Shown: positions 1 through 64,000, numbered from the stretch's first letter. The stretch is DNA of 64,000 nucleotides from Brevibacillus sp. SYP-B805 (GCF_011059135.1 NZ_JAALGD010000020.1:1-64000), one strand, 5' to 3'. Translations and numbers: made by a program. The notes: generated by a model from the letters alone, not told the origin.

Positions 1-84
1 CGGCTACCGCCATTCTACACCTTTACTCATGAAAAAAGGTCAATCAGATGTTACTCTGATTGACCTCATAATACGGAAACACCC

Positions 85-190
85 AGATGTTGAGCCCCCT
101 GCCCGCGTCGCGTTTCGGAGCGGACACGGCAAACTTCCTCGCGGGTCGTCAAGAGAGCGAGCAGGAACCATCATCCATGACCTCTCCTTT
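85..190 (+). repeat. Truncated copy (3' ~105 nt) of the ~190-nt dispersed structured repeat (copy A).
   Basis: Sequence tgagccccctgcccgcgtcgcgtttcggagcgga...cgcgggtcgtcaagagagcgagcaggaaccatcatccatga is near-identical to the repeats at 3181-3290, 27135-27245 (reverse complement) and 34283-34378. Six-frame translation differs between copies, so it is not protein-coding. Confidence 0.6.
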
Positions 191-283
191 TCATTGACAG
201 CGAATGATTTTCATTATACCATTACATTGTGAGTGATAATCAGTATCAATTGCGTGAAATCGGTCAGACATCAGGAGGTTCGC

Positions 284-754
284 ATGCGCTATCAGATTAA
301 CGGTTTCACGGATATGTACACGGTCATCGCCAACGAGCGAAAAATCGGCGGCGCGCTGGAAGCAAGCAGGATCCGGCTGCGTTCGGGCGAAGAGTATGCC
401 AATGTGGTGCTGACGCGCCTGGAAATGGCGGGCGGCACTTTCTGTTCGCTGGGCTTTGTCACCGAGGACGGGAAACGTCTGATCGTGCATGTCCAGGAGA
501 TCAGCATGATTGTTGAAGCCAGACATGTCAACGTGTGTGAGCTTGCCAACGCTCTCATGCGGGAAGAAAAGACGGCAGAGCGGTTGACCCGCCTGAAGCG
601 CTTGTGCGAGCTGAATGAGGGATGCCTCACGCCGCCGTTTGTCGAGGAAGCGGCGCTCCTGGCCGAAGATATCGGCTATGAACTGGCATGCCGGCACGTG
701 AATCTTTCCTTCCTGCCCCACAAGGATCTTGCGCGCAGCGTGAAGATCGCATAG
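284..754 (+). CDS. Hypothetical protein (156 aa), convergent with the encapsulin gene.
   Basis: ATG at 284 is preceded by AGGAGG (273-278). The open frame runs to the stop at 752-754. I recognise no domain. Confidence 0.45.
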   Translation: MRYQINGFTDMYTVIANERKIGGALEASRIRLRSGEEYANVVLTRLEMAGGTFCSLGFVTEDGKRLIVHVQEISMIVEARHVNVCELANALMREEKTAERLTRLKRLCELNEGCLTPPFVEEAALLAEDIGYELACRHVNLSFLPHKDLARSVKIA

Positions 755-855
755 ATGCGGCGGACAAAAGTAATCCGCCTTCCCATGCAAAATACCTGGT
801 CCGTTATGCGGGCCAGGTATTTTGCGTAAAATGAAAAAGTGACGAAGAACGTTTA

Positions 856-962
856 GGGCCCCCGCCGACACCAGCAAGTGACCCCACTCGGCAAAGCATT
901 AGCGATCGCCGAGTGGGTGGATCGTTCGCTTGGGTCGGCGGGGTTATTTTTCCGCTTCTTCC
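856..962. repeat. Nested GC-rich palindromic repeat (REP/terminator-like family, copy R1).
   Basis: gggcccccgccgac...ccactcggcaaagc...gccgagtgg...gtcggcggggtt then a T-run. The outer arms cccccgccgac/gtcggcgggg enclose an inner hairpin ccactcggc/gccgagtgg. It lies between convergent genes, and the encapsulin stop (944-946) sits inside its right arm. Confidence 0.7.
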
Positions 963-1792
963 AGCGTGCAGATGGCGCTGGGGCGCTTGATGCGCAGCAC
1001 AACGCATTCATACACGCGGAAGACGCTGTTCATCTGTTCGTCCTCCATAAACGCAGTATTGAAATCTTCCGCGATGGCCAGATCGAGATTGTGGCGGCCG
1101 CACGACACCAGCACGCCGGCACGACCCTGGATGGCTGGCGTTTGGTAGACGCCCTCTGTCACCAGGCTGCGGATATGTTCGATTTCCAGGACGTTGGTTC
1201 CCTGATGCACACGATGGAGGAGCGAATACAGCTCCGGGGAGACCGCCAGTGCGTAAGGGCCGCTGTGCCCCATCTTCAGCAGCTTGTTGCGGGCTTCCAC
1301 GATATCGGCGAACGCATTGCCCGACTCCATCCAGTCGCTTTTCAGGTGGGTGAGCCTGCCTGTCACGTTCATCAAGCCGGGCAGCTCGAACGCCGGGGAA
1401 CCATTGAAGATGAGATCGTCCTCCAGGAGCGCGCACCCGGCGGCGGCATTGGCCGCCCCGCTGAAGTCGAGGGGAATGCCGAGCGTCCGCGCTTGCGAGA
1501 TGTCGCGCCAGTAAAGAACAAAATCGTTGTAGAGGATCGGAATCGTCAGGCTGACCCGCCGGCTGGGCTGGGTAAGTTCAAGGCCTTCGCCGCGCAGGTT
1601 TAACGCGCCGACACGCGATTCCTCATAGAGATCGTTGCTGATCGCCTGGATTCCTTCCCCCAACGGGCCGTAGATGTCAATGAACCGGCGGCCCACCAGC
1701 TGGCGCCGGGCCATCTCGACAACCGTTTCGTCAAGCTGGCGCCATTCGTCGGGGGAGAGGGGGGCGTCCGGAAATTTGTGATGCTTCTCCAT
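944..1792 (-). CDS. Family 1 encapsulin shell protein (linocin M18-like), 282 aa.
   Basis: Translation from the ATG at 1792 reads MEKHHKFPDAPLSPDEWRQLDETVVEMARRQLVGRRFIDIYGPLGEGIQAIS, the conserved family-1 encapsulin N-terminus. GGAGG lies 6 nt upstream (gaatGGAGGtatcatATG). The rest aligns with the HK97-fold shell protein through ...VFRVYECVVLRIKRP. Confidence 0.85.
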   Translation of the reverse strand: MEKHHKFPDAPLSPDEWRQLDETVVEMARRQLVGRRFIDIYGPLGEGIQAISNDLYEESRVGALNLRGEGLELTQPSRRVSLTIPILYNDFVLYWRDISQARTLGIPLDFSGAANAAAGCALLEDDLIFNGSPAFELPGLMNVTGRLTHLKSDWMESGNAFADIVEARNKLLKMGHSGPYALAVSPELYSLLHRVHQGTNVLEIEHIRSLVTEGVYQTPAIQGRAGVLVSCGRHNLDLAIAEDFNTAFMEDEQMNSVFRVYECVVLRIKRPSAICTLEEAEK

Positions 1793-2380
1793 ATGATACC
1801 TCCATTCCAAGCGTGATGAGCGTAGACTGCCAACGGCCAGCCCTTTTCCGGCGGGGAAACGGGGAGGAGGCTGCCTCCTTGCCGAAGCCAGCAGATGGTC
1901 CACCTGATGGATCGCGTGCCCTTCATCGTGATCCTCGACGGAAATGACGGCGCCGTGGTCGGACAAGCGTTCGCTCAGGGCTGCCATGATCTCCTTGACG
2001 GTCAGGTAATCGCTTTGGGTCTCTTCGCGCGTCCGGTTCAACCATTCTCGTTTCTCCGGATCGGTGAACTCATAGAGAGACAGCTCCAGATGCTCGCGAA
2101 AATTGTGCAGGCCGAAGCGTTCCAGATTGATGTCGGAAAGCAGGCGCGACAGCTCCCGGTCGCTCAGCTGCTCGCTGCCGGCAGTCAGGGAACGCAGATA
2201 GGGCAGCAGCTCGTTTAGCCGGCCGAGGCGCTGCTCTTCTTCTTCCATGATATGGTGGTAATAAAGACGCGTATGTTCATCCTGCGCATGGTCGACGATC
2301 GGCTGCAGCAGGGCGAGGAAACCGCCGATCGCTTCCCGGGTGCGGGTGAGGATGCTTTCAAGCTGCGAGAAGGCTTGCAA
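1793..2380 (-). CDS. Putative ferritin-like/IMEF-type encapsulin cargo protein with a C-terminal targeting peptide. It reads through in frame into the encapsulin ORF with no stop codon.
   Basis: The ORF starts at TTG 2380 (GGAGG 9 nt upstream). It is acidic and helical (DHAQDEHTRLYYHHIMEEEEQRL...EHLELSLYEF) and ends ...FPAGKGLAVGSLRSSRLEWRYH, which matches the encapsulin targeting-peptide consensus (G-x-L-x-V/I-G-S-L-R/K). The same frame continues into Met-1 of the encapsulin. I re-translated the junction by hand and found no stop. Confidence 0.6.
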
Positions 2381-2439
2381 CGGGACATACCTCCTTTACA
2401 TTGCTATTTTGTACCAAAAATCCAAAAGTTATTAGGGGA

Positions 2440-2475
2440 GAGTATTGTCAAGTTTAATTGGGAATGATAATATTT
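2440..2475 (+). promoter_or_regulatory. Candidate sigma-A promoter in the divergent intergenic region.
   Basis: TTGTCA (2446-2451), then a 17-nt spacer, then TAATAT. It faces the DUF2325-like gene. The -35 hexamer is palindromic with TTGACA on the minus strand. Confidence 0.35.
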
Positions 2476-2501
2476 ATCAATGAGAATGGTTTTCATTATT
2501 A
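2465..2501. promoter_or_regulatory. Two adjacent Fur/PerR-type 7-1-7 boxes.
   Basis: TGATAATATTTATCA (2465-2479) matches the TGATAATnATTATCA consensus at 14 of 15 positions. The next site, TGAGAATGGTTTTCATTATTA, matches the classical 19-21-bp Fur box at about 15 of 21. Both overlap the putative -10 between the cargo/encapsulin operon and the DUF2325 gene. Confidence 0.5.
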
Positions 2502-2558
2502 ATTGGCAACCTGAGAAGAAGTACATAAAACATCGGAACCGCGAAGGAGGAATATTTC

Positions 2559-2840
2559 ATGGCATCCATTTTGGTGGTTGGAGGAGACAGACTGGGCAAC
2601 ATCGTGGATTTGCTGCAAAACCAGGGGTTTCAGGAGGTGCATCATGTAAGCGGCCGGAAAAGCTCGCAGACCGGCATCAAGATTCCAAGCGGCGTGGATG
2701 TGATTTTGGTGCTGACCGATTTCATCAACCATAACCTGGCGAAAACCATCAAGCAGCAGGCGAAAGACAGGTGTCTGCCCATCCTGTTCTGCAAACGGTC
2801 GTGTGCCGCCATAGCCAAAGCCTTGTACCAGGTGGCCTGA
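2559..2840 (+). CDS. DUF2325-like small protein (93 aa).
   Basis: MASILVVGGDRLGNIVDLL...VILVLTDFINHNLAKTIKQQAK resembles the DUF2325 family of Firmicutes. RBS gaaggagg lies upstream of the ATG at 2559. Confidence 0.5.
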   Translation: MASILVVGGDRLGNIVDLLQNQGFQEVHHVSGRKSSQTGIKIPSGVDVILVLTDFINHNLAKTIKQQAKDRCLPILFCKRSCAAIAKALYQVA

Positions 2841-2900
2841 GCATACGGACGCTTGTACCCGGGCAGGATAAAAATATCCTGCATCAACCGGGAGGCCGAC

Positions 2901-3050
2901 ATGGAAAAGAAAAATCGTTTGGATGAATTGCCGATCGCCTCGCTGACCGAAGAGCAGCTCCGGCGCCTGAAACAGGCGGAGGACCAGCTCAATCAGGAGG
3001 GAAACGGCATCTATCTGATTGCGCTGCAAAAAGAAACCCCGTCGTCGTAA
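2901..3050 (+). CDS. Small hypothetical protein (~49 aa, MEKKNRLDELPIASLTEEQLRRLKQAEDQLNQEGNGIYLIALQKETPSS).
   Basis: Internal ATG of the 2853-3050 ORF, with GGGAGG nearby. I recognise no family. Confidence 0.3.
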   Translation: MEKKNRLDELPIASLTEEQLRRLKQAEDQLNQEGNGIYLIALQKETPSS

Positions 3051-3074
3051 CGGGGTCAGACTGATGACAAACGT

Positions 3075-3275
3075 ATGTTTGGGGTATGGCGTAATGGGGC
3101 CAGGCGAGCTCCTTTGACGACCGACGAAGCGGAGAAACAAAGACGCGGGGGCCACAGGGGGCGTGAGTCTCACATCCCTGAGACGCCCGGATGTTGAGCC
3201 CCCTGCCCGCGTCGCGTTTCGGAGCGGACAAAAGCCCACTTCCTCGCGGGTCGTCAAGAGAGCGAGCAGGAACCA
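3075..3275 (+). repeat. Full-length copy (B) of the ~190-nt structured repeat.
   Basis: atggcgtaatggggccaggcgagctcctttgacgaccg...gggcgtgagtctcacatccctgagacgccc...tgagccccctgcccgcgtcgcgtttcggagcgg...cgggtcgtcaagagagcgagcaggaaccat. The 5' segment gagctcctttgacgaccg is complementary to the 3' segment cgggtcgtcaagagagc, giving a long closing stem. There is an internal hairpin gggcg-tgag-tctca/tgagacgccc. Confidence 0.65.
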
Positions 3276-3367
3276 TTACCCAAGATCGACCGACCATATC
3301 TGCACATGGACCCCGTTGTCATAACGGGGTTTTTGCCGTTGAGCATCGCTTACGTAGGCGGGGTTAT

Positions 3368-3610
3368 TTAATCCAGAACCAGCCGGGCCAGATGCGGTTT
3401 CAGTGAATTAATGCCGATCGCAAAGCCCAGGCATTGGCTGGATTGAATGATAAAGGCGTTTAAGCCGACCACCTCCCCGTGCAAATTGATGAGCGGACCG
3501 CCGCTGTTGCCCGGATTGATCGCCGCATCGGTTTGAAAAATCTCTTCATAGTGGCGTTTGGCCACCTGCAGACGCCGGTTTTTGGCACTGATGATGCCGG
3601 CCGTGACCGG
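3368..3610 (-). pseudogene. C-terminal fragment of a trypsin-like (S1C/HtrA-type, no PDZ) serine protease gene, separated from its 5' half by the ~8.6 kb insertion.
   Basis: Minus-strand translation reads ...[58 protein letters not shown]..., which is the catalytic-Ser motif GNSGGPL. The frame is closed by TAG immediately upstream at about 3611. The N-terminal half (His/Asp region) is at 12195-12734. Confidence 0.75.
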
Positions 3611-3625
3611 ATTCTCACGTAAAGC

Positions 3626-5233
3626 CTAAAACGGCGGACGGAGATGCAGCTGACCGTTCAGGCGGAACGCGACCTCCAGGGTAAAGGGCGTGATGCGGCT
3701 GCCGGTCTGTTTTTCCCGGCGCGTGAGCCGCACCGATTCGATGAGGAAGCGCAGCAGCCTGTTTTTCTCCGCCTTGCCGCTCAAGGCGTGATAAACGGCG
3801 GGGAACGATTGGAGCCGCTCGGCGAGCCGTTCTTTTTGCCCATCATCCAGCTGTTGGGGAGACGGCTGTTTTTCTTTAAGGAGCATGTTCAGCCTGCCCA
3901 ATTGATCGGATATCTCTGACCGTCTCCGGATAAACTCCTCGGAAGTGTATACCCCGGTCTCAAAGCCGTGGTAGACGGCGGCCAGCTGTTTTTGCAGGGA
4001 TGTCCGCTGCCTGGACAGGGCGGCGGCGGATCGGTCGGCTGGGGAGGCTCGGCGCTGCTTTCCGGCCGCTGCATGGGCAGCGATCATGCGGCGGATCCGC
4101 TCCGGCGCGGGCGGCTCGACGCAGGCGAGAAAGGAGAGAAGCATCTCTTCCACGGCCCGGTACTTCACATAGGTGCAGCCTGCGGTTGTGCACCAGAGCA
4201 TCTCCTTTTCATAGACGCTCACGCTGCCGTCCTTTTTGCGATAGGTACAGCGGGAAGCCTGCCGCACCATCTTTTTGCCGCACAGTCCGCAGCGGATCAG
4301 GCCGGATAGTTCCGACGGGCTCTGGTCGAGAGGGATGGAGGGGCGGCGGCGCTGCCGTTTGTGATGCACCTGCTGGTACACGTCGGGAGAGATGATGGGG
4401 GGATGGGCATTTGGTACGATGATCCATTCGTCCGGCGGCCGTCTCGCGCGTTTCCGCTGTGTCTCAACCGTCGTGCTGTAGCGGATCTCCCCGATATATA
4501 CCGGATTGTGCAGGATTTTTTTAACCGCAGAGGCATTCCATTCCGGTAGCCCGGTGGGGGAAGGAATGCCGCTGTTGGTCAGGAGGGAGGCGATGGTCCG
4601 GCAGCCCAGCTCTCTCCCGTTCAGGCCCTCCAGGTACAGCCGGTAGATCAGCCGGACGACTTCCGCTTCCCCTGGCTCGATCACCAACCGCTGTGTCCTC
4701 GGATTGGTCCGGTAGCCGTAGGCGGGCCTGGAGCCCATGAAGCGTCCCGACATGGCGTAGGCGTATTTGGCCCCCTGCATCCGTTCGCGAATGGTTTCAA
4801 ATTCCTCGCGGGAGAGAAACATTTCGAAACGGATCTGCCGCAGATCGTTGACATTTTTGGGATCATACAGCCGGTAGGGGGTCAGGATGAAGATCCGTTT
4901 CCGACGGATCAGCTCGTAGACCCGTCCGTAATCCTGAAAATCGCCCCGCGTCAGCCGGGAGATTTCTTTCACGGCGATGCAGTCGTACCTGCCCTCCTCC
5001 AGATCAGCCAGTACCTGGCTGAAGACGGGCCGGGATTCGATCTTGTCGCCGCTGCCGATTTCCTCTGCGAGGTCGTAGGGAATGCCGTACTCGCCCAACA
5101 CGCGTTCCATGACGCTCCGCTGCATGGCGATGGTATCCTCGCCGGTCCGTTTTTCCCGTTCCGCATCTTCCCGGGAACGGCGGAGGTAGCTGACGATCCG
5201 CCTGATTCTTGCGCCTGCCGGCAGTTTGTTCAT
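3626..5233 (-). CDS. Large serine recombinase (535 aa; resolvase catalytic domain, recombinase domain, zinc ribbon).
   Basis: N-terminus ...IVSYLRRSREDAE...RPVFSQVLADLEEGRYDCIAVKEISRLTRG is resolvase-like. The central part PAYGYRTNPRTQRLVIEPGEAEVVRLIYRLYLEG...IPSPTG...WNASAVKKILHNPVYIG is recombinase-like. CGLCGKKM...C..GC is a zinc ribbon, followed by a C-terminal coiled coil. Confidence 0.85.
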   Translation of the reverse strand: MNKLPAGARIRRIVSYLRRSREDAEREKRTGEDTIAMQRSVMERVLGEYGIPYDLAEEIGSGDKIESRPVFSQVLADLEEGRYDCIAVKEISRLTRGDFQDYGRVYELIRRKRIFILTPYRLYDPKNVNDLRQIRFEMFLSREEFETIRERMQGAKYAYAMSGRFMGSRPAYGYRTNPRTQRLVIEPGEAEVVRLIYRLYLEGLNGRELGCRTIASLLTNSGIPSPTGLPEWNASAVKKILHNPVYIGEIRYSTTVETQRKRARRPPDEWIIVPNAHPPIISPDVYQQVHHKRQRRRPSIPLDQSPSELSGLIRCGLCGKKMVRQASRCTYRKKDGSVSVYEKEMLWCTTAGCTYVKYRAVEEMLLSFLACVEPPAPERIRRMIAAHAAAGKQRRASPADRSAAALSRQRTSLQKQLAAVYHGFETGVYTSEEFIRRRSEISDQLGRLNMLLKEKQPSPQQLDDGQKERLAERLQSFPAVYHALSGKAEKNRLLRFLIESVRLTRREKQTGSRITPFTLEVAFRLNGQLHLRPPF

Positions 5234-5318
5234 GGACTCACCCCGCTCGAACCAGGATAAGGAGAGCGCCCTTGTCAGGAGCGTCTCCTTGTTATCCAGT
5301 TTATTCGGCGATCCGTGA

Positions 5319-5795
5319 TTAATCCCAGATCAGGGGCCGCTCAAGCCCCGCCATCCGCATGTACTGCAGGAACTGGCCGGTATGCACCGCATCGTGGTAA
5401 GCGATGCGCAGCAGCATGTCACCCAGGGGGCGCTGATACCCGACATCGCTGCGGTCGATGATGCGCGTGTCCAGTTCGTCTTCATCCAGCGTCCGTATAT
5501 AGGCAAGGAACGCCTCAAACAGCGGTGTGCCCAGCGCGATTTCCCGTTCGACCGAGACGATCGGCTCCTCCTTGTAAGGAGCATCAGGGATCGCCGCATG
5601 GGCCGAACCGTTATGGAGAAGGATCTGATGGTACTCGAAGGTGGCCGTACACACATGACGGATCATTTCGCCAAAAGAGTAGGCTTCCTTGTCCGGCCTC
5701 CAGCCCAGCCACTCATCGGGCAGGGCTCGCCACGCAAGGATGGATCGGCGTCTGGTTTCTTGAAAATGAAGAATGATGGCATCGATGGCATTCAT
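5319..5795 (-). CDS. DinB/YfiT-like (DinB_2) metal-dependent hydrolase family protein (158 aa).
   Basis: ATG at 5795 with GAAGGAGG upstream. MNAIDAIILHFQETRRRSILAWRALPDEW...HDAVHTGQFLQYMRMAGL is typical DinB_2. The longer six-frame ORF (to 6407) is a GC-driven extension overlapping arsR on the other strand. Confidence 0.7.
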   Translation of the reverse strand: MNAIDAIILHFQETRRRSILAWRALPDEWLGWRPDKEAYSFGEMIRHVCTATFEYHQILLHNGSAHAAIPDAPYKEEPIVSVEREIALGTPLFEAFLAYIRTLDEDELDTRIIDRSDVGYQRPLGDMLLRIAYHDAVHTGQFLQYMRMAGLERPLIWD

Positions 5796-5861
5796 GGAAT
5801 AACCTCCTTCGCTCTGAATATCCCCATTGTACTGCATGAATGATTCGGTTATGATCGAAGT

Positions 5862-6563
5862 ATGAATGCATATCCTGATTTTGCCTATGTTGCCGGATTG
5901 ATCGGGGATCCCACCCGGGCGGCGATGCTGGACAGCCTTTTGGACGGCCGCGCTTTGCCGGCGAGTGAACTGGCTTATCTGGCCCGGGTATCGCCCCAGA
6001 CGGCCAGCGCCCATCTTGCCAAATTGGTCGAAGGGAAGCTGCTCGCGGTGGAGACGCACGGCCGTCACCGCTATTACCGTCTGGCCGGCGCGCATGTCGC
6101 CCAGGTGCTTGAGGCGCTGACCACCCTGGCGCCGCCCGTGCAGGTTCGGTCGCTCCGGCAGTCCGATCGGCTGAAGGAAGTGCGCCATGCCCGCACCTGC
6201 TATGACCATCTGGCCGGCCAGCTGGGGGTGGAGCTGACCCGGACGTTCGTGACGCGCGGATTCCTGCGGGAAGCGGATCGGGAGTACCGGATCACCGAGG
6301 TAGGGAAGCGCTGGTTTTCCGACTTTGGCATCGATGTGGAAGCGATCCGCCAAAAACGGCGCTCGCTTGCCCGTCCATGCCTGGACTGGAGCGAACGGCG
6401 CCACCATTTGGCGGGAGCATTGGGAGCCGCGCTTGCCAGCCGGCTGTTTGAGCTCGGCTGGATCGTTCGCGTCCCGTCAAGCCGCGCCGTGCGCATCACG
6501 GAGAAAGGGAGGGAACATTTGGCCCACCAGTTGGGCATCGAAACAGCAGGCCGGTTGACATAA
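5862..6563 (+). CDS. ArsR-family winged-helix transcriptional regulator with a C-terminal extension (233 aa).
   Basis: GLIGDPTRAAMLDSLLDGRALPASELAYLARVSPQTASAHLAKLVEGKLLAVETHGRHRYYRL is an ArsR/SmtB HTH. It is divergent from the DinB-like gene. Confidence 0.75.
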   Translation: MNAYPDFAYVAGLIGDPTRAAMLDSLLDGRALPASELAYLARVSPQTASAHLAKLVEGKLLAVETHGRHRYYRLAGAHVAQVLEALTTLAPPVQVRSLRQSDRLKEVRHARTCYDHLAGQLGVELTRTFVTRGFLREADREYRITEVGKRWFSDFGIDVEAIRQKRRSLARPCLDWSERRHHLAGALGAALASRLFELGWIVRVPSSRAVRITEKGREHLAHQLGIETAGRLT

Positions 6564-6847
6564 GACAATCCGCCGCTCACATACCCTTTTGGCGAGGGGG
6601 GAGCGAGGTGGAGCAGACGGCGCTGCTTGTCGTGAGAGGATCGTATGGGGAGATTCGCGTCACCCAGCCCGAAGCGCCTGCGCGCGAGTCTGAACTGGAG
6701 GAGCTGTATGCCTTTTTGATCGAAGCGCTGCTTCGGCAAGCGGACGGGGAACCGTCCGGCTAGCGTCTGCCGGCCAACTGCCCGGCAGGCTTTTTTTGTC
6801 AGAGAAGAAAGCTTAGTTCCTTAAAGTGATAAAGTGACAGGGAAAGG

Positions 6848-6896
6848 CTGGGGGCCCCGCCCGGCGCAGCGATAGCTCAAGCCGGGTGGGTTTTTT
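6848..6896. repeat. Short member of the GC-rich palindromic repeat family (R5).
   Basis: gggggccccgcccggcgcagcgatagctcaagccgggtgggtttttt, preceded by the family-typical AT-rich flank ttaaagtgataaagtgacag. Confidence 0.55.
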
Positions 6897-6985
6897 ATGC
6901 CCGCAGCGCATAATTACCGTTGTTCGATGGACTATATAACTGTCGATCTCTTCATCGTGGAGAAAAAGGCAGAAGGAGGTGAGCG

Positions 6986-7195
6986 GTGATGACGGTCGCC
7001 ATGCAGGTAAAGCAGACGCTGGCCAGCCTGAAAAGCGCCCAGGCCAACCTGGAAATGTTTGCGCTGGAAACGCAGAACAAGCAGGCGAAAGAGATGTACA
7101 CAAAGGCGGCACAAACGGCGAAAACCATCTGCGACACGCTGGAGAAGCGCGTTACGGAATTGGAGTTTGAGGAGCCGCAGTACAAAGGGTTTTGA
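6986..7195 (+). CDS. DUF1657 protein (69 aa), first gene of the spoVA2mob-type operon.
   Basis: MMTVAMQVKQTLASLKSAQANLEMFALETQNKQAKEMYTKAAQ... matches the DUF1657 family. GAAGGAGG lies upstream. Confidence 0.8.
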   Translation: MMTVAMQVKQTLASLKSAQANLEMFALETQNKQAKEMYTKAAQTAKTICDTLEKRVTELEFEEPQYKGF

Positions 7196-7227
7196 TTGCA
7201 GTGCGGGTATGTTAAGGAGGTTCATCC

Positions 7228-8088
7228 ATGCCGGGTTGGCTCACGATCATCATCACGTCCTTTGTCTCTCTGGCCTATCTCTTTACCCTGGCGAGGCTGA
7301 TCGGGAAACGGCAGATGTCCCAGCTGTCCTTCGTCGATTTCATCGTCGCGATGACGATCGGCTCGATTGCCGCTGAAATGGCCACCAATATCGACGGTTC
7401 CATCATCCATGGCATGATCGCCATGACCATGTTCGGCCTGTTTCCCATTGTCTCCGAATGGCTGGCAATGAAAAGCAAGGTGATGCGCAATTTTTTTGAA
7501 GGGAGCGCTACCGTTCTGATCAAGGACGGCAAGATCCTGGAAGACAATCTGAAGCAGGAGCGGCTGAATCTGGAAGACTTGATGGATATGCTGCGCAACA
7601 AGAACGTGTTCAAAGCGGCCGATGTGGAATTTGCCGTCATGGAACCGAGCGGCAAGCTGAGCGTGCTGTTGAAAGCGGAAAACCAGCCGTTGACGGCCAA
7701 ACAGTTGGGGCTGCAGGTCGCCCCGGCGGAAGAGCCGCAAAACGTGATCATGGACGGTCAGATCATGGATGAACCGCTGGCGACCATCGGCTTGAACCGC
7801 GCATGGCTGAAGGCGGAGCTGGAGAAAGCGGGCGTTGCGCTGGAAAATGTGTTTTTGGGCCAGGTGGACAAGGGCGGCCAGCTGTATCTCGATCTGTATG
7901 ACGACAAGATTCAGGTGGCCCAGCCGACGGCGATGAAGCTCACCTTTGCCACCCTGAAAAAATGTCAGGCGGATCTGGAGCTGTACGCGCTGGCCACCCA
8001 AAGCGAAAAGATGAAGAAGACCTATGCGGTGGAAGCCAAACGGTTGAAACAGCTGATTGAAAAAATGGAGCCGCATTTGATGCGGTAA
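7228..8088 (+). CDS. DUF421 (YetF-like membrane domain) fused to a C-terminal DUF1657 (the '2Duf' protein of spoVA2mob operons), 286 aa.
   Basis: The N-terminal TM region has the YetF-like core ...LLKAENQPLTAKQLGL.... The C-terminal 60 aa (MKLTFATLKKCQADLELYALATQSEKMKKTYAVEAKRL) repeats the DUF1657 motif. RBS AAGGAGG. Confidence 0.8.
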   Translation: MPGWLTIIITSFVSLAYLFTLARLIGKRQMSQLSFVDFIVAMTIGSIAAEMATNIDGSIIHGMIAMTMFGLFPIVSEWLAMKSKVMRNFFEGSATVLIKDGKILEDNLKQERLNLEDLMDMLRNKNVFKAADVEFAVMEPSGKLSVLLKAENQPLTAKQLGLQVAPAEEPQNVIMDGQIMDEPLATIGLNRAWLKAELEKAGVALENVFLGQVDKGGQLYLDLYDDKIQVAQPTAMKLTFATLKKCQADLELYALATQSEKMKKTYAVEAKRLKQLIEKMEPHLMR

Positions 8089-8102
8089 GGAGGGTGTGAG
8101 GG

Positions 8103-8579
8103 ATGGCTGACCACAAAAAGAAAAGGTTGACGCCTGTCCAGCTGCAGTACCAGGAGCTGGCCAAGCGGCATGAACCGCCCCGTCCGCTCGCCCGCAACTT
8201 CCTCCGCGCGTTTCTCGTCGGGGGGGTCATCTGCATCATTGGGCAGGCCATTCAAGAGATCTTTATCCGCTTCTTCCACTTTACGGAAAAAACGGCAAGC
8301 AATCCGACAGTGGCCGTCCTGATTCTACTTTCGGTGCTCCTGACCGGCTTTGGGGTTTATGACCGGATTGCCCAGTGGGCGGGAGCGGGAACAAGCGTCC
8401 CTGTCACCGGCTTTGCCAATTCGATCGCCTCCGCGGCCATCGAGCATCGAAGCGAAGGATACGTGTTGGGCGTGGGGAGCAACATGTTTAAACTGGCCGG
8501 GTCGGTCATTGTGTTCGGCGTTTTTTCCGCATTCGTCATCGGGGTGATCAAGGCGATCTGGAAAATGGGGTGGCAGTAG
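8103..8579 (+). CDS. spoVAC: Stage V sporulation protein AC (SpoVAC), 158 aa.
   Basis: ...FLRAFLVGGVICIIGQAI...IAQWAGAGTSVPVTGFANSIASAAIEHRSEGYVLGVG is characteristic of SpoVAC. RBS GGAGGG. Confidence 0.9.
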   Translation: MADHKKKRLTPVQLQYQELAKRHEPPRPLARNFLRAFLVGGVICIIGQAIQEIFIRFFHFTEKTASNPTVAVLILLSVLLTGFGVYDRIAQWAGAGTSVPVTGFANSIASAAIEHRSEGYVLGVGSNMFKLAGSVIVFGVFSAFVIGVIKAIWKMGWQ

Positions 8580-9584
8580 ATGCTGACAGGCCATCAAACC
8601 TGGGTATTTGCAAACAAACCGGTCATCGTCGGGTCGTCGGCCATCGGGGGCCCTTTTGAAGCAAAAGGACCGCTTGCCGACGATTTCGATACGACGCACG
8701 GCGACCTGATGCTGGGGCAGGACAGTTGGGAAAAGGCGGAGAAGGTGCTGTTCGAGGAAGCGAGCGACAAGGCGATCGAAAAAGCCGGATTGACCAAGGA
8801 GAAGATCCGTTTCCTGATCGGCGGCGATCTGCTGAACCAGCTCATATCCGCCAGCTTTGCCGCCCGCACGCTGGCCATCCCTTATCTGGGGGTGTTTGGC
8901 GCGTGTTCGACCGCCATGGAAAGCTTGGCGCTCGCCGCCCAGCTGGTCGATTCCCAGGCGGCCGATTATGTGTTGGCCGTCACGGGCAGCCACAACGGCG
9001 CGGCGGAAAAGCAGTACCGGTATCCGACCGAGTACGGTTCGCAAAAGCCCCCCACGGCCCAGTGGACGGTGACGGGGGCGGGGGCTGCCGTGGTGGCAAG
9101 AGAGGGCAGCGGCCCGCGGATCACGTCCGCCACGATCGGACGGGTCGTGGACATGGGGCTGTCCGATCCGTTCAACATGGGGGCGGCGATGGCACCGGCG
9201 GCGCTCAGCACCATTGAGGCTCACTTTCGCGACAGGCAGCTCGACTTCTACCATTACGATCTGATCGTGACCGGGGATCTCGCGCGGGTAGGCCACGCCA
9301 TCCTGTCCGAACTGCTGCCCAAGCACAATATCAAGATTCCGCTGGAGCGCTATGTGGATTGCGGCATGCTGATCTACGGGGACAACCCTGCCGTTTGGGC
9401 CGGGGGAAGCGGCTGCGGCTGCTGTGCCACCGTCACCTACGGCCATCTGCTGAACCGGATGCGGGAAGGCAAATGGCACCGCATGCTGGTGGTGGCGACC
9501 GGGGCGCTGCTGTCGCCCATGTCGTATCAGCAGGGCGAAAGCATTCCCTGCATCGCGCACGCCGTCTCCATCGAAAACGAGTAA
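8580..9584 (+). CDS. spoVAD: Stage V sporulation protein AD (SpoVAD), 334 aa.
   Basis: The thiolase-like fold with GDLLNQLI...GVFGACST...ERYVDCGMLIY matches SpoVAD. Its start abuts the spoVAC stop. Confidence 0.9.
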   Translation: MLTGHQTWVFANKPVIVGSSAIGGPFEAKGPLADDFDTTHGDLMLGQDSWEKAEKVLFEEASDKAIEKAGLTKEKIRFLIGGDLLNQLISASFAARTLAIPYLGVFGACSTAMESLALAAQLVDSQAADYVLAVTGSHNGAAEKQYRYPTEYGSQKPPTAQWTVTGAGAAVVAREGSGPRITSATIGRVVDMGLSDPFNMGAAMAPAALSTIEAHFRDRQLDFYHYDLIVTGDLARVGHAILSELLPKHNIKIPLERYVDCGMLIYGDNPAVWAGGSGCGCCATVTYGHLLNRMREGKWHRMLVVATGALLSPMSYQQGESIPCIAHAVSIENE

Positions 9585-9597
9585 GGGAGGACGAAAG

Positions 9598-9948
9598 ATG
9601 ACGTTTCTCTGGGCGTTTCTCGTCGGGGGAAGCATCTGTTTGCTGGGGCAGTTTTTGATGGATGTGGTAAGGCTTACCCCTGCGCATACCATGTCTGCAC
9701 TGGTCGTGGCCGGGGCGATTCTGGACGGTCTCGGCCTGTACGAGCCGCTGATCGATTTCGCCGGAGCGGGGGCGACCGTACCGATTACCAGCTTCGGCAA
9801 CGCCTTGGTGCACGGGGCGATGGCCGAGGCGGAGCGGCATGGTCTGGTCGGCGTCATCACCGGCATTTTCGAAGTGACCAGCGCGGGGATCTCGGCGGCG
9901 ATCGTCTTTGGCTTTTTTGCCTCGCTGGTGTTTCGTCCCAAAGGATAA
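9598..9948 (+). CDS. spoVAEB: Stage V sporulation protein AEb (SpoVAEb), 116 aa.
   Basis: MTFLWAFLVGGSICLLGQFLMD...FAGAGATVPITSFGNALVHGA. RBS AGGGAGG. Confidence 0.85.
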   Translation: MTFLWAFLVGGSICLLGQFLMDVVRLTPAHTMSALVVAGAILDGLGLYEPLIDFAGAGATVPITSFGNALVHGAMAEAERHGLVGVITGIFEVTSAGISAAIVFGFFASLVFRPKG

Positions 9949-10031
9949 TGGCAGGGAACGTGGCAACACGGCCGTGACCGAGTTTTCCAAACCAAGCGGA
10001 GAACCGCCTGCATCCATAGGGCTGCATGGGG

Positions 10032-11465
10032 CTAGTGAAACTCAATGCGCGTGATGGCAGGAGGGCGGCTTTCCGCCTGTATGTTTTTCACCAGGATGGT
10101 GATGAGCTGTTTTTTTTCCCGAATGGTGGCAAACGGCCACACCCGCGTCCAGTCGGTGAGGAGGGGAACAAGCTCTCCGCCGCGCGGGGAACGGCCGGCC
10201 TGCGCCGCCAACAGGGAGCGCAAAGCCGCTTCCTGCTCGCCGGCCTCCTCCATCCGCTCCCGAAAACGTTCCAGCGTGAGGGCCCCTTCCGCATAGGCCT
10301 GTTCCCACCGCGCCACCATCTGCTGCAGTTTTTCCAACTGTCCCTCCAGCAGGCGGCCAGGAAGGGAGAGCGTGCGCGTTTGCAGCGCTGCTTCGGCCAG
10401 GTCGGCTGCGCTGGCAACCCGCGTCAACCATGGCAGAAACAGCGCTTCCAGGCGGTCTTCCCGGATGGAGGCGGACGGACAGCTTTTTCGTTTCCGGTTT
10501 TGGCAGACGTAATACCGGTTGGTGTAGCGCTTTCCCGTCTGGTTGCGCGTGCGGATCGTTTTGCCGTACATGGGGGCCTCGCAATCGGCGCAGAAGAGGA
10601 CGCCGGAAAAGGGAAAATCGGAAGCCAGCGCGCGGGGATGCTGCCGGGTCCGCGCCTGCTGCAGCCGTTGGACGAGAAGAAACGTCTCTTTGTCGATGAT
10701 GGCGTCGTGCGTCCCCTCCCGGATGATCCAGCTGTCCGGGCTGTTTCTTTTTTGGCCGCCCTCGGCGTAATTCCAGCGCAGGGCGCCATAATAGACCGGA
10801 TTTTTCAGCATATGGGAGAGGGTCGTTTGATTCCACGGGCCGCCCGTCCGGCTCCGGAAGCCAAGGCGGTTCAGCTCGTCGGCAATGCCGCTGATCCCGA
10901 CCCCCGCGAGATATCTGGCGAAAATCAGGCGGACGAGATCCGCTTCCATCGGCTCCACATGCAGGACGCCATCCTGCAGCCGATACCCATAGGGGGGCGG
11001 GCCGCCCGGCCGTTTCTGCTCGCGCGCCATCTGCCCCATGCCCAGTTTGACGCGTTCCGCCAGATTTTCCCGCTCCCACTGTGCCAGCGCCGCCACCAGG
11101 GTGATAAAGAGGCGGCCGATCGCCGTTGTGGTGTCGTACACTTCCGTGCAACTGCGAAAGGAGACGCCATGCCGCTCCCATTCTTCCAGCAGGGAATAGA
11201 GGTCGAGCACGGACCGTGTCAGCCGATCCAGCCGATATACCAGGACGACATCGACCGCCCCCCTGCGTACATCGCGCAGCAGGCGCTGCAAGGCGGGACG
11301 GTCCGTATTTTTGGCGCTGTATCCCTCATCGATGTAGCAATCGTGAATGTGCATCCCCTGCGAACAGGCGAACCAGGTCAGCTTCTCCCGCTGGGCGGAG
11401 ATGGAGAAGCCCTCTTTGGCCTGTTCCTCGGTGCTCACGCGGATATAGAGCGCGGCCCTGTTCAC
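10032..11465 (-). CDS. Large serine recombinase (477 aa).
   Basis: GTG start with GAGGTGA upstream. (M)NRAALYIRVSTEEQAKEGFSISAQREKL... is the catalytic Ser motif. It has a recombinase domain, zinc ribbon (CADCEAPM...C) and coiled coil. Confidence 0.9.
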   Translation of the reverse strand: MNRAALYIRVSTEEQAKEGFSISAQREKLTWFACSQGMHIHDCYIDEGYSAKNTDRPALQRLLRDVRRGAVDVVLVYRLDRLTRSVLDLYSLLEEWERHGVSFRSCTEVYDTTTAIGRLFITLVAALAQWERENLAERVKLGMGQMAREQKRPGGPPPYGYRLQDGVLHVEPMEADLVRLIFARYLAGVGISGIADELNRLGFRSRTGGPWNQTTLSHMLKNPVYYGALRWNYAEGGQKRNSPDSWIIREGTHDAIIDKETFLLVQRLQQARTRQHPRALASDFPFSGVLFCADCEAPMYGKTIRTRNQTGKRYTNRYYVCQNRKRKSCPSASIREDRLEALFLPWLTRVASAADLAEAALQTRTLSLPGRLLEGQLEKLQQMVARWEQAYAEGALTLERFRERMEEAGEQEAALRSLLAAQAGRSPRGGELVPLLTDWTRVWPFATIREKKQLITILVKNIQAESRPPAITRIEFH

Positions 11466-11516
11466 GGCATCATCACCTCACGATTCGCGGATTATCCTGC
11501 TAGATCGGAAAGTAAG

Positions 11517-11610
11517 GCTGGGGCCCCCGCCGACAACAGCAAGGGCCACACTCGGCACAGCGATAGCTATCGCCGAGTGGGTGGAGACTCAGCTTAAGTC
11601 GGCGGGGTTA
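11517..11610. repeat. Nested GC-rich palindromic repeat (R2).
   Basis: ggggcccccgccgacaacagcaagggccacactcggcacagcgatagctatcgccgagtgggtgga...gtcggcggggtta. Confidence 0.7.
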
Positions 11611-11715
11611 GTTAATTTGATCATACAGGGATGGGACGCCGCATATGCCTTTATCGGGCACAAAAAAGCCTCATCCTCCTGTCGATCGATCGGACAAGGA
11701 AGGATCAGGCGTCCG

Positions 11716-12045
11716 TTACATCCATTTATGGCTCCATTCTTCAATGGATTCTATCACAGGCCGGAGATCCGTACCTTTCTGCGTCAGCTGGTATTCGATG
11801 CGCACCGGCGTTTCCGGGTATACTTTCCGTTCGATGATGCCTTCTTCTTCCAGTTCCTTCAACCGCTCTGACAGCATCTTGTCGCTCATCTGCGGGACGA
11901 TTTCCCTGACATCCTTGAAACGGACGGGACCTCCCAACAGGACGCGGATGATCAGCCCGGTCCAGCGTTTGCCCAGTATGCTGATCGCCGCTTCGTATTT
12001 CGGACACATTTGCGATTTCGGATTCGATTGGTCCATGCGGCACAC
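11716..12045 (-). CDS. HxlR-family (MarR-like) transcriptional regulator (~105 aa).
   Basis: CPKYEAAISILGKRWTGLIIRVLLGGPVRFKDVREIVPQMSDKMLSERLKELEEEGIIERKVYPETPVRIEYQLTQKG is the HxlR signature. Confidence 0.8.
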   Translation of the reverse strand: MCRMDQSNPKSQMCPKYEAAISILGKRWTGLIIRVLLGGPVRFKDVREIVPQMSDKMLSERLKELEEEGIIERKVYPETPVRIEYQLTQKGTDLRPVIESIEEWSHKWM

Positions 12046-12194
12046 TCCTGTACTTCTGTTCTACCTCTTTACTGTACCATAATAACTTGACAAAAGTAAG
12101 TGGCGGATTCCAGGCATTCCTGCTGACGGGCTTCCCGCACGGCAGGCGCGGCCGCCACGCGGGGGAAACATATGGCTTGCAGCCCTATGCCGCA

Positions 12195-12734
12195 AGTCGG
12201 CGAACCGATGCTTACTACCCATTCGCCCACTTTCGTTTCAGCGGAATCGCCGAGTGGGAGCGGCTTCAGCAGGGTGTTGGCGTTTATTTTGAGTACCGCA
12301 TAATCCCGCGTACGATCGCTTGCGATCCGTTCCGCCTCGAAGACCCGGCCGTTGTAAAGCTTGACGAGGGTCGATTTCGATTTGCCGATGACATGTTCGC
12401 TCGTCAAAATGTAACCGCGCGGATGAAAGATAAAGCCTGAGCCAAAACTGCGCTCCGTTGTATATGTTTCAATCGAAGGCTGAGTCACGAGAAAATCGCG
12501 CAGGAACTGGTCGAGCGGCCCGCCGTTGGACTTGTCTTCCGACACGATGGAGACGACCCCCTCTTTCACCTGTTCGACCAGAGGGACGAAAAAATTGAAC
12601 GGATGCAAACTGCTGCTCACCGGATAATTTTTCCTTACATATGCGGACCATTTTCGATGTTTCATCCACAGATCCTCCCACAGCAGATAGGTATGTATCA
12701 TTCTATGGCTGAGGGGGGAGGGAGGGACGCCCAA
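12195..12734 (-). pseudogene. N-terminal portion of the interrupted trypsin-like serine protease gene.
   Basis: ...GSGFIFHPRGYILTSEHVIG...DYAVLKINANTLLKPLPLGDSAETKVGEWVVSIGSP contains the catalytic His and Asp regions. After SIGSP the frame runs into unrelated sequence, the element junction, and stops at 12069. Confidence 0.7.
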
Positions 12735-12891
12735 TTATTGTCAGGCGGTCATGTGTAACCATGGCTATCATTGATACAGAAATAGTATTGGTATAATAAA
12801 ATTTTTCATTTTATAATAAAAATGAACAGGAGGCTATTTTTTTTGTACTTGTTGAGTTTGAGCTTGCAGAGGCTAGTCTGGAGGATGCTGT

Positions 12892-13428
12892 ATGGACGTG
12901 AAAACAATCATTTTGGGCTTTCTGAACGAGGGGGAAATGAGCGGTTACGACCTCAAACAGGCGTTTTCCAACTGCATCGGGTTTTTCTACGATGCAAGCT
13001 TTGGTGCGATATATCCTTCCCTGCGCAAGCTGGAAGAGGACGGCTGTGTCACGAAGCGGGAGGTCATTCAATCGGGCAAACCGAATAAAATCCTGTATCG
13101 GATCACGGAAAAGGGAAGGGAACTGTTCCATCAGGAAATGATGAGCCCGATCCTGCCGCCGGTGTTGCGCTCCGACATGCTGGTCAAGTTCTTTTTTGCC
13201 GGCGGGCGTTCGGAAGAGGAGCAGCGCGAATTGTTGAACAACGGTCTCCAGATGCAGAAAAACCTGCTGAGCAAAAGCAAAAAGGCTTATGTTCAAATGG
13301 CCGATTCGTTTAATGACTTTCAAAAATTTTGCTGGCAGTATTCCCTGCACCATTTGGAGTCGACCATCCATTTCCTGGAGAAGAATGCGCCGGAATTGCT
13401 GAAGCAGACGAAAACACTGAACGTGTAA
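12892..13428 (+). CDS. PadR-family transcriptional regulator (178 aa).
   Basis: ILGFLNEGEMSGYDLKQAF...GAIYPSLRKLEEDGCV...KILYRITEKGRELF is the PadR wHTH. Confidence 0.8.
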   Translation: MDVKTIILGFLNEGEMSGYDLKQAFSNCIGFFYDASFGAIYPSLRKLEEDGCVTKREVIQSGKPNKILYRITEKGRELFHQEMMSPILPPVLRSDMLVKFFFAGGRSEEEQRELLNNGLQMQKNLLSKSKKAYVQMADSFNDFQKFCWQYSLHHLESTIHFLEKNAPELLKQTKTLNV

Positions 13429-13545
13429 CCGGATACCGCGTCCCCGTGTGGAACCAAAAAAGCGAAATTCCCCCGCACATTTCGCTTTTTGTTTGGCAGA
13501 TCGGAAATTTAAAGCTGTTTAAAGTGATAAAGTGACGAAGAAAGT

Positions 13546-13594
13546 TTGGGGGCCCCCGCCGACACCAGCGTTAGCCAAAGTCGGCGGGGTTATT
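13546..13594. repeat. Minimal GC-rich palindromic repeat (R3). It probably acts as a bidirectional terminator between convergent genes.
   Basis: gggggcccccgccgacaccagcgttagccaaagtcggcggggttatttt, preceded by the flank aaagtgataaagtgacgaagaaagttt. Confidence 0.6.
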
Positions 13595-14702
13595 TTAGAT
13601 TTTCGGGATTGAGGCACTCCAGTTCCGGAACGACGAACCGGCCGTCCTTGCGAATCAGGCGGTCATCAAAATAGATCTCTCCTCCGCCCCACTCCGGCCG
13701 CTGGATGCAGACGAGATCCCAGTGGACGGCCGACTGGTTGCCGTTGGGCGCTTCATCATAGCACTGGCCGGGAGTGAAATGAAAGCTGCCGTCGATCTTT
13801 TCGTCAAACAGAATGTCCTTCATCGGATGCTGGATGTGCGGGTTGACGCCGATCGCGAATTCGCCCACATACCGCGCTCCTTCGTCCGTATCGAAGATCC
13901 GGTTGATCCGCTCCGTATCGTTGGCGACCGCGTCCACGATCCTGCCGTCCCGGAAGGTCAGCTTGACCTGATCAAACGTGAAGCCCTGATAAGGGGAGGG
14001 CGTATTGTACGTAATGACGCCGTTGACGGAATCCTTGACAGGCGCTGTAAACACCTCACCGTCCGGAATGTTGTACTCGCCGGCGCATTTGATGGCCGGA
14101 ATCCCTTTAATGGAAAAGGTAAGATCGGTGCCCGGACCGGTAATCCGCACCTTGTCCGTCTTCTCCATCAGCGCCACGAGGTTCTCCATGGCTTTGGCCA
14201 TTTTGCCGTAGTCAAGCGTGCATACCTTGAAATAGAAATCTTCAAAGGCCTCTGTGCTCATATTGGCCAACTGGGCCATGGAGGCGTTGGGATAACGCAG
14301 GACGACCCAGCGGGTGTGGGGCACGCGCACATCCTGAACGGGGCGCTGCAGCAGGCTGGTATACAGCTTCATTTTATCTCCGGGTACATCGGCATACTCG
14401 TTGATGTTGTCGCCGCTGCGGATTCCGATGTAACAATCCATCTTTTTCATAAACGCGACTTCCGCTTCACGCATGACCGCCAACTGCTCCTCATTGGTTT
14501 GCAGCATGAGTTCGCGCAGAATGGACGGCTGCACCAACTGCACATAAGGATGTCCGCCAGCGGCGTATACCTGCCGGATGACGGCTTTCACGAGTTCATT
14601 GACATCGCCAATCGCGTAGATGAGGACGTTTTCCCCCTTTTGCACGCGGGTGGAGTAGTTGACCAACACATCGGCAAGCTGGTCCAGACGGGGATCTCTC
14701 AT
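13590..14702 (-). CDS. Aminopeptidase of the M29 (AmpS/PepS, thermophilic metalloprotease) family.
   Basis: ATG at 14702 with AAGAGAGG upstream. MRDPRLDQLADVLVNYSTRVQKGENVLI...EGARYVGEFAIGVNP...DGSFHFTPGQ is typical of the M29 family. Confidence 0.75.
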   Translation of the reverse strand: MRDPRLDQLADVLVNYSTRVQKGENVLIYAIGDVNELVKAVIRQVYAAGGHPYVQLVQPSILRELMLQTNEEQLAVMREAEVAFMKKMDCYIGIRSGDNINEYADVPGDKMKLYTSLLQRPVQDVRVPHTRWVVLRYPNASMAQLANMSTEAFEDFYFKVCTLDYGKMAKAMENLVALMEKTDKVRITGPGTDLTFSIKGIPAIKCAGEYNIPDGEVFTAPVKDSVNGVITYNTPSPYQGFTFDQVKLTFRDGRIVDAVANDTERINRIFDTDEGARYVGEFAIGVNPHIQHPMKDILFDEKIDGSFHFTPGQCYDEAPNGNQSAVHWDLVCIQRPEWGGGEIYFDDRLIRKDGRFVVPELECLNPENLK

Positions 14703-14860
14703 GCATGTACCTCTCTTTCGATGATGTTCGAAGTTATTGTACACAAAATCAAAAAGAACAGCCACCCTAGCCGGAGGGTAGCTGTGGTGGCTGCACGCGC
14801 AATGCAGGATTCGGTTATACATCTATACGCGCGATCGGCGCGATTGTGACTAGAATGCGA

Positions 14861-14953
14861 TCAGTTTTCTGCTGCCCCAACGATTACCAGCAGGATAAAC
14901 AGTACGAGAATCAAGGCGAAATCGTCAAAATCCCCATTGAAAATGCTGCTCAC
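14861..14953 (-). CDS. YjcZ-family small sporulation peptide (30 aa), tandem copy 1.
   Basis: GTG start with AAGGAGG 8 nt upstream. (M)SSIFNGDFDDFALILVLFILLVIVGAAEN has the hydrophobic LVLFILLVIVGA core typical of YjcZ-like peptides. Confidence 0.5.
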   Translation of the reverse strand: MSSIFNGDFDDFALILVLFILLVIVGAAEN

Positions 14954-15056
14954 GTTATCGTCCTCCTTTTATTTGTTCAAGCTGGATTGCACATGGTGAA
15001 TGTACCGGATGTATCTGGCCCCGCCAGGAGAAGCGCACACTCCCGGCAGGAAATCG

Positions 15057-15149
15057 TCAATTTTCCGCTGCGCCCACGATGACGAGTAGAATGAACAGAA
15101 CGAGCACCAGTACAAAACCATCGAAATCGCCGTTAAAAATGCTGCTCAT
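15057..15149 (-). CDS. YjcZ-family small sporulation peptide (30 aa), tandem copy 2.
   Basis: ATG with GGAGGAGG upstream. MSSIFNGDFDGFVLVLVLFILLVIVGAAEN is a paralogue of copy 1, ~80% identical at nucleotide level. Confidence 0.5.
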   Translation of the reverse strand: MSSIFNGDFDGFVLVLVLFILLVIVGAAEN

Positions 15150-15315
15150 GAATAACATCCTCCTCCGTTTGTCAGTCTCTTGTGCTTACATCCATAAGAT
15201 ATGGGGGCGGGCAAAGAGACGTAACGGCAGATGCCTATTTTTGACGACAATGTTTATTATTCAGAAAACATGGAAAAGCTGGAGGAAAGGAAAGAACGCA
15301 TAGCGAAAGGATGGC

Positions 15316-15555
15316 ATGAACATGCGCAGAGCAATCTCCGTACCACTGCACGAGGAGCTGTCGATCACGATCAGCGTCGGGGAGGATTTCAAGGCGATTG
15401 TGTGGAAAGCCCAATATGACATGGATTTCAATACCGAGTGTCTGTTTTGCTTTTCCGAAAAGATCACCGGTTACCGGGTTGAAGACGAGTTCGGACAGGC
15501 CGGCAAGGTCGCGGTTTGTCCCCATTGTGAAAAAGTAAACGCCATTTATGCATAA
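15316..15555 (+). CDS. Small hypothetical protein with a CxxC...CxxC zinc-ribbon-like motif (79 aa).
   Basis: ECLFCFSEK...VCPHCEKV. Weak RBS (aaagga). Confidence 0.3.
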   Translation: MNMRRAISVPLHEELSITISVGEDFKAIVWKAQYDMDFNTECLFCFSEKITGYRVEDEFGQAGKVAVCPHCEKVNAIYA

Positions 15556-15725
15556 GGACGGATGGACCACGAGGATCATCCGCTGGGAAGGGAGCACGGC
15601 CAAAGGCCTGCTCTTTTTTTCTGCCAGTTCATCCACCATGTACCACCCATTCATCGGCAGGAGTTTCTCTTGTTTTCACGAATTTTAGCAGGGTTGAAAT
15701 GCGGGTGAAATGGTGAGGTGAATTC

Positions 15726-16127
15726 ATGAATAAGCGTTGCAGCCGCTGTGGCAGCGAGATGCGCATCATGCTGCGCAATGTCGTCTACCGCAGCAAGGTA
15801 AGGATCAACCATGTTCCGGTTCATGTATGCCAGAATGAATACTGCTCTCATTCCCAGGTAGTAGACATCATAAAGGATGATTTGAAGAAGCTGATGAGCG
15901 ATTTGGGAACCCATCCCACACGGCAAGCCATAGAGTTCAAGGACATCTCCGAGTTTTCCAATGCACTTGTGCTGGTGGCCAATGAGCCGGAGGGGAGCAC
16001 CGCCAGAATCGTGATTGAAGAGCGGATCAATGAACTGCTGGATCTGTTTCTGCTGGCCCAATCCCTGGGTGACGAGGATTGGATCATGGATATCCGCAAA
16101 CGGCTAGTAGAGATCCAGTACGTGTAG
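15726..16127 (+). CDS. Hypothetical protein with N-terminal CxxC...C.....C zinc-binding motifs (133 aa).
   Basis: MNKRCSRCGSEM...HVCQNEYCSH. GGTGAGGTG upstream of the ATG. Confidence 0.35.
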   Translation: MNKRCSRCGSEMRIMLRNVVYRSKVRINHVPVHVCQNEYCSHSQVVDIIKDDLKKLMSDLGTHPTRQAIEFKDISEFSNALVLVANEPEGSTARIVIEERINELLDLFLLAQSLGDEDWIMDIRKRLVEIQYV

Positions 16128-16343
16128 CGATCGATCGGGCACCGTCCATACAGAGCAGCCATGCCCCCTGTCAGGCTGGCTGCTTTTGGTGTGCAAGCGT
16201 GTGAGGAAAGCGCTCCCGCGCCGGCATAACCGGAGCGTTTGGCGCTCTGCCGGGAGAGTGCTTTTTTTTGTTGGCCGCATGCGATATCTTTATACTGAGA
16301 AATCACATGCAGTGTTTGAAAGGGAAAGTGAGGAGAAAGCGCC

Positions 16344-16673
16344 ATGGCAACCATCAAGGAATTGCATTCAATCGACGAACTGGATGCTTTTGTGAGCGGG
16401 CCGGGAAAACGGCTGCTGTTCAAGCACAGCACGATTTGCCCGATCAGCAGCGCGGCCTACGAAGAGTTTCAATCGTTCCTGAACAGCCATGAGATGCCGG
16501 CGGCGGTCATTCTTGTCCGCGAAGATCGGCCGGTGTCCAACGAGGTCGCGGAGCGGTACGGCATCAAACATGAATCGCCGCAAATCTTTCTCTTGGAGGA
16601 TCAAGCGGTCAAGTGGCACACGTCGCACTGGAAGATCACCAGGGACGCGATCGCCCAGGCATTGGCCGAATAA
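16344..16673 (+). CDS. ytxJ: Bacillithiol-system thioredoxin-like protein YtxJ.
   Basis: ...LLFKHSTICPISSAAYEEFQ...ESPQIFLLEDQAVKWHTSHWKITRDAI contains the YtxJ TCPIS motif. The neighbouring aroA/ccpA synteny matches B. subtilis. Confidence 0.8.
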   Translation: MATIKELHSIDELDAFVSGPGKRLLFKHSTICPISSAAYEEFQSFLNSHEMPAAVILVREDRPVSNEVAERYGIKHESPQIFLLEDQAVKWHTSHWKITRDAIAQALAE

Positions 16674-16833
16674 GGAGGAGACATGCGGCTGGCGAAAGCG
16701 TTCCATGAGCTTTTTGAACAGGGAGACGCGGAATGATCGATCCGGTGTCCGCACGACCGGAACCGCCGATGCAGTAACAACCCGCCCGATGCGCCGGGCG
16801 GGTTGTTACATCATAAAGTAACCAAGAAAGTTT

Positions 16834-16948
16834 GGGGGCCCCCGCCCACACAATTTTTACAGGGGTCCCCAAAAAGTACTCGGATTAAGCTTCGAAGGTC
16901 AACGTCATTATTTGGGGTTTAGCCTAGCTTAAGTCGGCGGGGTTATTT
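16834..16948. repeat. GC-rich palindromic repeat with a type-II insert (R4).
   Basis: gggggcccccgcccacac...ggggtccccaaaaag...aagcttcgaagg...taagtcggcggggttattt. The insert is shared with the copy at 41950-42070. Confidence 0.6.
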
Positions 16949-19124
16949 ATTCCCAGAAGAGTTCCAGCTTGTCCCCGTTTTTCAATTCCGTTTGGAAAGA
17001 GGCGGGCTCGCCGTTGATCAGCGTCGTCAGCCGTGAAACACCCTCTCCTCTGGGCTTTTCAAGCGAGACATCCACATAGCGGAACACATCGCTGAACAGC
17101 GGGGCTTTCTCCCCCGGTGTTACTTTTACCGTGATGACCGCGCCATCATGGATCACCTCATCGGCAGAGACCGCCTTGCCATCCATGGTGATGGCGACTT
17201 GGGCGGTAGGCAGCGTCACGGGAATGCCGTTGAAGTGGACTTTGATCTCTTCCTGTACCCATTCTTCCGGCGGAATAATCTCTCTGACCGTCGGCAGCGG
17301 GAGCGCTTTGACCGCAAACGCCAGATGATCGCCCGAACGCACGCGCTCCGTGAAGGAAGCGGGACTGCCGTTCACCGACAGCTGGATGTCGCAGCGCGGC
17401 AGCGCGTAGTCCCGGCCGTTCAGGGTAAAGCGGACCTGGCTTGCGGAGGAATCCAGTTCGGCGGTATGGCCGGTTTCCCGCAGCACCTCTTCCACCGTGC
17501 GTGGCATCCGGATCTCCACAATATCCCGGTCCTGCAGCGGTGTGGAGAGCGGACACGCCTGGCCGTTGACCAGCGCGATCGGTCCCAGCCGGTGCGATTC
17601 CCCATTGATGAAGCATTCAAACAGCTCTTCTTCGTCGAGGAGGTCGCTGACCTGGACCCTGGCCTCGTCCCCGTCCCTGCCCGGCACCACCACGATGCTG
17701 TCGTTGTCGGCGATGGGGGTGTCCAGCGCGGCTGTTTCCCCGTTTCTGGTGATAATGGGCGGGGTGCCGTGGCCGCCGGGAATGATCTTCATGCGGCCGT
17801 TCACCGTCAGGGTCATCGCCAGACCCGGTCTGCCGTACAGGCGGCGAATATCCAGACCTGCCGCGATCAGGGCATCGCCCAGCGTCATTTTGCGCAGGTC
17901 GAAGATGCGGATCGGCGTCTCATTGACCGTCACCGTCACATACCTGATCGGATGGCGGCGGGCGGCGACGGCAATCCCGACAGGCGTCACGAACTCCGGT
18001 CCGTTGATAAGAGGATGGGTATCGACGAACTGCTGGATGGCATCGGCGCCGCGCACCGCGACGCGGTTTGCCGGAATCTCCAGCATGCCGGCCACCTTTT
18101 CGGTCAGCTTCGGTGTCTGGCTGCCGCCGCCGATCAGCATGACCGCTTGCGGGGGCTTGCCGTTCAACTCCAGGATTTTTTCGGCAATTTTTTGCGCCAG
18201 TTGGGTAATGTCGCTGTCAATGGCCGCTACGACCTCGGTGGAGGAGAGGGTGTGTTCCATTCCGAGAATATCCCGGAAGGTGACCGACTCGTGGGCAGTC
18301 AGCGCCCGTTTCACTTCCTCCGCCATGGGGAAGTCGAGCAGGAAGGCATTCATCAGGGCGTCCGTGATCTCGTCGCCGGCGACCGGCACCATGCCGTATG
18401 CGGTGATCGCCCCTTCCTCGGTAAGGGCGATGTCGGAAGTGCCCGCGCCGATATCGACCAGCGCGATGTTGAGCCGGCGCATGGTTACCGGGATCAAGAC
18501 GTTGATGGCGGCAATCGGCTCCAGGGTAAGGGCCTGCATGTCCAGACCGCAGCGTTTCAGCGCAGCCAGGAGCGAATCCACGACCACGCGCGGCAGGAAG
18601 GTGGCGATCACATCGATGGCCGCTTTCTCTCCGCGCTGGTCGATCAAGCTGCCGATCAGCTCGCCGTCCAGATAATAGTTGACCACGCTGTAGCCCACAC
18701 AATAGTAGCGGGTAACATCTTGTTCGTTCAACTCCTGGGCCAGCTGCGCCTGGGCCTCCTGCACGGCGGAAAACTCCAGGGTGAGCACGTCCTCCTTGCT
18801 GAAGGCGGTTTGCTTGGCGATCTCCATCTCCATGCGGACGCGGCGGGTCCTCAGCGAGCGTCCCGCGGCGGCGACGGCCACCCTTGTGAGCGGACCGTGC
18901 TTTTCTTCCAGGCGGGCTTTTACCTGGGAGATCACCTTGGCCACGGCCACCACATCGTGAATCTGTCCATCCAGCATGGAGCGTTCGCTGTGTTCCTGGA
19001 TGGCGCAGTCAATCACGCGAAACTTGTCGCCCACAGGCTCCACGATCAAGCCCACGACACTGCGGGTCCCGATATCTAAAGCAAATATTCTCTCTTGCGA
19101 ATCTTCTCGCGCGTCGTGTGACAA
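16947..19124 (-). CDS. Actin-fold ATPase of the FtsA/PilM/EutJ type with a long beta-rich C-terminal extension (725 aa).
   Basis: The N-terminal ~380 aa has ALDIGTRSVVGLIVE, DIGAGTSDIAL and IGGGSQTPKL, the ASKHA phosphate-1/2 and adenosine motifs. The C-terminal ~340 aa contains repeated ~80-aa segments. TTG start with AGGAGTGA upstream. Confidence 0.6.
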   Translation of the reverse strand: MSHDAREDSQERIFALDIGTRSVVGLIVEPVGDKFRVIDCAIQEHSERSMLDGQIHDVVAVAKVISQVKARLEEKHGPLTRVAVAAAGRSLRTRRVRMEMEIAKQTAFSKEDVLTLEFSAVQEAQAQLAQELNEQDVTRYYCVGYSVVNYYLDGELIGSLIDQRGEKAAIDVIATFLPRVVVDSLLAALKRCGLDMQALTLEPIAAINVLIPVTMRRLNIALVDIGAGTSDIALTEEGAITAYGMVPVAGDEITDALMNAFLLDFPMAEEVKRALTAHESVTFRDILGMEHTLSSTEVVAAIDSDITQLAQKIAEKILELNGKPPQAVMLIGGGSQTPKLTEKVAGMLEIPANRVAVRGADAIQQFVDTHPLINGPEFVTPVGIAVAARRHPIRYVTVTVNETPIRIFDLRKMTLGDALIAAGLDIRRLYGRPGLAMTLTVNGRMKIIPGGHGTPPIITRNGETAALDTPIADNDSIVVVPGRDGDEARVQVSDLLDEEELFECFINGESHRLGPIALVNGQACPLSTPLQDRDIVEIRMPRTVEEVLRETGHTAELDSSASQVRFTLNGRDYALPRCDIQLSVNGSPASFTERVRSGDHLAFAVKALPLPTVREIIPPEEWVQEEIKVHFNGIPVTLPTAQVAITMDGKAVSADEVIHDGAVITVKVTPGEKAPLFSDVFRYVDVSLEKPRGEGVSRLTTLINGEPASFQTELKNGDKLELFWE

Positions 19125-19352
19125 ACGGCGTCACTCCTAACCAAACAGGGTTTGCATCTGCCTAATTATTCTACCTTTGTGCGGCAGAATCCTGTCGAAT
19201 GGCGGCGGTAACTTTTCCGGAGATTGAAAGCGCTACAAAATTCTTTACAATACACTTTCGCGCTTTTTGGTGCTAAAATACTGACAAAGACGTTGCCATT
19301 TACTATAATAATCACAACTTTTTGATGAGACATGAGAGAGGTGGAGAGACAG

Positions 19353-20450
19353 ATGAGCCATGATCAAATCGAGAGCTTGCGCAGGCAGGTGGACAGCATC
19401 AACCTGCAGATTCTCGAACTGGTGAACAAGCGCGCCGAGCTGGTGCAGGAACTGGGCAGGGAGAAGCTGAAGCAAGGTATCAACCGTTTCGATCCGGAGC
19501 GGGAGCGCCAAATGCTGAACCTGCTGGTTGAACATAACAAGGGGCCGTTTTCCGACAACACCATTCGCCATCTGTTCAAGCAGATTTTCCAGGCGTCCCT
19601 TGATCTGCAGAAGGATGACAACAAGAAGGTGCTGCTTGTCAGCCGCAAGAAGAAGGCGGAAGACACGGTCATTACCGTCAAGGGCGTGGAGTTTGGCGGT
19701 GCCGCTCCCATCCTTATCGCAGGGCCGTGTTCGGTGGAAAGCTACGAACAGGTAAGAGCGGTGGCGGAAAACCATGTCAAGCGCGGACTGCGTGTGCTGC
19801 GCGGCGGCGCATACAAACCGCGGACCTCGCCGTACGATTTCCAGGGACTCGGCGTGGAAGGGCTGGAGATCCTGAAGCGGATCGGCGACGAGTTCAACCT
19901 CGTGACGATCAGCGAGATCGTTACGCCGGCGGATCTGGAAATGGCGACCCAGTATATCGATGTCATCCAGATCGGCGCCCGCAACATGCAGAACTTTGAA
20001 CTGCTGAAAGCCGCAGGCCGTCTGAATCATCCGATCCTGCTGAAACGCGGGCTGTCGGCAACGATTGAAGAGTTTATCTACGCCGCCGAGTACATTCTGG
20101 CGGAAGGCAATACACAGGTGATGCTGTGCGAACGCGGCATTCGGACCTATGAAAAGGCGACCCGCAATACGCTGGATATCTCGGCGGTGCCGCTCCTGAA
20201 ACAGGAGACGCACCTGCCGGTTTTCGTGGACGTCACCCATTCCACCGGCCGCCGCGATCTGCTGCTGCCGACCGCAAAAGCGGGCCTGGCCGTCGGTTCG
20301 GACGGCATCATGGTGGAGGTGCACCCCGATCCGGACGTAGCCCTCTCCGATGCCAAACAGCAGCTGAACATTCCGCAGTTCAACGTGTTCCTGGATGAGC
20401 TGCTCAAATCCGGGCTGTACAAGGCGGAAACGCTTGCCTCCACCCGGTAG
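19353..20450 (+). CDS. aroA: Bifunctional chorismate mutase / 3-deoxy-7-phosphoheptulonate (DAHP) synthase (AroA(G) type).
   Basis: The N-terminal AroQ chorismate mutase helix pair has [23 protein letters not shown]. It is followed by the DAHP synthase I-beta domain (IAGPCSVES...[10 protein letters not shown]...KRGLSAT). Its position upstream of ccpA matches B. subtilis. Confidence 0.85.
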
Positions 20451-20577
20451 GGAAGCGGGCCATTGACCATACAGGCTTTCTTGTCAAAAGAAAGCCTGTA
20501 TTTTTTTGCGGGGCTTCTGATATACTAGAGGGGGGTATTATGCAATCGTTTGATCATCCATCCGGGAGGGAGCGCGC

Positions 20578-20922
20578 ATGCCAGGCGAACAGCTGGAAGA
20601 GATGCAGGACATGGAGGAATGCAGCCACTGCGGCACCATGCATCTGAAGTCAACACCGCATTCCGACAAGGTGAAGGCCAATCTGACCGCACGGCTGAAC
20701 AGGATCGAAGGTCAAATCAGGGGAATCAAGGGCATGATTGAGAAGGACGTCTATTGCGACGATATCCTCAACCAGATTGCGGCGGTTCAATCCGCCCTCA
20801 ATTCCGTAGGCCGGATGCTGCTGGAAGGCCACATGAAAAGCTGTGTCATCGAGAGAATCCAGCAGGGCGATCATGATGTGATCGACGAACTGTTGAAAAC
20901 CATGCACAAGCTCATGAAGTAA
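20578..20922 (+). CDS. CsoR/RcnR-family metal-sensing transcriptional repressor.
   Basis: ...RLNRIEGQIRGIKGMIEKDVYCDDILNQIAAVQSALNSVGRMLLEGHMKSC has the C..H..C metal-binding triad. The true start may be an internal Met. Confidence 0.7.
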   Translation: MPGEQLEEMQDMEECSHCGTMHLKSTPHSDKVKANLTARLNRIEGQIRGIKGMIEKDVYCDDILNQIAAVQSALNSVGRMLLEGHMKSCVIERIQQGDHDVIDELLKTMHKLMK

Positions 20923-21079
20923 GGAGGATCCCCTTCGTCCGAGAGGCAGAAGGGGATTTTGCCTGTTTTGAAGTGAAAGGAAACGCTTGCAACGGCCAAA
21001 AGCTTGTCGTATCATATTTGCTATACATTTATGAAAATAAAAATGAAAGCCAGAAATTGGAAGAAAGTGAGGTATCGCG

Positions 21080-22081
21080 ATGCCGGTAACAATCTATGAT
21101 GTAGCAAGAGAAGCGGGCGTTTCCATGGCGACGGTTTCCCGGGTGGTGAACGGTAATCCCAACGTGAAACCGACGACCCGCAAGAAAGTCATGGCTGCCA
21201 TCGAACGGCTCGGCTATCGCCCCAATGCAGTGGCCCGGGGATTGGCAAGCAAGCGAACGACGACGGTCGGGGTCATCATCCCGGATGTTTCCAGCCTGCT
21301 GTATTCCGAATTGGCGCGCGGTATTGAGGATATCGCGACCATGTACAAATACAACATCATCCTCTGTGACTCCGACCAGCGTCTGGAGAAAGAGCTGCAG
21401 CTGATCAACACCCTGCTGGAAAAGCAGGTGGATGGCCTTCTGTTCATGGGAGCGGAGGTAAAGGAGGATCACCTGCACGCCTTCTCCACCGCCACCGTTC
21501 CCACCGTGCTTGCGGCCACCAGAGACCCGGACAATATCCTGCCGGCCGTCTCGATCGATCACTTCCAGGCTGCCTATGATGCCACCCAAGCGTTGATCGC
21601 GCGCGGCCACAAGCGCATCGGCATGATCGCGAGCCCGCCCAGCGATCCGCTGGGCGGCCTGATGCGGCTTGAGGGGTACAAGAAAGCGCTGGCGGACGCC
21701 GGCATCCCCGAGGACGAGGAACTGATCGTCAGCGGCAACTACCGCTATGATTCCGGCCTGCGGGGGATGGCGTCGTTTTTGAAGCTGTCCGCACCGCCAA
21801 CCGCTGTTTTTGCGGCCAGTGACGAGATGGCGATCGGCGCGATCCATGCGGTTCAGGACGCGGGGCTGTCCGTGCCGGATGATATCGAGATCATCGGGTA
21901 TGACAACATTCGTCTGGCCGAGATGGTGCGCCCGCGGCTGACCACGGTCGTCCAGCCGATCTACGATATCGGGGCGGTCGCAATGCGCCTGCTGACCAAG
22001 TACATGAACAATGAGCATGTGGAAGAGCATGTTGTCCTGCTGCCGCATCGGATCGAGTTCCGGGAGAGCACGCGCAATTGA
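21080..22081 (+). CDS. ccpA: Catabolite control protein A (LacI family).
   Basis: [37 protein letters not shown] is near-identical to the CcpA HTH. The full periplasmic-binding-protein fold follows. Context is aroA upstream. Confidence 0.9.
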
Positions 22082-22096
22082 GGAGGAGGCTGTCAA

Positions 22097-23017
22097 ATGC
22101 GAGTTGGCATTATCGGCGCGATGGATGAAGAGATCGCGCTTTATCTGGAAGGCATGCAGGAGACGAAGGCTGTCACGAAGGCCGGTATTACCTATTATGA
22201 AGGGACGTTGGAAGGCCGGGACGTGGTGCTGTGCAAATCGGGCGTGGGCAAGGTGAACGCCAGCGTCTGCACCCAAATCCTGATCGACCATTTTCAGGTG
22301 GAGAAAGTGATTTTCACCGGTGTGGCCGGGGCCGTCCACCCTGCGCTCAACATCGGCGATATCGTGGTGTCGAGGGATTGTCTGCAGCATGATATCGATG
22401 TGACCGCGCTGGGCTTCCAGCCGGGCCAGATTCCGTTTACCGACCGCTGGATATGGGAAGCGGATCCGGAGTTGATCCAGCTTGCCGTCCGGGCGGGCGA
22501 ACAGGTGGATGAAGGGGTAAGCATCGTCACCGGCCGCATCCTGTCGGGCGACCAGTTCGTCGCCGACAGGGAGAAGGTGCAGCGGTTTTACGAGCAGTTC
22601 GGCGCCCACTGCACCGAGATGGAAGGGGCCGCGGTGGGGCAGGTATGCGCCATGAACGGTATTCCGTTCGTCGTAGTCCGCTCCATGTCCGACAAGGCGG
22701 ATGGTTCCGCCCACGTCAATTTCGTCGAATTTACCAAGCTGGCATCCCAGCGTTCGTATGCGATCGTGGTAAACATGCTGCGCCATCTCGCGGCAGGGGC
22801 GATCGTCTACTCGACCCAAGGGTGCATCGAATGCGACATGGTGAAGAAATGGCTGACGGAGAAAGGGATCGCCTTCGAAGTGCGGGACGTGATGGCAAGC
22901 AGGGCCTACCAGGAAGAGGTGGAGCGCTTCGGCTTCCTCGGCGTGCCGGTCACCGTGGTTGGGGAGAAGGCGGTCAAGGGCTTCGATCCGCAGGAATTGG
23001 AGAAGTTGTTTGCATAA
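22097..23017 (+). CDS. mtnN: 5'-methylthioadenosine/S-adenosylhomocysteine nucleosidase fused to a C-terminal glutaredoxin/NrdH-like domain (306 aa).
   Basis: MRVGIIGAMDEE...TEMEGAAVGQVC...VVRSMSD is the MtnN fold (residues 1-230). It is followed by IVYSTQGCIECDMVKKWLTEKGIAFEVRDV...GVPVTVVGEKAVKGFD, a CxxC thioredoxin-fold domain. Confidence 0.8.
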   Translation: MRVGIIGAMDEEIALYLEGMQETKAVTKAGITYYEGTLEGRDVVLCKSGVGKVNASVCTQILIDHFQVEKVIFTGVAGAVHPALNIGDIVVSRDCLQHDIDVTALGFQPGQIPFTDRWIWEADPELIQLAVRAGEQVDEGVSIVTGRILSGDQFVADREKVQRFYEQFGAHCTEMEGAAVGQVCAMNGIPFVVVRSMSDKADGSAHVNFVEFTKLASQRSYAIVVNMLRHLAAGAIVYSTQGCIECDMVKKWLTEKGIAFEVRDVMASRAYQEEVERFGFLGVPVTVVGEKAVKGFDPQELEKLFA

Positions 23018-23188
23018 GAGGCATGAAAGGCTCTTGCCGCGATGGCAGGAGCCTTCGTGTATAGCCAAGGTCGGTCCGTCATGGGGAGCTAAACAGCCCA
23101 GTATGAGCGATCCGATTGTAAGGAAGCAGCTCCTGGATCGGTAAGAAAAGAACTGTCAAACTATAATGAAAAATGGAAGGGATCGAAG

Positions 23189-24280
23189 ATGTTCGAGAGG
23201 AAAATACGTTTCGCGGTCGTAGGATTGGGCAATATCGCCCGCACGCATGTGGTGGCGCTTCGGGCGCTTCCTATCATCAAGCAGCTGCCGTATCTGCCTG
23301 TGCTGGATACCCTGGTGACCCGCCATGTGGAGGCCAACCGGGAGCAGGCACTTGCCATGGGATTCGCCCATGTGACCGATTCGCTGGAAGACGCGTTGGC
23401 ATCCCGGGAACTCGATGTGGTTGACATCTGTACCCCCAATGCCCTGCATCTGGAAGCGGCGCGGGTTGCGTCCGCCTACGGCAAAGCCATCTACTGTGAA
23501 AAGCCGCTTGCCGACACAGTTGAGCGTTCGCGCATCCTGGCGGAAGGGGCGGCGGCGGGCATCCCGCATCAAGTGGCGCTCGTCTATCGCTACCATCCGG
23601 CCGTGATCCGCATCCGGGCCGCCCTCAAGCAAGGTTTGATCGGCGATGTGCTGCAGTGCCGCGCCTCCTATCGCCGCTCCGGGTATTTGTCCCTTGACCG
23701 GCCGATCAGCTGGCGGCTGGAGAGCGGCTTGTCCGGCGGCGGTGCCCTCACCGACTTGGGCGTGCATGTGCTGGATCTGATCCGCCATCTGCTGGGGGAG
23801 GCGGCGGCGATTTCAGGCCGGACCCATACTTTTGTCAAGAAGAGGCCGAAGAACCGGGAAAGAACGGAATGGGTGGAGATGGAGGTGGACGACTGGGCGC
23901 AGATGCATCTGACGCTTGCCACGGGCGTGGAGGCGATCGCCGAAGTATCGCGCATCGCCTGGGGGGCGGAAGGCTTCGATCTGGAGATCATCGGTACGGA
24001 GGGCAGCATCGTGTGTGATCTGGAGAAGTCGTATCGGCCCACGGTCAAACGGTTGGACGGCAGTACGCCCCCTCTGCCGAATCCACCGGAGCTGGCCTTG
24101 TGCCCCGACGAGAAAACCACCATGGGCATGGGCGTCGATTGCCATCTGGCCGCCTTGAACCATTTCCTGCATCGCCTGATGGGAGAGGACCGCTGGGGGA
24201 ACGGCTTGGCACCCGGCTTGGAAGATTGTTTGCGGGTGGAGGAATGGATCGAACAGGTGACCCAACACAACCCGGCGTAG
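23189..24280 (+). CDS. Gfo/Idh/MocA-family NAD(P)-dependent oxidoreductase.
   Basis: IRFAVVGLGNIARTHV...VVDICTPNALHLEAA...AIYCEKPLA. Confidence 0.8.
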   Translation: MFERKIRFAVVGLGNIARTHVVALRALPIIKQLPYLPVLDTLVTRHVEANREQALAMGFAHVTDSLEDALASRELDVVDICTPNALHLEAARVASAYGKAIYCEKPLADTVERSRILAEGAAAGIPHQVALVYRYHPAVIRIRAALKQGLIGDVLQCRASYRRSGYLSLDRPISWRLESGLSGGGALTDLGVHVLDLIRHLLGEAAAISGRTHTFVKKRPKNRERTEWVEMEVDDWAQMHLTLATGVEAIAEVSRIAWGAEGFDLEIIGTEGSIVCDLEKSYRPTVKRLDGSTPPLPNPPELALCPDEKTTMGMGVDCHLAALNHFLHRLMGEDRWGNGLAPGLEDCLRVEEWIEQVTQHNPA

Positions 24281-24340
24281 CTTAACCGCCGGGTTGTCGA
24301 ACGTTTCCATTCTGTAAAGCGCCAAAACGAAGTTGGAAAA

Positions 24341-24545
24341 TCTGGGGATGGTTGGGCCCCCGCCGACAACAGCAAGAGACTCCGCCTGGCAAAGCGTTCG
24401 CTGGCACCGAGTGGGGTGGAGCGTTAGCATTAAGACGGCGGGGTATGGTAGGGGGCCTACCCGGCGCAGGGAGGGACCCCACTCGGCAAAGCATTAGCTG
24501 GCGCCGAGTGGGTAGAGCGATAGCTCAGGCCGGGTGGGGTTTCTT
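24341..24545. repeat. Two tandem nested palindromic repeats of the GC-rich family (R6).
   Basis: gggcccccgccgacaacagcaag...ggcaaagcgttcgctggcaccgagtgggg...gacggcggggtatgg, then gggggcctacccggcgcaggg...ccactcggcaaagcattagctggcgccgagtggg...caggccgggtggggtttc. It lies between convergent genes. Confidence 0.6.
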
Positions 24546-25698
24546 ATCCCTGCGGCGCGTGCAGCAGCGCCCGTTCCGCCATGATGCGGTTTTTCTCCGT
24601 GATTTCCCGGCGGCGTGGAATCACCGGCAGCTGCTCCGCATCATCGAACAGGCGCTCGGGCAGGGGAACATCGCTCTCCTGCGACCAGCGCTCCCGCCAT
24701 CCGGCGGGCAGCGGCCCGTCTTCCAGCGGCTGGTCCGTCATTTCGCTCCACAGCAGCGTCCAAGCCCGCGGAACCACCCGCCAAATGTCATAGCCGCCTC
24801 CTCCTACGGCGATCCACCTGCCGCCGCACAGCTCATGGGCCAGCTGGTGAGCCAGGCGGGGGATTTGCTGGTAGATGCCGATCGAACAGGAGAGGTGGGT
24901 CAGCGGATCGTAGGCATGGGCATCGCAGCCGTTTTGCGTCACGATCACATCCGGCTTGAACCCGCGAGCCACCTTGGGCACGACTTCGCGGTACACCTCC
25001 AGAAACGAGTCATCCTCGGTAAAGGCATCCAGCGGTACATTGACCGTATAGCCGTAACCTTCCCCCGTTCCCCGCTCGGACAGGTCGCCGGTACCCGGGA
25101 ACAGATACTTGCCGGTCTCATGAATGGAGACGGTAAGCACATGGGGGTCATCGTAAAACGCCCACTGGACGCCGTCCCCGTGATGGGCGTCCGTATCGAT
25201 GTAGAGCACGCGCGCGTCCCAATGTTTGCGCAGGTAGGCGATGGCGACGGAGCAGTCATTGTAGATGCAAAAGCCGGATGCCCGTCCGCGGAAAGCGTGA
25301 TGCAGCCCGCCCGCCGGATTGAACGCATGGTCGGCTTCCCCGTTCATGACAAGATCGACCGCCTGCAGCGTCCCTCCGACGATCAGCGAGGCCGCTTCAT
25401 GCATCCGGGGAAAGCAGGGGACATCCTCCGTGCCCAGGCCGTGGCTCGCCGCTGTGGGCAGTTCGCTTGCGCTGTGTCCCTGCGCGCGCACCGTCTCGAT
25501 ATACTGGCGGTCGTGGATGAGGGCCAACTCCTCGTCGGTGGCAGAGCGGGGAGGCACGATGTCCTCCGCGCGCAGCAGCCCGTAACGGGTGAGCAAATCA
25601 TGGGTCAAGATCAGCCGGCGCTGGTTGAAAGGATGTTCTTTGTGAAAATAGTAGGCGGTATAGTCGGGTGAGTAGATCAGGCGGGAGCGTCGGCTCAA
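24544..25698 (-). CDS. acuC: Acetoin utilization protein AcuC (histone deacetylase-family deacetylase).
   Basis: ...DTDAHHGDGVQWAFYDDPHVLTVSIHE... is the HDAC fold. It is the third gene of acuABC. Confidence 0.85.
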   Translation of the reverse strand: MSRRSRLIYSPDYTAYYFHKEHPFNQRRLILTHDLLTRYGLLRAEDIVPPRSATDEELALIHDRQYIETVRAQGHSASELPTAASHGLGTEDVPCFPRMHEAASLIVGGTLQAVDLVMNGEADHAFNPAGGLHHAFRGRASGFCIYNDCSVAIAYLRKHWDARVLYIDTDAHHGDGVQWAFYDDPHVLTVSIHETGKYLFPGTGDLSERGTGEGYGYTVNVPLDAFTEDDSFLEVYREVVPKVARGFKPDVIVTQNGCDAHAYDPLTHLSCSIGIYQQIPRLAHQLAHELCGGRWIAVGGGGYDIWRVVPRAWTLLWSEMTDQPLEDGPLPAGWRERWSQESDVPLPERLFDDAEQLPVIPRRREITEKNRIMAERALLHAPQG

Positions 25699-26339
25699 GG
25701 CCGCATTCCCCCTTCCGCCGGGCCGCAGACGGAAAAGCCTTTTGCGGTCAAAAGGTCGAGCAGCGGGCGCGGATCAATGGTCTGCACGCGAAAGACGAGA
25801 ATCTTCTTCTGGGGCGCCGAACCGGGAGTGACGATGACGCTGCATACATTGACTCCCGCCTCGCGGAACACCTGGCTGACTTCCGCCAGTGACCCGGCGC
25901 GGTCTTCCACCTCCACTTCCAGATGCGAGCTTGGCTTGTGGACGCCGAACATTTCCACCAGACAGTTTAAAATGTCCGACTCCGTCACGATCCCCACCAG
26001 CCGGCCGCCATCCAGCACGGGCAAGGACCCCACCTTGTACTCGTACACGGTTTTGGCCGCGTCTTCGATAAAATCGAGCGGATGGGCGGTGATCACCCGC
26101 CTGGTCATGATCTCGCTCACCGTTTTGTGCAGTACCTGGCTGTCATCCTCATGGGTCAAGAGGGAGGAAGGCAGGGCATCGCGCAAATCCCGATCGGAGA
26201 CAATGCCGACGAGCTTGCCGTCTTCCAGCACGGGGAGATGGCGGATGCGGTTGCCCCGCAGAAGCGACAGGGCTTCTCCGATCGTGGTCGCGGTCGAGAC
26301 GGTTACCACCCGTTTGCGCATGATATCTTCGAGTCGCAT
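25695..26339 (-). CDS. acuB: Acetoin utilization protein AcuB (tandem CBS + ACT domain).
   Basis: CBS pair IMRKRVVTVS...HLPVLEDGKLVGIVSDRDL. It overlaps acuC by 4 nt. Confidence 0.8.
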   Translation of the reverse strand: MRLEDIMRKRVVTVSTATTIGEALSLLRGNRIRHLPVLEDGKLVGIVSDRDLRDALPSSLLTHEDDSQVLHKTVSEIMTRRVITAHPLDFIEDAAKTVYEYKVGSLPVLDGGRLVGIVTESDILNCLVEMFGVHKPSSHLEVEVEDRAGSLAEVSQVFREAGVNVCSVIVTPGSAPQKKILVFRVQTIDPRPLLDLLTAKGFSVCGPAEGGMRP

Positions 26340-26357
26340 GACAAACTACTCCCCTCG

Positions 26358-26990
26358 TTAATAGAACCTTCGATTCTGAAAGCGCATGGCGTCGAAGGCG
26401 GCGACGCTTTCCGCCGGAACCCGCTTGCCGATGCGGGCCATCAGGCAGTTGGCCGGATGGGCGCAAATTTCCGGATCATCGGTCGCCATCCAGACCATGC
26501 CGACGCTGCCCATCACTTTTTCCATCACTTTGCGGTACTGCCAGACGTCAAGCCCTGTGCCTTTCAAATCCCAATGCCAGTAATACTCGGTCGTAATGAC
26601 GATGTAATCTTCCATCGCGTCATCGAGAAACGAGACGTGCAGCAGCGTTTTTGCCACACCGCCACTCCGCACCTTGGCGCTTACCTCGATGGCTCCCAGC
26701 TCCAGCAGATTCTCCAGCTTTGCCTGCGACCAGCGCTCCAGCGGGTCGGGATGGAGAAACGTGACATAGCCCAGGACCAACTCCCCATCGCGGGCCACGA
26801 CAATCCTTCCCTCGGGCAGCCCGGCGATCTCCACCAGCGCCTTTTGCTGCTGTTCGGGCGGCCGGAATGCTGTCAGCCCGTCGTCAAAGCGCATGGCCGC
26901 CAAGCGCTCCGGCTCCACCGGTCCTTCCACCAGCAGGGATCTTCCGCCAGCTTCCATTTCGTGGGAATAATATCGCTTGGTGTGAATCAT
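26358..26990 (-). CDS. acuA: Acetoin utilization protein AcuA (GNAT protein acetyltransferase).
   Basis: ...GELVLGYVTFLHPDPLERW...LLELGAIEVSAKVRSGGVAKTLL...YYWHWDLKG. It is first in acuABC. Confidence 0.8.
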   Translation of the reverse strand: MIHTKRYYSHEMEAGGRSLLVEGPVEPERLAAMRFDDGLTAFRPPEQQQKALVEIAGLPEGRIVVARDGELVLGYVTFLHPDPLERWSQAKLENLLELGAIEVSAKVRSGGVAKTLLHVSFLDDAMEDYIVITTEYYWHWDLKGTGLDVWQYRKVMEKVMGSVGMVWMATDDPEICAHPANCLMARIGKRVPAESVAAFDAMRFQNRRFY

Positions 26991-27132
26991 GCAGGTGATT
27001 CACCTCGGTTTCCTTGAGATTCCTTCCACTTTCATTATAACGGAGCGGTGCGCTTTTCACTCCATGTCCGTTTGACAACTTTTTGCCCAGAGAGGAGCCA
27101 TCTTCTCATTGTATAGACAAAGTCTGTCCTGT

Positions 27133-27325
27133 CATGGATGATGGTTCCCGCTCGCTCTCTTGACGACCGGCGAGGAAGTGGGCTTTTGTCCGCTCCGAAA
27201 CGCGACGCGGGCAGGGGGCTCAACACATCCGGGTGTCTCAGGGATGTGAGACTCACGCCCCCCGTTTCCCCGCGTCTGCGTTTCTTCGCTGAGTCGGTCG
27301 TCAAAGGAGCTCGCGTAGGCCCCAT
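27133..27325 (-). repeat. Full-length copy (C) of the ~190-nt structured repeat, reverse orientation.
   Basis: Its reverse complement aligns with copy B over ~190 nt (catggcgtgatggggcctacgcgagctcctttgacgaccgac...gaaccatcatccatga) with about 10 substitutions, including compensatory-looking changes in the stem. Confidence 0.65.
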
Positions 27326-27556
27326 CACGCCATGACTCGAACGCTTCTGCAACTTCGTGAAAAGGGGGAGGAGCTCCCGTTCCTTTCTGGAACCTCCATG
27401 ATAGAGAGCATTGCAAAAAAGTTGCGAAGCATACCAAAATCACCTTGACAACAAAGCGAAGCAAAAAAGACGCCTCCGTTTTCCCATGAACGGAAGCGCT
27501 TTGCAATCCTTTTATGACGTAAAAGCCATCTCCTGTGAGGGGAGGATTCCGCCTTC

Positions 27557-30500
27557 CTATTCCGCACGGTATCCTGCCACGTTTTGGCTGGGCGGCGATT
27601 CCCCGTAGCTGTTGACGGCGGTCACATAATACCAGCCGTCCGCCGCTGCGTTTTGATGCACATAGCTGGTATCGGGCAGCGTTTCCAGCAGGATGAACCC
27701 GTTGACGGGATCGGGCGTGTAATAGACGTTGTAGGCGATCACATGCTCCTTCGCCGGATTTGCCTTCCACTGCAGCTTCAGGCCGCCGCTTACCTTTTTG
27801 ATCTTCAGGTCCTGCACAGCGGACGGTACGCCGGTCAGCGTGTCATCAGCAGGCTGCTCCTCGTGCTGAACGTCATCGCCATCCTGACCGGGGAGCGTCC
27901 CGTTTCCGGACGGTTCGGTCGGCGGAGTTTCCGGCAGCTGCCAATCGCTGAACGAGCCTGTCGACACGATGGCGGAAGGTGCGGACTCATGGCCGGCGAC
28001 ATCGACGGCCGTCACGTAGTAGCCCGTCTCCGACAAGGCTGCGGTCGTATCCGTAAAGGTCAGGGTGGCCGGGTTTTTCACTGTTGCCAGATGGCCGAAT
28101 CCGCTTTCCGCATTGGCCCGGTAGATCCGGTAGCCGAGGAGGTCGGGCTCCCCGCCCGATTTCCATGTCAGCACAACCCCTGCCGGCGATTTGCTGACGG
28201 TCAAGCCGCTCGGAGCAGCCGGAGCACCCGGTTGATCGGTGCGCGGATCCTCCAGCTCCGGCAAACGCTGATCCCAGTCCGGCGGGCGGATCGGCACATT
28301 GAGGTTCAAAGCCTTGATCTGCTCGGCCGTTACCAGCTGCGGGTCAGGGCTGCGGAAAAAGATGCCTTCCGTAACAAAATCGGCCGGTGTCCCTTCTTTC
28401 GCCAGGTAGCGGTTGTCGCCCACGACCACCACGCGCGCTTTTTGATGGCTGTCGTCCGTTTTCGTCGGCACGAATTTGCGGTTGAACAGATCGGTGATCA
28501 GGTGTTTCGCTTCCTTCGACAGCTCGCTGGGCAGCAGGCCGGATTTGCTGTCCACCGTCATGCTGACGATGCCGTCCGGTTTGGCAAACACGGCCGTCGG
28601 CGGGGAGAGGGACGGTTTCTTTTCCATCACCGCTTTCATCACTTTGCCCCAGACGGTCATCGGCCGGTACTTCTCCGAGTCAGGCATCGGCCGCGGCTCA
28701 TCGTACCCGACCCAGATGCCCATCGACACCTCGGGCGTGTACCCGACGAACCAGAGGTCATTGGATTGGTTGGTTGTCCCGGTTTTGCCCGCTACATCAA
28801 CGCTGCGTGGGACATACTTGCGAATGTGGGTACCGGTTCCCGCGTTCACCACGGTTCGCATCATGTCGGTCATCAGATAGGCGGTCTGCTCGCTGAATAC
28901 CGGTACCGGCTGGATCTCGTGCCGGTAAATCACCTTGCCGCTGCTGTCTTCGATCCGGTCAATCATGTACGCGTCGACAAACGACCCATGGTTGGCAAAG
29001 GTGGCGTAGGCATTGGTAATCTCCTCGGCAGTCAGTCCGTACGTAAGGCCGCCGATCGCCCCCGTGGCCGCGTAATTATCCTCTTCGACCAGCGTGGTAA
29101 CGCCCATTTTCTTGACATACTCCAGAGCGGTCGGAATGCCCACTTTCAGGTAGGTCTTGATGGCGGGCACGTTCCACGACATGCGCAGGGCTTCCCGCGC
29201 GCTCATGATGCCGTGAAACTTCTTGTCCCAGTTGAGCGGCAGATGGCTGCCCTTTTCGCCGTCCGCCAGCAGCAGCGGGGAATCGTCGATGGGAGAGCCC
29301 GGCTGCAGATACCCCAGTTCAAACGCGGGGGCATAAGCGGCAAGGGGCTTCATCGCCGATCCGGGCTGGCGCGGTACGGTGGCATGGTTGGTCTGTTCCA
29401 CATGGAAGTCACGGCCGCCGATAAAGCCCAGAATGGCGCCGGTCTTGTTGTTGATCATCATGCCGCCGACTTCTTCCAGCGCATTCTCGATCCGCTCCGT
29501 TTTTCCGTTGGAGCGGCGGACGGTGTAGGAGACGGGCTTGGCGAAGTTGGACGGATCGCTCGCCACGTCCTGCATGATCTGCTGAACATCCTTGTCGATG
29601 GTGGTGTAGATTTTATAACCGTTGCGCAGAATCTCCCTGCGCTTCTCTTCGACCAGCTGGCGGTATTCATTGTGGTCAACCGTGGACTTGTCCCGTCCTT
29701 CCTGCGCAAGCTGGGTGTCCACCAGGGCTTCCGCCGCGCGTTCCTCCAGCTCCATCATCAGGTACGGATGGCTGTTGTAGGCACGGGGGGAAGGTTTGGC
29801 CAGCGCCGCTTTCAGATTGGCATTCAGGGCTTCGTCATACTGGGCCTGATTGATATACCCGTTCTCCAGCATGCGGTCCAGCACCATCTTTTGCCGCTCT
29901 TTCCCGCGCTGATACCCGGCGGCGGAAAACGGATTGTAGTTGCCTGGATTCTGGATCATCCCGGCGATATAGGAGGCTTCCGACAGGTTCAGGTCTTTGG
30001 CATCCTTGTCAAAAATCCCTTTGGCGGCGGCTTGTACCCCGTAGATGTTGGTGCCGTTGGCGCTTTTGCCGAAATACACTTCGTTCATGTACGCTTCGAG
30101 GATCTGATCCTTGGAAAACATGCGCTCGATGCGCAGCGCATTGAAAATCTCCTTTGCTTTCCGCTTGTGGCTGACCTCCGGCGTGAGGATGGTCAGCTTG
30201 ACGAGCTGCTGGGTCAGCGTGCTGCCGCCGGTGACGATCGGCTGGTTGGTGAAGTCCTGATAGGCACCCCGCAGCGTCGACAAGGGAGATACGCCGTGGT
30301 GGGTGAAGAAATTCTTGTCCTCCGTGGCGATGATCGCATTGATCAAATAAGGGGAAACGTCCGATTTTTTCACCAGCCGGCGGTCTTCATCGGGCGTCCG
30401 CAGCTGGCCGATCAGCGTGTTGTCATTGTAGTACGCGAAGCCCGTCAAATCGTTGCTGAAGATTTTCCTATGTATTTCATCATAACTGCGCACAGGTTCG

Positions 30501-30688
30501 TCTTTGACGAGAGAGGCGACGTAACCGGTCACAATCCCTCCGGCAAGAAAGATGGCCATAAACCCGAGAAGCAGGATCAGCTGCAGGACCAGGAAGACGG
30601 TCCGTCTCCTGCTGTTCCGGCGCCGCTTTTTTTTCGGCGCGTCCGAGGTAGGCGAATGGTTGTTTGGCATATGAGTACGACCCCCCAT
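27557..30688 (-). CDS. ponA: Class A penicillin-binding protein (PBP1A/1B; glycosyltransferase + transpeptidase) with C-terminal fibronectin type-III repeats (1043 aa).
   Basis: An N-terminal TM segment is followed by the GT51 motifs (ATEDKNFFTHHG, RIERMFSKDQILEAYMN). The transpeptidase has SAMKP...SWN...KTGTT. The C-terminus has two FN3-like repeats. Confidence 0.85.
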   Translation of the reverse strand: MGGRTHMPNNHSPTSDAPKKKRRRNSRRRTVFLVLQLILLLGFMAIFLAGGIVTGYVASLVKDEPVRSYDEIHRKIFSNDLTGFAYYNDNTLIGQLRTPDEDRRLVKKSDVSPYLINAIIATEDKNFFTHHGVSPLSTLRGAYQDFTNQPIVTGGSTLTQQLVKLTILTPEVSHKRKAKEIFNALRIERMFSKDQILEAYMNEVYFGKSANGTNIYGVQAAAKGIFDKDAKDLNLSEASYIAGMIQNPGNYNPFSAAGYQRGKERQKMVLDRMLENGYINQAQYDEALNANLKAALAKPSPRAYNSHPYLMMELEERAAEALVDTQLAQEGRDKSTVDHNEYRQLVEEKRREILRNGYKIYTTIDKDVQQIMQDVASDPSNFAKPVSYTVRRSNGKTERIENALEEVGGMMINNKTGAILGFIGGRDFHVEQTNHATVPRQPGSAMKPLAAYAPAFELGYLQPGSPIDDSPLLLADGEKGSHLPLNWDKKFHGIMSAREALRMSWNVPAIKTYLKVGIPTALEYVKKMGVTTLVEEDNYAATGAIGGLTYGLTAEEITNAYATFANHGSFVDAYMIDRIEDSSGKVIYRHEIQPVPVFSEQTAYLMTDMMRTVVNAGTGTHIRKYVPRSVDVAGKTGTTNQSNDLWFVGYTPEVSMGIWVGYDEPRPMPDSEKYRPMTVWGKVMKAVMEKKPSLSPPTAVFAKPDGIVSMTVDSKSGLLPSELSKEAKHLITDLFNRKFVPTKTDDSHQKARVVVVGDNRYLAKEGTPADFVTEGIFFRSPDPQLVTAEQIKALNLNVPIRPPDWDQRLPELEDPRTDQPGAPAAPSGLTVSKSPAGVVLTWKSGGEPDLLGYRIYRANAESGFGHLATVKNPATLTFTDTTAALSETGYYVTAVDVAGHESAPSAIVSTGSFSDWQLPETPPTEPSGNGTLPGQDGDDVQHEEQPADDTLTGVPSAVQDLKIKKVSGGLKLQWKANPAKEHVIAYNVYYTPDPVNGFILLETLPDTSYVHQNAAADGWYYVTAVNSYGESPPSQNVAGYRAE

Positions 30689-30759
30689 TTAACGACCTCA
30701 TTATACCATATCTGCCATAAGGGGGATATACAAACTCCCTCGCGGAAAGAGGCGGTGCC

Positions 30760-31050
30760 ATTGACAGAGCGGGTTTCGCTGTGTTACATATATGGCGAAT
30801 GGATGTTGGAAAACAGGGCGTTGAAAGACGAGAGTAGCAGGGCAGATCGCCATGAAGAGAGCTGGTGGATGGTGCAAACCAGCGGCGCCGCCTTTGTGAA
30901 TTACACGTCTGGAGCCAGCCGGACCCCACCGGACGGATCAGGCCGTTATCCTGTCGAGCGGAAAAGGTGCAGCGCGCCTTTTCAACTAGGGTGGTACCGC
31001 GAGAGCAATCTCGTCCCTATAGGGGGCGGGATTTTTTATTTTCAAGAAAA
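30760..31050 (+). promoter_or_regulatory. T-box riboswitch leader of tyrS (Tyr specifier UAC).
   Basis: AGAGA/GA-motif region around 30825. Specifier loop gaatTACAcg (UAC at 30902-30904, followed by a purine). Conserved T-box AACTAGGGTGGTACCGCG at 30983-31000. A hairpin plus T-run sits at about 31013-31045. Confidence 0.8.
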
Positions 31051-31113
31051 GTGTGCCCCGTCCGACTTCCCGAAGGCTTTCGGCGGGCGGGAAAAAAGGA
31101 GTGGACAGCCAAC

Positions 31114-32385
31114 ATGGAACAAGAGATCAAGACCGAAACCTACAACCTGACGCCCGAGCAGCAGCAGGAGGTGGAGCGTCAGCTCGCCATTCTCAAAAGA
31201 GGGGTGGTGGAGATCATCCCGGAAGACGAACTGCGCCGCAAGCTGGAGCGGTTCGTGGCTACCGGAAGGCCGCTGAAGGTGAAGCTGGGCCTCGACCCGT
31301 CCGCCCCCGACATTCACGTCGGGCATACGGTCGTGCTCCAGAAGCTGCGCCAGTTCCAGGAGCTGGGGCATCATATCCAGCTGTTGATCGGCGACTTTAC
31401 CGGCCGGATCGGCGACCCTACCGGAAAGTCGGAGACGCGCAAACAGCTGAGCGAAGAGCAGATCAAGGTAAACGCACAAAGCTATGTGGAGCAGTTCGGC
31501 AAGGTGCTGGACACGAGCAAGGTGGAGGTCGTGTTCAACTCGACGTGGCTTGCGCCGCTCACCTTTGCCGACGTGGTGCAGCTGGCCGCCAAGACGACGG
31601 TGGCCCGGATGCTGGAGCGCGACGACTTCGAGAAGCGCTACCAAAGCGAGCAGCCCATCTCGCTGCATGAATTCTTCTATCCGCTGATGCAGGGGTACGA
31701 TTCCGTGGCGCTGGACTGCGACGTGGAGCTGGGCGGAACGGATCAGAAATTCAACCTGTTGATGGGCCGCCATCTGCAGAAGGAGTACGGGCAGGAACAG
31801 CAGGTGATCATTACGATGCCGCTGCTGGAGGGGCTTGACGGCGTACAGAAGATGTCGAAGAGCCTGGGGAACTACATCGGCGTCAACGAACCGCCGAATG
31901 AAATTTACGGCAAGGCGATGTCCGTGCCGGATGAGCTGATGCTGCGTTATTTTGAATTGGCTACCGACCTTTCCGCCGACGAGCTGGAGGCGTTGAAGAA
32001 GGGGCTTGCCGACGGGACGATTCATCCCCGCGACGCCAAAATGCGCCTGGCCAAAACGTTTGTGCGGATGTTTCATGGCAGCGAGCAGGCGGAAGAGGCG
32101 GAAGAATACTTCAAGACGGTCTTCCAACAGCGGGCCCTGCCGACCGATCTGCCGGAAGCAACGCTCGCTCTCTCCGCCTATGAGAATGGGGAAGCCAATA
32201 TCGTCAACCTGCTGTTTGATCTGAAGCTGGCCGACTCCAAAGGGGAGGCCCGCCGCATGGTGCAGCAGGGGGCCGTGAAAGTAAACGAGGAAAAAATCAC
32301 AGACATCCATGTTGCGGTGAAACTGGAAGAGGGCATGGTGGTCCAGGTAGGGAAGCGCAAGTTCGCAAAGGTGAAGTTGTCCTAA
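31114..32385 (+). CDS. tyrS: Tyrosyl-tRNA synthetase.
   Basis: HIGH motif region ([10 protein letters not shown]) and KMSKS ([11 protein letters not shown]). There is a C-terminal S4-like domain. AAAGGAG RBS. Confidence 0.9.
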
Positions 32386-32411
32386 AGGGATTATGACCAG
32401 GAGGGGACAGG

Positions 32412-32876
32412 ATGAAAGCGTTGATCGCCGAGTATGGAAGAGGATACGACTTGCTGCGGGAAGCAATCGACGGCTTGAGCGAGGAGGAGCTGCGCTTCAA
32501 GCCGGCACCGGACAAATGGAGCATTCACGAGATTCTTGTGCACGTGGCCGATGCGGAAGTGGTGGGGGTGCAGCGGATGAAAAAGGTATTGGCGGAAGAG
32601 AAGCCCCTCCTCACCTCCTTTGACCAGGACGCATGGGCCAACGGCTTAACCTACGAGCAGCTGGATCGCGAACAGTATCTGCAGCTCTTCAAATTGCTGC
32701 GGGAGAGCATGCAGCCCATCCTGGCCAGGCTGACGCCCGAACAGTGCGAACGGGTCGGCATTCACGACGAAGCGGGACCGCTCACTTTCCGCCAACTGCT
32801 GGAACGGTATGTCAACCACGTCCGCGATCATCTGGGACAGATCGAGCGGGTGAAGAGAGCCTGCCGGGAGAGATGA
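32412..32876 (+). CDS. DinB/YfiT-family protein (154 aa).
   Basis: ...WSIHEILVHVADAEVVGVQRMKK...RYVNHVRDHLGQI is a DinB_2 four-helix-bundle signature. Confidence 0.65.
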   Translation: MKALIAEYGRGYDLLREAIDGLSEEELRFKPAPDKWSIHEILVHVADAEVVGVQRMKKVLAEEKPLLTSFDQDAWANGLTYEQLDREQYLQLFKLLRESMQPILARLTPEQCERVGIHDEAGPLTFRQLLERYVNHVRDHLGQIERVKRACRER

Positions 32877-32973
32877 TCCAGGTGATGGAGGGCGGAGAAG
32901 CGAAGAGGGGAGGAATCCGCAGAAAACGGACTCCTCCCCTCTTTTTGCGCTTAAGACGACGGAGTTATTTCCT

Positions 32974-33303
32974 TCACAACGATTGCAAGAATTGATGCAG
33001 CCGTTCCCTGGCCAATTTCCGGTCCCCCTGGATCTTAAACAGGATATCCAGGTGGCTTCGGTCCCCCAGTGCCAGCCGGGTGGAGTGATACAGCGTGGGT
33101 TTCTCCGCTTGCAGCGAGATCATGACTTCGGAAGTAGGAGGGATCACGACCCGCACGCGCAGAAGCCGGTGCAGATAAACCGCCAATTGCCGGATGGTGG
33201 GGAGATCGTCCGTGTCCGGCATATTCATGATGGACTCGATGAGCCGCTTTACTTCCTTCTTCTTTTCTTCCGTCAAGTCGGTGTAGGATTCTTTCATCGC
33301 CAA
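32974..33303 (-). CDS. Hypothetical protein (109 aa).
   Basis: ORF with a plausible start. I recognise no family. Confidence 0.35.
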   Translation of the reverse strand: MAMKESYTDLTEEKKKEVKRLIESIMNMPDTDDLPTIRQLAVYLHRLLRVRVVIPPTSEVMISLQAEKPTLYHSTRLALGDRSHLDILFKIQGDRKLARERLHQFLQSL

Positions 33304-33437
33304 TCGCCTCTACTCGAAGTCTTCTCTCTTCTCTCTTCTCTATTCGTTATACCATATTTTTCTCAATTTTTGGAACAGGGGAGCAAAAAAAGAAGCAGGG
33401 CCCATGGAGAACCCGGCTTCTTTTACGCTTCTGTCGA

Positions 33438-34034
33438 TTAACGGCTGTAGAACTCGACGATCAGCTTTTCGTTGATTTCAGCAGGCATTTCTTCACGGTC
33501 AGGCAGACGGGTGAAGGTGCCTTCCATTTTGTTGTCATCGAAGCTGATGTAGTTCGGCAGGAAGGTGCGTGCTTCCAGGGATTCTTTCACGATCGCCAGG
33601 TTGCGGGATTTCTCGCGCAGGCTGATCACATCGCCCGGCTGCACACGATAGGAAGGAATGTTTACCTTCTTGCCGTTTACGAGGATATGCGCATGGCTTA
33701 CCAGTTGGCGGGCTGCCGGACGGGTAGGTGCGAAGCCCATGCGATATACCACATTGTCCAGGCGGGATTCAAGCAGTTTCATGAAGTTTTCGCCATGTAC
33801 GCCCGGCATTTTGGAAGCCTGCTCGAACGTGCGGCGGAATTGCTTCTCGCTAACGCCGAACATATGGCGCAGTTTTTGTTTCTCTTGCAGCTGGATCCCG
33901 TACTCGCTCAGCTTGCGGCGGTTGTGGCCATGCTGACCGGGGGGGAAGTTGCGTTTCAGATCTTTGCCTGTACCGTCGAGAGAGATGCCCAGACGGCGAG
34001 CCAGTTTGTGGCGAGGACCAGTGTAACGTGCCAT
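33438..34034 (-). CDS. rpsD: 30S ribosomal protein S4.
   Basis: [19 protein letters not shown]...GQHG...[13 protein letters not shown]... is canonical S4. Confidence 0.95.
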
Positions 34035-34200
34035 GAATTCATTCTCCTTTAAAGTAAGATTCTCAGGTGTTTACTTCCGGAAGGCTAGTTCCATCTTTGC
34101 CTACACGAACTTCGGACGGTAGCGTTTCCGCATCGTGCTCCTCATGGGGATTCAGCCGCTGCCCATAAAGGGATGAAACTACGAGGGTCGACCTCCCGTT
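34035..34200 (-). promoter_or_regulatory. rpsD 5' leader, a probable S4 autoregulatory leader region.
   Basis: A long structured untranslated region lies upstream of rpsD, as in Bacillus. I have not modelled it in detail. Confidence 0.3.
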
Positions 34201-34282
34201 TTTACCTGCAATCATTGCTACCCTGTACACATACAGTCAATATTATAGCGCCGAAGGGAGCAAAGTCAAGAGAAAATCTTGG

Positions 34283-34378
34283 GTGAGCCCCCGCCCGCGT
34301 CGCGTTTCGGAGCGGAGACTGCCAACTTCTTTGCGGGTCGTCAAGAGAGCGAGCAGGAACCATCACCCATGATCGACG
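34283..34378 (+). repeat. Truncated copy (D) of the ~190-nt structured repeat.
   Basis: tgagcccccgcccgcgtcgcgtttcggagcggagactgccaacttctttgcgggtcgtcaagagagcgagcaggaaccatcacccatga. The internal loop region diverges from the other copies. Confidence 0.6.
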
Positions 34379-34424
34379 GATTTTGTCTGCACACTGGGGT
34401 TTTCTAAGTATATCGAAAGGTTTA

Positions 34425-34512
34425 AATCCTTTAAAGCAATAAAGCAAAGTAACTAAGGTTGGGGGCCCCCGCCGACACCAGCGTTAGCTTGAGTCGGCGG
34501 GGTTTCTCTTAT
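34425..34512. repeat. Minimal GC-rich palindromic repeat with an AT-rich flank (R7).
   Basis: ctttaaagcaataaagcaaagtaactaaggttgggggcccccgccgacaccagcgttagcttgagtcggcggggtttc. Confidence 0.6.
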
Positions 34513-36773
34513 TACTTCGCAAACGGTTGACGGTTATCCTGCAGTTCGCTCCGTTTTTCCAGGAAGCGGTAGAAGGCGAGTGCGGCATCTGCGCGCGAGA
34601 CGGTGTCACCGGGGTGGAAACGGTTTCCGTCGGCAGGCATGATGCCGAGGGAGTTGACGATCGCGATCGCGCCTTTTACCTTGGAATTCTGGATGTCAGT
34701 CAGTTCAGAGCGGAACATGTCGTCATGCTGGGAAAGCTTCTTCAGTCCGAGCGCCCGCACGATCATGTCGGCCAGTTCTTCACGGGTGATGGCGTCATCC
34801 GGATGCAGCGTCTTCGAGGATTTGTCCAGGATGCCCTGATCGACGGCCGCTTCAACGGACGCGAAGTAGCGGGAGCCGCTGGCCACATCCTGATAGGAAG
34901 CTTTCCGCTGGGCATAGGCGCCCGAGAAAAAGCGGCCGCGGTTCATGGAAATCATCAGCATCTCGATCATCTCGCCGCGCGTAATGGCCCTGTCGGGAAG
35001 CACCTTGCCGTCGATCAGAGAGATGGCATCGTACTCGTACATCAGCATCAGCGCCTTCTCCGCCGGATGACCGGAGATATCGGCCGGCACGGGACGATGG
35101 ATCATGGCCACATCGCCGTTCGCTTCGTTTCGCCATTCGCCGGTGACGGCATCAAGCACATACGGCTGCTCATACGGCGTGGTGCTGATCCGGTAGACCA
35201 GTTCCGCCTGGCGGACCGGTATCTCGACATTCCCTCTGCTCTTGGCCTCGCGCACCAGCTTCGGGTCAAGCGGCGGCACCAGATAGACCAGCTCGATCTC
35301 GGCTTCCTTCAGCCAGGCGGCCATTGCCTCCTCGGCCGACTTGTGGGCGGGAAGCGAGGGCGGGTAAGTCTCCCGGCCGATCTCCAGATTGTAATTCACC
35401 AGCTCTCCGGTAACGGTGTCGAACGAGACGCTGGCAGAGCCGGTGGCGGATGGAATGCCGTTTACGTAGCGTTTGAACGCAAAGGTGGCGCGCGTGTCAT
35501 CGGCACTGTACGGCTCGGCATCCGCCTGTGTCGTCAGATAGAACTGCGGGGCCAGCGTAGGTGTCCAGCGGCGCAGGCTTTCGATCGCTTTTGCTTTCAG
35601 ATCATCCGCTGTCCATTTCGGTTTGGCCGCTTGCGTGACGGGACGCTTCTCCCTGGAAAAACTGTAGACATCGCCTGTCTGGGCGTCGATGGAAAGAAAG
35701 AGGTAGCCGGGGGTGATGGCTTTATCCTTTGCTTCAAATTCCAGATTCCAGACAGGACGGTTGCCGCGGTAATCCTTCTCGTTGTAATTGGCCCCGCGCA
35801 GTTCATACAGGGACAGATCAAACAGCTTCTGGGCAAGGCGAACGGCCATCTCCTGGCTGAGAGGATTGCCCTGGTAAAGCGGGGCGAGCGGTTTGGTGCT
35901 GACGGGTATCGGGCCGCTCTCATTGCTGCGCGGCTTCAGGGAAAGAGTAAGCGGCTTGCCCGTTTTGGCGTCCAGGTAAAACGTGAACGGATTGCGATAG
36001 ACAAGATAGAGTTCGTTCTGGCCGTTATCCGCTTTTTCCCATGGGATCATGTAGGACAGACCCGCCTGTGCCTGTGCCTGAAAGGCAGCCAGCGCCTTTT
36101 CCCTTGACAGGATCGAATCGGTCCGGGGGAGCGTGATCCGATCGTTCCATTCCATATGCATACCGGTAACTTTTCCTTCGCCGTTCACCACGATGTCGAC
36201 ATAATTGTCGGGGAAGAGAACGCCATCCACCAGCCGCACATAATGGAAGGTATAAAACGCATTGCTGTCCAGCGGGGGCTTCGCCTGCGGCAGATCGCGA
36301 TCATACAGACGCATTTTCCCTACCTTGGCGGGCAGGACTTGCGCGAAAAAACGGTCTGCTACCTGTTGAGCCTCTTCGCGGGAGATCTGAGAAGCGAAGG
36401 CCGGCGCACTCTGCTTCTCTTCAAAATAATTGTAGTTGGTCAGCTCGCCGGTATCGGCATTGATGCTGACATTGATGTTTGTGGAGGTTTCGCCGTTCTC
36501 TTTGCCTTGTTTCCCCCAGGTAAACGACCACTCGGGAATCGGCCGCCACACATCAGCGCTGCGGAAGTACGCGTTTTCCAACTCCACATCGCTTGGCAGA
36601 CTGATCAGGGAAGCGGCCCTTTGCAAAGCGGCTTCTCTGGAAAATTTGGCGTTGACGGCGGCTGCGGCTGCGTACTCGGGGGCAGGCTGTTTCCATGCGG
36701 CCGCAGCGGGAGTTACAGGGGCAAGCAAGCTGGCGGACAGAAGAATTAGCCATGATCGTTTGGCTGCAGTCAT
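34512..36773 (-). CDS. Secreted S-layer-homology (SLH) domain protein with N-terminal PepSY/YcdB-like repeats (753 aa).
   Basis: Signal peptide MTAAKRSWLILLSASLLAPVTPAAAA. There are internal repeated ~100-aa modules and three C-terminal SLH motifs (...ITRGEMIEMLMIS..., ...ITREELADMIVRAL..., ...VSRADAALAFYRFL...). Confidence 0.7.
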   Translation of the reverse strand: MTAAKRSWLILLSASLLAPVTPAAAAWKQPAPEYAAAAAVNAKFSREAALQRAASLISLPSDVELENAYFRSADVWRPIPEWSFTWGKQGKENGETSTNINVSINADTGELTNYNYFEEKQSAPAFASQISREEAQQVADRFFAQVLPAKVGKMRLYDRDLPQAKPPLDSNAFYTFHYVRLVDGVLFPDNYVDIVVNGEGKVTGMHMEWNDRITLPRTDSILSREKALAAFQAQAQAGLSYMIPWEKADNGQNELYLVYRNPFTFYLDAKTGKPLTLSLKPRSNESGPIPVSTKPLAPLYQGNPLSQEMAVRLAQKLFDLSLYELRGANYNEKDYRGNRPVWNLEFEAKDKAITPGYLFLSIDAQTGDVYSFSREKRPVTQAAKPKWTADDLKAKAIESLRRWTPTLAPQFYLTTQADAEPYSADDTRATFAFKRYVNGIPSATGSASVSFDTVTGELVNYNLEIGRETYPPSLPAHKSAEEAMAAWLKEAEIELVYLVPPLDPKLVREAKSRGNVEIPVRQAELVYRISTTPYEQPYVLDAVTGEWRNEANGDVAMIHRPVPADISGHPAEKALMLMYEYDAISLIDGKVLPDRAITRGEMIEMLMISMNRGRFFSGAYAQRKASYQDVASGSRYFASVEAAVDQGILDKSSKTLHPDDAITREELADMIVRALGLKKLSQHDDMFRSELTDIQNSKVKGAIAIVNSLGIMPADGNRFHPGDTVSRADAALAFYRFLEKRSELQDNRQPFAK

Positions 36774-36966
36774 GTTCCGATCCCTCCATGATGGAATGTC
36801 TACTCAAAAGCTGTGACGAACAGGAAAAGAGCGGCGTTTCATCCGCTGCCGCAAAATATCTTTTACAGCTGGAAAAATGTACACTCTATTACGAAGATTA
36901 TGGCATGATCGGTTGTGATCATTTATAATAGAATCGTATGAAAATGGCTTCGGGGGATTTTGCACA

Positions 36967-37554
36967 ATGGCAACCCTACTCTACCTGATCCGCCATGGCG
37001 AGACCGAATGGAACAAGGCCAAACGCATTCAGGGACACAGCGATATTGCGCTGAATGCATCCGGCATCCTTCAGGCGGAGCGATTGGCTGAATGGTACAA
37101 AACGCACGCTTTTCATGCGATCTATGCCAGTGATCTCGAGCGGGCCCGACACACCGCTCTCCTATTGGCAGAAGCAATCGGCATATCCGTCCGCACACTG
37201 CCTTCCCTCCGCGAACGCTGTTACGGCGAATGGGAAGGTTTAACTTATGAGGAGATCCGTGAACGATTCCATGCCGTGGATCCGAATCAGTCGCTCTACG
37301 GCATCGAATCCTTTGCGGCCATGCAGCAGAGAGCCGCTGCATGCCTGACGCGGCTGGCGGCAGCGCACGCCAACGAAATGATTGCGGCGGTCAGCCACGG
37401 CGGATTCATCAATGCGTTTCTTCACCTTGTAACCGAAGGCAAACAGGGAACAGGCATATCCCGTATCGATAATACGGGCGTATGCGTGTTTCGTTATGCG
37501 GATGATCGCTGGGAAGTGCTGAAAGTGAATGACACCGCGCATTTGCAATTGTGA
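36967..37554 (+). CDS. Histidine phosphatase family (phosphoglycerate-mutase-like) protein.
   Basis: LIRHGETEWN...RIQGHSD is the RHG catalytic motif. Confidence 0.8.
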   Translation: MATLLYLIRHGETEWNKAKRIQGHSDIALNASGILQAERLAEWYKTHAFHAIYASDLERARHTALLLAEAIGISVRTLPSLRERCYGEWEGLTYEEIRERFHAVDPNQSLYGIESFAAMQQRAAACLTRLAAAHANEMIAAVSHGGFINAFLHLVTEGKQGTGISRIDNTGVCVFRYADDRWEVLKVNDTAHLQL

Positions 37555-37575
37555 AAAGGAGAGGGAAATTCAAAA

Positions 37576-39843
37576 GTGGCGAGCAAAATGCTGGGTAAAT
37601 TGGAAACTGTATTTTCATACATGGCCCACTTTTTTTTGCAGTCCTGGCCGGTGCATCGCCCGGGAATCCTTTTCCTGGCAGATCATGCAGGCCGTCTGCT
37701 GAAGATCATCCCTCTCCAGGACAGGCAAACGTGGTGTCCCTCCTGTTTTCCGTATCTGGAGGGAGATACCATCGCCGATGATTCCGCTGCTGTTCCGATG
37801 CGGGCATTGCGAACCGGTCAAATAACGACAGGGGAAGCGGACTGCCCGGATGGCACGGTTCGCTTGGGCGCATTCCCGGTAAAAGAGAATGACGGCACGG
37901 TGCGGGCGGTGATCGGGCTGATCTATCCCGCAGCCGATTCCGATCTGGATCTGCATTCCTATCTGCATGGACTGGAACCGTTGATCCTGATGGGATATGA
38001 CGCGTATATCCAGCATGCGACAAGCGAAATCGTGATGAATGTAAACCGCTATGACCGCAGCGGAGCGCTGATCAAAAGCTTGATTAAGCAGATTGCCGCC
38101 ATCATTGACAAGGGCTACTGCTCTGCGGTCAAGCTTTCGGACAATGGCACCCTGCTGCCGCAGGAACGGTTGACCACGGAGGGGCAGGAGAAGAACGCCA
38201 CCCATCTGGCGCAAATCCTGCCGCGTTTTTTGGATAAGCCGATCAAGCCGATGGTGCTGGATGACGATCGGACCGTGATTTTCCCTGTGTATTGCGAAGG
38301 CAGGCCGCTGACCGCCCTTTTCCTTCACATTCCGCCGGAAGAAGCGGACTGCAGGTATGATGTGCGGGATGTCGCTTTTTTGCAGGAGGTGGGGGAGAAG
38401 GTCAGCTACTCGATCCTGCGTGCGGCGATTGCGGATGAACTGCGGCATGATGCCCGCAAGAAAGATCTGCTTTATCAATTGACGAAAAAGATTCAGGCTT
38501 CGATCGATGTCAACGATGTGCTGGAAGAAATCATGAACAGCATCCATCAGTTTTATCCCTATCTGGATGCCGAACTGTTCCTGACGGTGGAAACCAACAC
38601 GACGCTGCCGGTCAAACCGCTCTCCTTTCAGTCGGGAGAATCTGATGTGAGCGTGCAGGCGTATCTGGAAGGACGGCTGGTTGTCTCCAAGAACGACGCG
38701 CAGGGCCGCCCGATGGTCGTGATTGCCGCCCCTCTTCTGGGGAAGCAGGGGATATACGGCGTGCTGCAGTTGACAGCCAACGAGCTGGTGAGCGTCAGCG
38801 ACAATGAAACGGCCTATATCTCGATCCTGGCCGAAACAGCGGGGACGGCTTTTGAAAACGCGCAGCTCTACCAGCAATCGCGCAATCTGATCCGGGAGCT
38901 GCGCCTGATCAACCAAATGGCGCAGCAGTTGAACCGCAGCTTGAATCTGGACGAGATACTTCAGTTTGTGACCAAAACGCTGCTGGAAACCTTTGCGGCC
39001 GAATACTGTGCCATTTTGCGCCGAATGGACGACGATACGGACAAGCTGGTGGTCATCTCGTCATCAACACCGGAGCATGTGGGCAAAGTCGTCTCTTCCC
39101 AGGAGGGGCCCTTGGCGGACATGTTCTGCAGCAAGCAGGCGATGATCCTGGCTCAGCCGGAGATAACCCCGTTTTCGCTCGTGCCGTACACGTCGCTGAT
39201 GGCGGTTCCGCTCCTGCGGGAAGCGGAAGTGACGGGAGTCCTGTTGGTAAGCGATTCGCGTCCGCATTATTTCAGCTTCGATGATTACAAGCTGCTGGAA
39301 ATTTTCGGCCAGCATACGAGTTTGGCCATCACCAATGCGATGCTGCACAATGAAGTGGAGCGGATGGTCATCACCGACAACCTGACGGGCCTCTACTCCC
39401 GCCGCTATCTGAACGACCGGATGCGCCAGTCGCTGGAGCAGGATCCGTTCGGTTCGCTGATCCTCATCGACATCGATTTCTTCAAAAATGTGAACGACAC
39501 CTACGGGCATCAGGTGGGAGATGAAGTGCTGGTGCAGGTGGCCAATGTGATCAAACACTGCATCCGGGAGACGGATATCGCCGCGCGCTGGGGCGGGGAA
39601 GAATTGGCTGTCTACCTGCCCCGCGTCGATATCCCCAGCGCCTTGATGATTGCGGAGCGCATCCGTTCCCATGTCGAGAAGGAAACCGTGCCGACGGTAA
39701 CCATTTCCAGCGGACTTTCCAAATGGGACCGGCAATATAATCACAATATGAGCGTGGAGAACATTTTCCACCATGCCGACATCGCGCTGTATGAAGCGAA
39801 AAAAAGAGGCAGAAACCAGATCAGATTGGCATCGCACGGGTAA
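37576..39843 (+). CDS. Sensor diguanylate cyclase with GAF domains and a C-terminal GGDEF domain (755 aa).
   Basis: The C-terminus has ...DNLTGLYSRRYL...RWGGEELAV (GGEEL active site). Upstream there are at least two GAF-like modules. Confidence 0.8.
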   Translation: MASKMLGKLETVFSYMAHFFLQSWPVHRPGILFLADHAGRLLKIIPLQDRQTWCPSCFPYLEGDTIADDSAAVPMRALRTGQITTGEADCPDGTVRLGAFPVKENDGTVRAVIGLIYPAADSDLDLHSYLHGLEPLILMGYDAYIQHATSEIVMNVNRYDRSGALIKSLIKQIAAIIDKGYCSAVKLSDNGTLLPQERLTTEGQEKNATHLAQILPRFLDKPIKPMVLDDDRTVIFPVYCEGRPLTALFLHIPPEEADCRYDVRDVAFLQEVGEKVSYSILRAAIADELRHDARKKDLLYQLTKKIQASIDVNDVLEEIMNSIHQFYPYLDAELFLTVETNTTLPVKPLSFQSGESDVSVQAYLEGRLVVSKNDAQGRPMVVIAAPLLGKQGIYGVLQLTANELVSVSDNETAYISILAETAGTAFENAQLYQQSRNLIRELRLINQMAQQLNRSLNLDEILQFVTKTLLETFAAEYCAILRRMDDDTDKLVVISSSTPEHVGKVVSSQEGPLADMFCSKQAMILAQPEITPFSLVPYTSLMAVPLLREAEVTGVLLVSDSRPHYFSFDDYKLLEIFGQHTSLAITNAMLHNEVERMVITDNLTGLYSRRYLNDRMRQSLEQDPFGSLILIDIDFFKNVNDTYGHQVGDEVLVQVANVIKHCIRETDIAARWGGEELAVYLPRVDIPSALMIAERIRSHVEKETVPTVTISSGLSKWDRQYNHNMSVENIFHHADIALYEAKKRGRNQIRLASHG

Positions 39844-39989
39844 ACGTCTTTGCAGGAGGGGCATCCGCCCCTTTTTCTGTTAGGTAATGCGTTTGGGGGG
39901 CAGAGGGTTTGCAGCCGGGAAAGGGGGCGGGACCCCGTCCTGCAGCGCTGGCGAGCGCCGGGCGCCTTTTCGAGAATGGAGGAGTGGAC

Positions 39990-40991
39990 ATGAATACAAG
40001 CGATCATCAACAAGCGGGCAGCGTTCAAGAAGCGGCACCGGGGGTGTATCTGATCGAGATTCCCACCCCGTTTGCCGTCGGACCGGTGAATGTTTATCTG
40101 ATAGCGGGGGAAGCGTTGACCCTGGTCGATGCCGGCCCGCTGACACCGGAGGCCTGGGAGGCGCTGAAGCGGGGGATCGAGTGGACGGGACACCGGATGG
40201 AGGAGATTGAACAGGTGGTGCTGACCCACCATCACGTGGATCACTGCGGCTTGCTGGCCAAGGTGCGCGCCGTTTCCGGGGCGCAGGTTTATGCGCATCC
40301 GCTGGCGGTTCCTTACGTGGAGCAGGACGAGGCTTTCATGCAGTTTCACGACCGGTTTTTCTACGAACTGTACCGGGAGTGCGGCGTGCCGGAAGAGAAA
40401 TTGATGATCATCCGGAAATATCATCAAAAAGTGCTTACCTTTGCCGAACCCTGCCGGATCGACGGGCACTTGAAACATGAGCAAACCGTTCCCCGCCTGT
40501 CGGATTGGCAGGTGCTGTATACGCCGGGCCATTCCCAAAGCCATCTCTCCCTGTATCGGGCCAAGGACAGGGTATTGATCGCGGGCGACCATATCATCAA
40601 GCGGATTTCCTCCAATGCCTTCATCGAACCGCCGCGTGACCAGTCGCACACCAGGCCGCTGACGCTGGTTCAGTACCGGACCGCTTTGGAGATGTGTGCC
40701 GCCAAGGAGATCGACCTGGTCCTGGCCGGCCACGGCGAACCGGTGACCAATCACCGGGAATTGATTACCCAGCGGCTCCAGCGCAACTGGGAGCGGACAA
40801 ACACGCTGCGCAGCTTTCTCCGGGAAGGAGAGAAGACCGCTTACGAGCTGACCACCCTGCTCTTTCCGCAGATCTTTGAAAAGGAGCTGCCGCTGACGCT
40901 CTCCGAAACGCTGGGCCATATCGATCTCCTGATGATCCTGCATCAGCTGGAGACCAGAAGACGCGACGGGGCCATCTACTATTCCCTGTAA
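39990..40991 (+). CDS. MBL-fold metallo-hydrolase.
   Basis: THHHVDHCG is the HxHxDH motif. Further downstream there are His/Asp ligands. Confidence 0.75.
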   Translation: MNTSDHQQAGSVQEAAPGVYLIEIPTPFAVGPVNVYLIAGEALTLVDAGPLTPEAWEALKRGIEWTGHRMEEIEQVVLTHHHVDHCGLLAKVRAVSGAQVYAHPLAVPYVEQDEAFMQFHDRFFYELYRECGVPEEKLMIIRKYHQKVLTFAEPCRIDGHLKHEQTVPRLSDWQVLYTPGHSQSHLSLYRAKDRVLIAGDHIIKRISSNAFIEPPRDQSHTRPLTLVQYRTALEMCAAKEIDLVLAGHGEPVTNHRELITQRLQRNWERTNTLRSFLREGEKTAYELTTLLFPQIFEKELPLTLSETLGHIDLLMILHQLETRRRDGAIYYSL

Positions 40992-41057
40992 ACCTTTGAC
41001 GGAAATGGAATAAGCCCTCCCTTCCCCGGAAACCCTAACGGGGAAGAGGAGGGAATC

Positions 41058-41948
41058 GTGATGAAACGGATGTACAGCGCCCTGATCGGTTCATGTCTGG
41101 CGATCCTGTGTACGGCGGCAGTCGGCTGCACCCGGGGGCAGACGGCGCAAACGACGCAAACCGCGCAAACGGCTGCGGCCCAGTATGCCAAGGTGCGCGA
41201 CAATTTTCTCGCCCAGCAGAGTTACGCTTTTTACGGTTCAACCAAACTGTTGGCCGGGGAAACGGCAAACGGCAATGTGGTCAGCTTCTCCGGCCAAAAA
41301 AACGGCAATGATACCTTTCTGAATGTGAAATTGTCGTTTCCCGACCAGAAACGGGTCGACTCCATGTCGCTGCTCTCGAAGAGCCGGCAGCTGTATGCCA
41401 GATTCGATGACAAGGAAGCCTGGCAGCCGGTAGACAAGCGGGATCGCGCGCTGGAGCAGGAATTGGCCAACTGGCATCCCGATATCAGCTTTCAGCAGAT
41501 GGATGAAATGAAATCCCGTATCATTCCGCTGCAGGATACCAATCCGTCGGACAATCTGGAAGCGTTCCGGGTAACCCTGGATTCGAACAAACTGAAATCC
41601 TGGCTCGCCCGCCAAATGAAGTCCCAGGTGGGCGGCCAGGTCCAGTCGACGCATGCACCCAGGCTGAAGCTGGCGATGCAGCTCTCTGACGGAGAGTGGG
41701 CGGACATGGTAAGGGGAGCCCGCATCCAGGCGGCGCAAACCAGGAAGCAGATCGATGAGATCATCGACCATATGGAGGTTGATGCCGAGTATACGGTCTA
41801 CTACGACCGGCACCGGATGCTGCCGACAAGCCTGGTGATGAACATCCGGTCGGAATACGATCTGGATGACCAACGGGTTCATGAATACTCCAGGGTGGAG
41901 ACGTTCCTGCAGGATTACGGGAGGGAGAAACCGCTGCCGCATCCGTAA
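41058..41948 (+). CDS. Hypothetical lipoprotein (296 aa).
   Basis: Lipobox LTAAVGC (signal peptide MMKRMYSALIGSCLAILCTAAVGC). No recognised domain. Confidence 0.55.
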   Translation: MMKRMYSALIGSCLAILCTAAVGCTRGQTAQTTQTAQTAAAQYAKVRDNFLAQQSYAFYGSTKLLAGETANGNVVSFSGQKNGNDTFLNVKLSFPDQKRVDSMSLLSKSRQLYARFDDKEAWQPVDKRDRALEQELANWHPDISFQQMDEMKSRIIPLQDTNPSDNLEAFRVTLDSNKLKSWLARQMKSQVGGQVQSTHAPRLKLAMQLSDGEWADMVRGARIQAAQTRKQIDEIIDHMEVDAEYTVYYDRHRMLPTSLVMNIRSEYDLDDQRVHEYSRVETFLQDYGREKPLPHP

Positions 41949-41949
41949 A

Positions 41950-42070
41950 AACACCCCGCCGACTTAGCTGTGCTTAACCTCAAACAGTGACGTTTGCTTT
42001 CGAAGCTTATGCCGAATCCTTTTCGGGGACCCCTCAACAAGCTGTGTCGACGGGGGCCCCGCCCCCCTTA
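41950..42070 (-). repeat. GC-rich palindromic repeat with a type-II insert, reverse orientation (R8).
   Basis: The reverse complement reads gggggcggggcccccgtcgacacag...ggggtccccgaaaagg...aagcttcgaaag...ctaagtcggcggggtg. Confidence 0.55.
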
Positions 42071-42477
42071 TACGCAGCGCAGCAGAACCACCCGGCACCA
42101 GCCATGGCTGCTGTCGGGGTGGTTGGGGGAGCGGTATCCGAAATACGACCGGCTCGTAAGCAGCAATCCCGTCAGCCCCCGCACATCATGCCGAAATAGT
42201 CGAACTGTTCCGGCCGTTTCGCATGCGGCAGCCCCTGGACGTTTTCTTCCCGCCTCCCGTTTTCATACTTTCATGATCGGTGGCTGCGGTTGGCAGGAAA
42301 TCTGGAAAACATTGTCGAATTTACCGCAGAGAACGCTTTTTCTTGGCGGATGGTCTGTACTATAATTAGAAAATGCCAGCCGAAATTTGCCAGCCGGCAT
42401 CGGCAAGGGATTCAAGAGAGCCTGGTGCGTCTGCTCTCCTTCCGCTTCACCTGGTGTAACGTGGGGAGTGAACATGA

Positions 42478-43128
42478 GTGGGAGAAAGAGATCGGGAACC
42501 GAACAACAAATCCTCGCATCCAACCAGGAAGCGTATCCTGGAAGCGGCGGCGAAGCTGTTCGACGCACAGGGCTACAACGGCACAACCGTCCGTCAGATT
42601 GCCGAGGAAGCCAAGGTGAATGTCGCGCTGATTTCCTATTATTTCCAGGGGAAACAGGGAGTTCTGGAGGTTTTGATCTCCCATTACTTTGAAACGTTCT
42701 TTCGCCTGCTGGCCGACGACGCGCTGAAGGAGCGGCAGCTGTGCGCATTCGACAAGCTGCTTGCGGTGGTTCGGCTTTATGTTTTTTTCCAGCGGGATCA
42801 CGCGGCGATCTCCCGGTTGATCCAACGGGAGCTGAGCGTGGAATCCATGCTCGCCCGTGAAGTGATGACGCTGTATATTAATCGGTGGAAACATGAATTC
42901 GCCATCATTCTGGAAGAGGGAATGAATGCGGGAGAATTTGCAAAAATTCCTGTGGAACATGTGCTGCTGGCCATGTCCAGCATGCTGATATACCCCTACC
43001 TCAACCCGCAGTTCGTCCGTGAAGTGTTTTACCTCGAACCGGCTTCGGACGAATTCTGCGAATGGTTGGTGGCATCCGTATCGGAATTGCTCCGGTCCCT
43101 GCTGTTGTCCTCCCATACCCGAAAGTAA
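42478..43128 (+). CDS. TetR/AcrR-family transcriptional regulator.
   Basis: TRKRILEAAAKLFDAQGYNGTTVRQIAEEAKVNVALISYYFQGK is the HTH. GTG start. The N-terminus is uncertain; see finding. Confidence 0.7.
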   Translation: MGERDREPNNKSSHPTRKRILEAAAKLFDAQGYNGTTVRQIAEEAKVNVALISYYFQGKQGVLEVLISHYFETFFRLLADDALKERQLCAFDKLLAVVRLYVFFQRDHAAISRLIQRELSVESMLAREVMTLYINRWKHEFAIILEEGMNAGEFAKIPVEHVLLAMSSMLIYPYLNPQFVREVFYLEPASDEFCEWLVASVSELLRSLLLSSHTRK

Positions 43129-43151
43129 GAATCCAAAGGGGTTGTCCAATC

Positions 43152-45557
43152 GTGAAGAAGAAATTCATGCTTCTCTGCATGGCAAGCCTGCTCTGCTTCA
43201 GCACGCCGGCAGGGGCTGTCCCGTTCCCGGAGAAAACAGACGAGGTTGTCCAGGACAAGGACGGATATCTGCCTGCTGATGACCACGAACATTTCGCCCA
43301 GTTTGTGAAGGAATTTCCCAATGCGTACAAACTGGTGGTGGTGGAGAGCACCCAGCCCGAAGCGCAGACAGCGGACGAATACGCGCAGAAGCTGTATGAC
43401 AATTACAATTTGAGCGACGATACCCTGATGATCGTCCTGGACATCGATACGCAGCAATTGGGGGTTTACCCGGGCCCGGCGCTGCAGCAGAAAGGCGCCA
43501 ACCTGGAGATGCTCCATGAAAAAATCACCTCCTATTACGAACCGTTTCGCAATCAAAAGGAATACATAAAAGGGATCGAACTGTTCATCTCGGAAGTAAA
43601 CGCCGAGCTTTCCCGGATGGGCAAAAAGAACGGCCCCGCCGGCAGCACGGCGGCAGCTGACCCGGCCAAAGCGCCGCAGCCGGCAGAAACCGCGGAGAAA
43701 TCGCTCTGGCTCTCCCTGCCGTGGTGGCTGTATCTGATGGGCCTCCTGTTCGCTGCCCTGCTTGCGGCGCTCCTCTATTCCTATTTCCGCCGGCGCCACG
43801 TGTTCGCGCAGGTGGATGACGTGGAGGACTGGAAAGACGAGCTGGTCGAAAAACTGCAGATGATTGAAGTGGACAAATCGCTGCGCCGCTCGTCCGGCAC
43901 GACGGAAGAACGGTACGTCGAACTGGCCAACCGCAAGGAAAACATCATGCGCATGCGCGTGCCGGATGTGGAGATGATCATTCTGGAAGCAGAGGAAGCA
44001 TGCGACCGGTTCCGTTTCCAGATGGCGCTGGGGCTGCTTGACGAAGCCCGCGAGCTGCTGACCGAGATCGAGCAGGAGATGGCCGAACTGAAGGCCGATG
44101 TGGCCAAAGTGGTGCAGACCAAGAAGGAGAACAAGGCGGTGCTGCCGGAGATCGGCAAACTGGTGGAGACCGCGGAACGGAAGCTCAGCCACGCCCGGCT
44201 GGAATACGGGCTGCCCTTTCATGAGCTGAAGGTGAAGCTGGATGACGTAGAGGCCATGCGCGGGACCGTCAAAGAGGCGCTGGCGATGGGCGACGATGTG
44301 AAGGCGCACGAGACCACGCTGAAGGCCCAAGCAATTCTGAACGGGATGCTCAGTGATCTGGAACAAATCCCCGGTTTGGTCAAAACGGTGCAAATGGAGC
44401 TGCCGGAAGAGCTGAAAGAGATGGAAGAGGGCATCGCAGCGGTGATTGACGGCGGCTACGAGTTGAGCCAGGACCAGCTCGACACCGCCATGCTGCAGGC
44501 CAAACAGCTGCTGACCGCCGCCCGCAACGCGCTGGAGGAAGGCAGCCTGGAGCTGGTGAGAACCCATGTGAAAGCATTCCGGGTTCAGATGGATGCCATG
44601 TTCCAGAGCATCGAGCAATCCGTCATGCAGCAGCGGGAATTGGCGGCGCAGGCGAAGCAGCCGGTTCAGGAGAAGGAGGGTCTTCCGATGCAGCCGGTGC
44701 AGGCGGCGATGGCTGACGAGGAAGGCGAGCCGGACGAGCTGCCGGAGCATCCGTACGAACCGGAACCGGCGGAGGAACCGGAGCAGGAGCAGAGGGTGGA
44801 ACCGTTCGACGTGCAGGAGGAATCGCGGCTGGCTATGGCGGAGGCCGCTATTGCGGGAGAAGCGGCAGCGGCCATGGATGCGCCGGGGAAGCCCAAGGAG
44901 GGGGCGGATCGGTCGGCGCTTTCCGTGGAGGAACGGGAGGAGCTGGGGATCACGGCGAAGGCGGCTCACCCCGAAGACGCGGAGCCTCGCGAGGAAGAGG
45001 AAGTCGAGTACGAATTGGTGATTCCCAAGCAGCCGGCCGCCGCGGTGGAACACGAGCAGCCCCCCCGCCAGCTGGTGGTGGAGACGGAAGACGACGTGCT
45101 GAATGAGCTGGAGCGTATCTCCGGCATTCTCATGCGAGTCCGGCAGCAAATCAAAAGAAGCTACCTGCCCGGCATCCCCGATCAATTGAAATATCTGTTC
45201 GATCGTTCCGTGCAGCTGTTGGGCCAGATCAAAGCGGCCCTGGAACAATATCGGTATGAAATGGATGAGGTGGCCGCCCTGCTGCAGGAAGCCCATGAAT
45301 TTGTCCATGAAACGGAAAAAATGGCCGAGAAAGTGATTGAAAGCTGCCAGAAGGCCGAGGGCGCGATCCAATACACCAATCGCTACCGCCGGCAAAACCG
45401 GCAGGTGAATGAACTGCTGCAAAAGGCGGAGCAGGCGTTTCGGCAGCTTGCCTTCCAGGAGGCGTACCAGATGGCGGAGGAAGCCCGTCTCCTCGTGGAG
45501 GGGGAGCGGGAGGAACCGGATGGCCGTTGGATGCTGCGCCGCAAGAAGAAGGGGTAG
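43152..45557 (+). CDS. ezrA: Septation ring formation regulator EzrA homologue with an N-terminal extracytoplasmic TPM domain (~801 aa).
   Basis: Signal-like N-terminus, then a TPM-type domain (DGYLPADDHEHFAQFVKEF...LMIVLDIDTQQLGVYPG), then a TM segment (LWLSLPWWLYLMGLLFAALLAALLY). Long coiled coils follow, ending with the EzrA QNR patch (YTNRYRRQNRQVNELL). It lies next to rpsD as in B. subtilis. Confidence 0.7.
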   Translation: MKKKFMLLCMASLLCFSTPAGAVPFPEKTDEVVQDKDGYLPADDHEHFAQFVKEFPNAYKLVVVESTQPEAQTADEYAQKLYDNYNLSDDTLMIVLDIDTQQLGVYPGPALQQKGANLEMLHEKITSYYEPFRNQKEYIKGIELFISEVNAELSRMGKKNGPAGSTAAADPAKAPQPAETAEKSLWLSLPWWLYLMGLLFAALLAALLYSYFRRRHVFAQVDDVEDWKDELVEKLQMIEVDKSLRRSSGTTEERYVELANRKENIMRMRVPDVEMIILEAEEACDRFRFQMALGLLDEARELLTEIEQEMAELKADVAKVVQTKKENKAVLPEIGKLVETAERKLSHARLEYGLPFHELKVKLDDVEAMRGTVKEALAMGDDVKAHETTLKAQAILNGMLSDLEQIPGLVKTVQMELPEELKEMEEGIAAVIDGGYELSQDQLDTAMLQAKQLLTAARNALEEGSLELVRTHVKAFRVQMDAMFQSIEQSVMQQRELAAQAKQPVQEKEGLPMQPVQAAMADEEGEPDELPEHPYEPEPAEEPEQEQRVEPFDVQEESRLAMAEAAIAGEAAAAMDAPGKPKEGADRSALSVEEREELGITAKAAHPEDAEPREEEEVEYELVIPKQPAAAVEHEQPPRQLVVETEDDVLNELERISGILMRVRQQIKRSYLPGIPDQLKYLFDRSVQLLGQIKAALEQYRYEMDEVAALLQEAHEFVHETEKMAEKVIESCQKAEGAIQYTNRYRRQNRQVNELLQKAEQAFRQLAFQEAYQMAEEARLLVEGEREEPDGRWMLRRKKKG

Positions 45558-45563
45558 ATTGCG

Positions 45564-45770
45564 ATGAAACTGGGGCTTCCGCTTTTTCTGCTGGCGGTCG
45601 GATTGATCGTGATGTGGCAGCCGCGTACACGCCGCTGGCAAAGCCGCCTGCGCGCACACCTGAAGGGGGACGAGCGGCGGATCAGGCAGCGGGCCAACAC
45701 GTTTTTTCTGCTTGGCTTCGCCTTTGTTATGGCCGCGCTGGCGCTTCTCTATCGGATCGGCACCACATAA
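45564..45770 (+). CDS. Small two-TM membrane protein (68 aa).
   Basis: GAAGGGG RBS. It has two hydrophobic helices. It immediately follows ezrA. Confidence 0.4.
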   Translation: MKLGLPLFLLAVGLIVMWQPRTRRWQSRLRAHLKGDERRIRQRANTFFLLGFAFVMAALALLYRIGTT

Positions 45771-46003
45771 GGGAAAAAATGCACCCGGCGAGCGCACTCC
45801 TTCGCCGGGTGTTGTCATAGAAAAAAGGGAGCGCCGCCAGCACAGCGCTCCAAGGGATAAAGGTGATAAAGGGAGTAGAGGTGTGAGAATCAGCAACCTA
45901 CTATATGGGGGAGTAGGGTCCTGATACACTCTTTGAAAAAAGAGCACCTACCTAAATGCTACCCGTTTCCGAAAAGATCAAACCTCTTTTTCGAAAAAAA
46001 TGT

Positions 46004-47296
46004 TCAGCTGTCCGCTGCCGACCGGGACAACGCCGCCTGCGCGCCGTGAAGCCCGGCGACATGACCGGTGGAGAAGGCGATGGTGATGTTGTACCCGCCC
46101 GTGTGCGCATGCACGTCCATCACTTCACCGGCAAAAAAGAGGCCGGGCATCCGTTTGGACTGCATGGTGCGGGGATCGATCTCTTTGACATGTACCCCGC
46201 CCCCTGTGATGAACGCTTCCTCCAGCGAGAGCGTGCCGGTAATGGTGAGGGGGAATGCCTTGGAGAAGGCAGCAAGCGACTGCCATTTCTGTTTGGGGAC
46301 GTGGCTCGCCGTTGTCTCCTCGGCTATTCCGGCCATGGTCAGCAGCAGCGGGATCAGCCGTTCCGGAAAGAAGCCCTTCAGCACGTTTTTCACCGTCTTC
46401 TTCGGTTGGGACGCCAACAGGTCCCAGCTCTCCCGGAAAATCTCGTCCACCGGCCGCAGCGGCATGAGGTCAATCGTCAGGCGCAGCGGCTGTTTGCCGT
46501 ATTTGCGCTGCGCCACCGAGACATAATGTCCCATGCGCAGGGCGGCCGGACCGGAAATGCCGAAATGGGTAAAAATCATGTCGCCTTCCTGCGTGCTGAT
46601 TTTTTTGCCGTCGGGAGCGTGGAGCGTCAGCGCAACCTCGCGCAGGGAGAGGCCCATGAGGGATTTGTCGCGGATGAAGGGGTCGCTTGCGGTAAGCGGC
46701 ACCTCCGTCGGGTAGAGATCGGTGATCGTGTGGCCGGCCTCTCTGGCCCATTGATAGCCGTCGCCGGTGGAGCCCGTCTGCGGGACGGAACAGCCGCCGA
46801 CCGCGATCACCACACAGGGGGCCGACAGCTCTTCGCCGCTCTTCAACCGGACGCCCCGGCAGCCGCCTTCCCCGTACAGCACGCGCTCCACCGGACTGTT
46901 CAGCCGTATCTCGACTCCCTGCTCCTTCAACCTGCCAATCAGGGCGTTGGCGACGGTGATCGCCTTATCCGTGACGGGAAACATCCGTCCGCGATCCTCT
47001 TCCTTCAGGGCGACGCCGAGGCCGGTAAAAAAGTCGATGATATCCCGGTTGCTGAACTGCGTCAAGGCGCTGTACAGGAAGCGGCCGTTGCCGGGCATCT
47101 CCTTGATCAGCTCGTTCAGCTCCTTGGCATTGGTCACATTGCAGCGGCCGCCGCCCGAGATGATCAGCTTGCGCCCCAATTTTCCTCCTTTTTCCACCAG
47201 GCAGACGCGGGCCCCCTGGGCGGATGCGGCGATGGCGGCCATCAAGCCGGCCGGGCCGCCGCCGATGACGATGACATCAAACTGTCTCTGTTCCAT
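46004..47296 (-). CDS. HI0933/aminoacetone-oxidase-family FAD-dependent flavoprotein.
   Basis: MEQRQFDVIVIGGGPAGLMAAIAA...GGGRCNVTN is the Rossmann plus HI0933 signature. Confidence 0.8.
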   Translation of the reverse strand: MEQRQFDVIVIGGGPAGLMAAIAASAQGARVCLVEKGGKLGRKLIISGGGRCNVTNAKELNELIKEMPGNGRFLYSALTQFSNRDIIDFFTGLGVALKEEDRGRMFPVTDKAITVANALIGRLKEQGVEIRLNSPVERVLYGEGGCRGVRLKSGEELSAPCVVIAVGGCSVPQTGSTGDGYQWAREAGHTITDLYPTEVPLTASDPFIRDKSLMGLSLREVALTLHAPDGKKISTQEGDMIFTHFGISGPAALRMGHYVSVAQRKYGKQPLRLTIDLMPLRPVDEIFRESWDLLASQPKKTVKNVLKGFFPERLIPLLLTMAGIAEETTASHVPKQKWQSLAAFSKAFPLTITGTLSLEEAFITGGGVHVKEIDPRTMQSKRMPGLFFAGEVMDVHAHTGGYNITIAFSTGHVAGLHGAQAALSRSAADS

Positions 47297-47374
47297 CTGA
47301 GTTCCGTCCTTTGCCAGTAAGATCATCCCATCTATCATAGCGGAAAATGGAGCGCGATGCCATGCAGCGAACGC

Positions 47375-48481
47375 TCACCGATACGTCTCGCTTGCCAGCG
47401 TACACGCATCGAGCCGCCGCCGGTCGACGCGATACCCGATGCCGGGGGACTCCGGTACTTGAATGAACCCGTTTTCCACCGTTACTTCCGGTTCGATGAT
47501 GTCGGCGTGCCAGTACCGGTTGGAACCGGATGTATCGCCGGGCAGCACAAAGCCGGGCAGGGTGGTGATCGCGATATTGTGGGCGCGGCCGATGCCCGAT
47601 TCCAGCATGCCGCCGCACCAGACCGGCACATTCCGGGAGGCGCACAGCTCCTGGATTTGCTTGGACAGGCTCAGGCCGCCCACGCGTCCCACCTTGATGT
47701 TGATGATCCGGCAGCTTCCCAGATCGAGGGCCTTGCGGGCATCTTCCACCGTATGGATGCTCTCGTCCAGGCAGAGCGGGGTTTCCAGCTGGCGCTGCAG
47801 CGTTGCATGATCCACGATATCGTCGTGGGCAAGCGGCTGCTCGATCATCATCAGGTGAAACGCATCCAGCTTCTTCAGGTGCTCCGCATCCTTCAGGGTA
47901 TAGGCCGAATTGGCGTCCGCCATCAGCGGAATGTCGCCAAACTCCCGGCGGATCGCAGCGATCACGTCAACATCGAAGCCGGGCATGATCTTCACTTTTA
48001 TCCGCTGGTACCCTTCGGCGAGGAAGCGCTCCACCTGCTGCAGCATGCCGGTGATATCCGGCTGGATGCCGATGCTGACCCCCACCGGGATCCGTTCCTT
48101 GACGCCGCCCAGCGCCCGGGCAAGGGAGAGACCCTCCCGTTTGGCGTACAGGTCCCAGATGGCCCCCTCCATCGCCGCCTTGGCCATCATGTTGCGCCGA
48201 ATGGGGGCAAACAGCTCCACGCACTCGTCCGGATGCGCGAACGTATTGTTCAGCACCAGCGGTATCAGGTAATCGCGCAGCAGATGGTGGTTGCTTTTCA
48301 AGGTTTCTTCGTTGTAGTAAGGGTCGGTCATCGCCGTGGACTCGCCGTAGCCGACGACCCCGTCCTCGTCGTATGCTTCCACCAGCAGGAATTCCTTCTC
48401 GGTCGTCGTGCCAAAGCTTGTCTTGAACGGCGCCTTCAGCTTCATGCCGACATGGCGCAGGACAACGCGTGCGATCTTCAT
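47375..48481 (-). CDS. Enolase-superfamily o-succinylbenzoate synthase / N-succinylamino acid racemase (MenC/NSAR subgroup).
   Basis: KxK general base (RIKVKIMPG), metal ligands (DANSAY, EQP, LDES) and the second Lys ([10 protein letters not shown]) follow the OSBS/NSAR pattern. Confidence 0.75.
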
Positions 48482-49302
48482 GACAGGTCAGCTCCTTTTT
48501 GCAAGAGGTAGCATACAAGCGGTTCCGCATCGCTTCGCATCACGTCCACCACCGCATAGCCGCAGGCAAAATAATGGAGGAAAAGCTCGCGGGTGACGGT
48601 GCGCCATGCGGCAGCGGCCCCCATGTCGGCCTTTTTCAAATGCTGGAAGTGGGCGGGGACGGGAAGCAGCAGCATCTCTTCCCCGGCATTCAGGCGATGG
48701 GCAGCCGGTCGCGGATGGCCGTCAGGGCCGATCTTGCAGGTGAGTACCCGGGGAATGCCGTCCGTGGGGATTTGGCGCCGCTGTTGATTTGCGTGCCGCT
48801 CCGCCACCCGCCGGCTGGTCAGCAGCCATTCCACCAGGAAGCGGTCGGTCGGCAGCCCTTTGTTCATGTCATCGTTCAATTCCCCGTAGCAGTTGGGCAG
48901 ATACTGCCTGACAATTCCCCCCAGCTTGGCGATATTGAGCGTCGCATTAACCGTTTCCAACGGATCGTAGGTCCAGGTGATGCGGGTATGCCCCATGCGC
49001 AGGGCCTCTTCCCGCTGCAGCCATTTCATCTGCACACCCAACCCGCGTTTGCGGTAAGCCGGCAGGAATCCGAGCATATGGGAGCAGAGATGGGGCTTTC
49101 CGTCGGTAAAGCCGGGAAAGCTGTAGAGAAAGCCGATCATCTCGTCGCCGTCAAACGCGCCGAGAAACAGTCCCCCGAATTTGCTCACCGTCAGCGTCAT
49201 GTGCAGGGGGATCACCGAATCTTTGCTCCATACCGCCGCTTCGAGGCGTTCCAGGTCGTGCAGTTCATGTTTCTCCGTCAATTTGCGAAAAGTGATGCTC
49301 AT
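48478..49302 (-). CDS. GNAT-family acyltransferase (274 aa), translationally coupled to the NSAR/OSBS gene.
   Basis: An acyl-CoA binding motif region ([11 protein letters not shown]) lies within a GNAT fold. Its stop overlaps the NSAR start (ATGA). Confidence 0.65.
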
Positions 49303-49462
49303 GCGGGCGGGTCACCTCACCGGAAAAGGTACGAATATAGCTACTATTCTGTGGATTGCGCCGCCGTCTGTCAAGGGAAACGGTTGCAAACGGCCTGCGC
49401 CCTGAACGATAATAGAAAAGAATTTGTGGCAGCGTGAAGCGTACATCCAAGGAGGAAGCAGC

Positions 49463-50539
49463 ATGTCCGATACCTTTCAACTGGAGCTGTGGAAAAAGCT
49501 GACGGAAGCGCCCGGAGCGCCCGGCTTTGAAGGGCCGGTGCGGCAGATCATGCGGGAGTATATCACCCGGTATACCGATGAGATCGTGCATGACCGGCTG
49601 GGCAGCATTTTTGGCGTGAAGCGGGGGAACGAGCAGGGGCCCCGGATCATGGTGGCAGGCCATATGGACGAAGTCGGCTTCATGGTGACCCGCATCTCCG
49701 ACAAAGGCTTCCTCTCCTTCCAGACCCTCGGCGGCTGGTGGGGGCAGGTGCTGCTGGCCCAGCGCGTTCAGGTGATGACCGACGCAGGGCCGATCGAGGG
49801 CGTGATCGGCTCCATTCCGCCCCACTCCCTCAGCGAGGAACAGCGGAACAAGCCGATGGACATCAAGAACATGTATATCGACATCGGCGCCGATTCCAGG
49901 GAGGAGGCGGAAAAGCTGGGCGTTCGCCCCGGCCAGCCGATCGTGCCCGTCTCTCCGTTTACGGTGATGGCCAATGGGAAAAAGCTGATGGCCAAAGCGT
50001 GGGACAATCGCTACGGCTGCGCGCTGGCGGTCGAATTGCTGAAAGAGCTGAACGAGCATCCCGACCATCCCAATGTGGTATACGCCGGCGCCACCGTGCT
50101 GGAAGAGGTGGGAGCGCGGGGGGCCAAAACGTCCGCCCATCTGATCGATCCCGATCTGTTCTTCGCGCTGGATACCAGTCCGGCGGGCGATGTGCCGGGG
50201 TCCAAAGAGACGTTTGGACGCTTGGGAGGCGGCCTGCTGATGCGCATTTTCGACCCCACGCTGATCATGATGCCGGGGCTGCGCGATTTTCTGATCGATC
50301 TGTGCGAGAAGGAGAACATTCCCTACCAGTTTTTTGTAGCCAGAGGAGGAACGGATGCGGGGCAGGCGCATTTGCACGGCAAAGGGGTTCCGGCGGCGGT
50401 TATCGGCATCCCCGCCCGGTATATCCACAGCCATGCGGCCATCATTCATCGCGATGACTATGAAGCGGCCAAACGCCTGCTGATTGCGGCCGTCAAGCGG
50501 TTGGACCGCTCCGCCCTGGCAGCCATCATGGCGCGATGA
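49463..50539 (+). CDS. M42-family glutamyl aminopeptidase (YsdC/FrvX/CelM-like).
   Basis: ...[14 protein letters not shown]...AWDNRYGCA...EEVGARGA... AAGGAGG RBS. Confidence 0.8.
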
Positions 50540-50554
50540 AAGGAGGGGGACCGG

Positions 50555-51067
50555 ATGCAGCGCATCGTCTTTTACCGGCATGAGAAGGACGGGGAGGCTT
50601 TCTACGAATACAACTTCTATGATCATCAGTTTGCCCCGACCAATCTGGTGGTGCGGAAAATCCTGATGGCGATGCTGGAGTCCGTGAGGGAGCAGCTCAC
50701 CCATCTGGAAGTGGAATACAACGACAAGATGCTGGCAGACAAACTGGGGAAACGCGCCGGCGAGCTGCTGCGCTTCCTCGGAGCTGCAAGGGAGAATCTG
50801 CAGGAAAACAGGAGCGGCGATGTGGTCGTCAGCCGGCAGTTTCGCGCGGAGCTGACCCCGGAGCGCTACGATTACTTCTATCAGATGAAAGACGTCTCCG
50901 AGCTCTCCCATTATCGGCTGCTGGCCGGGGAGCGGGAGCGAATCGTGTTTTACTTTAACCGCTATCTGCTGCTGCAGCTTCCCATCGGGGACGAAGAACG
51001 CTTTTATGCGGCGCTGACGGAACGGCAGGTGCCCTACAAGATCGAGGCCGTCAGCCCCCCGATATAA
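50555..51067 (+). CDS. Hypothetical protein (170 aa).
   Basis: GGAGGGGG RBS. I recognise no domain. Confidence 0.4.
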   Translation: MQRIVFYRHEKDGEAFYEYNFYDHQFAPTNLVVRKILMAMLESVREQLTHLEVEYNDKMLADKLGKRAGELLRFLGAARENLQENRSGDVVVSRQFRAELTPERYDYFYQMKDVSELSHYRLLAGERERIVFYFNRYLLLQLPIGDEERFYAALTERQVPYKIEAVSPPI

Positions 51068-51126
51068 GAATCAATGCCCCTCAACCAGACAGCAAGGCTG
51101 CCGGGTGAGGGGCGGTTTTCTTACGC

Positions 51127-52518
51127 TTAGACGCGGTGGGTGGCCGCCTGCTGGAGCGGCTCCACCGACCTTTCGTCGATCCGCTCCAGCAGCAGGTCAT
51201 CCACACGGGTGATTTGATGGGCATGGAAAAAGGTTTCTTCCGTCACGCTCTGCATGAAGGCTTCCACCACCTGCGGGCAGAACTGGGTCCCGGCATGGGT
51301 CTGAATCTCCAGGCAGGCTTTGGAAAAGGAGAGTCCCCGCCGGTAGGCCCGATTGGACGTCATGGCGTCAAAGGAGTCGGCTACAGCCGCGATGCGGGCG
51401 ATGAGCGGAATCTCTTCCCCAGCCAGCCGGTCCGGGTAACCGCGGCCATCGAAGCGCTCATGGTGGGAGCGCGTGATGGTCAGGATGGCGTTCACCTTGT
51501 CGCGGTCATGTCGGTCGGTCTGGGCGTACAGCTTCTTCAGCAGCGCTTCGCCGCGCACCGGATGGCTCTTGATGCCTTCGTATTCGTCCGGCGTCAGCTT
51601 GCCGGGTTTCATCAGGATGCTGTCACCGATCCCGATTTTGCCGATGTCGTGGAGGAGTCCGCCTGTATAGATGGTATCCAGCATCTCCTCGGAGAAGCCC
51701 ATCTTTTGGGCGATGACGCGCATATAGTAGGCGACCCGCTGGGAATGGCCCGATGTGTAGGCATCGCGTTCTTCCAGCGCCACGGCAAGCGTTTTCAAGA
51801 TACTCTGGTTGGTTTGCGCCAGCTGTTGGCTGACATGCTCCTTGTAGCGGAGGTCCCGTTCTTTCCGGAGCGCTACCCAGTAGAGAATGCCGGTGATGAT
51901 ATAGCTGCCCAGGACGAGCAGGATCAGCAGATACTTGATTTTGCTGAAAGGACGGTAAAAATTCTCTTCATAGGTGGAAATGCCTACATACCAGTCCCAG
52001 GCGGGGAAATAACGGATGATCGACAGTTTCGGACGCGGTTGAGCGTCCGTCGGATTTTGCCATTCATAAAAAAGCGTTTGATTCGGCTGGCTGATCATCT
52101 CCTGGACGATATACCGGCCTTCTGCGTTTTGGTAGTGGTATAGATTTTTCCCTTCCAGCTCCGGATGCATCACCAGATTCCCTTTGGAATCGAGAATGAA
52201 TAGATAATCGCCGGGGCCGAGCGTCAGGTCAACCGCCGAGAGATCCCTGGTGCCGTTGCTCTTCATCGGTCCGGAAAGAAGCTCCTTGATCCGGTTCATC
52301 GCCTCTTCCGCGTTGAGGTGTCCGGCTTTTACCGCATGATGATAGATCGAGATCAGATGGAACACCGCGTTCATCTGCCGGTCCAGGTCGCGGATGCCTG
52401 CTTCCCGGTACTGCTGCTTTGCTTGGGAATAGCCGATATAGATAATCCCTGTGAAGAGGATGGGTAGCAGAATCAGAAACAGCGTATAGGTGAAGGATTT
52501 TGTCGTTTTTTGTGGCAA
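51127..52518 (-). CDS. HD-GYP c-di-GMP phosphodiesterase with an N-terminal membrane-anchored Cache-like sensor (463 aa).
   Basis: HD-GYP region ...GGLLHDIGKIGIGDSILMKPGKLTPDEYEGIKSHPVRG.... The N-terminus has two TM segments flanking a ~150-aa periplasmic domain. TTG start. Confidence 0.75.
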   Translation of the reverse strand: MPQKTTKSFTYTLFLILLPILFTGIIYIGYSQAKQQYREAGIRDLDRQMNAVFHLISIYHHAVKAGHLNAEEAMNRIKELLSGPMKSNGTRDLSAVDLTLGPGDYLFILDSKGNLVMHPELEGKNLYHYQNAEGRYIVQEMISQPNQTLFYEWQNPTDAQPRPKLSIIRYFPAWDWYVGISTYEENFYRPFSKIKYLLILLVLGSYIITGILYWVALRKERDLRYKEHVSQQLAQTNQSILKTLAVALEERDAYTSGHSQRVAYYMRVIAQKMGFSEEMLDTIYTGGLLHDIGKIGIGDSILMKPGKLTPDEYEGIKSHPVRGEALLKKLYAQTDRHDRDKVNAILTITRSHHERFDGRGYPDRLAGEEIPLIARIAAVADSFDAMTSNRAYRRGLSFSKACLEIQTHAGTQFCPQVVEAFMQSVTEETFFHAHQITRVDDLLLERIDERSVEPLQQAATHRV

Positions 52519-52809
52519 GGCGCGACGTCCTTTCAGCTATTGATGAATGCTTGTTTTCATAATAGGCGAAATTTCCTGATCGTTCAACTCCTCTCCCCTT
52601 TATTCCCATAACTTTTTCGCAATAGGAAATATTTCGACATAATATGGCGGAGGAAGGGAGCCTTCCGTCCGATCAGGTGGAAGGCCGATTGGGACCTTCC
52701 AGCTTTTTATCGCCGTATCCCGGCCGGTCATCCTGCGCGGCGGCCGGCTGCCTGTTTTTCCCGGGATGGGGATGCCGTATGCGCGGATTCATGGTTGTAC
52801 GCTGATCAC

Positions 52810-54063
52810 TCATTTGCTTTTCTCCTTTCGTGCCAGTATCAAAGGGGATGGTGACGCGGGGTTGCCGCGCCGATGACGGGCCATCGCGTAGATGGCAAAC
52901 AGGCCGAGCATGGACGCAAACAGGATGGTGACGAACCCATAGACGAACCAGGGGGCGGGACTCGCCACTCCCCCCAACCGCTCCACCATGCTGCCGCCGA
53001 TGCTGGTGCCGACGGCCGCACCGATGCCGGAAACGAAGTTGGAGATGCCGAAATAGATGCCGAGCAGCTCTTCGCGGGCGAAATACCCTACCAAACTGTC
53101 CAGCACAGGCATGAACAGCATCTCGCCGACAATAAACAGGATGGAGGAGGCGCACAAGGTGAGGAAGCGGTCGGCCCAGCCGAGACAGAAAAGTCCCAGG
53201 CCCAGCAGGAAGGTCCCCGCCACCAGCGACAAATACGGATTGATCCGCTCGAGGACGAAACGGGAGATGGGTCCCTGCAGCAGCACGACGCTGACCGAGT
53301 TGAAGGTCCAGATCAGGCCGACGAGCTTGTCCGTCTCCAGAACATGGCCCGCCCGCAGCGGCATGACCAGCCCGAACTGGGCATACAGGGCCCAGATGAG
53401 CATGGTGATGGCCGAGAAGAGGAGAAAGCTCCTGTGGGACAACAGCTGCTTGTATTCCACAAGCGATACCGATTGGCACTCGCTTCCCCGGCAGCGGTCG
53501 TTCGGCAGGCCGAACAGGGCGACGGTTGCAAGCAGGAGAAAAAAGGCGGCGGCGATAGTAAAGAGCCGCTGGCGGGCGATGGCGAGCCAGGAGACGAGAA
53601 GCCCCGCGATAATGATGCCGCTGTGGGCGATGATGCCCCGCCAGGAGAATGCCTTGGTCCGGACATCCGCGTCCACGGCATCCGCGATCATCGCTTTGAG
53701 GGTCGGCGCCAGCAGCCCGATCCCCAGCCCGTTGACGGCAGCAAAGACCAGATAGAGGCCGTATGTGGAACTGGTGGCATATCCGACCATCCCCACGCCC
53801 TGGGTCAAGGCTCCCGCGATCAGCACGTTTCGTTTCCCCAACCGGTCGGCCAGCACGCCGCCAAGGAGGCTTCCGCCCTGATACGCGATGCTGCTCATCC
53901 CGAGGATGATGCCCACCTGACCGATGGAGAACAGCCGGGTATTCTGCAGGAAAATGGGAAAGATCGGAATCACCAGATAGGAAGCGAGGTGCATGAGAAA
54001 AACGACGGCAAGCAGATACAGGTAGATCCGGTTCTTGAACAGGGCCGAGGCCGCTTCACGCAT
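52810..54063 (-). CDS. MFS transporter (417 aa).
   Basis: 12-TM topology with the MFS motif around GVLADRLGKR. Confidence 0.75.
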   Translation of the reverse strand: MREAASALFKNRIYLYLLAVVFLMHLASYLVIPIFPIFLQNTRLFSIGQVGIILGMSSIAYQGGSLLGGVLADRLGKRNVLIAGALTQGVGMVGYATSSTYGLYLVFAAVNGLGIGLLAPTLKAMIADAVDADVRTKAFSWRGIIAHSGIIIAGLLVSWLAIARQRLFTIAAAFFLLLATVALFGLPNDRCRGSECQSVSLVEYKQLLSHRSFLLFSAITMLIWALYAQFGLVMPLRAGHVLETDKLVGLIWTFNSVSVVLLQGPISRFVLERINPYLSLVAGTFLLGLGLFCLGWADRFLTLCASSILFIVGEMLFMPVLDSLVGYFAREELLGIYFGISNFVSGIGAAVGTSIGGSMVERLGGVASPAPWFVYGFVTILFASMLGLFAIYAMARHRRGNPASPSPLILARKEKSK

Positions 54064-54286
54064 GGATTCCCCTCCTCTGCAGTGGTGATGTTTCGGGCTG
54101 TAGCCGGGTCATCTTATTTTGGGGGAAAAGGGGCAAGGTTATGCGCCTGCCTGGGCGAACGCGGATTTTGCTTCAGCCTACGGGCATCTGTCCAAACACA
54201 ACAACTGCCCTCGACATATACCTATAACTGTAATCGCATGTAGGCGAATGGCGGTTCCAACATCCAGAGAACAGGAGGGTCAGACG

Positions 54287-54385
54287 ATGGGGAGATTCAT
54301 AGACAATGACGGATTTGAGCTTGTCATCTGGATTCTGCTGATTATCTTTCTCATCTCCATTTTCTTTGACGAAGGGATCGATTAA
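54287..54385 (+). CDS. Small hydrophobic peptide (32 aa; MGRFIDNDGFELVIWILLIIFLISIFFDEGID).
   Basis: AGGAGGG RBS 7 nt upstream. It has a single TM helix. It is a possible YjcZ-like or other small sporulation peptide. Confidence 0.35.
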   Translation: MGRFIDNDGFELVIWILLIIFLISIFFDEGID

Positions 54386-54387
54386 CG

Positions 54388-54600
54388 ATGAAGCCAATAC
54401 GGCAGTTGAACCGTTATTATAAAGAGAATCCCGGTTTTCAGCAGTGGATTCAGGCCAACGAGCGATGGCTGCGGGAAAATCCGCGGGTGTTCCGTCAGCT
54501 GCTGCGGAACCCCAACATGCTGAACCTGTTTATGGACCTGATGGTGCTGAACTCATCCAAGATCGAACGCAAATTGAAGCGGTGGGAAAGGAAGAAATGA
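54388..54600 (+). CDS. Hypothetical basic small protein (70 aa).
   Basis: ORF immediately after the small peptide gene. No family recognised. Confidence 0.3.
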   Translation: MKPIRQLNRYYKENPGFQQWIQANERWLRENPRVFRQLLRNPNMLNLFMDLMVLNSSKIERKLKRWERKK

Positions 54601-54753
54601 GAGAGCGGCATGCGGCGTCGGGCATGCCGCTTTTTCTGCGGCCTTTCCCCTTTGGTTGAGGCGTGCCGCCGTTTTGGGGCCGACCATCGACATCATATTT
54701 TGCGGACAAGTAGCGTAGGGATAAGCATACACGGTCACAAGGGGTGTAATGCG

Positions 54754-55065
54754 ATGGCACAGGTTATCCTGACGCTGTTTGTCGCCTACGGCATCGTTGT
54801 CGGCGGAGCCGTTACGGGTGGGATCGGTGCAATGTTGACGGAGAAACCGCCTCTCTTGTATATGGCCGATCTGGCCGATCAATTGAAAATCTGGGGGCTT
54901 GTCGGCGCGCTGGGAGGCACGTTTGATTCCTTTATGCAGATCGAGAAGCTGTTCGTCGGCAATTTCTCCCCGGTGGCGAAGCAGCTAATCATGATTTTTG
55001 CGGCGTTTGCGGGCGCCCATGCCGGTTCCATGTCGGTTCATTGGCTGGTGCAGGTGCGTCCATGA
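54754..55065 (+). CDS. ytrH: Sporulation membrane protein YtrH.
   Basis: MAQVILTLFVAYGIVVGGAVTGGIGAMLTEKPP...IWGLVGALGGTFDSF. It is followed by ytrI. Confidence 0.7.
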   Translation: MAQVILTLFVAYGIVVGGAVTGGIGAMLTEKPPLLYMADLADQLKIWGLVGALGGTFDSFMQIEKLFVGNFSPVAKQLIMIFAAFAGAHAGSMSVHWLVQVRP

Positions 55066-55568
55066 CCGGCGGGGCGGAGAAGCGGAGGCGGCGGGAGCGT
55101 TACCTCGCCATCTTCCTGCTCGGGATCGTGGCTGGCGGAAGCGGCGCGCTGCTGTATATGGGGCACGGGATGGAAGACCTGATCCTGCAGAATCGCAATC
55201 TGAAGCTGCTCTATGAAGAAAAAAGGGAAGAAGTGGAGGAACTGAAGCAATCGCAGCGGGTGGCCCGCAAGAAGCAGGAAACGGTGGTGGAGGAGATTCG
55301 CGTGACGGTGATGGAACCGCGGCCGCACGGCTATGAGTATATCGAAACGCAGGTGATCCACTATATTGAAAAGGATTTGGCCCCCTTGAAAGGAAAGCGG
55401 ACGGAGCAGGTGGCGGAGATGCATGAAATTCTGCACGAATTGCTGCTCAGGCGCGAGTATGTGATGGAAGACAAAATGGTGGAGGTGCGCCTGAAAACCG
55501 TCCACATCTCCCGCATCCTGCATGTCTTTGTCACGGTGCAGGTAAAACCGCTCGAAACCGGAACTTGA
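55062..55568 (+). CDS. ytrI: Sporulation membrane protein YtrI.
   Basis: An N-terminal TM helix, then a coiled-coil region (ILQNRNLKLLYEEKREEVEELKQ). Its start overlaps the ytrH stop. Confidence 0.6.
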   Translation: MTGGAEKRRRRERYLAIFLLGIVAGGSGALLYMGHGMEDLILQNRNLKLLYEEKREEVEELKQSQRVARKKQETVVEEIRVTVMEPRPHGYEYIETQVIHYIEKDLAPLKGKRTEQVAEMHEILHELLLRREYVMEDKMVEVRLKTVHISRILHVFVTVQVKPLETGT

Positions 55569-55633
55569 TGAAACGCATGCGCCGTTTTTGCGTATATCCA
55601 GATGTACGCAAGAAAGAGGAGGTTGTCACAACC

Positions 55634-56410
55634 ATGTCCATGTTCAAAAAACTGCTCGCCAGCGTCGGGATCGGTTCGGCCCAGGTGGACGCCAGATTGG
55701 ACAAGGATTCCCTGATTCCCGGCGAGATCGTGCGGGGGGAGGTTCATCTGACGGGAGGGGACGTCAGCCAGGTGATCGATGAGATCTATATGTATGTGAT
55801 CACCCATTATGAGCGGGAAGTGAACGATGCCAAGGTAAAGGAAGAATGCATCCTCTTAAAGCATCGGCTCACCGAGCGCTTCACCCTGCAGCCGAATGAA
55901 CAGAAGGTGGTTCCGTTCGCGTTCCGTCTGCCGTATGAAACACCCCTGACCATGGGCCGCCAGCCGGTCTATCTGCGCACGGGGGCGGACATTAAAAATG
56001 CCATTGATCCCGGCGATTCGGACTTTATCGAGGTGCTGCCGCACCCGTTGATGGCGAAAGCGCTGGACGCGGTAAAGGAGCTTGGCTTCCAGCTTTATAA
56101 AGTGGACTGCGAGTTTAACCGCCATCTGGGGCGCACGTATCCGTTCGTGCAGGAGTTTGAATTCCGGCCGACCGGGCAGTACCGCAGCCGCCTGGAGGAG
56201 CTGGAAGTGATCTTTGATCTGCGCGAAGACGAGTGCGAAGTGCTGCTGCAGGTTGACAAGCGGGCGCGCGGCTTTCTGGGGGCGCTGGAGGAAGCGTTCG
56301 ATCTGGATGAACGATACACCCGCTTCCGGCTCGCCGCTGCCGATCTGAACCGGCCGACGGCAGAGATCGCCGGGTGGATCGATGAGTTGATCCGCCGCGC
56401 GATTCGCTGA
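55634..56410 (+). CDS. spo0M: Sporulation-control protein Spo0M.
   Basis: MSMFKKLLASVGIGSAQVDARLDKDSLIPGEIVRGEVHLTGG closely matches the Spo0M N-terminus. AGAGGAGG RBS. Confidence 0.85.
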   Translation: MSMFKKLLASVGIGSAQVDARLDKDSLIPGEIVRGEVHLTGGDVSQVIDEIYMYVITHYEREVNDAKVKEECILLKHRLTERFTLQPNEQKVVPFAFRLPYETPLTMGRQPVYLRTGADIKNAIDPGDSDFIEVLPHPLMAKALDAVKELGFQLYKVDCEFNRHLGRTYPFVQEFEFRPTGQYRSRLEELEVIFDLREDECEVLLQVDKRARGFLGALEEAFDLDERYTRFRLAAADLNRPTAEIAGWIDELIRRAIR

Positions 56411-56554
56411 CCCCATGCGCAACCGTTAAATCACACATCACCCGGCAATCGTTTTGATTGCGTGGGTGATTTTTTTATGGGCACGCAGGTATGAAGCCAT
56501 ATTTTTCTGACAATACTGGGGGCTAGACAAATATTTGAGGGAGGAAATTTCTTC

Positions 56555-57331
56555 ATGAATTTGCTGGAAAAAACCAGAAAAATCAATGTGATGCTGCAAA
56601 AAACCATGGGGGGAAGCGGTGTAACCTATCCGGATCTTGCCAAGCTGCTTTCCGAAGTCATCAACGCCAACGTGTATATCATCACGGCGGACGGGAATCT
56701 GTTGGGAAGCGGGTTTTCCCAGGAATTTACCCTGCAGGAGGAAGGGCGCTTTGCCAGCCTGCTGCCGGAAGGGTATCATGAACGGCTGCTGCAGGTCGGG
56801 CAATCGCTGGCCAATGAAGGGGTGATGAGTCCGTACAGCATGGTGCCGAAAGAGTGGGTCAACCTCTTTCCGCAGATGGTGACCACCATCGTGCCGATCA
56901 ATGCCGGCGGCAGCCGCCTCGGCACACTCATCCTGCTCCGTGCCTACGGACACTTTGAGACGGAGGATCTGATCCTGGCCGAAATCGGGGCGACCGTGAT
57001 CGGGATGAAGATCGTCCGCCATCGTACGGATCAGATCGAGAACGAGGTGCGGGACAAGACATTTGCCAAGATCGCCCTCTCGTCGCTCTCCTATAGCGAG
57101 CAGATTGCGATTGAAAAGATCATGGAGCAGCTGGATGCCAAGGAAGGGCTGCTGGTGGCAAGCCAGCTGGCCGATCAGGCGGGTCTCACACGCTCCGTCA
57201 TCGTCAACGCCCTGCGCAAACTGGCCAGCGCCGGCGTGCTGGAATCCCGTTCGCTCGGGATGAAAGGCACCTACATCCGCGTGCTGAATGACAAGTTCCA
57301 GTCGGAATTGCAAAAACTGAAATCATCCTGA
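56555..57331 (+). CDS. codY: GTP-sensing pleiotropic repressor CodY homologue.
   Basis: LLEKTRKINVMLQ..., GAF-like domain, ...SSLSYSEQIAIEKIMEQLDAKEGLLVASQLADQAGLTRSVIVNALRKLASAGVLESRSLGMKGTYIRVLN is the CodY wHTH, near-identical to B. subtilis CodY. Confidence 0.85.
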   Translation: MNLLEKTRKINVMLQKTMGGSGVTYPDLAKLLSEVINANVYIITADGNLLGSGFSQEFTLQEEGRFASLLPEGYHERLLQVGQSLANEGVMSPYSMVPKEWVNLFPQMVTTIVPINAGGSRLGTLILLRAYGHFETEDLILAEIGATVIGMKIVRHRTDQIENEVRDKTFAKIALSSLSYSEQIAIEKIMEQLDAKEGLLVASQLADQAGLTRSVIVNALRKLASAGVLESRSLGMKGTYIRVLNDKFQSELQKLKSS

Positions 57332-57451
57332 GAAGGAAGGAGCCGATCCCTGCCATGCTTGGGCAGGGATTGGTTTTTTCATCCTGTCCCTGTCACAAAA
57401 GCGCGTACCTGATCGTCATGTGATTGAACATGATGAGAGGGAGTGGTGTTT

Positions 57452-58747
57452 ATGAAATGGGACGTGACTGTCATTGGCGGAGGCTTGGCTGGATTGGTTT
57501 CGGCCGTTTGGCTTGCACGGGCGGGCCAAAGCGTGCTGCTGGTCGAGCGCTCCAATCAATTGGGCGGTCGTGCGGCGACGGAGGAACAAGCCGGATGTTT
57601 CTTTAACCGAGGAGCGCACGCTTTGTACAACAAGGGAGCGGGGCGCAAGATTCTTGAAGAACTGGGCGTTGTGATCGATGGTGGAGCGGCAGGCACCAGG
57701 CTGCAGTTCATGCATGAGGGGAATCTTGAAGTGTTTCCGGGCTCGCCGTTGGCTTTCCTGACATCCAGGTTTTTCTCCTGGAAAGAGAAAAAGGCGTTTG
57801 TCCGTCTGATGATGCAGATCTCCAACCTCAAAGCCGATGAAAGCAACCATCTGAGTCTGGCCGATTGGGCGTGCGAAAATGTTGAAAATGAAAAGGTGAG
57901 AAAGGTGTTTCTCGCCCTCTGTCGGCTGGCAACGTATTGCAGCCAATTGGATATCGCGAGTGCCGGGGCAGTTATCCGGCAATTTCGGCGATCGTTGGGT
58001 GGCGTCACGTATCTGCACGGCGGATGGCAATCCTTGATTGACCAGTTGAGAGTCAAAGCTGTAGAGGCCGGCGTAACCATACGGGTAAATCACAGTGTGG
58101 TGGAGATCAGCGGAACTTATCCTGACATGGTGGTGGCCTTTGCCAATCAACAGGCGGTCACGACCCGCCATGTGATTTCCACAGCTGATCCAAAGAGTAC
58201 CTGCAGGTTGGTGAAACATGCAGCCGGAACACAGCTCGCAGCACTGGCGGATGCGTTGGTCCCGGTCAAGGCCGCTTGTCTCGATCTTGCGTTGAAGCGC
58301 TTGCCTGAACCCGCATGTGTGTTTGTGCTTGATCTGGATCGGCCGTATTACTATTCCAACCACTCCAGCGCCGCCAGGCTGACCCGTGATCCAGCACATG
58401 CCGTGATTCATCTGGTGAAGTACCTTGATGCGGAAAGTGAACATGAGCCGGTAAAAAACAGAGCCGAACTGGAAGCGTTTCTTACAGCCATCCAGCCTGG
58501 CTGGCAGAAGGAGGTTATCGGACAGCAATACCTGCCTGCGATGACCGTTTCCCATGGAATCGTCACTGCCAGGAAGCTGCCATGGGGAAACAAAGGATCG
58601 GCTGTCGCTGACATTCCCGGATTGTATGTGGCGGGTGATTGGCTGACCTATGACGGCATGCTGGCAGACGCTTCTCTCTCCAGCGCGAAAGCAGCGGCGC
58701 TGTCCATCATGGAAAAAGAAAGCGGGAAGGAAGCGGTGCTGACGTAG
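57452..58747 (+). CDS. FAD-dependent oxidoreductase (amine-oxidase/phytoene-desaturase-like).
   Basis: MKWDVTVIGGGLAGLVSAVWLARAGQSVLLVERSNQLGGRA is a Rossmann dinucleotide motif. Confidence 0.75.
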   Translation: MKWDVTVIGGGLAGLVSAVWLARAGQSVLLVERSNQLGGRAATEEQAGCFFNRGAHALYNKGAGRKILEELGVVIDGGAAGTRLQFMHEGNLEVFPGSPLAFLTSRFFSWKEKKAFVRLMMQISNLKADESNHLSLADWACENVENEKVRKVFLALCRLATYCSQLDIASAGAVIRQFRRSLGGVTYLHGGWQSLIDQLRVKAVEAGVTIRVNHSVVEISGTYPDMVVAFANQQAVTTRHVISTADPKSTCRLVKHAAGTQLAALADALVPVKAACLDLALKRLPEPACVFVLDLDRPYYYSNHSSAARLTRDPAHAVIHLVKYLDAESEHEPVKNRAELEAFLTAIQPGWQKEVIGQQYLPAMTVSHGIVTARKLPWGNKGSAVADIPGLYVAGDWLTYDGMLADASLSSAKAAALSIMEKESGKEAVLT

Positions 58748-58804
58748 ATGCCAAAGGGATCATGCCTGTGCATGCAAAGGGCGCCGCTTTTCTTTCGCTG
58801 CCGT

Positions 58805-60100
58805 TCAGGAGGGGACGGGTTGATCGGACGCCTGATCTCTTGTTTGCCTAAGGGTTTTTTGCCACTCCGGATGTTCTTCCAGGCGGCGGAAATCACGGAA
58901 AAGAAGCAGGCTTAACCCGAGAAGCGCCATCGTCACCCCGCCCAACCCAAATATCTCTCGTTGGGAGAGGAGATGGTGATCCAGCAGATAGGAAGTTACC
59001 GCAAAACTGACCGGATTGAAACCCAGCGATACCAGCGTTAGGAGGGAGAAGACCCGTCCCAGCTTCCGGGGATCGACAATGGTTTGAATATAGGTATTCA
59101 TTGGGATATTGACCATGCTGATCGCGCTGCCGGCCAGCAGCATCGCAAAAAGACCAAACGGTAGCCCGGTCATGAAGGCAATCATGGCAACGGCCGTTCC
59201 CAGGCAGCAGATGAAGACGGCGACCAGGGGCAAATAACCGCGAAAGCCGTTCAGATAGCCGGTAATGGCGCTGCCGATGATGGCTCCAAACCCGAGCGCT
59301 CCCAGCATATAACCGAAGGCGCTGCCATTCCACCCCAACAGCTTGATCAGGGAAGGCAGCGCAATGTTGATGGGACCGGAAAACATCATGTTCACGAACA
59401 GGGCGGTGCACATCATCAATGTCAGCACGCGTATGCGGCATACATAACGGATGCCGTCTGCCAGTTCCGGAAAAAAGGATCTGCCGACAGAGGGAACCGC
59501 CGTTTGCGCCTGATTATGAGACAAGCGCATCGGAAGGATTGCCACCATGCTGAGGAAGAAGAGGGAGGCGATCACGGTGAATATGAGTGGATAGGAAGAG
59601 AGCCCTAGCAGCAGGGAGGCCGCCAGCGAACCCAGCACCGTGCTGATTTGCTGGGAGGATTCCATGAGGCTGTTGGCTCTGGGAAGCGCTTGTTTGTCCA
59701 CGATGAACGGCATGATCGAACTGCGGACCGGCCAGAAAAAGGCGTCCACCAAGCCAAATACTACCGCCACCAGATACAGAGTGGGAGACAGCCCCGTGAC
59801 GGCACCGCGGAGCATGAGACTGAAAATCAGGAGAACTGCGCCGCGCGCCAACAACGAGAGCGACATGATGGTTTTGCGGTTAAAGCGGTCTGCCGCGATG
59901 CCCCCGGCGAGCATAAACACCAATCGGGGGAGAGACATGGCCAACAGGGCGCCTCCAATCGCTCCTTCCGAACCTGTAACCTCGATCACGTACCAGGGAA
60001 GCAGGATGTAAAAGGCATTATCCCCTAAGGTGGACAGCACCGTTCCGAACCACAGCCGCACAAAGTTGACATTGCGCCAAACGGACGGATGAGCGGCCAA
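58805..60100 (-). CDS. MFS transporter (431 aa).
   Basis: 12 predicted TM segments. MFS motif around GGIAADRFNRK. Confidence 0.75.
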   Translation of the reverse strand: MAAHPSVWRNVNFVRLWFGTVLSTLGDNAFYILLPWYVIEVTGSEGAIGGALLAMSLPRLVFMLAGGIAADRFNRKTIMSLSLLARGAVLLIFSLMLRGAVTGLSPTLYLVAVVFGLVDAFFWPVRSSIMPFIVDKQALPRANSLMESSQQISTVLGSLAASLLLGLSSYPLIFTVIASLFFLSMVAILPMRLSHNQAQTAVPSVGRSFFPELADGIRYVCRIRVLTLMMCTALFVNMMFSGPINIALPSLIKLLGWNGSAFGYMLGALGFGAIIGSAITGYLNGFRGYLPLVAVFICCLGTAVAMIAFMTGLPFGLFAMLLAGSAISMVNIPMNTYIQTIVDPRKLGRVFSLLTLVSLGFNPVSFAVTSYLLDHHLLSQREIFGLGGVTMALLGLSLLLFRDFRRLEEHPEWQKTLRQTRDQASDQPVPS

Positions 60101-60290
60101 CTGTATCCCTCCTTTTTTCCAAAAATCGAAGAAATTATAGCATTATTTGGGAACTATCGGCAATGCAACATCAAAATGGATAACGGGAAGCAGCACTCCT
60201 GCAGCCGAAAACGGCTCCAGTGTTTTTCGTTAAGAAGCGTCCTTGAACAGAAAAAGCCGCCAAAGCGGCTTTTTCTGTTCCCGACGTATA

Positions 60291-60557
60291 TCATTTGCTT
60301 TGGAGCTCCGCCAAAAAGTCGGCCAGTTGGTCCCAGGTTTCGGTTATGCCCTGAATTACGCCCATATCCAGCACAGACTTGAGCGCTTCTTCCATCGCGT
60401 ATTGCGTACGGCTGATCAACTTAGTCTTGCCGTCATGTTCGACGAATTCCAATGTTACCCGTGCCTCCGGCATGTTCTCGTTGACGTTGCCTTCCGCATC
60501 GAGAAGAGCAAGAAACGAACAGAGATCGAGCGGCAGCTCTGGTTTCAGGATCTGCAA
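60291..60557 (-). pseudogene. C-terminal fragment of an SRPBCC/AHSA1-like domain protein gene. It appears 5'-truncated.
   Basis: ...TLEFVEHDGKTKLISRTQYAMEEALKSVLDMGVIQGITETWDQLADFLAE resembles the C-terminal half of Aha1-like SRPBCC proteins. The N-terminal half is missing where the IS-like fragment begins. Confidence 0.4.
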
Positions 60558-60710
60558 CGCTATCGCGCGGCAGGTGAAGCAAAAATCAGTTTGCTTAAAC
60601 GCAAGTACGGCCTCGGTCGAAGCTGTTACCGGGGCCTTGCCGGCTCAACAACCTGGGTAGGCCTCGGAATCTGGATTCATAACCTCAGAAAAGCCGCCCA
60701 AATGTCCTAG
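60520..60710 (+). mobile_element. Remnant of an IS transposase gene (C-terminal end only).
   Basis: The translation ...LQRYRAAGEAKISLLKRKYGLGRSCYRGLAGSTTWVGLGIWIHNLRKAAQMS resembles the C-termini of IS5/IS1182-group DDE transposases. There is no catalytic domain and no inverted repeats. Confidence 0.4.
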
Positions 60711-60888
60711 TAAGAGCGAAAAGGCTACATCAGGATGGCCTCGACTCCCATCGATCACCTCCGAGTGGGATGACATTTTTCAGAATTGAATGTATCAGGA
60801 GTAACTAATTAATCAATATAAATATTGAATAAATTTAGAAAATAGCATATAGTACCAATTGAAGCGAGAAAAAGGAGGACAGATTGCC

Positions 60889-62127
60889 ATGCAGCAGATC
60901 TGGAAGCAGCCCGCCTTCCGCTGGTATTGGACGGGCCTTTTTCTCTCCGGACTGGGGGATCAGTTCGGGTGGCTGGCCTTGACCTGGTTTGTGATGAAGA
61001 AGACGGGGTCTTCCGTGGCGATGGGGGGCGTGGTGCTCACCTACTTCTGGTCGCAGGTGGCGGCGGGGCTTGTGGCCGGGGTGCTGCTTGACCGCTTCGA
61101 GCGCAGGAATCTGATCATCATGGATAATCTCCTGCGGGGAGCCATCTATCTGGGCTTGGTGGCCCTGCTGCAGGGAAACGGGCCGCTGTGGCCTGTTTTT
61201 CTGCTGATCGCCCTGGCCGGCATGCTGGCGCCCCTCAGCAATGCGGGATCGCAAGCGTTGCTGCCGCGGCTTGTGCCGGACAAGGAGATGCTGCTGAAAG
61301 CCAACAGCTTGATGGAAAGCCAATGGCAAATCGCCTACCTGCTTGGGCCGGCCCTGGCAGGTCTGCTCGTCTCCTGGTACGGGGAAGCGCAGGTGTTGAT
61401 CCTCGATGCCATCAGTTTTTTTGTCTGCGCGGCTTGTTTTTTCTTTATTCCGAAAGCGGCTGCCCAACCGGACCGGAATCCGGACGGGAGCAGGGAGGAG
61501 ACGGTGCCGCAGACTGCCGCCTTCTTTCAGGCCCTGCTGTCCGATCTGCGGACGGGCTACCGTTATCTCTTCGCCAGGCCGATCCTGTTATGGCTGATCT
61601 TTTTCGTTTTTTTGTTCAATATGGCGTACGGCCCGGTGGAAGTGGCGCTGCCGTTCTATGCCAGGGATGCGCTGCAGGGGGAAGCCGTATCGCTGGGCAT
61701 GCTATGGATGGCGCTGGCGGTCGGCTCCCTGTGCGGTTCGCTGCTGTTTTCCTTCCTGGAGTGGCGGATTCCCACAGGGTATACCTTGGCGGGGATTATC
61801 GTGCTCTGGGGAATCGCCACCCTGCCGCTGGGGTTGTGCAGCCGCCTGGATATCGCGCTCCTCTCCATGGCATTGGCCGGTCTGGCGTTTGCGCCGTTCG
61901 GAGTGCTGTACCGCACCTATTTGCAGCGGCAGGTGCCCGAAGAGCTTCTGGGGCGCGTCTTCACCTCGATCCGTACGATCACCGGCACAGGGATGCCGTT
62001 CGGTGCCTTTGTGTCCGGCCTGCTGATTCCGGAACTCGGGGTCAATCGGCTGCTGCTGTTGGGAGCGCTCGTATGCATGCTGGCAGGCGGTGTGGCTTTC
62101 CGGCAGCTCCGGGGAATCCGGCCTTGA
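60889..62127 (+). CDS. MFS transporter (~412 aa).
   Basis: MQQIWKQPAFRWYWTGLFLSGLGDQFGWLALTWFV. 12 TM segments. Confidence 0.75.
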   Translation: MQQIWKQPAFRWYWTGLFLSGLGDQFGWLALTWFVMKKTGSSVAMGGVVLTYFWSQVAAGLVAGVLLDRFERRNLIIMDNLLRGAIYLGLVALLQGNGPLWPVFLLIALAGMLAPLSNAGSQALLPRLVPDKEMLLKANSLMESQWQIAYLLGPALAGLLVSWYGEAQVLILDAISFFVCAACFFFIPKAAAQPDRNPDGSREETVPQTAAFFQALLSDLRTGYRYLFARPILLWLIFFVFLFNMAYGPVEVALPFYARDALQGEAVSLGMLWMALAVGSLCGSLLFSFLEWRIPTGYTLAGIIVLWGIATLPLGLCSRLDIALLSMALAGLAFAPFGVLYRTYLQRQVPEELLGRVFTSIRTITGTGMPFGAFVSGLLIPELGVNRLLLLGALVCMLAGGVAFRQLRGIRP

Positions 62128-62239
62128 TCGCCTGCGGTTGATGAGGGATGAATGACAGGTAATTCCCTGGGGAAAGTTGGTAAGCATCTGTATAACGTAC
62201 AGCCATCTGGTGAAGGATAGCCCTAGGGGGTGATCCAAC

Positions 62240-62455
62240 ATGCCGATTGTGAAATGCTCCGTCTCCAATTGTGAGTATTGGGCGGAAGGCAATGACTGCG
62301 TTGCCGACACGATCATGGTGGAGATCGACAAACACGCCAAGGCCAATTTCCGGACAGAATTTGCTGACGAATTCGCATATGACAGCGAACATCAGGATAC
62401 GGCCGCAACCTCTTCCAATACCTGTTGCCACACCTTCAAACCTAAGAAGAAATAG
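62240..62455 (+). CDS. DUF1540 domain protein (71 aa).
   Basis: VKCSVSNCEYWAEGNDCVADTIMV is the Cys-rich DUF1540 motif common in spore-formers. Confidence 0.65.
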   Translation: MPIVKCSVSNCEYWAEGNDCVADTIMVEIDKHAKANFRTEFADEFAYDSEHQDTAATSSNTCCHTFKPKKK

Positions 62456-62499
62456 GTCGGAAAAAAGACGTATCTCTGGAGGATACGTCTTTTTCCGCC

Positions 62500-63078
62500 T
62501 CATCGGAAGGCATGAATCGCCTCGTGCACTTCCTGCCAGGAATATATCCGACGGACAAGGGGCGGCAATGCGCCTTGGTTATAGGGGGTATCGAACAGAA
62601 AAACGGGTATCTGCAGTTCTGCCGACAGCTGCAGGGCATTTTCCAGCCGGTCCTCCAAAAAAAGGTCCACCCGCCATTTTTGGGCCGCCTGCAGCTTGTC
62701 GTGGGAGCCGATCAGATCGATTTCGTGGTACGGGATCCGGTTGCGCTTGAACCACTCCAGCGTGACGTTCAGATGCTTCTCCTCCCGGGCGCTGATGTAG
62801 ACCAAACGATGCTGCCCCTCCCGATGCCAGCAGCGGAGTATTTCGTCCGCATTGCCATGGACAGGCGCTTCCCGGTAGAGGCGGCTGCCGTATTCGTCCA
62901 GCCATGACAGGAATTGTTCGTCGCTGATGTTGTATACGCTCGCCAGATTGTAGTCCGTACAATCGGCGTAGGATAAATTCTTGCCAAACGCCTCGTTCAT
63001 CAGCGGCACGATACTGCCGGGATCGGTTACGGTCCCGTCAATATCAATGCCAATTGTTAGTGCCTTTCTCGGTCTCAT
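62500..63078 (-). CDS. HAD-superfamily 5'(3')-deoxyribonucleotidase (NT5C-like).
   Basis: IGIDIDGTVTD is the DxDGT HAD motif I. The overall NT5C-like length is 192 aa. Confidence 0.7.
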   Translation of the reverse strand: MRPRKALTIGIDIDGTVTDPGSIVPLMNEAFGKNLSYADCTDYNLASVYNISDEQFLSWLDEYGSRLYREAPVHGNADEILRCWHREGQHRLVYISAREEKHLNVTLEWFKRNRIPYHEIDLIGSHDKLQAAQKWRVDLFLEDRLENALQLSAELQIPVFLFDTPYNQGALPPLVRRIYSWQEVHEAIHAFR

Positions 63079-63172
63079 CCTCTCGCCTCCAGTTTAAATT
63101 GTACACCGAAAACAGAAAATAAGGCTACTTCCTTCAACACAATCCTTCTTGCGAAAAGGGGACTGAGCGAAC

Positions 63173-63775
63173 ATGACGTACGATCGGTCAGAACGGATGG
63201 ATGCTGGGCAGAAGGAAGTACAACCCGATCAAACCACCAATGGTGCCGTAAAGACGTTTGGCGGGGAAGCCGATACGGAATTTGACGCCGACTCACGGAC
63301 GACGGACGTCTTTCAACCCTTGACGTACCGGCGCTCCGGGGAAACGATCACGTACGACCCGCATACGCAGACAGAGAGATATCAAGGCGACGGGCGCCTC
63401 GATGGCGAATCGGTGGTTCCTCCCCTGCGAGGAACGGACGGCCGCAAACGGGCAGCCCGACGGACCATCATTGACGATGACGTCGAAACGGCTGCGGAGA
63501 TCACGCCAGACTGGCATACGCGGGTGGAGCCGCGCTCGCCGGTATCTGAACCGGCCCGGAAAGGCAACGCCGGCAGCGGAATGGGGTTCACGGGTATCGG
63601 CTTGTCCATTCTTTCCCTGTTTCTGCTTCCGTATTTGCTCGCGCCCATCGGCATTGTGCTGGGCTATCTGGCCTTTCGCCGCGGTGCCCGCACAACAGGC
63701 GTGTGGGCGATGGTGGTTGGCGCGGTCGCGATACTGGGAGCCATTTTGATCTATCCGTATTTTGTCGCCCGATAG
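63173..63775 (+). CDS. Hypothetical membrane protein (200 aa) with a disordered N-terminus and a C-terminal TM hairpin (DUF4190-like).
   Basis: GFTGIGLSILSLFLLPYLLAPIGIVLGYLAFRRGARTTGVWAMVVGAVAILGAILIY. Confidence 0.5.
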   Translation: MTYDRSERMDAGQKEVQPDQTTNGAVKTFGGEADTEFDADSRTTDVFQPLTYRRSGETITYDPHTQTERYQGDGRLDGESVVPPLRGTDGRKRAARRTIIDDDVETAAEITPDWHTRVEPRSPVSEPARKGNAGSGMGFTGIGLSILSLFLLPYLLAPIGIVLGYLAFRRGARTTGVWAMVVGAVAILGAILIYPYFVAR

Positions 63776-63820
63776 ACAAAAGACGGAAAACCTCTCCGGT
63801 GTGGAGAGGTTTTTTCCTTG

Positions 63821-63893
63821 GTAGATAGGCCCCCCGCCGACACCAGCGAGGGCCCCACTCGGCAAAGCGTTGGCTGGCGCCGGGTGGTTTTTA
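63821..63893. repeat. GC-rich palindromic repeat (R9). It is truncated at the right-arm position and ends in a T-run.
   Basis: ggccccccgccgacaccagcgagggccccactcggcaaagcgttggctggcgccgggtggtttttat. Confidence 0.55.
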
Positions 63894-64000
63894 TGCATAC
63901 AGGTTGGAATGAAACGGCGTCAGAGCGGCGATCACCGCTTCGCTGAACACGTTGGCGCGCCGGATGCGATCGTTCGTAAACAAGGCATAGGCGCCGCCCC

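Follow-up and report, generated by a model that had tools for sequence, protein, structure and literature searches.

An HtrA-like protease gene of Brevibacillus very probably interrupted by two independent large serine recombinase elements

The window analysed here is a 64,000-nucleotide stretch from Brevibacillus sp. SYP-B805 (NZ_JAALGD010000020.1:1-64000), in which the gene for a PDZ-less HtrA-like (S1C) serine protease is interrupted by an 8.6-kb insert. This insert very probably comprises two independent elements arranged head to tail, E2 and E1, each with its own large serine recombinase (LSR) and its own attL/attR pair. The preliminary description of this DNA had placed two recombinases of the same orientation at opposite ends of the element and suggested nested or tandem elements. 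Both ORFs are confirmed on the minus strand, LSR1 at 535 aa and LSR2 at 477 aa, and the element proves to be two. The recombinases are, as had been claimed, clearly different proteins: they share 27% identity by BLASTP, their aligned N-termini read YLRRSRED... versus YIRVSTEEQ, and the spacing of their zinc-ribbon cysteines is likewise dissimilar.

An 84-bp gap separates the LSR2 stop from the stop of the E1 gene encoding SpoVAEb. Read on the minus strand past the LSR2 stop, it runs from the P2 arm of E2 through GGTTCTCCGCTTGGTTTGGAAAACTCGGTCACGGCCG (protease codons GSPLGLENSVTA) to the P'1 arm of E1. This 37-nt middle piece of the protease gene (9969..10005, minus strand) occurs once in the window versus zero occurrences expected by chance, and the two elements lie 27 bp apart from crossover to crossover. 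A protease piece with element arms on both flanks argues for two head-to-tail elements, not one. The N-terminal fragment of the gene (12203..12665, minus strand) extends from the ATG to the TC crossover in GGT-TC (…SIGS), matches Trypsin_2, retains a conserved ribosome-binding site and start, and shares 60–76% identity with orthologues in 34 Brevibacillus loci. The C-terminal fragment (3368..3604, minus strand), which includes GNSGGPL, was recognised by sequence matches and by reconstitution. E2 interrupts the protease within the G-S codons of SIGSP (the TC of GGT-TC), and E1 does so a further 27 bp downstream, within the V-T codons of VTAG (the AC of GTC-AC). Joining the pieces in silico at TC and AC yields a 241-aa HtrA-like protease ORF that is colinear with, and 73% identical to, the intact orthologue of Brevibacillus sp. 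H7 and matches it perfectly across the junction region SIGSPLGLENSVTAGIIS. No stop or frameshift occurs in either fragment or in the 27-bp piece, and the reassembly is perfect.

All four attachment sites are given on the minus strand. The outer site of E2, attL2 (12175..12228; TC at 12203-12202), consists of a B arm, TC, and a P'2 arm containing CATAGGGCTGCA; this P'2 arm repeats, in inverted orientation, the P2 arm at 10006-10031. The latter belongs to attR2 (9977..10031; TC at 10002-10001), in which the P2 arm CCCCATGCAGCCCTATGGATGCAGGCGGT is followed by TC and a B' arm. The inner site of E1, attL1 (9950..9999; AC at 9975-9974), comprises a B arm, AC, and a P'1 arm that begins with GGCCGTGTTGCCACGT, and attR1 (3580..3630; AC at 3604-3603) a P1 arm ending in TTTACGTGAGAATCCGGTC, AC, and the B' arm GGCCGGCATCATCAGT. 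An 11-nt direct repeat, GGTCACGGCCG, is common to attL1 and attR1. The internal att-like sequence that the preliminary description suggested looking for is therefore present: positions 9950-10031 contain attR2 of the LSR2 element and attL1 of the LSR1 element, with 27 bp of protease gene between their crossovers. Both elements show the att pattern of LSRs, short sites in which dyad arms surround a crossover of 2 bp, the same in attL as in attR. The attP2 dyad is formed by TGCAGCCCTATG and CATAGGGCTGCA, each 12 nt from the TC on opposite sides. In reconstructions from 28 loci, a mean of 19 of 30 attP2 arm positions are complementary, versus ∼7.5 by chance; the arm sequences vary by lineage yet remain matched, and TC is found in all 28 attL2/attR2 pairs. 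For attP1, both sides of the AC have ACGT at -16..-13, and 12–19 of 30 positions are complementary. The AC crossover was located by symmetry and direct repeats only, with the P1 arm offset by ∼2 nt in two loci (L032 and L002). We infer from these features that TC and AC are the exact crossovers of the two att pairs.

E2 (10001-12203; 2,201 bp, crossover TC) encodes LSR2 and an HxlR-family regulator. LSR2 (10032..11465, minus strand) has a GTG start and combines the Resolvase (PF00239), Recombinase (PF07508) and Zn_ribbon_recom (PF13408) Pfam domains of a large serine recombinase; it gave no full-length match to SprA/YokA of the kind seen for LSR1. The SYP-B805 database entry (P0122) holds only a 305-aa version of LSR2, and the ORF in the window is uninterrupted. 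The LSR2 stop lies 30 nt before the TC of attR2. The HxlR gene (11716..12045, minus strand; Pfam HxlR, E = 2.5e-32) shares 70–83% identity with the copy in every HxlR-carrying E2. The preliminary description had LSR2 abutting the right junction and followed by the HxlR gene; this orientation has to be reversed. The LSR2 start is ∼740 bp from that junction, the HxlR gene lies between them and is transcriptionally upstream of LSR2, and it is the 3′ end of LSR2 that adjoins an att site, the internal one. Between the HxlR gene and LSR2 is a palindromic repeat of ∼80 nt (11525..11605, no strand assigned; MFE -52.5 kcal/mol, z -6.5), which interrupts the LSR2 upstream region. Related copies occur at 6852-6891 and ∼24511, and none was found in the HxlR–LSR2 spacer of other loci.

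E1 (3603-9975; 6,371 bp, crossover AC) encodes LSR1, a small ORF, ArsR and DinB proteins, and a spoVA2mob-like operon. LSR1 (3626..5233, minus strand) ends 22 nt before the AC of attR1 and contains the same three Pfam domains, with the zinc ribbon exactly at the Pfam cut-off (25.3 bits). Its match to SPbeta SprA/YokA is full-length (E = 7.5e-118; residues 9–526 against 11–533 of the chain), and it is 38% identical to yokA of SPbeta-like phages, the next-best phage integrases reaching 28%. On sequence grounds, LSR1 is a member of the SprA clade and LSR2 falls in a different clade. Adjacent genes encode a DinB_2-family protein (5319..5837, minus strand; Pfam), also present in locus L040, and an ArsR-family regulator (5862..6563, plus strand; Pfam/NCBIfam), which adjoins LSR1 homologues in loci L001 and L040. 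A 51-codon ORF (6608..6763, plus strand) has homologues with ribosome-binding sites in five E1 elements, and in B. dissolubilis and B. fluminis the homologue lies right at attL1. The preliminary description had proposed all three as cargo of the left element; their membership holds, and the small ORF is conserved backbone rather than cargo. It was also the best match when SprB was searched against the element by tblastn, though weakly (28% over 53 aa, E = 0.78), and hhalign likewise gave a weak similarity (E = 0.003, probability 10%). Its predicted fold, a β-hairpin plus a helix, had no match in the PDB, nor did phmmer return any among PDB chains. From this weak similarity, the 51-codon ORF may be considered a candidate recombination directionality factor for LSR1.

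The cargo operon of E1 (6986..9948, plus strand) contains five genes: DUF1657 (6986-7195; Pfam), 2Duf (DUF421+DUF1657; 7228-8088; Pfam), SpoVAC (8103-8579; Pfam, and TIGR02838 at 205 bits versus a cut-off of 164), SpoVAD (8580-9584; Pfam, and PRK12404 at 596 bits versus 442) and SpoVAEb (9598-9948; Pfam, and TIGR02839 at 171 bits versus 131). SpoVAC, SpoVAD, SpoVAEb, 2Duf and DUF1657 genes thus occur in one operon, a combination shared with spoVA2mob, and a forespore-type promoter-like motif lies upstream. Cargo differs among E1 loci, being spoVA2mob-like in four, kdp in B. fluminis and locus L007, and a tad/flp pilus in B. dissolubilis.

We surveyed 36 related loci, this window included, with the protease gene at the same syntenic position. 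The gene is intact in five, carries E2 only in 21, both E2 and E1 in seven (this window among them) and E1 only in one (B. dissolubilis), and is truncated in two. Genomes with a single module, which the preliminary description proposed to seek, therefore exist for LSR2 and LSR1 alike. In E2-only loci, the element ends at the same attR2 and the rest of the protease gene follows directly. LSR2 and the neighbouring host M29 peptidase show correlated pairwise identities (Spearman rho 0.83, a rough value given non-independent pairs). These comparisons make E2 a long-standing resident of the genus that is passed on vertically and co-diverges with its host, and E1 a later arrival from an element family with changeable cargo. 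The assembly of Brevibacillus sp. H7 has an intact chromosomal protease gene (locus L006) and, separately, a contig of 4,192 bp whose ends overlap by 77 bp. On this contig are YheCD, a flavodoxin-like gene, HxlR and LSR2. Its ends join at TTTGCCCCTATGAACAGAGGCGGT-TC-ACCGCCTGCCGCCATAGAGGCAAA, which is attP2, and it reads as a captured circular E2, the product of excision beside an intact chromosomal gene.

Selection on the split gene bears on whether the SYP-B805 copies are still functional. The C-terminal fragment has a dN/dS of ∼0.02 in split genomes versus 0.04 in intact ones, rough values because dS is saturated (∼2) and the pairwise comparisons are non-independent, as they are for the rho above. 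Purifying selection on this promoterless fragment is hard to explain unless the protease gene is regularly rebuilt. Two marks of a gene-intervening (skin-like) element are found: the split gene stays functional while the element is kept, as dN/dS and the co-divergence of E2 indicate, and precise excision restores the interrupted ORF, as indicated by the reconstitution, the intact orthologues, and the H7 attP circle and attB chromosome. It is nonetheless conceivable, if improbable, that the tandem elements in SYP-B805 are inert relics that have lost excision and permanently inactivated the protease. E2 is here the smallest seen (2,201 bp versus 2.9–3.5 kb elsewhere) and lacks the YheCD gene, the LSR2 promoter region is disrupted by the repeat, and no element copy was seen for four of the five related loci with an uninterrupted gene. 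However, neither LSR ORF is truncated and each matches the catalytic domain, all four att sites retain arm symmetry and core dinucleotides that match, the gene pieces remain open and reassemble, and the promoterless C-terminal fragment is under strong purifying selection across split genomes. These features suggest that E1 and E2 are probably still active in SYP-B805.

Far less credible is a single element with a CcrAB-like two-recombinase system acting jointly on the junctions that bound the insert (12203 and 3603), one of the options raised by the preliminary description. In its favour, the two intact genes share a strand, would lie on either side of the joined ends if the whole insert formed a circle, and are both retained in three distant genomes. 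Yet the outer junctions differ in crossover dinucleotide (TC and AC) and have unrelated arms, and serine integrases yield no viable recombinants from sites with unlike central dinucleotides. Between the modules lie attR2, attL1 and 27 bp of host gene, each LSR module is found alone at this locus, and the H7 circle contains E2 only. Against NCBIfam equivalog cut-offs of 700–900 bits for CcrA, CcrB and CcrC, LSR1 scores at best 96 bits and LSR2 at best 192, and neither protein is assigned to these families. Rather than two recombinases sharing one pair of ends, the insert has four att sites and two cores. The pattern that the preliminary description held to speak against accretion, both recombinases always together with no internal att site, is not observed. 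Nesting of one element within the other, a further early suggestion that the two-recombinase layout taken alone would allow, can be dismissed almost entirely, since what lies between the modules encodes protease, correctly ordered and in frame, and is identical at the protein level to intact orthologues, so that the second insertion entered the host gene and not the first element, and since E2-only loci end at the same attR2.

With two tandem elements, the layout suggests a simple mechanism. An integrase gene usually adjoins attP, and both LSR genes point in the same direction from the same end of their own elements, as each ends 22–30 bp before its own att P arm. LSR2 would recombine attL2 with attR2, and LSR1 attL1 with attR1, each excision releasing a circle and leaving an attB. 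As the two attB sites are mutually independent, the order of excision would be free. The 241-aa ORF would be restored only after both E1 and E2 had left, because the insertions part the catalytic His/Asp from the catalytic Ser. By analogy with skin and SPbeta, excision may be timed to sporulation, in the terminally differentiating mother cell. The protease has a highly conserved promoter region with many CATA motifs, and this region could be assigned to no sigma factor, sigma-E and sigma-K included. Named orthologues come from Brevibacillus, Aneurinibacillus, Ammoniphilus, Hydrogenibacillus, Thermoactinomyces, Hazenella and Brockia; no source among these entries gives a sporulation name, and the protease is not a known sporulation gene.

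Several known systems resemble E1 and E2 in part. In Bacillus subtilis and Clostridioides difficile, skin is a vertically inherited LSR element (SpoIVCA) in sigK whose precise excision rebuilds the ORF (PMC4191935, PMC5025042). E2 is similarly small and cryptic, splits a protein-coding gene that is under purifying selection, and co-diverges with its host. Unlike skin, it targets an HtrA-like protease, spans 2.2–3.5 kb without phage genes, and has no identified directionality factor for its recombinase. In SPbeta (B. subtilis, spsM), the integrase gene adjoins the att site of one end, and sprB, a small RDF gene, that of the opposite end. E1-type elements likewise have the SprA relative LSR1 at one of their ends and, on the opposite strand, a small conserved ORF whose similarity to SprB is only suggestive; in contrast to SPbeta, E1 is a 6.4-kb non-phage element with another target gene and spoVA2mob-like cargo (elsewhere kdp or tad). 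The gin element in gerE of Bacillus cereus ATCC 10987 is a non-prophage intervening element with a serine recombinase, excised during sporulation (PMC5595907). E1 and E2 share this non-prophage, gene-intervening character, whereas gin is a single 28.6-kb element with another target and another recombinase clade. In tandem arrays, several integrative elements are lined up at a single locus that contains internal att sites (PMC7192596). E1 and E2 differ from such arrays in using two unrelated LSR clades and two distinct attB sites 27 bp apart in one ORF, so that the tandem accretion envisaged in the preliminary description stands and the shared att site does not. In tandem arrays and SCCmec composites (CcrAB), by comparison, successive elements reuse the same restored att core, often with the same type of integrase.

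The E1 operon itself resembles spoVA2mob in its DUF1657, 2Duf, SpoVAC, SpoVAD and SpoVAEb genes and its forespore-type promoter-like motif (PMC5133452, PMC10126465). The spoVA2mob operon on Tn1546 in the B. subtilis group has seven genes, including YhcN/YlaJ and a second DUF1657 gene (PMC5133452). The E1 operon has five, in a different order and without a YhcN/YlaJ gene, and its vehicle is a serine-integrase element without a transposase rather than a Tn3-family transposon. E1 adds extra spore genes to the genome.

A single trypsin-like protease gene (S1C, HtrA-type, PDZ-less) is broken by the whole block, its N-terminal part stopping near 12200 and its C-terminal part starting near 3604. Between these fragments lie two large serine recombinases on the minus strand, LSR1 (3626–5233, 535 aa) and LSR2 (10032–11465, 477 aa), each with Resolvase, Recombinase, and zinc-ribbon domains and only 27% identical to each other. 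LSR2 is accompanied by an HxlR regulator (11716–12045, minus strand) in an element that we call E2. The LSR1 element, E1, also contains DinB (5319–5837), ArsR (5862–6563), a 51-codon ORF (6608–6763), and a plus-strand spoVA2mob-like operon of five genes for DUF1657, DUF421+DUF1657, SpoVAC, SpoVAD, and SpoVAEb (6986–9948). Exact look-ups of both recombinases in the contig collection returned no match, and an Rfam scan of positions 2500–13500 found no RNA family. A protein on record for Brevibacillus sp. SYP-B805 is 100% identical to LSR1. The database entry for the SYP-B805 LSR2 (P0122) has only 305 aa and lacks the catalytic domain. In the window, the ORF runs for 477 codons from a GTG start without interruption and includes a YIRVSTEEQ motif, and the short version is probably a start-codon miscall.

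Host sequence separates the two recombinase modules. Past the LSR2 stop, the minus strand reads through three successive parts, CCCCATGCAGCCCTATGGATGCAGGC, GGTTCTCCGCTTGGTTTGGAAAACTCGGTCACGGCCG, and TGTTGCCACGTTCCC, the last of which reaches the SpoVAEb stop. The middle 37 nt, GGTTCTCCGCTTGGTTTGGAAAACTCGGTCACGGCCG, occur once in the window (none expected by chance) and code for GSPLGLENSVTA, the exact stretch between both gene fragments in intact orthologues (SIGSPLGLENSVTAGIIS). This internal arrangement of E2 arm, protease piece, and E1 arm is found in every locus that carries both elements. E2 (2,201 bp) is bounded by attL2 (12203–12202) and attR2 (10002–10001), both with a TC crossover, and E1 (6,371 bp) by attL1 (9975–9974) and attR1 (3604–3603), both with an AC crossover; the host gene measures 27 bp from crossover to crossover. 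In both elements the recombinase gene stops 22–30 nt before its own P arm. Joining the P2 and P′2 arms of E2 gives an attP2 with a perfect 12-bp inverted repeat (TGCAGCCCTATG / CATAGGGCTGCA) 12 nt on either side of the TC. Across 28 loci the repeat sequence varies by lineage and the arms stay matched around an invariant TC, being complementary at a mean of 19 of 30 positions versus ∼7.5 for random sequence. The corresponding attP1 of E1 has ACGT at −16 to −13 from the AC on both arms and is symmetric at 12–19 of 30 positions; GGTCACGGCCG is common to attL1 and attR1. We infer the position of the AC from symmetry and reading frame, and the P1 arm is shifted by ∼2 nt in two loci.

The preliminary description had noted the two recombinases at opposite ends of the insert and proposed tandem accretion at one att site, nesting, or a Ccr-like system. 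Tandem accretion stands insofar as two elements lie side by side; what falls is the shared att site, two adjacent attB sites having been used. The host sequence between the modules excludes nesting, and a Ccr-like system is excluded by the four att sites, the occurrence of each module alone elsewhere, and family scores below cut-offs (neither LSR1 nor LSR2 reached the NCBIfam cut-offs for CcrA/B/C, nor that for XisF). Serine integrases give no viable recombinants from sites with unlike central dinucleotides. Recombination of attL2 with attR1 cannot excise the insert as one unit because the central dinucleotides of these sites are unlike. A model of one element, in which 12205 was joined to 3625 at a CTT or TA core, kept the reading frame but was overridden by the internal att sites; the apparent likeness of these two junctions is the P1 arm mimicking attB.

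Related loci capture the protease gene in each of the corresponding states. A scan with the protease N-fragment as query, limited to a single genome for each species, yielded 34 loci, which we annotated by tblastn with the window proteins. The shared synteny comprises M29 peptidase, PadR, protease, small ORF, DUF2325, and encapsulin genes. The protease is intact and free of any element in 5 loci. E2 is present by itself in 21 loci as a ∼3.3-kb insertion (a YheCD ATP-grasp gene, HxlR, and LSR2, with the remaining protease ∼100 bp past the LSR2 stop). In 7 loci, including the window, the LSR2 module precedes a further module that has LSR1 at its end, and one locus (B. dissolubilis) has an LSR1-type element without LSR2; in 2 loci a contig end cuts the sequence short. 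B. migulae and one further assembly have both an LSR1 and an LSR2 homologue, arranged in the window's gene order and inside this protease gene, with only 57–69% recombinase identity. Contigs of MAG SMAG_U10784 (L003 and L034) are labelled ‘Candidatus Bathyarchaeia archaeon’ and contain a Brevibacillus protease locus with E2+E1, at 74–90% protein identity to the window; this bin is contaminated or mislabelled. Within the syntenic surroundings, an IMEF ferritin-like cargo domain (PF24309) and an encapsulin shell domain (PF04454) are joined in a single 478-aa ORF of the window (944–2380, minus strand); cargo and shell are two adjacent genes in B. dissolubilis, B. fluminis, and L040, the locus with the closest LSR1 relative.

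E2 is an old resident of this gene. Pairwise identities of LSR2 and of the flanking M29 peptidase are correlated (rho 0.83), and HxlR and the protease fragments behave similarly, although p-values of these correlations mean little because the pairs are non-independent. This comparison argues for long vertical inheritance of E2. Brevibacillus sp. H7 has an intact chromosomal protease gene (L006:10430–10520) and a separate 4,192-bp contig (JBIYSM020000087.1, L041) with YheCD, a flavodoxin-like gene, HxlR, and an LSR2 homologue. The ends of this contig share a 77-bp overlap, the signature of a circular assembly path, and the circle closes at TTTGCCCCTATGAACAGAGGCGGT-TC-ACCGCCTGCCGCCATAGAGGCAAA, a perfect match to the attP2 predicted from integrated copies. 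At the assembly level, this is evidence of precise excision of E2-type elements at the TC, and the contig is an excised E2 caught in a public assembly. LSR2 matches generic large serine recombinase parts only, and no candidate for a recombination directionality factor (RDF) of LSR2 emerged from the analysis. HxlR is far better conserved than LSR2 and, in strain H7, is divergent from the adjoining flavodoxin-like reductase gene, an arrangement that suggests a cargo regulator.

E2 elements carry a conserved GGCATAA-N19-TAGACTCTAGCA in the stretch from the HxlR terminator to the LSR2 start (e.g., L013:12084–12203, from another E2 locus; window 11466–11715), probably the LSR2 promoter or operator. 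A palindromic repeat of ∼80 nt (hairpin −52.5 kcal/mol, z −6.5) is found at 11525–11605, 6852–6891, and ∼24511–24531; one copy interrupts the conserved, promoter-like stretch in front of LSR2, and another precedes the spoVA2mob-like operon. It is probably a REP/MITE-like sequence of the SYP-B805 genome. That the E1 and E2 copies of SYP-B805 are inert strikes us as very improbable: the window E2 is the smallest seen and has the repeat inserted in its LSR2 upstream region, but the recombinase ORFs and att sites are intact.

The split gene cannot yield an active enzyme, since the insertions part the catalytic His and Asp from the catalytic Ser (GNSGGPL). Joining in silico at TC and AC restores a 241-aa ORF that is colinear with, and 73% identical to, the intact protease of Brevibacillus sp. 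H7. The promoterless C-fragment has a dN/dS of ∼0.02 in split-gene genomes versus 0.04 among intact genes, rough values because dS is saturated. The gene split by E2 has thus stayed under selection during the long vertical inheritance of the element, and the two together mean that it must be rebuilt regularly. Orthologues from named organisms occur in Brevibacillus and a few related genera of Bacillales. Upstream of the gene (12666–12790), the motif TGGGCGTCC-N17-CATAAGATGATACATACCTA is near-invariant in 18 Brevibacillus loci and stands directly before the ribosome-binding site; this region had no Rfam match. We compared the conserved motifs that precede the protease gene and LSR2 with the sigma-E, sigma-K, and sigma-G consensus sequences; the spacings did not fit, and we assign these motifs to no sigma factor.

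E1 is an element family with exchangeable cargo. Along its full length, LSR1 aligns with SprA (YokA), the integrase of SPbeta (E 7.5e-118), and is 38% identical to yokA of SPbeta-like phages, versus 28% for the next phage integrases. The spoVA2mob-like operon is carried in the window, B. migulae, and two further loci (L002 and L003). The cargo is kdpFABCD with MpsC, without spore genes, in B. fluminis (L039:1512–9880; kdpFABC/kdpD) and a Brevibacillus MAG (L007:6500–12650; KdpD and a KdpB-type ATPase checked), and a tad/flp pilus operon in B. dissolubilis; L040 has the ArsR, DinB, and small-ORF backbone without spoVA. In B. dissolubilis, the protease C-fragment and its P1 arm (L037:11640–12050) run opposite to the N-fragment and LSR1. 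With attL1 and attR1 thereby in inverted orientation, recombination between them would flip, not excise, the 11-kb tad-pilus element; the inversion could be an assembly artefact. Relatives of the spoVA2mob-like cluster raise spore heat resistance in food-spoilage Bacillus. Upstream of the window operon, we infer that a conserved GYATAA…CAYTCTA-type motif resembles forespore promoters. The operon consists of the same gene families as spoVA2mob, but its five genes differ in order and lack a YhcN/YlaJ gene (PMC5133452, PMC10126465).

All E1-type elements also encode a small ORF (46–56 codons), read from the other strand than LSR1 and preceded by a good ribosome-binding site. SPbeta encodes its directionality factor SprB (YotN, 58 aa) at the far end from sprA, adjoining the att site. 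ORFs of 54 and 67 aa at the corresponding spot in B. fluminis and L040 are equated by position. A tblastn search with SprB against the window element gave its best match on the 51-codon ORF, a weak one (28% over 53 aa, E 0.78), and profile comparison with SprB gave an E of 0.003 but a probability of 10%. The predicted fold is a β-hairpin plus helix; Foldseek with this single-sequence model returned no informative structural match, and the ORF had no match in Pfam, PHROG, PDB sequences, or phages (tblastn). That it is the RDF of LSR1 is a reasonable hypothesis only.

When would the elements leave? An element that is passed down vertically inside a gene under selection requires some cell type that can excise it without transmitting the excision, and for this reason we favor the mother cell. 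The analogy with skin, SPbeta, and gin (PMC4191935, PMC5499854, PMC5595907) points the same way, and sporulation-timed excision in the mother cell is the most parsimonious interpretation. Aneurinibacillus soli has an LSR2 relative (47% identical) within a ∼5-kb insert between LysM-LysM-GH18 gene fragments (L042:2772–9025), with GH18 profile positions 72–182 and 223–316 on the two fragments. The insert appears to be a further gene-intervening element, here in a spore hydrolase gene of the YaaH/YdhD type, and hints that the LSR2 clade favors sporulation genes.

The searched literature held no description of the SYP-B805 locus or of any Brevibacillus gene-intervening element. The components are all of known kinds; new are the protease gene as a target, an E2 that is both ancient and very small, a pair of unrelated integrases with attB sites 27 bp apart in one ORF, and the spoVA2mob-like cluster on a serine-integrase element. 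The HtrA-like protease joins the short list of spore-former genes split by recombinase elements, and E2 is an unusually small and old example (2.2–3.5 kb) present in most Brevibacillus species sampled. Besides Tn1546, a serine-integrase element can serve as the vehicle of a spoVA2mob-like cluster. Two natural integrase/att pairs defined to a few bases, along with dozens of co-varying attP2 variants, are material for genome-engineering tools. Adjacent attB sites within one ORF can be used by two unrelated serine integrases without interference, and the function of the gene therefore hangs on two separate excisions. We tentatively suggest, as a possibility that we rate somewhat below an even chance, that the protease gene is ‘double-locked’ in development: E2 would be a domesticated switch that sporulating Brevibacillus have excised in their mother cells from an early point in the history of the genus, the neighboring 40 bp would have been repeatedly exploited by SprA-family elements such as E1 as a second safe harbor, and the LSR2 clade would be a general family interrupting sporulation genes, as apparently in the A. 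soli LysM-GH18 gene. If this is true, the germ line would carry a forespore-expressed spore-resistance operon within a gene whose only reassembly takes place in the dying mother cell.

What the first reader, a model, noticed from the sequence alone, without database searches (positions are those of the whole stretch)
6986..9948. Complete five-gene spoVA2mob-type operon (DUF1657, 2Duf, SpoVAC, SpoVAD, SpoVAEb)
The gene order and domain composition are exactly those of the mobile spoVA2 operon: a DUF1657 gene, a DUF421-DUF1657 fusion ('2Duf'), spoVAC, spoVAD, spoVAEb.

The genes are tightly packed with 14-32 nt gaps and strong RBSs. No spoVAA/AB/AEa/AF is present, so this is not the housekeeping spoVA locus.

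From established work on B. subtilis and related food isolates, this operon predicts very heat-resistant spores. Its presence on a different class of mobile element suggests the module moves between vector types.
Basis: partly seen in the sequence, partly recalled or inferred. Interest (0 to 1): 0.7.

Follow-up and report, generated by a model that had tools for sequence, protein, structure and literature searches.

The report
Spore heat-resistance operon on serine-recombinase element
A real five-gene spoVA2-type spore operon in a Brevibacillus chromosome is the cargo of a small serine-recombinase element that splits a protease gene, which is a second route, independent of the Tn1546 transposon, by which this heat-resistance module has become mobile.

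Summary
The five genes are real: DUF1657, 2Duf (YetF_N+DUF421+DUF1657), SpoVAC, SpoVAD and SpoVAEb, all far above curated HMM cut-offs.

The gene order is not that of Tn1546 spoVA2mob, which has seven genes, a YhcN/YlaJ gene, and 2Duf last. It matches the pentacistronic spoVA2 of Clostridium sporogenes PA3679 and the native operons of Brevibacillus and Alicyclobacillus.

The window comes from Brevibacillus sp. SYP-B805. The operon lies in a 6.37-kb element (E2, about 3598-9980) that carries its own large serine recombinase. E2 sits 28 bp from a second 2.2-kb serine-recombinase element (E1). Both are inside one S1C protease gene. Deleting both in silico restores exactly the intact protein of Brevibacillus sp. 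H7, which has the empty site in the same synteny.

Relatives carry other cargo at the same site: kdp, Tad pilus, or nothing. B. migulae and several metagenome contigs carry the same spoVA2 element. One contig holds identical tandem copies joined by exact attP junctions, so the recombinases act on these sites.

The split protease halves are under purifying selection, which suggests reversible excision. Heat resistance, developmental excision and the genome's other spoVA copies remain untested.

Verdict: a new variant of a known kind.

The parts
3368..3609 (-). C-terminal part of the split S1C (trypsin-like) protease gene. It reads ...[12 protein letters not shown]...GNSGGPL...LVLD* and includes the site-2 core.
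   Evidence: Translation. 85% identical to residues 157-237 of the intact Brevibacillus sp. H7 protease. dN/dS 0.03-0.12.
3598..3609 (-). Left junction of element E2. The core CGGTCACGGCCG is shared with 9969-9980; the crossover is inferred inside GTCAC. The adjacent P arm, ACGTGAGAATCC, lies at 3610-3625.
   Evidence: Junction comparison with the empty site and with other cargo variants. attP junctions in L088.
3626..5233 (-). RecL, the 535-aa large serine recombinase of element E2.
   Evidence: Resolvase + Recombinase + Zn_ribbon_recom domains. 100% identical to an NCBI protein of Brevibacillus sp. SYP-B805. Orthologues of 52-69% identity sit next to the protease C-part in B. fluminis, B. 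dissolubilis, B. migulae and metagenome contigs.
5319..5795 (-). DinB-superfamily gene, cargo of E2.
   Evidence: DinB_2 E=3.7e-17. Also present in L084 and L091, absent from the B. migulae version.
5862..6563 (+). ArsR/SmtB-type HTH regulator (233 aa), in the divergent regulatory region it shares with the DinB-RecL gene pair (directly divergent from RecL in B. migulae, which lacks DinB). It is conserved in all spoVA2-carrying E2 elements.
   Evidence: HTH_20 E=4e-11; NF033788. 73% identical in B. migulae and L087.
6608..6763 (+). Conserved 51-aa acidic ORF, preceded by a conserved GnATR-N17-CATAyCy motif. It is a candidate recombination directionality factor or spore protein; this is inference only.
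   Evidence: Homologues of 37-59% identity at the same position in L084, L086 and L087. Conserved upstream motif.
6765..6891 (+). Two hairpins ahead of the operon: an intrinsic terminator at 6765-6790 followed by a T run, and a REP-like hairpin at 6852-6891 followed by a T run.
   Evidence: Terminator scan. Repeat D3, also found at 11543-11582 and in L078.
6908..6936 (+). Candidate forespore (sigma-G-like) promoter: GCATA (6908-6912), N17, GACTATA (6930-6936).
   Evidence: The motif G[ACT]AT[AG]-N17/18-NANNNTA occurs upstream of 11 of 13 five-gene loci, against 2% of random windows. Tn1546 has GAATA-N17-CAAAATA. The sigma-G consensus itself is recalled from memory.
6986..7195 (+). DUF1657 gene; the probable start is ATG 6989.
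   Evidence: PF07870 E=2.4e-21.
7228..8088 (+). 2Duf: YetF_N transmembrane domain + DUF421 + C-terminal DUF1657.
   Evidence: 100% identical to an NCBI SYP-B805 protein.
8103..8579 (+). spoVAC
   Evidence: TIGR02838, 205 bits against a cut-off of 164.
8580..9584 (+). spoVAD
   Evidence: PF07451 E=2.4e-155; NF009069 596 bits.
9598..9948 (+). spoVAEb
   Evidence: TIGR02839, 171 bits against a cut-off of 131.
9969..9996 (-). The 28-nt middle piece of the protease gene (LGLENSVTA) left between the two elements. Its 3' portion on the protease strand, at + coordinates 9969-9980, is the right-hand E2 core.
   Evidence: The minus strand reads CTTGGTTTGGAAAACTCGGTCACGGCCG, which matches the intact H7 gene.
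9997..12206 (-). Element E1, about 2.2 kb. attR1 core GGTTCTCCG lies at 9997-10005 and attL1 core GGTTCGCCG at 12198-12206. The P and P' arms both carry GCAGCCCTATG in inverted orientation.
   Evidence: The same kind of element splits the gene in B. brevis, B. fluminis and B. migulae.
10032..11465 (-). RecR, the 477-aa large serine recombinase of element E1.
   Evidence: Resolvase E=2e-42 + Recombinase + Zn ribbon. 51% identical to the B. brevis and B. fluminis recombinases at the same site and 70% to the L076 one, but only 27% to RecL.
11716..12045 (-). HxlR-type regulator, a conserved companion of RecR in E1.
   Evidence: PF01638 E=2.5e-32. 72-85% identical in B. brevis, L076 and B. migulae.
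12198..12665 (-). N-terminal part of the split S1C protease gene, ending ...EWVVSIGSP.
   Evidence: Trypsin_2. 66% identical to H7 residues 1-153. dN/dS about 0.1.

Best explanation
The five genes form a pentacistronic spoVA2-type operon.
- By analogy with B. subtilis and B. cereus, it is probably transcribed in the forespore from a sigma-G-like promoter.
- It would supply an extra SpoVAC/SpoVAD/SpoVAEb dipicolinate channel plus the inner-membrane protein 2Duf and a DUF1657 protein.
- In other species these are the determinants that raise wet-heat resistance.

The operon is the cargo of a 6.37-kb non-conjugative, non-phage integrative element (E2).
- E2 is integrated by its own large serine recombinase, RecL, at a GTCAC core inside a conserved S1C protease gene of Brevibacillus sp. 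SYP-B805.
- A second, unrelated 2.2-kb serine-recombinase element (E1: RecR + HxlR) lies 28 bp upstream in the same gene.
- Both elements must excise to restore the protease reading frame.

The E2 family carries interchangeable cargo in different Brevibacillus species: spoVA2, kdp or Tad pilus genes. It can occur as tandem copies.

Status of each step:
- Shown: gene content, element boundaries, empty site, alternative cargo, attP junctions.
- Inferred: forespore expression, effect on heat resistance, and that excision is regulated.
For: HMM identities of all genes.

An insertion splits the protease gene.
- The gene fragments are at 12665-12198, 9996-9969 and 3609-3368.
- Joined together they read [22 protein letters not shown], identical to the intact 238-aa protease of Brevibacillus sp. 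H7.
- The H7 gene lies in the same PadR/M29 ... DUF2325/IMEF-encapsulin synteny.

The two recombinases belong to different families.
- RecR is 51% identical to the recombinases that split the same gene in B. brevis and B. fluminis.
- RecL is only 27% identical to RecR.

RecL orthologues flank the C-part of the protease with other cargo.
- kdpFABCD in B. fluminis, a Tad/Flp pilus operon in B. dissolubilis, and spoVA2 in B. migulae, L087, L088 and L091.
- P and P' arms are conserved across these elements.

The L088 tandem copies are 100% identical over 5903 bp. Their internal junctions equal P arm + core + P' arm for both E1 and E2.

The operon is of Brevibacillus type, and a sigma-G-like motif is conserved upstream.

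The functions of SpoVAC/AD/AEb and 2Duf are taken from PMC5133452 and PMC10126465.
Against: - There are no expression or phenotype data for this organism.
- The -10 element in the window (GACTATA) departs from the sigma-G consensus at two positions.
- Most Brevibacillus species have a native copy of the same operon, so carriage alone need not give unusual heat resistance.
- Divergence between the window and L076 is similar inside and outside the elements, 76-80% DNA identity. In this lineage the elements therefore look vertically inherited rather than recently transferred.
- No attP or empty attB of the window lineage was found in metagenomes.
- The L088 tandem arrangement could be an assembly artefact, although it would still require attP-junction reads.
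Confidence: 0.8

Rival explanations
1. One reading: this is the Tn1546 spoVA2mob operon itself, re-housed on another vector by recent horizontal transfer between vector types.
For: The domain families are shared: DUF1657, 2Duf, SpoVAC, SpoVAD, SpoVAEb. 2Duf homologues also occur on plasmids of Priestia, Paenibacillus and the B. cereus group, and on a B. velezensis plasmid carrying Tn1546.
Against: Tn1546 has seven genes in a different order and includes YhcN/YlaJ. Identity to the Tn1546 proteins is only 52-73%, against 63-88% to native Brevibacillus operons. In the 2Duf tree, element-borne copies sit inside the Brevibacillus/Effusibacillus clade and Tn1546 is the most distant branch.
Confidence: 0.04
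2. The operon is simply the native chromosomal spoVA2 locus of this Brevibacillus species. On this view the neighbouring recombinase genes are unrelated, and nothing is mobile.
For: The same five-gene order is chromosomal in at least nine Brevibacillus and Alicyclobacillus genomes, with no recombinase within 10 kb. No second SYP-B805 2Duf appeared among the top 120 hits. Element and flanks have diverged to the same degree between the window and L076.
Against: The operon lies between precise att junctions inside a protease ORF. The same RecL-bounded slot holds kdp or Tad genes in other species and is empty in H7 and B. brevis. attP junctions exist in L088.
Confidence: 0.05
3. The elements are fixed, decaying remnants. 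The protease gene is permanently inactivated, the recombinases are inactive in this strain, and the operon functions as an ordinary immobile chromosomal gene cluster.
For: No circular or empty-site sequence of the window lineage was found. The pattern between the window and L076 looks like vertical inheritance. No directionality factor has been identified.
Against: Both recombinase ORFs are intact and full-length, with all three domains. Both protease halves retain open frames and the GNSGGP active-site motif. dN/dS is 0.05-0.13 between genomes that both carry the insertions. Such conservation is not expected for a dead gene at dS of 0.4-0.9.
Confidence: 0.11

Closest known systems
spoVA2mob operon on Tn1546 (B. 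subtilis B4146/B4067, B. amyloliquefaciens DSM7, B. licheniformis; Berendsen et al. 2016; PMC5133452)
   Same: It has the three-gene spoVAC-AD-AEb core plus DUF1657 and 2Duf proteins, and a forespore-type promoter upstream (Tn1546: GAATA-N17-CAAAATA). It is carried on a mobile element. Its copy number can vary, and more copies correlate with higher heat resistance.
   Different: It has seven genes rather than five. It has a YhcN/YlaJ gene and a second DUF1657 gene that the window lacks, and 2Duf is last rather than second. Its vector is a Tn3-family transposon (TnpA/TnpR) rather than a site-specific large-serine-recombinase element. Protein identity is only 52-73%.
Pentacistronic spoVA2 operon of Clostridium sporogenes PA3679 and some group I C. 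botulinum (PMC5376575)
   Same: Identical composition and order: DUF1657 hypothetical, YcaP/DUF421+DUF1657 membrane protein, SpoVAC, SpoVAD, SpoVAEb. It is associated with exceptional heat resistance, and horizontal acquisition is suspected.
   Different: No defined mobile element or recombinase was reported there. It sits next to the xdh operon in a conserved neighbourhood, in a different phylum-level lineage (Clostridia).
Native five-gene spoVA2 loci of Brevibacillus, Effusibacillus and Alicyclobacillus
   Same: Same order, a similar sigma-G-like motif, and 63-88% protein identity in Brevibacillus.
   Different: These loci have no flanking serine recombinases and are not inside a split gene.
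gin element in gerE of B. cereus ATCC 10987, and skin (sigK) and SP-beta (spsM) (PMC5595907, PMC4191935, PMC5499854)
   Same: A small non-phage element bounded by serine-recombinase att sites inside a coding sequence. Precise excision restores the ORF. More than one recombinase gene is present: gin has girA, girB and girC. A small protein is needed for excision (GirX, 6.5 kDa), and the window has a conserved 51-aa ORF.
   Different: The target here is an uncharacterised S1C protease, not a proven sporulation gene. Sporulation-specific excision is untested. There are two independent elements at two adjacent sites. The cargo is itself a forespore sporulation operon.
Tandem arrays of integrative genetic elements and 'regulated gene integrity' (Mageeney et al. 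2020, PMC7192596)
   Same: Adjacent integrative elements share one target gene, and the gene is inactivated by integration and restorable by excision.
   Different: The two elements here use different recombinases and different cores 28 bp apart. They do not reuse a regenerated attB.

Membership tests
Tn1546 spoVA2mob operon | Seven genes in the order DUF1657, YhcN/YlaJ, spoVAC, spoVAD, spoVAEb, DUF1657, 2Duf | tested here: not met
   The window has five genes, no YhcN/YlaJ, and 2Duf second. The reference order comes from PMC5133452 and plasmid pDMB05-2.
Tn1546 spoVA2mob operon | Carried on a Tn3-family transposon with tnpA and tnpR | tested here: not met
   No transposase is present. The flanking genes are two large serine recombinases with att junctions.
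Tn1546 spoVA2mob operon | Sigma-G promoter upstream of the first gene | tested here: inconclusive
   GCATA-N17-GACTATA at 6908-6936. The motif is conserved in 11 of 13 five-gene loci, but the -10 is imperfect and there are no expression data.
Tn1546 spoVA2mob operon | Confers high wet-heat resistance on spores | not testable with these tools
   This needs spore D-value measurements.
Pentacistronic spoVA2 operon (C. sporogenes PA3679 type; native in Brevibacillus and Alicyclobacillus) | DUF1657, DUF421+DUF1657 membrane protein, SpoVAC, SpoVAD, SpoVAEb, in this order on one strand and tightly packed | tested here: met
   The same order occurs in L001, L003-L009, L012, L086, L087 and L091. Published description.
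Canonical housekeeping spoVA operon | spoVAA, spoVAB, spoVAEa and spoVAF accompany spoVAC/AD/AEb | tested here: not met
   The neighbours are DinB, ArsR, recombinases and HxlR. No second spoVAC/AD/AEb copy lies in the window.
Large-serine-recombinase integrative element | Recombinase with Resolvase + Recombinase + zinc-ribbon domains next to one end of the element | tested here: met
   The RecL stop codon is 16 nt from the E2 core, and the RecR stop codon is 26 nt from the E1 core.
Large-serine-recombinase integrative element | Defined attL and attR with a short shared core and imperfect inverted-repeat attP arms. An empty attB exists in relatives. | tested here: met
   Empty site in Brevibacillus sp. 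H7. Real attP junctions for both elements in L088.
Large-serine-recombinase integrative element | Recombination directionality factor | tested here: inconclusive
   Only candidates were found: the conserved 51-aa ORF at 6608-6763 and the HxlR/ArsR regulators.
Sporulation gene-intervening element (skin, gin, SP-beta type) | The interrupted gene is restored in frame by precise excision | tested here: met
   In-silico removal of E1 and E2 gives a sequence identical to H7 across the junctions. The halves are under purifying selection.
Sporulation gene-intervening element (skin, gin, SP-beta type) | The interrupted gene is a sporulation (mother-cell) gene | tested here: inconclusive
   The protease has a strongly conserved upstream box, TGGGCKTCCC...CCATAnnATGAnnCATAyC. 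This box could not be assigned to sigma-E, K, F or G. Homologues were seen only in spore-forming Bacillales families.
Sporulation gene-intervening element (skin, gin, SP-beta type) | Excision occurs specifically during sporulation, in the mother cell | not testable with these tools
   This needs time-course PCR or sequencing of sporulating cultures.

The most novel reading that the evidence does not exclude
E1 and E2 may be developmentally excised gene-intervening elements, like skin and gin. On this reading both excise in the mother cell to rebuild a protease needed late in sporulation. The forespore chromosome keeps them and expresses the E2-borne spoVA2 operon. This would be the first intervening element whose cargo is itself a forespore sporulation and heat-resistance module. 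It would also show two different serine recombinases gating one gene from sites 28 bp apart, with tandem amplification (as in L088) able to tune spoVA2 dosage.
Probability: 0.22. Interest if true: 0.8.

Novelty: new variant of a known kind. Interest (0 to 1): 0.6.

Why it matters
The spoVA2/2Duf module is the best-documented genetic determinant of extreme spore wet-heat resistance. Until now its only defined vehicle has been the Tn1546 transposon in the B. subtilis group.

- **A second mobilisation route.** A site-specific serine-recombinase element has independently captured the pentacistronic form of the operon in Brevibacillus. It occurs in several lineages and can be present in tandem copies. 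The trait has therefore become mobile more than once, and surveillance limited to Tn1546 would miss this route.
- **A natural recombinase system.** Two serine-recombinase families use adjacent att sites in one conserved gene and carry swappable cargo (spoVA2, kdp, Tad pilus). This makes a natural test bed for cargo exchange, for regulated gene integrity, and for new integrase/att pairs.
- **A testable evolutionary question.** Purifying selection on the split protease asks whether excision is programmed. That question can be answered by experiment.

Tried and rejected
- **Exact-sequence look-up of the window 2Duf** found nothing. The protein was nevertheless later recovered at 100% identity as an NCBI SYP-B805 protein.
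- **Pattern search for the second E1 arm**, allowing up to 3 mismatches, found only the query itself. The arm was found by reading the sequence after the RecR stop codon.
- **Rfam** reported nothing in or near the elements. Its only hit in the window was a T-box at 30812-31021.
- **The sigma-70 scan** found no convincing promoter for the operon.
- **Assigning the conserved box upstream of the protease gene** to sigma-E, K, F, G or H failed. Spacing or key bases did not fit, so I make no claim that the protease is a sporulation gene.
- **The conserved GCATA-N17-nTAnGAT box upstream of RecR** and the GnATR-N17-CATAyCy box upstream of the 51-aa ORF look like sporulation-sigma promoters. Neither could be assigned to a compartment.
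- **Whether SYP-B805 also has a native spoVA2 locus or the canonical spoVA operon** could not be determined.
  - The 2Duf homologue list is cut off at 63% identity, which is where native Brevibacillus copies fall.
- **Metagenome scans** for the attP2 junction and the empty attB2 of the window lineage found nothing.
- **GC content** gives only a weak contrast: elements 0.595-0.60 against flanks 0.546-0.559. I did not use it as evidence.


Full report
**1. Observation**

The five ORFs reported at 6986-9948 exist on the + strand. Each matches the claimed family far above curated thresholds:
- 6986-7195: DUF1657, E=2.4e-21.
- 7228-8088: YetF_N + DUF421 (E=2e-42) + C-terminal DUF1657 (E=1.8e-14). 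This is the 2Duf architecture.
- 8103-8579: SpoVAC, TIGR02838 205 bits against a cut-off of 164.
- 8580-9584: SpoVAD, PF07451 E=2.4e-155.
- 9598-9948: SpoVAEb, TIGR02839 171 bits against 131.

Three details need correction.
- The first gene probably starts at ATG 6989.
- The intergenic gaps are 32, 14, 0 and 13 nt.
- Four of the five genes have GGAGG-type ribosome-binding sites.

No spoVAA/AB/AEa/AF gene is adjacent. No other spoVAC/AD/AEb copy occurs in the 64-kb window.

**2. Which operon type it is**

- Tn1546 spoVA2mob has seven genes: DUF1657, YhcN/YlaJ, spoVAC, spoVAD, spoVAEb, DUF1657, 2Duf (PMC5133452).
- I saw this order directly, next to a Tn3-family transposase and resolvase, on B. 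velezensis plasmid pDMB05-2.

The window's order is DUF1657, 2Duf, AC, AD, AEb.
- That is the 'pentacistronic spoVA2' described for C. sporogenes PA3679 (PMC5376575).
- It is also the chromosomal arrangement in nine Brevibacillus and Alicyclobacillus genomes among 75 loci fetched with the 2Duf protein.
- Among the same loci, Geobacillus, Anoxybacillus and Fictibacillus have the Tn1546-like order. Neobacillus and Priestia have DUF1657-DUF1657-2Duf with no spoVA genes.

Protein identities point the same way:
- 52-73% to the Tn1546 proteins.
- 63-88% to native Brevibacillus operons.
- 78-90% to a B. migulae copy described in section 4.

**3. Context: two tandem serine-recombinase elements inside one gene**

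The flanking genes are ordinary chromosomal genes: IMEF cargo and encapsulin, DUF2325, PadR, an M29 peptidase, brxC, aroA, acuABC, a class A PBP and tyrS.

RecL and 2Duf are 100% identical to NCBI proteins of Brevibacillus sp. SYP-B805, on a 71.6-kb contig. This identifies the source organism.

A trypsin-like (S1C) protease gene on the minus strand is split into three pieces:
- An N-part at 12665-12198, ending ...IGSP.
- A 28-nt middle piece at 9996-9969 (LGLENSVTA).
- A C-part at 3609-3368 (...GIISAKNRR...GNSGGPL...).

Joining the three pieces gives [22 protein letters not shown]. This is identical to the intact 238-aa protease of Brevibacillus sp. H7, which lies in the same synteny and so provides an empty site.

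Element E1 (about 9997-12206, 2.2 kb) carries RecR (477 aa) and an HxlR regulator.
- Its junctions share the core GGTTC(G/T)CCG.
- Its two arms carry GCAGCCCTATG in inverted orientation.

Element E2 (about 3598-9980, 6371 bp core to core) carries RecL (535 aa), DinB, an ArsR-type regulator, a conserved 51-aa ORF and the spoVA2 operon.
- Its junctions share CGGTCACGGCCG.
- Its arms form an imperfect inverted repeat (ACGTGAGAATCCGG / CCGTGTTGCCACGT).

RecL and RecR are only 27% identical to each other.

**4. The elements are families with interchangeable cargo**

| Genome or contig | E1-type element | E2-type element |
|---|---|---|
| Brevibacillus sp. H7 | none (intact gene) | none |
| B. brevis | YheCD, HxlR, recombinase | none |
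| B. fluminis | present | kdpFABCD + MpsC + RecL orthologue |
| B. dissolubilis | none | Tad/Flp pilus operon + RecL orthologue |
| B. migulae; contig L087 | present | RecL, ArsR, small ORF, five-gene spoVA2 |
| L076 + L084 (two contigs of one metagenome; linkage not shown) | present (L076) | spoVAEb-AD-AC-2Duf on L076; ArsR-DinB-RecL on L084 |
| L091 | recombinase fragment at contig end | near-identical copy of the window's element |

- The P' arm next to the GTCAC core is conserved across all these E2 variants.
- About half of the Brevibacillus protease clusters in the protein database are N-terminal fragments ending at the insertion site. The split gene is therefore common in the genus.
- In a 2Duf tree the element-borne copies form one clade inside the Brevibacillus/Effusibacillus radiation, far from Tn1546.
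- This fits a single capture of a Brevibacillaceae-type operon by an E2 element in one sub-lineage.

**5. Evidence that the recombinases act on these sites**

Contig L088 (JGI sample 3300018875) has two E2-spoVA2 units and two E1 units in tandem.
- The E2 units are 100% identical over 5903 bp, and the E1 units 99.97% over 3077 bp.
- The E2-E2 junction is exactly the P arm of the RecL-side junction fused at GTCAC to the P' arm of the spoVAEb-side junction. That sequence is attP2.
- The E1-E1 junction is likewise attP1.

The contig may be a true tandem array or an assembly that merged reads from circular forms. Either way, attP junction molecules existed in that sample.

The polymorphic bases at the junctions place the crossover within GTCACA for E2 and within CGGTTC for E1.

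For the window lineage itself, metagenome scans found no attP2 and no empty attB2.

**6. Is the split gene still used?**

I computed dN/dS for the protease halves between pairs of genomes that both carry the insertions.

| Comparison | N-part dN/dS | C-part dN/dS | dS |
|---|---|---|---|
| Window vs L076/L084 | 0.13 | 0.12 | 0.66-0.9 |
| B. migulae vs L087 | 0.11 | 0.05 | 0.4-0.7 |

- All fragments keep open reading frames and the GNSGGP active-site motif.
- DNA divergence between the window and L076 is the same inside the elements (76-80% identity) as in the flanks (76%). In this lineage the insertions therefore look old and vertically inherited.
- Purifying selection on a gene that has long been split implies it is periodically reconstituted, as in skin/sigK, SP-beta/spsM and gin/gerE (PMC5595907).

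I could not show that the protease is a sporulation gene.
- Its upstream region has a strongly conserved box that fits none of the sporulation sigma consensus sequences I tried.
- Developmental excision is therefore a hypothesis, to which I give a probability of about 0.2-0.3. It is not a finding.

**7. Expression and function of the operon**

The motif GCATA-N17-GACTATA lies at 6908-6936, downstream of two hairpin terminators.
- The pattern G[ACT]AT[AG]-N17/18-NANNNTA occurs upstream of 11 of 13 five-gene loci, against 2% of random windows.
- Alicyclobacillus has GCATA-N18-CACATTA, and Tn1546 has GAATA-N17-CAAAATA.
- The sigma-G consensus, GHATR-17/18-CATXXTA, is from my memory of Haldenwang 1995. 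On that basis the motif is sigma-G-like.
- The window's -10 element is imperfect, so I treat forespore expression as an inference.

The functional expectations come from work in B. subtilis (PMC5133452, PMC10126465).
- SpoVAC/AD/AEb form a DPA channel.
- 2Duf is the main contributor to wet-heat and chemical resistance.
- More copies give more resistance.

Most Brevibacillus species already carry this operon natively. The phenotype in SYP-B805 therefore depends on total copy number, which I could not determine.

**8. Verdict**

This is a non-housekeeping spoVA2-type operon on a mobile element of a new class. It is not the Tn1546 operon, and it was not transferred from Tn1546.
- What is new is the vehicle and its setting:
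  - a family of small large-serine-recombinase elements with swappable cargo;
  - two such families targeting sites 28 bp apart in one conserved protease gene;
  - one of them carrying, and sometimes duplicating, the spoVA2 heat-resistance module.
- I found no paper describing this. Full-text searches for spoVA2 with serine recombinase, and for intervening elements in Brevibacillus, returned nothing relevant.
- I rate it a new variant of a known kind, with interest about 0.6.

Noticed in passing
window 944-2380 (-): The IMEF ferritin-like cargo gene and the encapsulin shell gene (Linocin_M18) form one 478-aa ORF with no stop codon between them (...GLAVGSLRSSRLEWRYHMEKHH...). In Brevibacillus sp. 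H7 and all other relatives they are separate genes (H7 reads ...GLTVGSLKHR*). This may be a natural cargo-shell fusion, a read-through, or a sequencing error.
   Followed up: partly
L088 (JGI 3300018875, contig Ga0193608_1000125) 122-18080: Two identical tandem copies of the RecL-spoVA2 element are followed by two tandem copies of the RecR-HxlR-YheCD element. The internal junctions are exact attP sites. This is either real amplification of the heat-resistance module or an assembly merging circular forms.
   Followed up: yes
L085 (B. dissolubilis) 11733-12044: The C-terminal protease fragment lies on the opposite strand to the N-part and to RecL. In every other genome it is co-oriented. This suggests a recombinase-mediated inversion of a short segment.
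   Followed up: no
window 6852-6891 and 11543-11582; L078 7079-7167: A roughly 40-nt hairpin with a conserved loop (CAGCGATAGCT) recurs upstream of the spoVA2 operon, upstream of RecR, and in an intergenic region of Brevibacillus sp. H7. It looks like a REP-type repeat, and Rfam has no match for it.
   Followed up: partly
L080/L081 (B. brevis) 10497-11621; L086 14719-15822: In several species the E1-type element carries a YheC/YheD-type ATP-grasp gene. From my memory, this family is annotated as spore-coat-associated in B. subtilis. If so, E1 cargo may also be sporulation-related.
   Followed up: no
window 12666-12790 (-) and orthologous regions: A strongly conserved box, TGGGC(G/T)TCCC ... 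CCATAnnATGAnnCATA(C/T)C, lies upstream of the protease gene in all seven genomes compared. It could not be assigned to any sigma factor or regulator. A PadR gene is divergently transcribed from the same region.
   Followed up: partly
window 6558-6587 and orthologous positions in L086, L087 and L091: A conserved GnATR-N17-CATAyCy motif overlaps the end of the ArsR gene and points into the conserved 51-aa ORF. It looks like a sporulation-sigma promoter, but the compartment is undetermined.
   Followed up: partly
window 30812-31021 (+): A T-box leader (Rfam RF00230, 110 bits) lies immediately upstream of tyrS. This is ordinary.
   Followed up: no
L090 (Paenibacillus urinalis plasmid NZ_CP118103.1) 5583-6861: A 2Duf gene with a divergent DUF1657 gene, but no spoVA genes, sits on a 62-kb plasmid next to a mer operon and a tyrosine recombinase. 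Priestia megaterium and B. paranthracis plasmids also carry 2Duf homologues. 2Duf therefore travels on plasmids independently of spoVAC/AD/AEb.
   Followed up: partly
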